Virus record (IMG/VR): IMGVR_UViG_3300027780_000059
Span: 1 to 27,166 of that record
Reading direction: 5' to 3' (one strand)
DNA length: 27,166 nt
From: a virus
Taxonomy: Duplodnaviria; Caudoviricetes
The position numbers were made by a program, and so were the translations under genes. The stretch's first letter is position 1. Each line of letters starts with the position of its first letter. Under the pieces are notes generated by a model. That model worked only from the letters and a program-made list of their open reading frames with translations. It made no database searches and was not told the DNA's origin. This document shows positions 1 through 27,166 of the stretch, piece after piece.

Positions 1-897
1 ATCTAAATCTACGGATAATTTTTCTCCGTTAGCAGAGGTAACATTCATTCTATCACCTAATGCTCCAGTTTCTTCAAAATCAAAACCGTATTGATTAAAA
101 TGGTAATTCAATAAAGGCACTGCCTGTTCTTCAGATCCGCTAATTAGTTCTTGATTAACAGTGTTTATAGAAGACGAGAAAGGATCATTTGCTTGGGTTT
201 CAATAGTGTCAATATTGTCAGTAAACTCATTAAAAACCTTGTTCTCAACTTCAACTTCATTTATAGATGTTTTATTTTTCCAAGAACCTTTACCATATGC
301 TAATGCTGATTCTTTATCTTTACCAAAATCAATAATTTCTCCTCTCTTTTTAGCCTCTTCATATACAGGCTTCCAGTCTATTTCTGCATCTTCAGACATA
401 TCAACAAACTCTCCGTCTTCATTTTGAAATACCGTAGGAAAAGAAAACCAATTTCCCTCACCATCAGTTTCTGTTTTCATTTTATGTGTAGATACAGAAC
501 CATCTTTATTATTTAATACTCCATTTCTGTCAGGAGCATTAGGTATTTTAACCCCTGACTGATCTTCAAAGTTTAATTCAGATTCATTAATTACACCCTC
601 TTCAACTACCTCGTCTACTTCTAAAGAGTCCGAATATCCATCTGTCTGTACAGATTCCGTAACTTCCTCCACCCCAGAAGAAATTTCTTCTTCCAAATTT
701 TCTTTTTTTTTTAAATCCCAAGCTGATTTAAACATATTAAGATCTGTTTGATTGCTTAATATTTTATTTTCTATACCTTGTTGATACAGCGTATCTTGTA
801 GTTCCGGATTTGCTGTAGAGAATTGCTCAAAAGTAGTTTCGCTACTTAAAACTCCTGCATTTATATAACTTTCGTAAAGGGCTTTTAATTTATCCAT
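1..897 (-). CDS. N-terminal 299 codons of a probably large internal virion/ejected protein (runs off the window edge)
   Basis: Not in the ORF track. Translated by hand from ATG at 897 (MDKLKALYESYINAGVLSSETTFEQF...) with no stop down to position 1. A-rich leader, starts 11 nt after the previous stop. Function inferred only from position after two candidate ejection proteins. Confidence 0.8.
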   Translation of the reverse strand, partial: MDKLKALYESYINAGVLSSETTFEQFSTANPELQDTLYQQGIENKILSNQTDLNMFKSAWDLKKKENLEEEISSGVEEVTESVQTDGYSDSLEVDEVVEEGVINESELNFEDQSGVKIPNAPDRNGVLNNKDGSVSTHKMKTETDGEGNWFSFPTVFQNEDGEFVDMSEDAEIDWKPVYEEAKKRGEIIDFGKDKESALAYGKGSWKNKTSINEVEVENKVFNEFTDNIDTIETQANDPFSSSINTVNQELISGSEEQAVPLLNYHFNQYGFDFEETGALGDRMNVTSANGEKLSVDLD

Positions 898-908
898 TTA
901 TTTATTTA

Positions 909-3065
909 TTATTTTATTACGTTACCCCAAGCATCTACTTTAGGTGATACCCCTGAACCCACTGGTTTATTTTTACCAGAGGCTTTACTTGAATTATATG
1001 CATCTATAATCTTATTTATTGCTGCGTCTACATCACTTTGAAGTTTAGCATTGTCTTCTTCATATTCAAAAGTAACAGGAACTTCTTTTTCAGTAACAGG
1101 GTCTTTATAAGTTATTGTAATAGAGTTGGTCGAACCGCTTTCATCTTTAGAGCTTACCTTTATGTCTAGTGATGATCCATAACTTTTTTGAACTTTATCT
1201 AAACCTAAATTAAAAGCTTTTAAAACTACAGGCGCTGCTTTTTCTTGGCTATTAAAATCGCTCCCTGGTATTACCATAAACTCATCAGACATTGATGTAG
1301 GGTTTTTTGGGTCCAAAGAAATATTACTATTTGAATTATAATTATCTAATTTATTAAATGTTTTCTTTGTAGCAAAAGCTTCATCTCCTCCATACTCTGG
1401 ATTTGGAATCATGTTACCGTCTGCATCTTCTATCTCTTTTGGAGTAAAGTCCATACCGCTTGCTAAAGCTGACTCATAAAACTCATCAAATGACATATCT
1501 TTTGTTGCAGCTCTTGGAATTAATTCTCTATATATTTTTCGAGCAATATCTTTACTTGTTAAAGGTCTCTTTAAATCCAGCTCATCTGTTTGAGGGTCTC
1601 TAAAGAATTTATCTATCTTCATTGATATATTTTTACCTTTTACTGTTTTATCAATAATAATTTGATTTGCATTTCTATCAATACTATTAATCTTAGTGCT
1701 TCTGTCTGTGTAATTTGTTGACTCTAAAAATCTCTGATTCATGTCAGTTATTCTATCTTCAGAAACAGCAGCGCCCTCAGTACCTAAACCAGTTATTACA
1801 GTATTTATATCTCCAAAGTAAGCTTTATTTCTATCTTCTTCTTCTTTTACTCTTGTTGTGTTTGCTGTATCTTGTTGTTTCTGTTGCCCTGTAGCTCCTT
1901 TAGTTAAGGTTTCTACGTGAGATATCTGAGACTCAATTTCAGTATTAGCTAAACTACGAGCCTCTTTCATTTGCGCAGGACTTAATGTTGGTACTGGTCT
2001 TGACCCACTAACGTCTGCCTTCATCCAGTACTTTAAATCAGCTGCTTCTATGACTTTACCTTCTGCGTCAAATACACTATTATTTTTTAAATATTCTTCT
2101 TCTGTTTGAGCGTACTTATACCCACCGCTATTAAATAAAACTTGAGCAGCGTTTTCATTATTCGCATCACCTACCCTTCCAGTAAGAGTGTCAATTTTTA
2201 TTTCCTTCCATTGATCAAAAGTTATTTTCTTTCCAGTTAAATCTGATCCAAAATCCCCTAACTGCCTATAATCAGATACGGTTTTAACAGCACCTGCACC
2301 AGTTAAAACATTGTATTTAGGGCCACTAACAAAGGCTTTAATTATTTTACCAACCTGAGACGTAATACCCTTTGCTGCGTTTGTTAAACTAAACCTATCC
2401 TGCTGATACTTCATCAGGTCGTTCATCGTGTTAGGGTTCTGATAAGCAGCCTTGTTTTTGTAATAGTCAGGCATAACATTGTATGAACCACCCTTGTCTT
2501 TCCCCATGGTAACTAATTGAAGTTGCCCATTAATAGGATTAGACCATAATTTTTTGTTTTTTAAATTACCTAAAGCGCTTGTTAAATTGTTTTGATATAT
2601 CTCTAAACCACCAGCTTTGGGACCTAAAGTACCTTCAGCAATCTTTAACCTTTCTTTAGCCTCAGTAGCCCATTTATCCCATCCTTTTACGGCAGTATTT
2701 AAATTAGCGTACCCAGTTTTTTGTTGTTGCATAAAAAGCTTGTAGTCCTTTGGTTTAATTAAACCACGCTTTAACAAATCTGTTTGAACTCTTAAAGCCT
2801 CAATAGACATACTAGAACCATTGATAAGTAAACTCGCTGCGTCTTGATTATTTGTTCCCTCAATTTTACTCAATTGTTCCATTGAGTTTTGAGTTTCTGT
2901 ATCTATTGCGTCTTTCCTACCTTGTCTTTCATCCCTTATAGCTTCAGCGCCTTTTGTTAATTCACCGGCAATTTTATTCCAGTCAACTTGAGTACTTTCT
3001 ACATTTCTTTGAGCGTAAACAGAGTATTTATTTGCACCCTGTGGTATATTTTTATTTTCTGCCAT
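909..3065 (-). CDS. Putative internal virion/ejection protein, 718 aa
   Basis: Long ORF with helical, charged N-terminal half. Lies after tail stabilisation and GNAT genes, where podoviruses carry ejected core proteins. No catalytic motif recognised. Confidence 0.55.
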   Translation of the reverse strand: MAENKNIPQGANKYSVYAQRNVESTQVDWNKIAGELTKGAEAIRDERQGRKDAIDTETQNSMEQLSKIEGTNNQDAASLLINGSSMSIEALRVQTDLLKRGLIKPKDYKLFMQQQKTGYANLNTAVKGWDKWATEAKERLKIAEGTLGPKAGGLEIYQNNLTSALGNLKNKKLWSNPINGQLQLVTMGKDKGGSYNVMPDYYKNKAAYQNPNTMNDLMKYQQDRFSLTNAAKGITSQVGKIIKAFVSGPKYNVLTGAGAVKTVSDYRQLGDFGSDLTGKKITFDQWKEIKIDTLTGRVGDANNENAAQVLFNSGGYKYAQTEEEYLKNNSVFDAEGKVIEAADLKYWMKADVSGSRPVPTLSPAQMKEARSLANTEIESQISHVETLTKGATGQQKQQDTANTTRVKEEEDRNKAYFGDINTVITGLGTEGAAVSEDRITDMNQRFLESTNYTDRSTKINSIDRNANQIIIDKTVKGKNISMKIDKFFRDPQTDELDLKRPLTSKDIARKIYRELIPRAATKDMSFDEFYESALASGMDFTPKEIEDADGNMIPNPEYGGDEAFATKKTFNKLDNYNSNSNISLDPKNPTSMSDEFMVIPGSDFNSQEKAAPVVLKAFNLGLDKVQKSYGSSLDIKVSSKDESGSTNSITITYKDPVTEKEVPVTFEYEEDNAKLQSDVDAAINKIIDAYNSSKASGKNKPVGSGVSPKVDAWGNVIK

Positions 3066-3071
3066 AAGTCG

Positions 3072-3920
3072 TTATTGTTGAAAAATAGAAAAATCAAATC
3101 CAGAAGGATTATCTATAAATCCAGCGTAATCTTTTTTACTATATTGTTGATCTAGTAATCGTTGTCGCATTGCAGGTCTACCCATTGGTGTAAAAATAGT
3201 TTCAGCAAACAAAGAAGCTTTTTGCGGATCATAGTCTGCTCCTTTTGTCATATATTTTTTATATAAACTTTCATTTGGATTTGCATTTGCTGTTTCAACC
3301 CTTATTTTATCCCTTTGATCTTTTGAGAGTCCATCTAAAAACTTGTCTGCTCGCCTATCAGCTCCTGAAGTACCATACAATGGGGCTAAAGAATTTACTG
3401 CACCTGCAACCTGTCCAAGTCCTTGGAAAGCGCCTTGCATGGCACTTGTTTTAGCTTGAGCTGCATCACGAGACATTTGCGCCTTATCAGCAGCGGCACC
3501 CACTAACATATTTTTTTGATCGGTATTTATAGTTTGTTTTGATTCTGCTTGAATCTTGTCTAATTCATACATTTTATCTCCTAAAGCATTACGAGTATCT
3601 TCGTTTGCATCTGTAGTAGCAACATTAACTCTTCCAACTCCAGCCGCTAAGTTACGAGCATCTCCCTCCTGTAGTGACTGTACAATTGCGTTTTGGTTTG
3701 CTGTGTTTTGGTCAAACTCTTTTCCAAAGGCAGATAGTGGCACGTTTAAAGTTTGCGCGTAATCTATTTCAGCCTTCTTTTTAGCCTCTTCCATTAACTT
3801 GTCTGTTGCAGCCAATCCTTCAGCCTCCATTTCAGCAGCATCGGATGCCTGCTTAAAACTCATTCCCATTGCGGCAAGACCTGTTGTTGCACCTATTACT
3901 GCTGATGTTATTAATGCCAT
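3072..3920 (-). CDS. Putative small ejection (pilot) protein, 282 aa
   Basis: Hydrophobic Ala/Gly N-terminus (MALITSAVIGATTGLAAMG), Ala/Gln-rich helical body and a second Gly-rich hydrophobic stretch (GAFQGLGQVAGAV). Same architecture and position as T7 gp14 / P22 gp7-type ejection proteins. Confidence 0.6.
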   Translation of the reverse strand: MALITSAVIGATTGLAAMGMSFKQASDAAEMEAEGLAATDKLMEEAKKKAEIDYAQTLNVPLSAFGKEFDQNTANQNAIVQSLQEGDARNLAAGVGRVNVATTDANEDTRNALGDKMYELDKIQAESKQTINTDQKNMLVGAAADKAQMSRDAAQAKTSAMQGAFQGLGQVAGAVNSLAPLYGTSGADRRADKFLDGLSKDQRDKIRVETANANPNESLYKKYMTKGADYDPQKASLFAETIFTPMGRPAMRQRLLDQQYSKKDYAGFIDNPSGFDFSIFQQ

Positions 3921-3921
3921 A

Positions 3922-4332
3922 TTATAATTTTTTAATCATTTCCTTGTTATAACTATCTGCCTCAGTATATCCATTATTTAAATAATTTGATATTAAAGAT
4001 TTAGATTTTATTAAGGCGTATGAATACTTACACCCATTTAATTTTAATGTATTTGTCAGTGTTCCTATCAAAAGGTCTAACGCTTCTTTTCGTTTTACTT
4101 TATTTTTGTACTCAAAATTAGATACAATCCAATCACACCATCCCACTTTAGAGTTTGTAACATAAACGTATCCTGCACATACAGGAACATCTTTATCATA
4201 AACAATAAAACCTCCTTCTCCATTTTCAGGTAAAAAGTCTCTATTTGGTGGTGTCCATCTCCAGTCTTTCCACCACTTACACAAAACTTCTTCGTAATCT
4301 GTATTGTTTAATTTCCTTATTTCAAATTGCAT
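3922..4332 (-). CDS. GNAT-fold acetyltransferase-like protein, 136 aa
   Basis: N-terminal IRKLxxxDY, strands GFIVYDKDVPVCAGYVY and GWCDWIVSN, late YLNNGY segment fit the GNAT topology. Position between tail and ejection genes is common in podoviruses. Confidence 0.6.
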   Translation of the reverse strand: MQFEIRKLNNTDYEEVLCKWWKDWRWTPPNRDFLPENGEGGFIVYDKDVPVCAGYVYVTNSKVGWCDWIVSNFEYKNKVKRKEALDLLIGTLTNTLKLNGCKYSYALIKSKSLISNYLNNGYTEADSYNKEMIKKL

Positions 4333-4336
4333 ATTA

Positions 4337-4344
4337 CAAATATA
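4337..4344 (-). promoter_or_regulatory. Bacteroidota-type -7 promoter element TATATTTG
   Basis: Matches TAnnTTTG in a 20-nt intergenic gap, 4 nt before the GNAT ATG. Confidence 0.6.
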
Positions 4345-4352
4345 CTGATTTT

Positions 4353-5171
4353 CTACGGATTACTTTTCATCACGCTACTACCTACAGAAAACAACTCAAC
4401 AGGAACCGTTGAATTATTTGTTAATGTAAATTCCATGTAATAACCTCTTGCTCCATGCGACTCAGCAACAGCGCTTTTAACGTATGCAATGTATTGTCCA
4501 ACCGTAGGAACTGCTCCATTTGGCGGTGGCGTATTTAGAATTGTTATGCTTGTTGGTGTAACGGCTGTAATTACTCCAGCCAGTTTAGGGACATCAGCAA
4601 CACCAGCATTTATTGTAATACCAAATAATGTATCACCAATACTAACAACCGAGCCTGTTTGAACTGAGAAATCAATTACAGTATTATTACCAGCTATACC
4701 AGTAACAACAGTACAAACACCAACACCGTTAGCTGATCTCGCTTTCCAGTTAACAGTACCTGAATTGTTTCGTAAGAAACTAAACCACTCACCTTCTTTC
4801 TGCTCAAAATAAGTTCGCAACATTGACCCTGGACTACCGTCAGTTAAATCAGTAGTTAAACTAGTACACGCCCAAGCAGCATTTGAGCTGTCATTTGATG
4901 TTGTTGTCGATTCATACGACATAGTTTTAAATAATTTAATTGACTGAGTTGGCTGTGGATTAAATACACTTGTAATTGTAGAGCTGTAATTCTCTCCGTA
5001 AAATCGATTACGTGTTTCGTTTGTATTGTGTCGGTAAAGATCTCCACCACTAAAGCTATAAAAAAAACTATTCATACCTATCATGTATTCAGGTATAAAG
5101 CTATAGAAAGATGGGAACCCCTTTGCAGAGTCGCTATATGAAACGGTACTATTTGAACAATTTAAAGACAT
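4353..5171 (-). CDS. Separately encoded C-terminal part of crAss-like tail stabilisation (muzzle) protein, 272 aa
   Basis: Motifs TVSYSDSAKGFPSFYSFIPEYMIGMNSFFYSF, NRFYG, KLFKTMSYES, FEQKEGEWF and GARGYYMEFTLTN...ELFSV resemble, from recall, the C-terminal region of crAss-like stabilisation proteins. Confidence 0.65.
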   Translation of the reverse strand: MSLNCSNSTVSYSDSAKGFPSFYSFIPEYMIGMNSFFYSFSGGDLYRHNTNETRNRFYGENYSSTITSVFNPQPTQSIKLFKTMSYESTTTSNDSSNAAWACTSLTTDLTDGSPGSMLRTYFEQKEGEWFSFLRNNSGTVNWKARSANGVGVCTVVTGIAGNNTVIDFSVQTGSVVSIGDTLFGITINAGVADVPKLAGVITAVTPTSITILNTPPPNGAVPTVGQYIAYVKSAVAESHGARGYYMEFTLTNNSTVPVELFSVGSSVMKSNP

Positions 5172-5187
5172 ATTTTTTTATTTATTT

Positions 5188-6729
5188 TTATGGGCATACG
5201 TAAATAGTTTGGATAACACCTGACGCGTTTACTATTCCTGTAGTTGACGCACTATCACCGTCAAAAGTTCCAAAACCTCTATAATCAGTCCACGTAACCG
5301 TTGATGATCCAGTAGTTGATCCTGAATAAATTATATCACCAGTTTGAGGTAAAGTTCCAATTCCGTTGTGATATAAAAGTGTATCACACAAATAACCACA
5401 CCTACCATCATTTAAAGAAGAGGTTCCCGCTGTAGCGAAAAAAGAAGTGAGAGCAGTCCCACTGGTACAAGTAGCAGATGAAACAACAACACCATTCTGT
5501 ACACCTAAAGCAATAGTACCTGAAACATAGTAATATATAGTACCTGTATTATTTAAAGGATTAAGTCCACTTGAGTCTGTAAAAACAGAGTCATTAACTA
5601 CCGGGAAAGTGTTTGTCGCTGGAGGAACCACTTGAAAATAAATAGCTGTAGCTTGGGGAGTTTGACATACATTTGTTGGAGTCTGTGTTGAAGCTAAGAT
5701 ACTTGGTAACGCAGCAGTACAAGCAGCCGAAGAAACAACAACACCGTTTCTTACACCGATTGCAGTAGTGTTTCCTATTATGTAATACTGTATAGTAGCA
5801 GTATCATTTAAGTAAGTAGCTCCATTTACATCCGTAAAAACAAAGTTCCCAACATTAGGGATTGTGTTTGTGTCAACCGTAAAAGGAACATTTGTTCCTG
5901 TTGCATTTTTTGCGAAATAATATGTTTGAGTATTTACTGCACATGCCGTTGTAGACTGTGCAACTGAAGAGCCAAAACTTGACAACCCAGCAGGGCAATC
6001 TAATTCATATGCAAAAAAAGTTCTACACGCTGGAGCTGATATTTTTAAATTTAAAGAAGTTGGACTTGCGCTTGCTTTTGGTATTACCATTGTAAACACT
6101 GGACTTCCACTTAAAGCCCGACCACACATAGCGTTTGTTACTGTTAATGGATTTAAAGTTCCCTGTGCAACATAAGAAGATCCAGCGTAACTATAATTTT
6201 CAGGAGCATCACCGGTATTACAAACCCCAGGTGTAACACTTGTGTTTGTGTAAGCTCTAATTATATTAGCAGTGTCACTGCCTACGTAAGTAGGGTCTCC
6301 TGTTCCTTGGTTTCCAATACCTGAGTAATCAACTGCTGTTCCGGATCCGTCTACTAAAGTTGTACCATCGTTTCCTTGAGCTGTTAATCTATTGTAATTA
6401 ACAGAATTAAAATTAGCAATTACACCATCAGCAATACTATTCCCCATATAAAAGTATGCAACAACTGCACCTAAAGTATTACCTACATCAAAATTTATGT
6501 CAAAAAAACCATTCTGACTAAGAGATACAGAAATACCATTTCCACATGGAACACTACAATTACCACAGGCTTGTGCTACCAGTAAAACACCATTTGATTG
6601 TTGCCTTACAACACCACCCTGAGAATAAAAACCATCAGCCGCTAAAACCGACAAAGTACTATCCGTATACAGTGACGATGCCTGTGAAAAATTTAATCCG
6701 TCAAAACAATATGTTCCTAATACTCCCAT
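5188..6729 (-). CDS. Thr/Ser/Gly/Cys-rich modular virion protein (putative tail appendage or receptor-binding protein), 513 aa
   Basis: Beta-rich composition with about four Cys-bracketed modules, e.g. PNVGNFVFTDVNG..GVRNGVVVSSAAC and PVVNDSVFTDSSG..GVQNGVVVSSATC. Lies within the tail genes. Confidence 0.6.
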   Translation of the reverse strand: MGVLGTYCFDGLNFSQASSLYTDSTLSVLAADGFYSQGGVVRQQSNGVLLVAQACGNCSVPCGNGISVSLSQNGFFDINFDVGNTLGAVVAYFYMGNSIADGVIANFNSVNYNRLTAQGNDGTTLVDGSGTAVDYSGIGNQGTGDPTYVGSDTANIIRAYTNTSVTPGVCNTGDAPENYSYAGSSYVAQGTLNPLTVTNAMCGRALSGSPVFTMVIPKASASPTSLNLKISAPACRTFFAYELDCPAGLSSFGSSVAQSTTACAVNTQTYYFAKNATGTNVPFTVDTNTIPNVGNFVFTDVNGATYLNDTATIQYYIIGNTTAIGVRNGVVVSSAACTAALPSILASTQTPTNVCQTPQATAIYFQVVPPATNTFPVVNDSVFTDSSGLNPLNNTGTIYYYVSGTIALGVQNGVVVSSATCTSGTALTSFFATAGTSSLNDGRCGYLCDTLLYHNGIGTLPQTGDIIYSGSTTGSSTVTWTDYRGFGTFDGDSASTTGIVNASGVIQTIYVCP

Positions 6730-6735
6730 TTAAAA

Positions 6736-9700
6736 TTAATTTGTTGGACAAGTAGTTACTTCTGTTACTAATCCAAATTGATTTACTCTGATATAACTTG
6801 TTGCGCTAATTCTATAAATACCTAACGCCAATGTTGTTCCTACTTCTCCATTTGAGGATGAATATACAAAATCTCCAACTGATGGCAATGTTCCAGCACC
6901 AGTATGATAATAAGGAAAAATTAAAGGCTGACCACAAGCAACAGTAATATTCTGCTGTACAGAACTACTATTGTAAGCTGTGTAAGTAACCGTACAATCA
7001 CAACAAGCTGATGCTGAAGAACTTGCGTCATAGCAAAACTCTTGACAACTAGTTTCTCTATAGTCATATATTACATATAAATATTGATTTGATAAAGGTA
7101 AACTTAAACTAGGGACAATACCTTGATACAGTCCAGTTGATGGGTTTGTAACAGAAGCATTAGCTATTGTTGTAGAGGCTGCTAATAAGGCAGATATATC
7201 TGACTCTGTATTTGCATACAAAGTATTGCTGGATAAATATTTAAAATTATCGCTGTTAACAACCCAATCGTAATTATCAAATTCTACCTTGTTAGACCTA
7301 AGAGTTATATCAGTTCCACTATAAGGAAACACACCTAATGATCTAATCCCTACTTGAGTTTTATAATTAGAAGCCACTACATTACTACTTCCAAAAGTTG
7401 CTAATTCTGAATCGATTGGACTAACAACAACTGAGTCATTCCATTTGTATTCCGTATGAATAAAATCACCTGAATCAACCGGAGAGTTCATTACTACTTT
7501 TATAATTTCTATTTCAACTTCTGTAGGGCAATTTGCAATTATAGAAAAACTTGATCGTGTTACCCCTGTAATTGTTACAACTGCATTTAATGGTGTGTTT
7601 AAGGTTTTATCAAAACTAAACGTTCCAGCACCTGTTAAAGTTCCGCTTGTAGTTGTAATACCATTCCATAAAACAGATATAGTTATTGAGCCGGCAGGCG
7701 CAGGCAGAGTATCTATATTGTACGAAATATTACATTGACCTATTACTTGACCGTAATCAATAGTAGAAACTATAGTTTCATTTGCTTCTAAACCTGTTTT
7801 TTGAAAAGAATATCCACAATTAGAAATTTCAGGTGGTAAAGGAACAGACTTGCAATTCATACCTAATACATATTCATTCATGTATGGGTCATAACCGCCT
7901 AACTTTTGTGTTGTAATTGAATCAAAAAATTGATCCCTAAAATAAGACCTCATTCCGTTATTAGATATAACTTCTAAAGAATCATTATTCATGCTTGTAC
8001 CCCTAAGTCTTATTACGGCTCCTCTTTTTACATCTGTAAAATACATTTCGGAACCCCAAGACACAAAACTTTCAGGGTTGTAACTAATACCATACTCTTC
8101 AATACGAGCTATTTGAGTCCCTAATACTTGAGGTACTGAAGCAATAACTCCACCACCAGTACTATCACTAATTAAATTTTTGCTTGATAAAACATATGTT
8201 ATTCTATCCTCTTGTAATACAAGTATATCTGTTTCACGAGCATGCATTTTTTGTATTGGCCCAAATGAAGTTTCACAATCTTTAAAGTTTACTAACCCTA
8301 AATTAAATTCATTAAGATTATTAAGTCCACTATTACTACTATAAACTCCACTATAAGTAATCCCTTCAAACCTGTCAGCTTCTTTATAATCCTGATTAGA
8401 GACAGCCAAAACTCTTTGACCTAAGACCATGGCCCTTCCTGCCAACGAGTCTTTTATTTTAAAACTTTCAACTCCATTACCAAAAACAAAACAATCTTGA
8501 AAATCTAAATTAACAACAGCGTCTTGTGTTGCTGTTTGATTTTGATCTCCTAAAGTAGTGTTTGTTCCAGACATGTGGAAACCTTGTGGTTGTGTAATAG
8601 GATAAGATTCTGAAGCGTCATAATACAACTCTGTATTTGCGTCAACCGCTTCGCTTTCAAAAACCATTAACGTGTTTGTTCTTTCTACGATTAGCTCTAC
8701 ATGTAAATCTGAAGTTCTATCGCTTTGTGGCCATGTTCTATTACAACCATACAATCCGGATGAAACACCTAAATATAAAGGATCAGTAGATAAAGCACTT
8801 GCTGCTTGAATAAATTGAAAATACACTTCAAAAGAAGCACAAGTAACATTGTCAGCTGTTCTTTTAGTGTCTAATATATCTGCCCTAGGAGCATTACTAG
8901 GGGCCACAACGATAGGGTCATAATGTACTGGTGTTTCGTCAGATAAATTTCCTGGACTTGCTATCTCAGGATTAATATTATCCCCATTCCACCATCTTCT
9001 TGCATCAGTATAGTCATCACTTGATACGTATTGTTGATCCCATTCCCATAGTATTTCTTGGCAACTGTTTCCGTTATACGTATCGTTTCTAAACGCAGTT
9101 ACTTTTATTGTAATTGTTGATCCAGCAGGAATATCATAATTAGTTACAGCAGATCCATTTCCTACTACATCCTGAGTAAAACAAGGGTAAGCAATTTTTC
9201 TATTATTTGTACACCCACGTGTTGAACTTCTTTGTACTATTTCCCCATATTCAATAATAGAATCTTCAGGTATAGAAATATCAAAATTTTGATTTTTCAT
9301 TTGCATGTAAAGACCTGAAAGTTGATTTGAGTCTTCACCTAATTCATTGTCTGCATTTAAAAAATCACTACTTTCTGCACTTATATCTAAAACTTCAACA
9401 GTTACAAGCCTAGAAACTGGACCCGAAACATCTGCCTTTACAATTAACGTTTGACCCTTAGAAACCTTGTTTGCATTGTCTCCTTCTAATTTAAAGAAAA
9501 CCATATTGTCACTTGGTCTTACGTAATAAAAATTAGAGTATATAGTTTCATAGTTTCCTAAACTTGGTTTAACTACAAACTTATATCTTTCAGCCCAGTA
9601 AGGTGCTAAAGAATTAACAGCTACCTGTATATTATTCTGTTTATCACTATCTCCAGGTTCTATATAAACCGTATTTCTTTCTGAAACTAAAACAGTAGAT

Positions 9701-11553
9701 GACCTTCCGTAATCGTCACTATAAACAATTCCTGTTTCATAATCTCTATTACTATGTAAACTACCTGTATTTGTTGTTGTACTAAACCCTCCTTCAGCAC
9801 TAATAAACCTAAAGTATTCGTAAATATTAGTTGTTAAAGGAGTAGAGTCTATGTTTTGATACTGCATCGCAATAGTCTGTAAACTAAAGGTATTTACCCC
9901 AGGAGAAGCACCAGTAATTAAAAACCCCTGTTGAACGGTAGAACTTGTTATACTACTATTAATTTTATTAAAAACATAAGAAACCGCAGGAGATGATAGT
10001 TCATTATTAAAATAATCAGTTAAAGAATTTCCGTCTGCTGAGTCTGCGATAGGTTTAAAATTTGTATTTAGTATCGTACCTATAGCATCTTGAAACAAAG
10101 GACTACTAACAAAAGCATATGTTGAGCTATAGTCTGCATCTAAAGTTATATTTAAGTTTAGCGTAAATGAACTGTTTTTAAATTGATTATTTGCTATCCA
10201 AGCAGGGTTTGTAGACTGACCTGCGCCAACTACAGTAACTTGATTTTCAAGATTAAATGAAAAACTAATAAAAGAATTCTTTTTTAATTTACCAACGGTT
10301 GAAGATAAATCAAAAGTAACTTTATTGTTGTCATAAGTTTTGGTGTCTGCTGGATCAATAGTATAACTAAGACCTGAATTTAAACTAGCAAAAGGTAATT
10401 CTTCAGAAGAAATAATAGTGTTTATTATACTTGTGGTATAGTTTAAAGCAATATTAGTACCACCCGAATTACCACTAGTAAAATTATAGCCATCAACGTA
10501 GTTTCCATACATTAATCTGTTACCTTGAATAATTTGTGCTTTAGCAAACCTTGGAACATTATCGTATTGACGAAGTAATTCATCAGCTCCTATAACTGTG
10601 TAAATTTTACTGTTTGTAAAAACATATGACTGAACAGTATTATCTGGCCAACCATAATCTTTTTTTACAAATCTTTCAATTACATTTATATTATTTGAAT
10701 TACTCTCTTTAAAAAGTAAATCTATTTGCACGACCCTGCTACTACCTGTTGAGTATTCAATATTTATACCATTGTATAAATTTAGCATTCCTTGATTATT
10801 GTAATTTTTGGTATCAAACCTAAAAGGTTTAGTTGCAAATGCCGGTAAACTAAATAAAGATGTGGCGCTATATTGTCCATCTAAATATCGATACCTATAA
10901 GCAAAACAAAGAAATTTATTTTCAATATAATTCTCTCCACCAGGAACGTTTAATAAAGTAATTTTTGGAACCGCTAAAGGAACATTATTGTTTACTATAT
11001 TTTCAAACCCAGGAATTTTAACAATTACACTAATATCTTCTTCTATAATCTGATCAACATTGGCAATTGGTAATGGGTAATTTCTGTCAATATTTATATA
11101 CCTTGGAGGATTAATGTCGTCCGTCCAAAATAATAAATCATCAAGCAAATTTATTCCAGTAATTAAATGTTTAGGGTCAAAATTTAAAAGGTCTTCAGTA
11201 ACTATATGATAGTTAATTACTTGACTAGTAGTGTTATAAGAAACAACCATATCTACAATTCCACCAGAAGCCTCAAGATTTGTAGCGTCATGAATAAACC
11301 AATAAATAGTTTCCCTAACGCCGTCTTCATAAGCTCCAATACAGGTAGCATTAATACTTAATGGTTCACCGTTATAAGCTAAATATGTTAATCTTGAATT
11401 TCCTTTAGCATTTTCAACAGCGCCTATTTCAGTAGTTTCAGTTGAACCCAACCTTACATTTAGCGCGTCAATATATTCACCTGGAGGAAGAAGTCTTTCA
11501 TCCACAGACTTATTCATTCTACCTGCAATAAAATTTGTTGTAACTATTGGCAT
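6736..11553 (-). CDS. Tail stabilisation/muzzle protein (P22 gp10-like, crAss-like), N-terminal part plus C-terminal accessory domains, 1605 aa
   Basis: Characteristic start NFIAGRMNKSVDERLLPPGEYIDALNVR..GAVENAKGN and motifs FAYRYRYLDGQYS, GNRLMYGNYVDG, GIVYSDDYGRSS, YGISYNPESF, YFTDVKRGAVIRL, GGYDPY. Follows two ring-protein genes. Confidence 0.8.
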   Translation of the reverse strand: MPIVTTNFIAGRMNKSVDERLLPPGEYIDALNVRLGSTETTEIGAVENAKGNSRLTYLAYNGEPLSINATCIGAYEDGVRETIYWFIHDATNLEASGGIVDMVVSYNTTSQVINYHIVTEDLLNFDPKHLITGINLLDDLLFWTDDINPPRYINIDRNYPLPIANVDQIIEEDISVIVKIPGFENIVNNNVPLAVPKITLLNVPGGENYIENKFLCFAYRYRYLDGQYSATSLFSLPAFATKPFRFDTKNYNNQGMLNLYNGINIEYSTGSSRVVQIDLLFKESNSNNINVIERFVKKDYGWPDNTVQSYVFTNSKIYTVIGADELLRQYDNVPRFAKAQIIQGNRLMYGNYVDGYNFTSGNSGGTNIALNYTTSIINTIISSEELPFASLNSGLSYTIDPADTKTYDNNKVTFDLSSTVGKLKKNSFISFSFNLENQVTVVGAGQSTNPAWIANNQFKNSSFTLNLNITLDADYSSTYAFVSSPLFQDAIGTILNTNFKPIADSADGNSLTDYFNNELSSPAVSYVFNKINSSITSSTVQQGFLITGASPGVNTFSLQTIAMQYQNIDSTPLTTNIYEYFRFISAEGGFSTTTNTGSLHSNRDYETGIVYSDDYGRSSTVLVSERNTVYIEPGDSDKQNNIQVAVNSLAPYWAERYKFVVKPSLGNYETIYSNFYYVRPSDNMVFFKLEGDNANKVSKGQTLIVKADVSGPVSRLVTVEVLDISAESSDFLNADNELGEDSNQLSGLYMQMKNQNFDISIPEDSIIEYGEIVQRSSTRGCTNNRKIAYPCFTQDVVGNGSAVTNYDIPAGSTITIKVTAFRNDTYNGNSCQEILWEWDQQYVSSDDYTDARRWWNGDNINPEIASPGNLSDETPVHYDPIVVAPSNAPRADILDTKRTADNVTCASFEVYFQFIQAASALSTDPLYLGVSSGLYGCNRTWPQSDRTSDLHVELIVERTNTLMVFESEAVDANTELYYDASESYPITQPQGFHMSGTNTTLGDQNQTATQDAVVNLDFQDCFVFGNGVESFKIKDSLAGRAMVLGQRVLAVSNQDYKEADRFEGITYSGVYSSNSGLNNLNEFNLGLVNFKDCETSFGPIQKMHARETDILVLQEDRITYVLSSKNLISDSTGGGVIASVPQVLGTQIARIEEYGISYNPESFVSWGSEMYFTDVKRGAVIRLRGTSMNNDSLEVISNNGMRSYFRDQFFDSITTQKLGGYDPYMNEYVLGMNCKSVPLPPEISNCGYSFQKTGLEANETIVSTIDYGQVIGQCNISYNIDTLPAPAGSITISVLWNGITTTSGTLTGAGTFSFDKTLNTPLNAVVTITGVTRSSFSIIANCPTEVEIEIIKVVMNSPVDSGDFIHTEYKWNDSVVVSPIDSELATFGSSNVVASNYKTQVGIRSLGVFPYSGTDITLRSNKVEFDNYDWVVNSDNFKYLSSNTLYANTESDISALLAASTTIANASVTNPSTGLYQGIVPSLSLPLSNQYLYVIYDYRETSCQEFCYDASSSASACCDCTVTYTAYNSSSVQQNITVACGQPLIFPYYHTGAGTLPSVGDFVYSSSNGEVGTTLALGIYRISATSYIRVNQFGLVTEVTTCPTN

Positions 11554-11554
11554 A

Positions 11555-12478
11555 TTATTTTATCCATTTATTCTGACCTCTCATGTTCTGTAAGAGTCTG
11601 CCAGGGTGCATATTACTTAATCTAATTTTAGCATTTCTTAGTAAAGATGATTTATCTTTTCTTGCTCTATTAACTACGTATTCTTGAACTGATAGTCTAC
11701 CATTTAAAATTGAATATTTTACATAAGCGTAAATATACTCTTCAAACAATTTATTTAATTGAACATTAGCATCCACACCACCTTCCATACCGTCAGAAAC
11801 ATATTCTAAAACTACAGAGGCAGCATTAGAAATATTGCTAAAGTTAATAACTCCAGACTGTTTATCAATAGTAAACGTAGGATTCGCATTAGCTGTTTCA
11901 GTATTTAATCCAAAGCGAGCGCCTACAGAATAGTCAAAGTACCAGTTGCCATCACAACAGTAACCCTCTGAACCATCAAACGAATTACCTGCGTTTAAAT
12001 AAATACTTTTTGCAGTACCTCTAATTCTTTCTAAATCAAGTTCTGAATTTTGAGGTTTTAAAACATTTCCATCTTGATCAAATAATATATTTGCATCTTG
12101 ATCTTGAAGATAAGCTGATGACCAATTGGTTTGAATATTTTCCGTTAAAGGTTTTAAAACTCCATTTTCATTTACAGAAATTCTTACCCAATTTACATAA
12201 TCTTGAGGAAGTATAAAGCGAAGTTGTAACGTAACATCTAATTGAAGGATTTTTATTTCCTTCATAGCATCGTAGTTTAATTCTTGAATACCTCTTTTCG
12301 CATGAAATAATATTTGATAACGTTCAATGTTATTTATTAATTCATGGTTTCCTTGATACATTAACATAAAATTATTAACTATGTCTGCCAAAGATATATA
12401 TTGATATGACCCCCAGTTTGCATCTGTTGGAGTCGTTCCTGAGTTTTGGTAATATGCGTAATCGTTTATATATGCCAT
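11555..12478 (-). CDS. Tail ring/tubular (adaptor) protein, 307 aa
   Basis: Helical N-part (ISLADIVNNFM..AKRGIQELNYD), LPQDYVNWVRI, VVLEYVSDG and helical end fit tail tubular/ring proteins. Directly precedes the muzzle gene. Confidence 0.7.
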   Translation of the reverse strand: MAYINDYAYYQNSGTTPTDANWGSYQYISLADIVNNFMLMYQGNHELINNIERYQILFHAKRGIQELNYDAMKEIKILQLDVTLQLRFILPQDYVNWVRISVNENGVLKPLTENIQTNWSSAYLQDQDANILFDQDGNVLKPQNSELDLERIRGTAKSIYLNAGNSFDGSEGYCCDGNWYFDYSVGARFGLNTETANANPTFTIDKQSGVINFSNISNAASVVLEYVSDGMEGGVDANVQLNKLFEEYIYAYVKYSILNGRLSVQEYVVNRARKDKSSLLRNAKIRLSNMHPGRLLQNMRGQNKWIK

Positions 12479-13450
12479 CTATCCTTGTGTTTGTTGTTCT
12501 GATTGTAATTCGGCTACTCCAAATTGATATACATCTGACTCTCTAATTTCTACTCCTACGTACTTACATATTTTTGCTATTAATGCAGGCTCATCAGATA
12601 AAGGTAACTCAAAATCTTGGTAATCATCTTGCGAAGCATTAAACACAGGTTCCCCTGCTGTTATTTCAATATAAGTCCATTTAGGGTCACGAGGATACCT
12701 TACGTACTGAGCCATTATTGTTCCAGGTGTTGTCAATGTATCTGGGTATACGTTTATTATGTTTCCGGAAATTGTTGCGGTAGCGTTACCTAAAACATAC
12801 GCAGGATAACCTGTGGATGGGGATGTAAGTGGCGAAGAATTTAAATAAAATATTTTACTTTGATTTACTCTTTCTACCTCTACAATACCTTTATTATTTA
12901 CAATTGTGTAGCTATCCCCGATTGTTTGTGCTACTCCAAATATATCAACAGACAAAGTTAGTTGAGTGTCAGTATCAACGCTAACAACATAGGCTGTTTG
13001 ACCAGCGGTTGTACTTGTAGTGGACGTAGACGAAACAAGTTGTCCAGCTGTTACAGTAGTTGTAAAAGTGGCTGTAGTGTCCGTTAAAGTTAATGCTCCT
13101 GCTGCCGTTGTTGTTCCTGAAGTACTTACCGTAGGGTAATAATTAATCTTATTAATTAAGTAATAATTAGAAGGTAAATTAAATAAATTTATTCCAGGTG
13201 ATGTTAAAGTTTGAGTCGCTGAAAAACTGTCTATTACTTCTACTAAACCCTTAGTAAGATCAGCATATCCGCTTCCAGAAACTCTTTGATTTTCTTTTGA
13301 CAATTGGTCATTGTACGCGTAAAAATAGTCTTCAAAAATAGACATCTGAGCCTGTTGGCAATACAAATTAAAATCTTGTGGTGATATATATCCGTAGTTG
13401 TTTTTATTGACTATCGCTAATACGGTATTTCGTACTTCGTTTATTGGCAT
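12479..13450 (-). CDS. Tail ring/head-tail adaptor protein with inserted Thr-rich beta domain, 323 aa
   Basis: VNKNNYGYISPQDFNLYCQQAQMSIFEDY, LPSNYY, YVRYPRDPKW and FELP motifs are typical of crAss-like ring proteins. Confidence 0.7.
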   Translation of the reverse strand: MPINEVRNTVLAIVNKNNYGYISPQDFNLYCQQAQMSIFEDYFYAYNDQLSKENQRVSGSGYADLTKGLVEVIDSFSATQTLTSPGINLFNLPSNYYLINKINYYPTVSTSGTTTAAGALTLTDTTATFTTTVTAGQLVSSTSTTSTTAGQTAYVVSVDTDTQLTLSVDIFGVAQTIGDSYTIVNNKGIVEVERVNQSKIFYLNSSPLTSPSTGYPAYVLGNATATISGNIINVYPDTLTTPGTIMAQYVRYPRDPKWTYIEITAGEPVFNASQDDYQDFELPLSDEPALIAKICKYVGVEIRESDVYQFGVAELQSEQQTQG

Positions 13451-13465
13451 AATTAATTCTTTTTA

Positions 13466-13473
13466 CAAAGATA
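13466..13473 (-). promoter_or_regulatory. Bacteroidota-type -7 promoter element TATCTTTG
   Basis: TAnnTTTG match, intergenic, 15 nt before the ring-protein ATG and directly after a terminator T-tract. Confidence 0.7.
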
Positions 13474-13475
13474 GC

Positions 13476-13510
13476 AAAAAAAAAGAGGCTACTTTTTTTT
13501 GTAGCCCCTT
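13476..13510 (-). terminator. Intrinsic terminator
   Basis: Minus strand GGGGCTAC-A8-GTAGCCTC stem-loop (one G-U pair) followed by T9, downstream of the 278-aa gene. Confidence 0.85.
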
Positions 13511-13531
13511 GTTTATTAAAGTGTAATAATA

Positions 13532-14368
13532 CTACTGTATTCTTAAAATAAAGTAATCTCTACCACCTAACCACGATATATTCGTAACATTAGCGGCAGG
13601 GTTTAAAAGACCTGAAAAATCTGTTGATACTTGATACCATTCTGTTTCTAAAGAAGAAACCATAGCGTCCTGTATAGCTCCTCTCATATCTGCGTTAGCA
13701 CCTATAGTAGACGAATATGCATAATCAATTCTACCTACATCTGTTCCAGCTGTATCGTATGTAATATTAACAATAGCTGATGATGTTGAACTATTTGAAA
13801 CATCAGCAACATTAGCCGACCTTACCATTCTATCAAAATCATTAGCTCCTTCTTTGTACACAAGATAATTGTCATTGTTTACAAAAATATCATCTGCTAC
13901 ACCCAGTTGGTTTTTAGACACAGAAGTAACCGTAGTTACAGCCGACCCTGTAATATCTCTAACGTAATCCCCTACACTAACACCAGCTGAAATAAAATTA
14001 ACACTACTGTCTACTAAGTATTTAGCAGCAGTTGATGTAGCTGTTCCGTATTGTAAAACTGTGTATTCTGGCATATAGATAAAATAACCTACAGCATCTG
14101 GAACACCTGTTCCTTGATCGGCCAATACACCGACAGCAAGTAAAGTTAATACAGTATCAGATGTTACCTCTGTTACTAAATATTTTTGTCCTCCAACTGA
14201 TGCTCCAGTTGTTCTGTCCCAAACAATTGCGTTTACTAAAACATCTTGTGTAAAAGTAGCCGCAGAATCAGTTAATGTTGAACCAGCCGACCCATCTGAT
14301 GTTGATGTTCCTGTTTTAACAACATCAAGTTGTTTAAAGTTTATAAATTTTTCCATTGTTTGAATCAT
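13532..14368 (-). CDS. Structural protein paralogue 3 with two inserted beta domains (alternative start at 14356, MEKF)
   Basis: MEKF start and IQDAMVSSLETEW segment align with the two upstream small proteins. Two internal GTxT..LxD...F modules. Confidence 0.65.
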   Translation of the reverse strand: MIQTMEKFINFKQLDVVKTGTSTSDGSAGSTLTDSAATFTQDVLVNAIVWDRTTGASVGGQKYLVTEVTSDTVLTLLAVGVLADQGTGVPDAVGYFIYMPEYTVLQYGTATSTAAKYLVDSSVNFISAGVSVGDYVRDITGSAVTTVTSVSKNQLGVADDIFVNNDNYLVYKEGANDFDRMVRSANVADVSNSSTSSAIVNITYDTAGTDVGRIDYAYSSTIGANADMRGAIQDAMVSSLETEWYQVSTDFSGLLNPAANVTNISWLGGRDYFILRIQ

Positions 14369-14709
14369 TATGCTATTGCTATTGCACTTAGCGGATTAAT
14401 AATAACTAATTTTGTTGCTGGCGGTATAATTGCAGGCACAATCGCTCCATGAGGAATGTGTTGTTCAACTACATTTGTCCATCCAGTTCCTAACGCATCT
14501 TTAACTGATGTTTGAACTGATTCCAATAAAATTGGAGATGCTGTTGCTACAGGATAAGTTAATGTTACTGTTTTTCCACCTAAATAATGCAATACAACGG
14601 TTGTTGTTGATGCTTGTCCAATATGTCTTAAACCTGAAATAGATACAAGTTGAAATTGACTATTAGTCCCATTACCATCTAAAACTGGGATACTTAAAAA
14701 TTTTTCCAT
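14368..14709 (-). CDS. Small putative structural protein, paralogue 2, 113 aa
   Basis: MEKFLSIPV...QLV...VQTSVKDALGTGW matches the neighbouring 97-aa protein. Confidence 0.7.
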   Translation of the reverse strand: MEKFLSIPVLDGNGTNSQFQLVSISGLRHIGQASTTTVVLHYLGGKTVTLTYPVATASPILLESVQTSVKDALGTGWTNVVEQHIPHGAIVPAIIPPATKLVIINPLSAIAIA

Positions 14710-14716
14710 AATAATA

Positions 14717-14731
14717 ATAATTTATGAGTTA
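14717..14731. repeat. 15-bp direct repeat, copy upstream of paralogue 2
   Basis: ataatttatgagtta, identical to 15044..15058. Confidence 0.8.
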
Positions 14732-14740
14732 ATAAAAATG

Positions 14741-15034
14741 TTATGCAATACTAATGTCAGATACTGCGAATTGAGGGAACACCCCTTTACTTACGTGGGT
14801 CCATGAAGTTGCTAAAGCATCTTGCACTTCTCTTTGTATAAATTGTCTAAACTGAGTTGCAGAATTTGTTCCTGAAGCTGCCCCTACGGTTGCGTGAGTA
14901 ATTGTTACTACATCGCCACTTGCGTAAGTTAAAGTTGTTGAAGTAACTGAAGCCGCCTCAACAAGTTTTAAATTGTTACAAGGAACCAATTGAACCCCTT
15001 GACCAGTTACCGGTATACTTAAAAATTTGTCCAT
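14741..15034 (-). CDS. Small putative structural protein, paralogue 1, 97 aa
   Basis: MDKFLSIPV...QLV...IQREVQDALATSW. First gene after a promoter. Confidence 0.7.
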   Translation of the reverse strand: MDKFLSIPVTGQGVQLVPCNNLKLVEAASVTSTTLTYASGDVVTITHATVGAASGTNSATQFRQFIQREVQDALATSWTHVSKGVFPQFAVSDISIA

Positions 15035-15043
15035 AATAATAAT

Positions 15044-15058
15044 ATAATTTATGAGTTA
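15044..15058. repeat. 15-bp direct repeat, copy upstream of paralogue 1
   Basis: ataatttatgagtta, identical to 14717..14731. Confidence 0.8.
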
Positions 15059-15066
15059 GTAAAGTA

Positions 15067-15074
15067 CAAATATA
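15067..15074 (-). promoter_or_regulatory. Bacteroidota-type -7 promoter element TATATTTG
   Basis: TAnnTTTG match directly after a terminator T-tract, same context as 13466..13473. Confidence 0.7.
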
Positions 15075-15076
15075 GC

Positions 15077-15105
15077 AAAAAAAAAGCCACCGTTTTAGGG
15101 TAGCT
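15077..15105 (-). terminator. Intrinsic terminator
   Basis: Minus strand GCTACC-CTAAAAC-GGTGGC stem-loop (one G-U pair) followed by T9, downstream of the 251-aa gene. Confidence 0.8.
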
Positions 15106-15128
15106 AATTTTCAGTTAGTTGAAATTAT

Positions 15129-15884
15129 TTATTTTAACTTGTTTTTTAAAAGTTTATATACTTCTAAACCATCATCACTTTGCATGAAAGATGAAACAAT
15201 AAAATAAGGATCTTCTCCAAATGGTATTGTCAACATTTTTTTCTTATTGTTAGGTAGGTTGTAGTAAACGTCTTTACCGTTATTTCTAAAACCTAATAAT
15301 GTAGCACTAAAAAATTGATGAACATCATCCATAAGTTCTAGCATTGGGTCGTTAATTGTATCTAAAAAATCTTCAGGATTATGTTTAGCATAAACCAATA
15401 AGTCTCTTTTTAATTCTGGCGAAGTCATTGATTCAACTCCATTACCCATTAATACACGACATACTTGAGTTAATTTTTTAATGTCTTTTGTAATTTGTTT
15501 TGCTGCAATTTGAGCCTCTAGCTCCATTTCAACATGTTCTAATTCAGCTGTAGCGTCACGCTCTCTGTTTACTTCTTCAAATACCTTACCATTACTTGGG
15601 TGTAAATGTAAAAACTTTTGCAACACTTGATTTTCTTTACCAACTGATAACATTCCATCCTCAAAAACAATAGGTTCTAAAATAGCATTTCCATCTTGCT
15701 CATCTTCAAAAGGTGACTTCTGATTACGAGAATATCTTAATGGTCTATTTAATCCTTGCTCTTCATCAAAATGTAATAAAGGTGATCTCTGTGAGTGTCG
15801 AGATGCTAACATGTATGATAAAGGCGCTCTGTCGCCTCTTAAACGATAAGCTTTTGCTGAGTACACTGGTTTTTTTGTTGTCAT
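15129..15884 (-). CDS. Conserved head-module protein following the major capsid gene, function unknown, 251 aa
   Basis: Intact ORF (LRYSRNQKSPFEDEQ, IVFEDGML, FLHLHPSN). Occupies the post-capsid slot seen in crAss-like phages. Confidence 0.65.
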   Translation of the reverse strand: MTTKKPVYSAKAYRLRGDRAPLSYMLASRHSQRSPLLHFDEEQGLNRPLRYSRNQKSPFEDEQDGNAILEPIVFEDGMLSVGKENQVLQKFLHLHPSNGKVFEEVNRERDATAELEHVEMELEAQIAAKQITKDIKKLTQVCRVLMGNGVESMTSPELKRDLLVYAKHNPEDFLDTINDPMLELMDDVHQFFSATLLGFRNNGKDVYYNLPNNKKKMLTIPFGEDPYFIVSSFMQSDDGLEVYKLLKNKLK

Positions 15885-15909
15885 TATAATATAATTTAAT
15901 TTGATTTAT

Positions 15910-15953
15910 AAAAAAAAATAATTACCCTCGCTACTAGAACGAGGGTAGTTATT
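15910..15953 (-). terminator. Intrinsic terminator after the major capsid gene
   Basis: Minus strand AACTACCCTCG-TTCTAGTAG-CGAGGGTAATT long stem followed by a T9 tract. Confidence 0.88.
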
Positions 15954-15963
15954 ACTTAAATTC

Positions 15964-17418
15964 TTAAGCTTTTTGGAATAAGAAGAAGTTGTTTGCACCT
16001 AAAGTACATACAGCTCTTTCAGACAAGAAATTTACCTCCATTGCATCTAAATCGCTTGTTCTTGCACCACCAGCAGAACCAGTAATCCAAGACTTGTAAC
16101 GTCTGTCTTCAGTTTCTGAAGCTCTATAACGAACATGTAAAAATGGTCTCTTAGCGTTCTTACCTAAGACTTGGTCATAAACAGTTGTTGATCCAGCTGG
16201 AACTAAAAGTCCGTTTACTGCACCTGCATTTATACCGCCTCTCATAGTAGGATCGTTTAAGTACTTCCAGTCTGTCTTATAGAAGTCATAACCTCTACGG
16301 AATCCTGAAAAACCTAAGTTTAAAGCCATGTCCTTATCATTGTCAAATAAACCATAAGAAGTACCACCTGCTCCATAAGAGTTTTGTGATGCTAACATAT
16401 CGTCAATATCGAATGAAAATTGTCTGTCTACAAAAATAACATTTTCTTCAATAGAACCTTGCTTATCAAGTCTCTGAATAATGTTATCAAATTGAGCTAA
16501 AGTTGTTGGGTTTCCCCCACCATATACATTACCTCTATTTCCTACTACGTAGAAAATTCCTTCTGAACCAGATAAGTTTACACCACTAAGTCCAGCACCT
16601 ACACCTTGCAAGTAATCTCCTGCACCAGAACCAGCATCAGCAGGAACTGCTTCAATCATAGCTGTCTCTAAATAATCTTCAAAACGAAGTCTTGTATCGT
16701 GTTCAGATTTTAAGTACCATAAAAATCCAGATGCACCATTTTCAGATGTAACTTCAATCCATCCAATTTGAGCCATGTCAGAACCAGAAACAGAATACTT
16801 GTCTTTGATAATGATTGGTTTGTTTTGGAAAATAAAATCATCAGACTCATTAGATCCAACCATTCCGTTTACACCTTTTGCAAATTCAGAACCATAGATA
16901 AAAATATCACATGATACACCTGCCGCCATTGTTTGACCTGCACCTTCGTAGTAAGCGATTGTTACAACATTAGGAGCAGCTGCCGTTGGAGCTACAGTAA
17001 TAATACCTTTGTTCTGTAATGTAGAACCAGCAGTATTATCTGAAACCATAACCGTTTGACCTGCTCTAAAAGCTGCTTGCGTATTATTTAACGCTGGGTT
17101 AAAGTTTGTTAGGTTATTTGGAATAGTCCAAACAGCCGAATCAACACCTGCCGCACCAGCAGAAGTAACTGCCTGATATTTAGTGTGTAATCTTCCTTGT
17201 TCTGCCCATTTGATAAGGTCAGAATTAGAAGGCATTTCAGCGCCAACCATTCTTAAAAATGATGCTACTGATCTGTTTCCATAACGCTCAAATTCTTTTT
17301 CATAAGTATCTGGAAGATACTGATTTAAGAAATCAAAGTTGTTTATGTAATTTGTTGATAAAGGAGTTTGCTGCGCACTTGGCTGCAAGTCAAATCCTGG
17401 AGTTACATTTACTGCCAT
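15964..17418 (-). CDS. Major capsid protein (HK97 fold, crAss-like size), 484 aa
   Basis: E-loop-like IKWAEQGRLH followed by an insertion domain, NKPIIIKDKYSVSGS, spine helix RFEDYLETAMIE, terminal FLSERAVCTLGANNF. Follows an acidic scaffold-like gene and is closed by a strong terminator. Confidence 0.88.
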   Translation of the reverse strand: MAVNVTPGFDLQPSAQQTPLSTNYINNFDFLNQYLPDTYEKEFERYGNRSVASFLRMVGAEMPSNSDLIKWAEQGRLHTKYQAVTSAGAAGVDSAVWTIPNNLTNFNPALNNTQAAFRAGQTVMVSDNTAGSTLQNKGIITVAPTAAAPNVVTIAYYEGAGQTMAAGVSCDIFIYGSEFAKGVNGMVGSNESDDFIFQNKPIIIKDKYSVSGSDMAQIGWIEVTSENGASGFLWYLKSEHDTRLRFEDYLETAMIEAVPADAGSGAGDYLQGVGAGLSGVNLSGSEGIFYVVGNRGNVYGGGNPTTLAQFDNIIQRLDKQGSIEENVIFVDRQFSFDIDDMLASQNSYGAGGTSYGLFDNDKDMALNLGFSGFRRGYDFYKTDWKYLNDPTMRGGINAGAVNGLLVPAGSTTVYDQVLGKNAKRPFLHVRYRASETEDRRYKSWITGSAGGARTSDLDAMEVNFLSERAVCTLGANNFFLFQKA

Positions 17419-17439
17419 AATTTTAATTTTTTTTAATGT

Positions 17440-18591
17440 TTAACTTTTTTTAATACTTCTAATTTTGAGTCCTCGTCCGTTATCATTACTTGGATTTACA
17501 GGCCTTATAGATATACCATTTTTGGATACCGTTTGTGATTGCTGTCTAACATCCATATTGATGTTTTTAGATTTCCTGTTAGAGTTATCTAAAGCTGAAG
17601 CAACCCCCTGGTCGTAAAAGTGTTTAGCAAATTTATCAGGATTCATAGCAACCGATAAGGCTTTATGGTATCCTGTCGCGTCATCAATTAAACCATCCTT
17701 GTCCATGAATTTGTTAATGAAATTATTAACATCAGATTGAACATTTTTAAGCTCGCTTGCATCGCCCGACTTAAAAGTAATATTTTTTTCACCAACTGAG
17801 AAATCAAAACCTTTGAATTCATTGTTAAAAACCGACTCGGTTTTGTCTAAGAAATAATCATACCTTTTAGAATTTTGCTCTGTAATACTTTTCGATTCCT
17901 CGATTGACTTTTTGTAAGCTATTAAATTTTCTTCTTGATCTCCAGATAATCCATTCCCACTTGACTCAAGAGGAATTTTGTATTTATCTTTTTGTTCATT
18001 TAAAAACGTCTTAGCTTTCGCAAGTTCTCTTTTTTTCGCTAATTTTACTTTTCTAACATCCTTTTCATCATCTAAATCTTCATCATATGAAAATTTATCT
18101 TCAATAATATCTTGGATATCTTCCGAGTCTAAACCTTCTTCAGTCGCCTCGTAATAATTAGCAAGCACAGCATTGTCTTCCATGTTATCAATGTCTTTTT
18201 GTAATTCGTAAAAGTCATTAATACCACGACCAGTTTCCTGCTTGTACTTTAAATACTTAGACACATCTTCTGGTAACTCAGTATTTGCCTCTTTTTCCGC
18301 AAATAATTCGTCAATAGAATTAATGTCTTTATCGTATCTTTTCTTTATATATGAAATAACATCATCATCATTAAATTCTGGCGATGCTGTTTCATCTTTT
18401 TTAATTTCATCTGTTTTACCCTCGTCAACTATTGTTTCTGTGGTAGATGAATTTTCTTTGTTCCTAAAATCAATACGTTCAATTCCGTCTGAAGAATCTT
18501 TATACTGCTCTTCATGTTCTTTTAATAAAGTTTCCTCTACCTGCGCTCTTGATTTCTCTTCGACATTTACGTCAACTGCTTTTACTATCAT
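17440..18591 (-). CDS. Putative capsid scaffolding protein, 383 aa
   Basis: Very acidic and helical with a basic C-terminal tail (GRGLKIRSIKKS). Immediately upstream of the capsid gene. Confidence 0.65.
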   Translation of the reverse strand: MIVKAVDVNVEEKSRAQVEETLLKEHEEQYKDSSDGIERIDFRNKENSSTTETIVDEGKTDEIKKDETASPEFNDDDVISYIKKRYDKDINSIDELFAEKEANTELPEDVSKYLKYKQETGRGINDFYELQKDIDNMEDNAVLANYYEATEEGLDSEDIQDIIEDKFSYDEDLDDEKDVRKVKLAKKRELAKAKTFLNEQKDKYKIPLESSGNGLSGDQEENLIAYKKSIEESKSITEQNSKRYDYFLDKTESVFNNEFKGFDFSVGEKNITFKSGDASELKNVQSDVNNFINKFMDKDGLIDDATGYHKALSVAMNPDKFAKHFYDQGVASALDNSNRKSKNINMDVRQQSQTVSKNGISIRPVNPSNDNGRGLKIRSIKKS

Positions 18592-18628
18592 TTGATTTGA
18601 TTTTTAAGTTTATTATTACATGTTTTTA

Positions 18629-19852
18629 TTATGTCATCCTTATTTTAACATTATTATTGTCTCTGTATAATCCACCAATCGGCACACCACCAGCAGCGGC
18701 AGTTGTGTCGTTTGCAAAACTTGAACTACTTTGTAATGCCGGTAAAACAGTAATACCATTCTTTAATATAGAAAATGCTGTGCTTTTAGAGGCGTCTGTA
18801 TCTCCGTTACCTATAGTAAACAACCTATCTGTTGCAACCCAAGAACCAGGAGTCGGAGTGGTAGCTGCGTCTGACGCAAATGTACCCATTATAGTCTCCT
18901 TGTAAGCTTGACTCGTTAATCCCTCACCAATAGTTATTGAACCAAGAGTTGCTGAAGTATTATCTTTACCAATTGCTATAGAAATATTTCCACTTGCTGT
19001 TGTGTCTTGTCCCATTGCTGTAGAATAATCTCCAGTTGCGTTTGTGTCTCTTCCCATTGCTGTAGAATAAGATCCATCTGCTGTTGTGTTTCTTCCCATT
19101 GCTGTAGACCAAGATCCACTAGCCACTGATCCGCTACCCATTGCTGTAGAGAAAGGAGATGTTGCTTCTGTAAACCATCCAAAAGCTGTAGAACCTTGAG
19201 AAGTCGCTTGTGTTGTATTTCCAGCAGCAAAAGAATAAGAAGAAGTCGCTTGTGTTGACTTACCTAAAGCAGTAGAACCTAATCCACTTGCAGTGCTACT
19301 TTCTCCCATTGCCGTAGAATAATTACCACTTGCTGTAGTAGAATAACCTAGAGCTACAGATACACTACCAGTTGATGCGTTTGCAGACCCTATAGCTATT
19401 GAAGCTTCGCCATCCGCAGTCATAGACCCTGTCGCACCTATTATAACTGAGTCATTTCCAACGCCTTTCTTTATAGGTCCATCGGTTAGTGTTGTAGAAG
19501 ACCCAGAGCCTGACCACACAGAAAGTGTTCCTCCTGTGCCTGTTCCAACACTAGGGGATGGAATATTTAAAACCCCACTTACTAAAGTAGATAATCCTGA
19601 TCCTGTTGTCGTTAGACTTGTAAAAGGAATTACCGGTGTAGGTATATTTAACACACCAACAATCAAAGTAGCTGCCGAGCCTGAAGACCCTGTTGTTGTT
19701 AAGCTAGTGACGGAGCCACCTCCCACACTGTCTTCAATGTCCTGCATTGTAAAGACTTCTCTGTCTGAGTTTGCTTGAGCCGATCCTTTATTCGTAGTGT
19801 CTACGTGTGCTGAAACTGTATGAAATTTTTGTCCTGCTGGTATAGTTGCCAT
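18629..19852 (-). CDS. Fibre/adhesin-like virion protein with YadA-head-like repeats, 407 aa
   Basis: About 12 14-aa repeats of type STAMGxxTxAxGxY, a neck-like LFTIGNG..AFSILKNG segment, and C-terminal AAAGGVPIGGLYR motif. Confidence 0.8.
   Translation of the reverse strand: MATIPAGQKFHTVSAHVDTTNKGSAQANSDREVFTMQDIEDSVGGGSVTSLTTTGSSGSAATLIVGVLNIPTPVIPFTSLTTTGSGLSTLVSGVLNIPSPSVGTGTGGTLSVWSGSGSSTTLTDGPIKKGVGNDSVIIGATGSMTADGEASIAIGSANASTGSVSVALGYSTTASGNYSTAMGESSTASGLGSTALGKSTQATSSYSFAAGNTTQATSQGSTAFGWFTEATSPFSTAMGSGSVASGSWSTAMGRNTTADGSYSTAMGRDTNATGDYSTAMGQDTTASGNISIAIGKDNTSATLGSITIGEGLTSQAYKETIMGTFASDAATTPTPGSWVATDRLFTIGNGDTDASKSTAFSILKNGITVLPALQSSSSFANDTTAAAGGVPIGGLYRDNNNVKIRMT
18900..19420. 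repeat. Degenerate 42-bp coding tandem repeat (YadA-like)
   Basis: cccattgctgtaga at 19011, 19053, 19095 and 19137 (42-bp spacing), with variant cccattgccgtaga at 19305 in the same register. Confidence 0.9.
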
Positions 19853-19867
19853 TTTTATTATTTTTTA

Positions 19868-19875
19868 CAAAGTTA
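19868..19875 (-). promoter_or_regulatory. Bacteroidota-type -7 promoter element TAACTTTG
   Basis: TAnnTTTG match in the 39-nt gap after portal, 15 nt before the fibre ATG (same spacing as at 13466). Confidence 0.7.
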
Positions 19876-19891
19876 ATATTTATTTTATTAT

Positions 19892-22327
19892 TTATCTAGG
19901 GTCAAATTCCGCAAGATCAAAACCATCAAGACTATCTTCATTAGACTCAAAGTTTATTGAAGGCAAATCTCTTTTTTTCTGCTCAATCATTTTTGAAGTC
20001 TGTGTTGACTGTTGATTAATTCTATTACTCTTAGCGTTTTCCCTATTGTCTTCTCTAGACTGAATACTTTCTTGTTCTACTCCTTTTAATGACATCTGCA
20101 TTTCAAATTCAGTCTGCATTAACTGTTGTTTTAATTGAGCTTCCATCTGTAATTTCTGAATATCAAAAGCAACCTCTGCTTCTTTTACAGCAATCTTAGA
20201 CTGTGTTTCTGCCTGATTTGTTTGCATAGCTAACTGAGCAGCAGCCTGTTGAGCTTGCATTTGCATTTGCGCTTGCATTTGCTGTTGCTGCATTTGCTGT
20301 TGTTGTTCAGCTTTTTGTTTAGCCTTTCTTTTTACTTTAAGTAATTGATTAGCCATTTTTAAATTAGCAATCTCCCTTATATCAATAGCATCTTCAAGAT
20401 TAATATCTTGCTTTGAAAGAGCCATCTGTATGTTTTGCTCTAGCATAGCCTTTTCCTCTTCATCCGGAGCCATCTCTATAAAAATTCCAAAGTCATAAAG
20501 ATATAATTCTTTAATATCTTCGAGTATACCTAAATTGTATTTACCTATCTGCATTGCAAACTCATCTTTAAAATCTGCGTATTCTAAAATATCAGCAGTT
20601 CTAATAGATAAACATTCAGCTAGAGTTCTAGTAATATATAAACTTGCATTTAAAATATGCCTAGTAGCTACGTTAGAATTTAATGCCGCTAATTTCTGAA
20701 CACCAACTAAAGAATTAGGGTCAGGACTTGATCCATCTCTAGCTTCATTTAAGCCTGTTACAGACCTAATCATATCCATGTAATGGTTATAGTTGCCAAT
20801 AAGCATTTGCATCTTACTAGCGCCACTACTTGCAGTTAATTGAGTGATTGGAACCTTCGCGTTATTGTACTCACCGTCCTGAGTATAACTTCTTCCTATT
20901 ACACTACCAGTTTGGAAATACAAACGTAGTGCGTCTTCTGGATTATAAGCTTGACCATTTCCTAAATCAACTTCATTTAATCCATCAGCATCAATAAACA
21001 CACCATCTGGAACAACTCTTGAAACTACTTGTTGAATTTTTAAATGAGTCATCTGAATTAAATCAGCAAACGGAATCATTCTTTTAACCAAAGATTCTAA
21101 AGCCCCTTTATACATTTTAGGCGCACACGCTACGTAATTAGGGAAAGCGTATTGACTTGCTGATTTTGGTCTAACCATATTTTCTCCAAGTTTCCATTGA
21201 AGCATAATGTTAGTTCCCATAACCATAATCCCATCATACCAAACATCAATAGTTTTAGATACCTTTTCAAAACCTTGTTCTTCCATCATTTCTGGTGGAG
21301 GATTAAAACTTTCGTCTCTTTCGGACATTTTAAATGTTCCGTCAGGCATTGTTTTCTTTTTATAAACAAAAGTATGTGTTGTCTTATAGTTGAAATAAAG
21401 CAATGTTGCGGTATCCCTAGAAAACATGTTATTTTCGTAATGTTCTGCTGTATTGTAATAATCATACCAAGACTGACTATACTTAGAAATCTCTGACAAA
21501 TCATCGTTTGTAAGAGTAGGGTCTATTTTAATAAGTTCAGTAATCGGTACTGTTTTAATTTCTCCCCAGTAAAAACAATCTTTTAAGTAAGGGTCTTCAG
21601 TATAACTGTAAACCGCATTGGCAGGATCAACATAATCAATTTTAACTCCGTCTCCAGGTAAAAACATATGCCTACCAATACCAATACCAAGCGTAGTAAT
21701 GTCAAGGTCAATTCTTTTTCTAATGTCGTTATAATGATTTGCAGCAAACTGAGTATCAATAGCTTCTTCTTCGGCTATTTCAATTGCTGGCTTATATTTC
21801 ATCTGCATGTAAAGCTCTAGTTCTTGATCATTTTCAGGAAGTTCTGCTTCATCTGATTGGAACACATCAATGCCAAAATCTGATTGTATTTGTTTTAACA
21901 AAGGCTTCGCAATCATATCGCCTTCAATAATCTCTTGAAATTGATTTCTTTTTTCAGCAGAAAGTGCATCCTGAGCAGTAGCTTTTACTTTAAACAATCT
22001 GTCATTCATTCCGTTGACAACAATGTCTACAAATTTTGGAATAATAGGAACTGGAGTCCAGTCTAAATTTAAATGACTTAAATCACCGTCAATTGCTAAT
22101 TCATTTTTATATTTACCAATTGATTGCTCACCTCTTGCGTATAACCTTAAACGATTAAATTCACCTCTTTGATTATAAAACCTACAAGAACCGCTGTCTT
22201 GCCTGAACCATTCGTACTGTATTGATTGTCCAATTTGTAACCCATACTCCATAGAATCTTTAACAGAATCGGAAGCAAACTGGTCTGGGAACGCAGCTGA
22301 GTTAACTTGTATTTTTACGTCTTTCAT
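19892..22327 (-). CDS. Portal protein (crAss-like), 811 aa
   Basis: IIPKFVDIVVNG, IDYVDPAN, SLVKRMIPFADL, VTGLNEARDG, YDFGIFIE and a Gln-rich coiled-coil C-terminal barrel. Directly after the terminase. Confidence 0.9.
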   Translation of the reverse strand: MKDVKIQVNSAAFPDQFASDSVKDSMEYGLQIGQSIQYEWFRQDSGSCRFYNQRGEFNRLRLYARGEQSIGKYKNELAIDGDLSHLNLDWTPVPIIPKFVDIVVNGMNDRLFKVKATAQDALSAEKRNQFQEIIEGDMIAKPLLKQIQSDFGIDVFQSDEAELPENDQELELYMQMKYKPAIEIAEEEAIDTQFAANHYNDIRKRIDLDITTLGIGIGRHMFLPGDGVKIDYVDPANAVYSYTEDPYLKDCFYWGEIKTVPITELIKIDPTLTNDDLSEISKYSQSWYDYYNTAEHYENNMFSRDTATLLYFNYKTTHTFVYKKKTMPDGTFKMSERDESFNPPPEMMEEQGFEKVSKTIDVWYDGIMVMGTNIMLQWKLGENMVRPKSASQYAFPNYVACAPKMYKGALESLVKRMIPFADLIQMTHLKIQQVVSRVVPDGVFIDADGLNEVDLGNGQAYNPEDALRLYFQTGSVIGRSYTQDGEYNNAKVPITQLTASSGASKMQMLIGNYNHYMDMIRSVTGLNEARDGSSPDPNSLVGVQKLAALNSNVATRHILNASLYITRTLAECLSIRTADILEYADFKDEFAMQIGKYNLGILEDIKELYLYDFGIFIEMAPDEEEKAMLEQNIQMALSKQDINLEDAIDIREIANLKMANQLLKVKRKAKQKAEQQQQMQQQQMQAQMQMQAQQAAAQLAMQTNQAETQSKIAVKEAEVAFDIQKLQMEAQLKQQLMQTEFEMQMSLKGVEQESIQSREDNRENAKSNRINQQSTQTSKMIEQKKRDLPSINFESNEDSLDGFDLAEFDPR

Positions 22328-24577
22328 TTATTTAAGTAATTGACTAACTGAGTTGGTGTTATTATATCTAGCAAAGTTAACGCTTATTTTCGATTTTTCT
22401 TTAGCCGGAGTATACAGGTGTTTTTGATTAGCCATAATTGCTAAACCAGAACTAATAGAAGCATCAAATTTAGTTCGATTATTTATATCAAACTTTGCCC
22501 AATCTTCTAACGTGTTCTGAAAATACATTATTCCCATATCATCACTATCCCTATAGTTACCAACTAAATCCAATCCTACGTGTTTTTCAATATATGACTC
22601 TATTGCAGAAGCGTGTGACTGCTTGACGTCTTCACTTGAATTGGGAATTCCTCCTAATTCTTTTTCTGTTTTAGATAACTTATTAAACGTTTTATCTGGA
22701 CGATTTATACTGTATCCACGATAACCCCTATTTTTAAAATGATACAACAAACGAGGTTTGTTATTTTCACACAAAATAGGCATACCAAAAAAAACACACG
22801 CCATTAATACTTCTTCAAAAAATATTTCAGCCGTTTGAGGCCTTGCTATGTATTCTAAAAAAAACTCATTACTTGGCGCGTTATCCATATTAAATTTAGT
22901 CATGCCGGACAAAGCACCGTTAGATCCTTTTCCTACAACCACTCCTGATATATCATATGAATCACATCCAAAAGAACCAATGTGTTCGTTCCCTGGATAT
23001 TTTTTACCATTTTTAATAATTACATTATTTTGTAATGCGTTTTCTGGTAACCAAGTTACAAAAAATCTTCCTCTTTTATCAGGGGTCCAAATAACCCTAG
23101 TATCTTTTACTCCATTATGCCAAGAAAATGAACCCTGAGTCATGTGCTGGCCCATTATTAAAGTATCATTGTAGTCTATTTGTTGGTATATTTTTGTAAG
23201 ATTAAACAAAGACTGCTTGCTTTCATCTCTAAATGCGTGAGACTCAGTTCTTGGAAACTGTCTATAGAATTCATTTAATGCATCTGGATCACTAGATAAT
23301 GAATCTACTTCGTTTTGCCAATAATCAATTGCACCCTGAGTAATCATTTCTCCATCTATACCCATTACTGGTTTTAAAGGAGTATGAAAAACAGGCATAC
23401 CAAATATATCGATAAAACCCTCCATGTTCCATTCCATAGGAATAAACAAATTATATAACCCACTTTTTGTTTGACCGTTTGAATTACGTTTTGTGCAGTC
23501 AGAATCGTAGTATAACTTCTTAAAGTTAGCTCCACCTTTATCCAAAGCATTTGACGTTGAACCCATCATACATTTTCCAATAATCTTACTACCCAAACGT
23601 AAACATGTTTTTGTAATACCCCAGTTTTTAATTATACTGTTAGGTTTTTCCCACTTTCCACTTTCATCGTGTACTAGTAGTTTTAATTTTTCTCCATCAT
23701 AACTGTTATCACCAGTGTTTTTCCAGTCAATAGTAGTATCCAGCCCTTCAACTGAATCAACATCTTCTTCATACATATTCTTTTTAGTAATCTTAGAAGC
23801 AGGAACTCTAAACGCTAATTCTGTTTTAGGTTTATCCATACCATCCTGTATGGGTTTAAAAAAGAAAGGGTAATTATTTGATATTGGAACAACCTTGTCG
23901 GTAAACATTTTTTTAGCATCGGCTCCTGTCTTAGACAATATTCCAATCCTAGCATCTTTAGTTATAGTACCAATATTAGCGCACTCTTCACTTCCCATAT
24001 AGGAAAACCCAGAACGTCTAATTTTTAAATAACTATTACCAAAACTTCTTTTATCAGCTTTACAAGCTTCCCAGTGTATGTAAAAAATTCTATTTGCCTC
24101 CCTAAAGTCAGGTAAACCAATATCAATTTTAGTGTGCTGTATGTACATCCAATGAGAACCAGTAATGTAAGTAGGTTTTCCATTATTCATAAACCAATAC
24201 CCTTGCTCTCTATAATCAAACTGACTTTCTATGTAGTCTATCCATTGATTCTTAAAACTTGCAGGAGCATTATGCCACTGGAAAATAGATTTTATTTTTT
24301 GTAGTTGTTTAGGGATTCCTTGAGGTTCCCAGTATTGTTTTTCTTTTTTATCAGACCTTTGAAAAACTTCTTTAGATATTTTAGGGAGCGCAATATTTAA
24401 ACCTTGAACATTTAATATTTGATCAATTTCCCCTGTCTTTGATATTACAACAAAATTATATTTTTCATTATATCCGTACTGCCAAGATTTAGCTTTATTT
24501 TTAGTAGCTAATACATTTTTAGGAACTAAGTTTATAAGCTCCCTGTATATTTTATTATCTTGATCTTGACTCAGCAA
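22328..24577 (-). CDS. terL: Terminase large subunit, 749 aa
   Basis: Walker A-like LKIRRSGFSY, Walker B LLVHDESGK, motif MGSTSN, nuclease motifs FGCDSYD, CENNK and FDASIS. Confidence 0.93.
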   Translation of the reverse strand: MLSQDQDNKIYRELINLVPKNVLATKNKAKSWQYGYNEKYNFVVISKTGEIDQILNVQGLNIALPKISKEVFQRSDKKEKQYWEPQGIPKQLQKIKSIFQWHNAPASFKNQWIDYIESQFDYREQGYWFMNNGKPTYITGSHWMYIQHTKIDIGLPDFREANRIFYIHWEACKADKRSFGNSYLKIRRSGFSYMGSEECANIGTITKDARIGILSKTGADAKKMFTDKVVPISNNYPFFFKPIQDGMDKPKTELAFRVPASKITKKNMYEEDVDSVEGLDTTIDWKNTGDNSYDGEKLKLLVHDESGKWEKPNSIIKNWGITKTCLRLGSKIIGKCMMGSTSNALDKGGANFKKLYYDSDCTKRNSNGQTKSGLYNLFIPMEWNMEGFIDIFGMPVFHTPLKPVMGIDGEMITQGAIDYWQNEVDSLSSDPDALNEFYRQFPRTESHAFRDESKQSLFNLTKIYQQIDYNDTLIMGQHMTQGSFSWHNGVKDTRVIWTPDKRGRFFVTWLPENALQNNVIIKNGKKYPGNEHIGSFGCDSYDISGVVVGKGSNGALSGMTKFNMDNAPSNEFFLEYIARPQTAEIFFEEVLMACVFFGMPILCENNKPRLLYHFKNRGYRGYSINRPDKTFNKLSKTEKELGGIPNSSEDVKQSHASAIESYIEKHVGLDLVGNYRDSDDMGIMYFQNTLEDWAKFDINNRTKFDASISSGLAIMANQKHLYTPAKEKSKISVNFARYNNTNSVSQLLK
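22372..22379 (-). promoter_or_regulatory. Possible internal -7 promoter element TAACTTTG for the portal gene
   Basis: TAnnTTTG match 44 nt before the portal ATG, inside the terL 3' end. Chance matches are expected in AT-rich DNA. Confidence 0.4.
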
Positions 24578-24830
24578 ATCCTTTTGGTGTGTTATTTGAT
24601 TTATTGTCTACTCCGTCTATTAAATCTTTTTCTTCTGTTATTCTTTTTAATATTTCAAAAGCATCAAATATTGCAAGTTTTTTAGTAGCGGCTGCATTCT
24701 TTAATTTGTCAGCAGCAAGCTCGTCATCCTCACCGTATTTTATAATCTGCTCTTGAGCAACCTGAATTAACTGAAGCACAGCCTTTTCGCCTGCGTTTAT
24801 TATTTGTAATTTAATTTTATTTACATCCAT
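24555..24830 (-). CDS. Putative terminase small subunit, 91 aa
   Basis: Small all-helical protein overlapping the terL start by 23 nt. Assignment by position only. Confidence 0.5.
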   Translation of the reverse strand: MDVNKIKLQIINAGEKAVLQLIQVAQEQIIKYGEDDELAADKLKNAAATKKLAIFDAFEILKRITEEKDLIDGVDNKSNNTPKGFAESRSR

Positions 24831-25227
24831 AATAATATTCTTTATTAAAAGTATGGTCTCTGTAATTTGCTACAATTTCTTCATCTTTATTAATAGGTTT
24901 TATTGCAATTAAAACAGAATCATTATTTTCTTTTAAAAATAAAAACTTAACATTACACATTGGACTATGATTAACATATCTACCTAAATAAGTTCGATTG
25001 TTATCCCTCATTCCAAAACCTATTTTGTCGCCAATAATAAAATCTTTTTTAGCAAAAATTCCTTTTCCTTTTATTTTTGATTTTGCTACAACATAATTTT
25101 TATTTTTATCATCAACAACCTTACCTGCTTTTAATAAAAATTGTTTACTTTTTAAATATTTTTCTAGAAGCTTTGGGTCAATATTATTTTCTTTTAACAT
25201 CTTAAACCAATCCTCTAACTCTATCAT
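24817..25227 (-). CDS. SET-domain protein (putative lysine methyltransferase), 136 aa
   Basis: Three SET signatures in order: SKIKGKGIFAKKD (GxG), GRYVNHSPMCN (RFINHSCxPN-like), INKDEEIVANY (GEELxxDY-like). Confidence 0.85.
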   Translation of the reverse strand: MIELEDWFKMLKENNIDPKLLEKYLKSKQFLLKAGKVVDDKNKNYVVAKSKIKGKGIFAKKDFIIGDKIGFGMRDNNRTYLGRYVNHSPMCNVKFLFLKENNDSVLIAIKPINKDEEIVANYRDHTFNKEYYYGCK

Positions 25228-25787
25228 AAAACTACCGTTATATTGTCAGTATACATTCTGTAAAGCAACTCATCATCAACCATAAACTCATACTCTGAGT
25301 CTGGCTGATACAGAACTACATCACCAACTTTTACTCCTTTATCTAGTAGCTGTTGATTTATATACTTTACAGTTCCGGTTAATGGCTCAAACTTACAATT
25401 CTTCTTGAGATACGTTTCTTTAGCCGGTAAAGGCTGAATAAAACAATACTTATCATACCCTACCCAACCGTCACTATTTTTATACATATAAAACTGGTCT
25501 ACATCTACAAAAAAAAGATCTTCTTTAAAAAAGCTTTTTCCACTTTTTCTGTTACCATACATGTCATTGTAAAATTTAAAAACATTATGGTGTACCAAAA
25601 GAGTATCTCCTTTTTCAACAGGCCCATTATAGCCAATAGGCGTGGCTACAACTTTAGCAAATCTATTAGAAGACTTGTGGTCTTCTTCGGATGTACTTGT
25701 AAGGAATTTATGATCTCCGTATTTTTTTATATTATCATATCTCCTACCCTCTAAAGGTTGGACAATAAAATTGTAAGGTGATTGCAT
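25224..25787 (-). CDS. Co-chaperonin GroES-like protein with two tandem domains, 187 aa
   Basis: Two GroES-like units: FIVQP..AKVVATP..VEKGDTLL and CFIQP..GTVKY..VKVGDVVLY..EYEFMVDDELLYRM..NITVV. Confidence 0.7.
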   Translation of the reverse strand: MQSPYNFIVQPLEGRRYDNIKKYGDHKFLTSTSEEDHKSSNRFAKVVATPIGYNGPVEKGDTLLVHHNVFKFYNDMYGNRKSGKSFFKEDLFFVDVDQFYMYKNSDGWVGYDKYCFIQPLPAKETYLKKNCKFEPLTGTVKYINQQLLDKGVKVGDVVLYQPDSEYEFMVDDELLYRMYTDNITVVL

Positions 25788-25799
25788 TTAATTTAAGTG

Positions 25800-26018
25800 C
25801 TAAAAATTTATGTTGTATTCTAAAGAAATAGGAAGCGTAGTTCTAAATTCTTTCCACAATAAAACTTCGTCTCCTTTTATAATCCAAATTTTATAAGAAT
25901 CATTATCGTAGATAATGTGTTGTATTAAATAAGAACCTCCCAAAACATTCTGGCCAACTATGTAATGCATAGCACCAGACTTGTAATCTGCTCCAATCGA
26001 AATTTTCCTTATGTCCAT
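25800..26018 (-). CDS. Hypothetical protein, 72 aa
   Basis: Compact beta-rich ORF filling the gap between neighbours, with A-rich leader. Confidence 0.75.
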   Translation of the reverse strand: MDIRKISIGADYKSGAMHYIVGQNVLGGSYLIQHIIYDNDSYKIWIIKGDEVLLWKEFRTTLPISLEYNINF

Positions 26019-26022
26019 TTAA

Positions 26023-26568
26023 TTAAAATGATGTTCCTACCGTAAGAACTCTATAAAATATGTTTAAATATAAAAGTCCATTTCCTTGAGTTGGGTTAGC
26101 TGATGTAGCTTGTAAAAGTAATGGCGTTCCCAAAGGAATATTTATTTGACTTGAAGCAGCAGCATTTAATGCTAATTTAGCAACAATATCTGTTGCACTA
26201 TTTAAAGTTGCAGCAGCTATTGTAAATAGAGGTATATTATTAGCCTCTAAAATCAAAGGGTTTCCAGCGCCAAAATCATAAACAGTATTACCTGCATCAA
26301 ATGAAATCATTACACTCATAATATCTAAAACTTTACCAGCTCCGGGATTAGGGATTAATGTAATTGGTGATGTAAAAATAGTTGCTAATTGAGAACTTGT
26401 TACGGCCACTTTAGTTACTACAGTGTCAATACCAAATAAAGATTGTAGTGTACTTAATGTACACGTCTTAGTCATTAAATTGTTTTCAGCATCAGTTATA
26501 ATTAAATAATCTGCTGAGTCAAGAGTTGTAATATTTGGGTATGCCGATGTGTTGCTAATTTTTGCCAT
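26023..26568 (-). CDS. Putative fibre/decoration-type virion protein, 181 aa
   Basis: N-terminal MAKIS..YP...DYLIITD...TK motif recalled from phage fibre N-termini, followed by a beta-sandwich-like domain (SPITLIPNPGAGK). Confidence 0.55.
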   Translation of the reverse strand: MAKISNTSAYPNITTLDSADYLIITDAENNLMTKTCTLSTLQSLFGIDTVVTKVAVTSSQLATIFTSPITLIPNPGAGKVLDIMSVMISFDAGNTVYDFGAGNPLILEANNIPLFTIAAATLNSATDIVAKLALNAAASSQINIPLGTPLLLQATSANPTQGNGLLYLNIFYRVLTVGTSF

Positions 26569-26574
26569 GGTGTT

Positions 26575-26838
26575 TTATTCTACTACCTCTAAAGGCGCTT
26601 CTATTACTGGCTCTTGGTCTTTTACCTCACCAGTTTGTAAGTTAATAACTGCATTCGAGCCAAACTCTTCCATTAAAGACTTTTCTTGTTCTGCAAATTT
26701 TGCCTTAATACCAGCAATGCTAGTAATTAAATCAGCTTTTTTAATCTCTAAATCTGCTATTTCAAATTTTGAATCATTAAACTGTTTTTGTAAACCCTGT
26801 AATAACTCTAACTGCTCTTTACTTAATTGTTTTGACAT
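26575..26838 (-). CDS. Small coiled-coil protein, 87 aa
   Basis: Heptad pattern followed by FG..INLQTGEV. First gene after a promoter. Confidence 0.7.
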   Translation of the reverse strand: MSKQLSKEQLELLQGLQKQFNDSKFEIADLEIKKADLITSIAGIKAKFAEQEKSLMEEFGSNAVINLQTGEVKDQEPVIEAPLEVVE

Positions 26839-26866
26839 TTGATTTAATTTAATTATTATTGATTAA

Positions 26867-26874
26867 CAAATATA
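26867..26874 (-). promoter_or_regulatory. Bacteroidota-type -7 promoter element TATATTTG
   Basis: TAnnTTTG match, intergenic, preceded by T7G, 28 nt before the ATG at 26838. Confidence 0.65.
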
Positions 26875-26904
26875 CAAAAAAAGATTTTATAATCTTTAAT
26901 GTTT

Positions 26905-27165
26905 TTATTCTACCGGAGGAACCGGTTCTCCAATAGTTAGGGTAATTGAAGTTGGGTTTATAAGGCTTTCTATCTGACTAGCTATACTAGCCTCAATAGA
27001 CGTAACCTGCTCTTCGCCCATCGCTGCTTGAGTCCACTCAACAACTATTTCATTAGTTAAGTCTTCAAATGGTATAAATGCACCTTCTGGATTCCAAGGC
27101 ACGTTTTGAGTACCGATATTAGTAGCTGAATAAGCTGAATCGTCTGGCTTTAACTCATCTGAAAC
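26905..27165 (-). CDS. C-terminal part of a small acidic phage protein of a type often found beside tail fibres (start lies outside the window)
   Basis: Frame is open to the window edge (VSDELKPDDSAYSATNIGTQNVPW...FIPFEDLTNEIVVEWTQAAMGEEQV). The GTG start in the ORF track is therefore probably internal. Confidence 0.7.
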   Translation of the reverse strand, partial: VSDELKPDDSAYSATNIGTQNVPWNPEGAFIPFEDLTNEIVVEWTQAAMGEEQVTSIEASIASQIESLINPTSITLTIGEPVPPVE

Positions 27166-27166
27166 A

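Follow-up and report, generated by a model that had tools for sequence, protein, structure and literature searches.

Known and Proposed Recoding at Adenine Runs

In Thermus thermophilus, the tau and gamma products of dnaX are associated with transcriptional slippage on an A run, which leaves extra bases in the mRNA (PMC5009743). A similar behavior has been reported for tssM1 of Citrobacter rodentium and tssM3 of Yersinia, on an A11 run; for tssM1, transcripts with 10–15 A and a shift of about 20% are given, and the two length variants are of importance, as is the proportion between them (PMC4256274). Transcriptional slippage is also described for mxiE and spa13 of Shigella. In spa13 it occurs after 58 codons, and 25–30% of the product has an altered C-terminal part (PMC5009743). 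In Escherichia coli dnaX it is the ribosome that shifts by −1, at A_AAA_AAG with a 3' stem-loop (PMC5009743).

The site considered here is an A10 run in the 5' part of a giant virion-protein gene from a phage of Flavobacteriia. Judged by listings and abstracts, the papers listed on phage slippage, Cellulophaga phage frameshifts and poly-A tracts contain no description of it, and the closest known cases are Thermus dnaX and Citrobacter tssM1. As in Thermus dnaX, a long product would come from one ORF and slipped mRNA would yield a short product with the same N-terminus. However, both shifted frames of the Thermus gene, as outlined in the source cited, just reach nearby stops, whereas one of those in the phage encodes a conserved tail of 30–45 residues. 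Slippage in Thermus is demonstrated and concerns a non-virion gene; the phage site lies in a virion-protein gene and is predicted from sequence. With tssM1 the phage gene has in common a poly-A tract in a structural gene (that of a phage-tail-like machine in the case of tssM1); tssM1 has no mRNA stimulator nearby, so far as the published summary goes, and RNA folding found no conserved one at the phage site. The two differ in that unslipped tssM1 gives the short protein and slippage restores the long one, whereas the unslipped A10 message would encode the giant protein. If real, the A9 records of Panino and of phages like phi18:3 would correspond to the tssM1 arrangement.

The remaining systems are less alike. 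The phage site resembles spa13 in that slippage would come early in the gene and alter the C-terminal part of the product, but in spa13, as summarized, the protein is extended, whereas in the phage more than 2,000 residues would be exchanged for a tail of 33. Like E. coli dnaX, it has a slip sequence of the same kind and an N-terminus common to short and long products; it differs in that no conserved structure was found at the phage site and in the length of the run, which exceeds what a ribosome requires. The E. coli dnaX frameshift also uses a 5' Shine-Dalgarno-like stimulator. In sipho- and myoviruses, the tail assembly chaperone pair G/GT is produced by a ribosomal −1 shift on a non-homopolymer heptamer, the shifted product being the longer one, and the gene pair is flanked by the genes for tail tube and tape measure. 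The likeness to G/GT lies in the phage structural module and in two proteins with a common N-terminal domain that would be made from one locus at a set ratio. Identity with G/GT was rejected, since the phage gene, giant in size, closes a podophage module and its shifted product would be short.

Taken together, the comparisons below make it fairly likely that the A10 run is a conserved recoding site, with RNA polymerase as the probable slipping enzyme, and that the gene gives both the full-length protein and a protein of about 98 residues in which the N-terminal domain is joined to a tail from the −1 frame.

The Run and its Reading Frames

The window, i.e., the whole stretch of 27,166 nucleotides that was analysed, carries on its minus strand an ORF (897..1) of 299 codons that stays open past the end of the record. 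Its codons at the run are TGG GAT TTA AAA AAA AAA GAA. The features of this region are as follows.

1..897, minus strand: 5' part of the giant virion-protein gene, 299 codons, incomplete at the record end (assigned by homology to complete relatives)
713..897, minus strand: N-terminal domain, residues 1–61/62, two helix-loop-helix repeats, common to both predicted products (from the sequence, an AlphaFold2 model of the homologous P0013, and PHROGs)
728..730, minus strand: TAA that ends the −1 frame ahead of the run, at a distance of 5 codons (sequence)
703..712, minus strand: predicted slip site, the A10 run in TTA AAA AAA AAA G (sequence and kept length in homologues)
602..712, minus strand: −1 frame ORF, KKK and a 33-codon tail RKFGRRNFFWGGGSYGICTDRWIFGLFRSRRGS, then TGA at 604..602 (resampling P and cross-lineage conservation)
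621..702, minus strand: +1 ("third") frame, (K)KIWKKKFLLGWRKLRNLYRQMDIRTL, 26 codons, then TAG at 623..621 (unconserved, probably a by-product frame)
653..667, minus strand: conserved core GGAAGTTACGGAATC, read as EEVTES in frame 0 and GSYGI in the −1 frame (the same 15-mer occurs in 50 homologous IMG/VR loci)
623..634, minus strand: TTCGGACTCTTT, read as SDSL in frame 0 and as FGLF, the conserved F-G-aromatic-F motif, in the −1 frame (cross-lineage alignment)

A preliminary description of this DNA had given the same codons, the A10 run at 703..712, a −1 frame open for 33 codons and the stops of both shifted frames, all of which were confirmed. It had also called the run the longest coding homopolymer, and a homopolymer scan of the window agrees: the run is the sole homopolymer of at least 10 bases in the 27,166 nt and the sole one of at least 9 bases inside any coding frame. 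Three further A9 runs are on the plus strand, all of them intergenic. The G-ending codon pairs to which that description drew attention (TTG GAA, GTG GAG, ACG GAA, TCG GAC) are present as claimed, and the pattern recurs in relatives, where the pairs ACG/ATG GAA and TCG GAT persist from one lineage to another.

A long A run could arise with no recoding at all. Codon bias in an AT-rich genome would turn three lysines into such a run, and the tail in the shifted frame would then mirror the conserved acidic, Ser-rich linker of frame 0 or a nucleotide signal. AAA accounts for 324 of the 420 Lys codons in the window, and A9 runs are no commoner there than in shuffles (5 matches against 5.33 expected, with 57 of 100 shuffles reaching 5). 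Taken alone, an A9+ run is thus no more than chance would give in a single 27-kb genome rich in AT. Above chance are the open −1 frame and, with it, the kept run and frame in relatives.

The Giant Gene and its N-terminal Domain

Relatives of the giant protein range from 1,692 to 3,860 aa; complete examples are those of loci L013 (2,244 aa) and L007 (2,075 aa). The gene is the last of a podophage structural module in a phage of Flavobacteriia, and in cultured relatives it carries a structural-protein annotation. The run falls exactly between the N-terminal domain of about 62 aa and the acidic linker of a protein of more than 2,000 aa.

The N-terminal domain matches an unnamed PHROGs family (phrog_32588, positions 2–82 of 1686, E 1.7e-8), and the PHROGs search gave no other family for the N-terminus. 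A Pfam search with the window protein and eight giant proteins returned only DUF3293 (in elemo p90) and a sub-threshold match to QSregVF_b. Searches against phages, by blastn with positions 1–3000 of the window and by tblastn with the 2,244-aa L013 protein, gave no match, and in the region of Tenacibaculum phage Gundel_1 a homologue of the giant gene was not obvious. A crAss-like virion RNA polymerase of the phi14:2 gp66 kind was considered and rejected at the level of sequence: the pattern D.DGD, after the metal-binding motif of that enzyme (DxDGD), occurs in 0 of 9 giant proteins, and phmmer with the L013 protein against PDB produced 0 hits.

Conservation of the Run

Homologous loci were retrieved from IMG/VR by the downstream 15-mer, with the N-terminal domain in frame with the giant ORF. 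The run is exactly A10 in all 50 of these loci (39 distinct). Another 38 of the 88 15-mer hits had no A run; these were chance matches in unrelated sequence contexts and were left out. In a second set of 24 loci the run is A10 in 22 and A12 in two. Cultured phages have it as well: A10 in elemo p90 (Flavobacterium) and in phi38:1 gp101 (Cellulophaga), and A11 in MW202828.1. In each of these three genes, 5–11.6 kb long, it is the sole homopolymer of 8 or more bases.

The codon phase at the run varies, with TTA, CTA, ATA or GTA followed by AAA AAA AAA G in some relatives and GAA AAA AAA AAT in others, and so do the residues encoded there (LKKK, EKKN, VKKK). In relatives of the EKKN type, a TGA abuts the run and closes the −1 frame upstream. 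Across the aligned loci, then, run length is kept while codon phase and encoded residues change. This counts against codon bias as the source of the run, since EKKN and LKKK relatives have it at constant length. The preliminary description had proposed the A run in homologues as a check, and the run proved to be kept, with no AAG-broken version among the homologues examined.

The −1 and +1 Frames

Codon-shuffled controls had also been suggested in that description. Under synonymous resampling, the −1 frame in the window has a median open length of 11 codons, whereas the actual length is 33 (P=0.0035). Of 15 lineages, 14 have an open length above the resampled one with P<0.05, the exception being phi38:1 with 0.0502. 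In the relatives, the −1 ORF begins to be open at the run and reaches its stop some 30–45 codons on; it encodes a conserved aromatic/basic tail, ..GSYGI..FGFF... In MW202828.1 the run is kept (A11), but the −1 ORF has 25 codons and is without the tail motif.

Several measures address the strength of this conservation; all are pairwise, and their input sequences are related and non-independent. Peptide identity in the overlap is 0.50 in the −1 frame, 0.45 in frame 0 and 0.39 in the +1 frame; in ordinary blocks of the giant gene the values are 0.80 vs. 0.59/0.58 and 0.57 vs. 0.39/0.41. Mismatch by codon position is flat in the overlap (0.377/0.41/0.368), whereas ordinary blocks give 0.187/0.083/0.347 and 0.306/0.196/0.507. 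Pair-columns in which frame 0 differs and −1 is the same number 96 in the overlap against 58 of the reverse kind; in the control blocks they number 44 against 332 and 59 against 211. For example, a change from GTT ACG to GCT ATG turns VT into AM in frame 0 and leaves SYG in the −1 frame unchanged. The rare codons ACG and TCG are retained before GA. By these measures, constraint on the −1 peptide in the overlap is at least equal to that on frame 0.

Much of the shifted-frame composition would arise with no recoding, because a frame rich in Glu, Asp and Ser automatically gives shifted frames rich in Arg, Gly and Phe, and an independent-resampling null for identity is exceeded by the +1 frame too. 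Against this, the synonymous-resampling null is surpassed in open length by the −1 frame but in most lineages not by the +1 frame, conservation of the −1 peptide is higher than that of frame 0, some substitutions change frame 0 and are silent in the −1 frame, and the −1 stop is confined to 29–40 codons after the run in the 50 IMG/VR loci. The RNA folding described below revealed no structure that would explain conservation at the nucleotide level. An origin of run and tail without any recoding is accordingly very improbable.

The +1 frame behaves differently. Its open length in the window is within the synonymous-resampling null (P=0.089) and is above that null in only 3 of 15 lineages; in locus L021 it runs for just 2 codons before a stop. 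In the overlap, its peptide shows less conservation than that of either other frame. It is probably a by-product frame. Of the three products put forward in the preliminary description, the protein of about 98 aa with the N-terminal domain and a cationic-aromatic −1 tail, and with it recoding at the A run, has strong comparative support; the 91-aa +1 product found none in the relatives. The predicted products that the comparisons favor are two, not three.

Polymerase or Ribosome

On a T10 template, the 9–10 bp RNA:DNA hybrid could realign, so that some mRNAs would contain A11 or runs of other lengths. The A10 mRNA would give the giant protein and the A11 mRNA a product of about 98 residues, N-terminal domain–KKK–tail; A9 or A12 mRNA would give the non-conserved 91-aa by-product.

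The ribosome offers another route, in which −1 programmed frameshifting or sliding on A_AAA_AAA would yield both products from unaltered A10 mRNA. This heptamer, a classical one for ribosomal −1 shifts, falls in the zero frame whichever of the two codon phases is used, and the conserved product does sit in the −1 frame. In the A9 records of the phi18:3 group the site reads A_AAA_AAG, the heptamer given for E. coli dnaX (PMC5009743). However, if those records are real, the tail there is at +1/−2 and a simple −1 shift cannot reach it. Nor did a search for nested pairs find a conserved stimulatory structure at suitable spacing: RNAalifold with 10 sequences gave 6 invariant pairs about 45 nt downstream of the run with no covariation and −1.5 kcal/mol, and the fold of the window's own sequence there has a z of −0.75. 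Seven A's are enough for a ribosome, yet all 50 loci hold ten, none of them shortened or broken. Polymerase is favored because the heptamer would suffice for ribosomes and at least 9 A's match the known length need of polymerase slippage, of which tssM1 and Thermus dnaX are examples; a ribosomal shift is an unlikely, although not negligible, source of the short protein.

Translation starts after A-rich leaders are a habit of Bacteroidota, and an internal start of this type was considered. It was rejected, as no conserved start codon lies behind the run.

Contigs from RNA libraries bridge the run in two cases, X16 (4,008 nt) and X20 (3,287 nt), and both contain A10, the same as the DNA contigs; assembled contigs hide minority run-length variants, and RNA libraries can hold DNA. 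In a third contig, X18 (108 nt), post-run sequence is joined to at least 20 A's, a weak hint at slippage from a single short contig without a DNA control. Oligo-dT priming or A-tailing was rejected as the origin of these A's, which sit 5' of the post-run sequence in the gene sense, a position that neither artefact gives. Cover by RNA contigs also has gaps, e.g., 734–950 in X15–X20, to which no meaning is attached.

Records with the Domain out of Frame

In a number of records the N-terminal domain and the giant ORF are in different frames. This holds for Panino and four Baltivirus/Bacelvirus records, all with A9, and also for L023. The third-frame state occurs in P0002 and P0010, the tail state in P0013, P0023, P0045 and others; P0045 has the N-terminal domain and tail of in-frame L021. 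A profile of 32 tails found 22 small ORFs (76–112 aa; best E 9.5e-13) with varied N-terminal domains and the tail at the C-terminus, which also speaks for a coding −1 frame.

Such records could point to a genetic switch, in which replication slippage creates heritable A9, A10 and A11 variants (phase variation) and the products come from different genomes. Among long Illumina-era loci, however, all but one are in frame (23 of 24 and 50 of 50), and the elemo isolates that span the run are 100% identical among the matches listed. Without an essential virion protein, a variant could survive only if slippage rescued it. Sequencing error is a further consideration: Panino was sequenced by MinION only, according to the methods text for that genome, the Cellulophaga phage genomes are presumably 454 data, and long homopolymers are prone to miscalls with either method. 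All 10 of the tail-state ORFs that were looked up are singletons on short contigs of 0.5–9.6 kb and may be homopolymer errors; the 22 ORFs prove nothing about translation. A heritable switch is quite improbable on this evidence. The A9 records of Panino and the phi18:3 group were likewise rejected as proof of obligatory slippage, given the MinION-only origin stated for Panino and the presumed 454 origin of the Cellulophaga genomes.

Slippage by RNA polymerase can also be cast in a wider form, which we consider doubtful. The run would be a three-way node in several families of Flavobacteriia podophages. Slippage would fix the ratio of the giant virion (ejection) protein to a small beta-tailed partner in which that protein's N-terminal docking domain recurs. 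It would be so efficient that L023 and the phi18:3-like Baltivirus lineage, for instance, would truly be one base short and depend on slipped transcripts for the essential giant protein; and the run would also be a joint for recombination of N-terminal domains.

Significance for Flavobacteriia Phages

If polymerase slippage at the run is real, widespread marine and freshwater phages of Flavobacteriia encode a conserved protein of about 100 aa that is absent from all annotations. The group includes laboratory models such as Cellulophaga phi38:1 and phi18:3 and the Flavobacterium elemo phages. Deposited genomes split or mis-start the giant gene at the run, e.g., phi18:3 gp122/gp123 and Panino CDS0069, which is given a GTG start. 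The site would offer a natural system, accessible in culture, in which to study slippage by the RNA polymerase of Bacteroidota, and would show how assembly fixes the ratio between a giant internal protein and a small partner. With phage-host pairs in culture the claim is directly testable, and for phi38:1 there is a public RNA-seq time course (SRP066570; PMC5335546).

The Predicted Short Protein

The short protein is predicted to consist of four helices followed by a three-stranded amphipathic beta meander. In the AlphaFold2 model of P0013, a homologue, the helices span residues 2–13, 23–27, 31–43 and 53–61 and the meander is in the tail; confidence in the model is moderate (pLDDT 77.5, pTM 0.49). 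Because the N-terminal domain is common to both products, the short protein might, speculatively, act with or on a partner of the giant protein, as an adaptor, a chaperone or a setter of stoichiometry. Foldseek found no match to the model in PDB at E ≤ 0.001. A wide fold search with VIA gave a best Z of 4.0, for the helical N-terminal domain only, and the ESM Atlas contains look-alikes of P0013 with a best score of 0.81, which serve as a lead only.

Reading frames at the A10 run

The long ORFs of the window are all on the minus strand and make up a podophage structural module; completeness of the whole 27,166-bp record is estimated in IMG/VR as 45%. The features assigned are:

minus strand: large terminase (phrog_6681)
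minus strand: portal (phrog_6547)
minus strand: several families annotated 'virion structural protein' (family searches)
25224..25787, minus strand: GroES-like co-chaperonin family (phrog_13932)
24817..25227, minus strand: SET-domain protein (PF00856, E 4.7e-8)
18629..19852, minus strand: YadA-head-repeat protein (PF05658), a probable fibre
4353..5171, minus strand: crAss muzzle C-terminal domain (PF25729)
897..1, minus strand: giant virion-protein gene, last of the module (299 codons, then the record ends)

At its A10 run (703..712) the giant gene reads TGG GAT TTA AAA AAA AAA GAA. Past the run, the -1 frame encodes KKK and then RKFGRRNFFWGGGSYGICTDRWIFGLFRSRRGS up to a TGA (604..602), and the +1 frame continues for 26 further codons to a TAG (623..621); just upstream both frames are shut (TAA at 730..728 and at 713..711). 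The preliminary description of the run and the frames behind it proved exact on re-reading of the sequence. The A-run by itself is not beyond chance in the window alone (A9 pattern, 5 observed vs 5.33 expected; 57 of 100 shuffles reach 5). Three A9 runs on the plus strand (T9 in gene sense; 13476..13484, 15077..15085 and 15910..15918) occupy the structural module's three intergenic gaps, where they may act as terminators or promoters. What is unusual is how long the -1 frame stays open. When synonymous codons were resampled 20,000 times from the window's own codon usage, it stayed open for a median of 11 codons, against 33 in the window (P(>=33) = 0.0035); for the +1 frame the same null gave P = 0.089.

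Conservation of the run

A protein-guided scan of IMG/VR gave 24 homologous loci. The giant gene is complete in two (2,075 and 2,244 aa) and exceeds 2,200 aa in the rest before the locus ends. All carry the run at the same junction, as A10 in 22/24 and A12 in 2/24 (loci L023 and L025), and in most it is the sole homopolymer of at least nine bases across 9-12 kb. An independent scan, with the exact 15-mer 653..667 as its query, returned 88 loci, 38 of which were rejected as chance matches in other sequence contexts. The remaining 50 (39 distinct, on contigs partly shared with the first set) have exactly A10 and an N-terminal domain in frame with the giant ORF in 50/50 cases, with a -1 ORF of 29-40 codons. 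Conservation of the run among homologues, suggested at the outset as a check on the proposed switch, is borne out by both scans. The codon context varies by lineage, either TTA/CTA/ATA/GTA AAA AAA AAA G.. (xKKK) or GAA AAA AAA AAT (EKKN), so that phase and residues change and length stays. Two loci, L010 and L014, have a second A10 run at 5936..5945, 2 nt ahead of the ATG of the giant gene.

By tblastn with the portal, 87 phage records are linked to the window: 68 Flavobacterium, 15 Cellulophaga, 2 Tenacibaculum, 1 Maribacter and 1 uncultured. Giant proteins with the run in deposited records include:

Flavobacterium phage elemo p90 ('structural protein'): 3,695 aa, A10, -1 ORF of 43 codons with FGF/FGIF
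Cellulophaga phage phi38:1 gp101: 1,692 aa, A10, -1 ORF of 24 codons ending FGWFRL
freshwater MW202828.1: 3,860 aa, A11, -1 ORF of 25 codons without the motif

A coding frame behind the run

Sequence comparison indicates that the -1 frame behind the run codes for protein and is conserved. Its tails can be aligned across lineages (basic start, F-x-[FW], G-S-Y-G-I, a turn, [WYF]-x-[FIL]-G-[FLWYI]-[FL], basic residues, stop), and two glycines are invariant in 32 aligned tails. The overlap segment was compared with two ordinary blocks of the giant gene from the same genomes; these pairwise counts rest on related, non-independent sequences and all point one way.

Table. Overlap segment and control blocks. 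Columns: segment; peptide identity in frames 0 / -1 / +1; mismatch at codon positions 1 / 2 / 3; pair-columns 'frame 0 differs, -1 same' vs the reverse
Overlap; 0.45 / 0.50 / 0.39; 0.377 / 0.41 / 0.368; 96 vs 58
Control block 1; 0.80 / 0.59 / 0.58; 0.187 / 0.083 / 0.347; 44 vs 332
Control block 2; 0.57 / 0.39 / 0.41; 0.306 / 0.196 / 0.507; 59 vs 211

The overlap's most variable codon position is the second, where the -1 frame has its wobble base. For example, GTT ACG GAA (VTE) becomes GCT ATG GAA (AME) in loci L017-L019, two frame-0 changes that are both silent in the -1 frame (SYG). The rare codons ACG (45/579 Thr) and TCG (32/659 Ser) are retained ahead of GAx, where T in place of G would create TGA in the -1 frame. 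Where residues are conserved, synonymous-codon identity reaches 0.72 in the overlap, vs 0.57 elsewhere.

The gene had been proposed to yield three products, the giant protein and shorter ones of about 98 and 91 aa. Stop depletion relative to resampled codons separates the two shifted frames: open length exceeds the null (P<0.05) in 14/15 lineages for the -1 frame, phi38:1 standing at 0.0502, and in only 3/15 for the +1 frame, which in locus L021 is down to two codons. The giant protein and the -1-tailed protein are supported as predicted products, and the third is not.

A profile of the 32 tails, searched against 1.84 billion representative proteins (E <= 0.001), matched 22 small ORFs of 76-112 aa (best E 9.5e-13). 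In all of them the tail is C-terminal, after KKK and varied N-terminal domains; the 10 looked up are all singletons, on contigs of 0.5-9.6 kb. These ORFs widen the tail family, which does not by itself demonstrate translation.

The products

Searches of the giant protein against Pfam, PHROG functions and PDB sequences gave no match, save DUF3293 in elemo, and a D.DGD motif occurs in 0/9 giant proteins. Its position, together with annotations of relatives that rest on MS/MS, marks it as a virion protein, probably an internal or ejection protein. Giant-gene architecture is mosaic. A module at window ~300..560 (minus strand; GSVSTHKMKTETDG..NWFSFPTVFQNEDG..EEAKKRGE) is present in only some variants and is also found as free-standing proteins of 112-129 aa (database ORFs P0014, P0016, P0017, P0020 and P0021).

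The short protein was modelled with AF2 from a natural ORF joining N-terminal domain, KKK and tail (P0013), with aligned N-domains and tails as input. In the model, four helices, forming two helix-loop-helix repeats, lead into a three-stranded beta meander, at moderate confidence (pLDDT 77.5, pTM 0.49); fold searches with it gave no match. The tails are Gly-rich, with 8-11 aromatic and 5-16 basic residues and a net charge of +5 to +15. One might speculate that the short protein serves the giant protein as adaptor, chaperone or ratio-setter via the common N-domain.

Polymerase or ribosome

A ribosomal -1 shift would need only a heptamer, and the run contains a sufficient one. Yet what is conserved is an uninterrupted run of 9-12 A, nearly always 10, and no conserved RNA structure was found downstream of it (6 invariant pairs, no covariation, -1.5 kcal/mol; window fold around the run, z -0.75). 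The conserved length matches the way RNA polymerase slippage depends on run length. Precedents are tssM1, where the A11 tract yields transcripts of 10-15 A and ~20% frameshifting with no mRNA signals close by, according to a passage of PMC4256274, and Thermus dnaX, whose short gamma arises by slippage on an A run, as a passage of a review has it (PMC5009743). On run length and precedents, polymerase slippage is ranked first and the ribosomal shift second.

By analogy, the site would belong with known slippage sites such as Thermus dnaX and tssM1, sharing their working principle. Unlike them, it lies within a phage virion gene, its shifted frame encodes a conserved module of its own, and it is common to several phage families. 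Full-text searching, judged at abstract level, found no paper on this site.

DNA and RNA were compared at the run in assembled contigs, the form in which all 24 sequencing runs found are kept. DNA contigs have A10, as do the two RNA-library contigs that bridge the run; two contigs end at or within it. In X18, a 108-nt RNA-library contig (depth ~10, window 616..712), T10 is extended by 10 more T, which in gene sense places at least 20 A 5' of the post-run sequence. This one contig hints weakly at long insertions.

Other run-length states

The run is A9 in four Cellulophaga phages (phi18:3, phi19:3, phi46:3 and phi13:2). Their N-terminal domain is annotated as a separate ORF, and the giant ORF, which in phi18:3 carries an MS/MS-based virion-protein annotation, opens at the run in the N-domain's -1 frame, with the tail in +1. 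Maribacter phage Panino is likewise A9, its giant CDS being annotated from an internal GTG, and the N-domain of L023 is shifted out of frame in this sense too. Among short database ORFs, P0002 (98% identity to the window) and P0010 are in the third-frame state, and P0013 and P0023 in the tail state. The Cellulophaga genomes are presumably 454 data. Panino was sequenced by MinION only, according to its methods passage. Since, in addition, one added A gives back the usual EKKN/LKKKD junction in Panino and each A9 Cellulophaga record, these states may be homopolymer miscalls, and the A9 records were set aside as proof of obligatory slippage.

All 68 elemo isolate records (68/68) are at least 99% identical, and among those listed the run-spanning ones are 100% identical. 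At least seven of the listed assemblies start exactly at the run's first or second A, perhaps because assembly broke off at the homopolymer. In deposited annotations the giant gene is divided, or given a wrong start, at the run (L030 21310..27440; L027 18229..23909), as in:

phi18:3, gp122 plus gp123 (TTG start): giant gene split at the run
Panino CDS0069 (GTG start): spurious opposite-strand CDS0070 covers the N-domain

The A-run may double as a recombination joint. Genes that are otherwise near-identical have swapped N-terminal domains, joined precisely at the run (window 703..713; loci L030/L032; sequencing-run contigs X13). In phi13:2 vs phi18:3 the match begins at query nt 196 and the run at 198, X13 DNA contigs fork at window 713 into two N-domain variants, and loci L002, L005 and L008 have common post-run DNA and unrelated N-domains.
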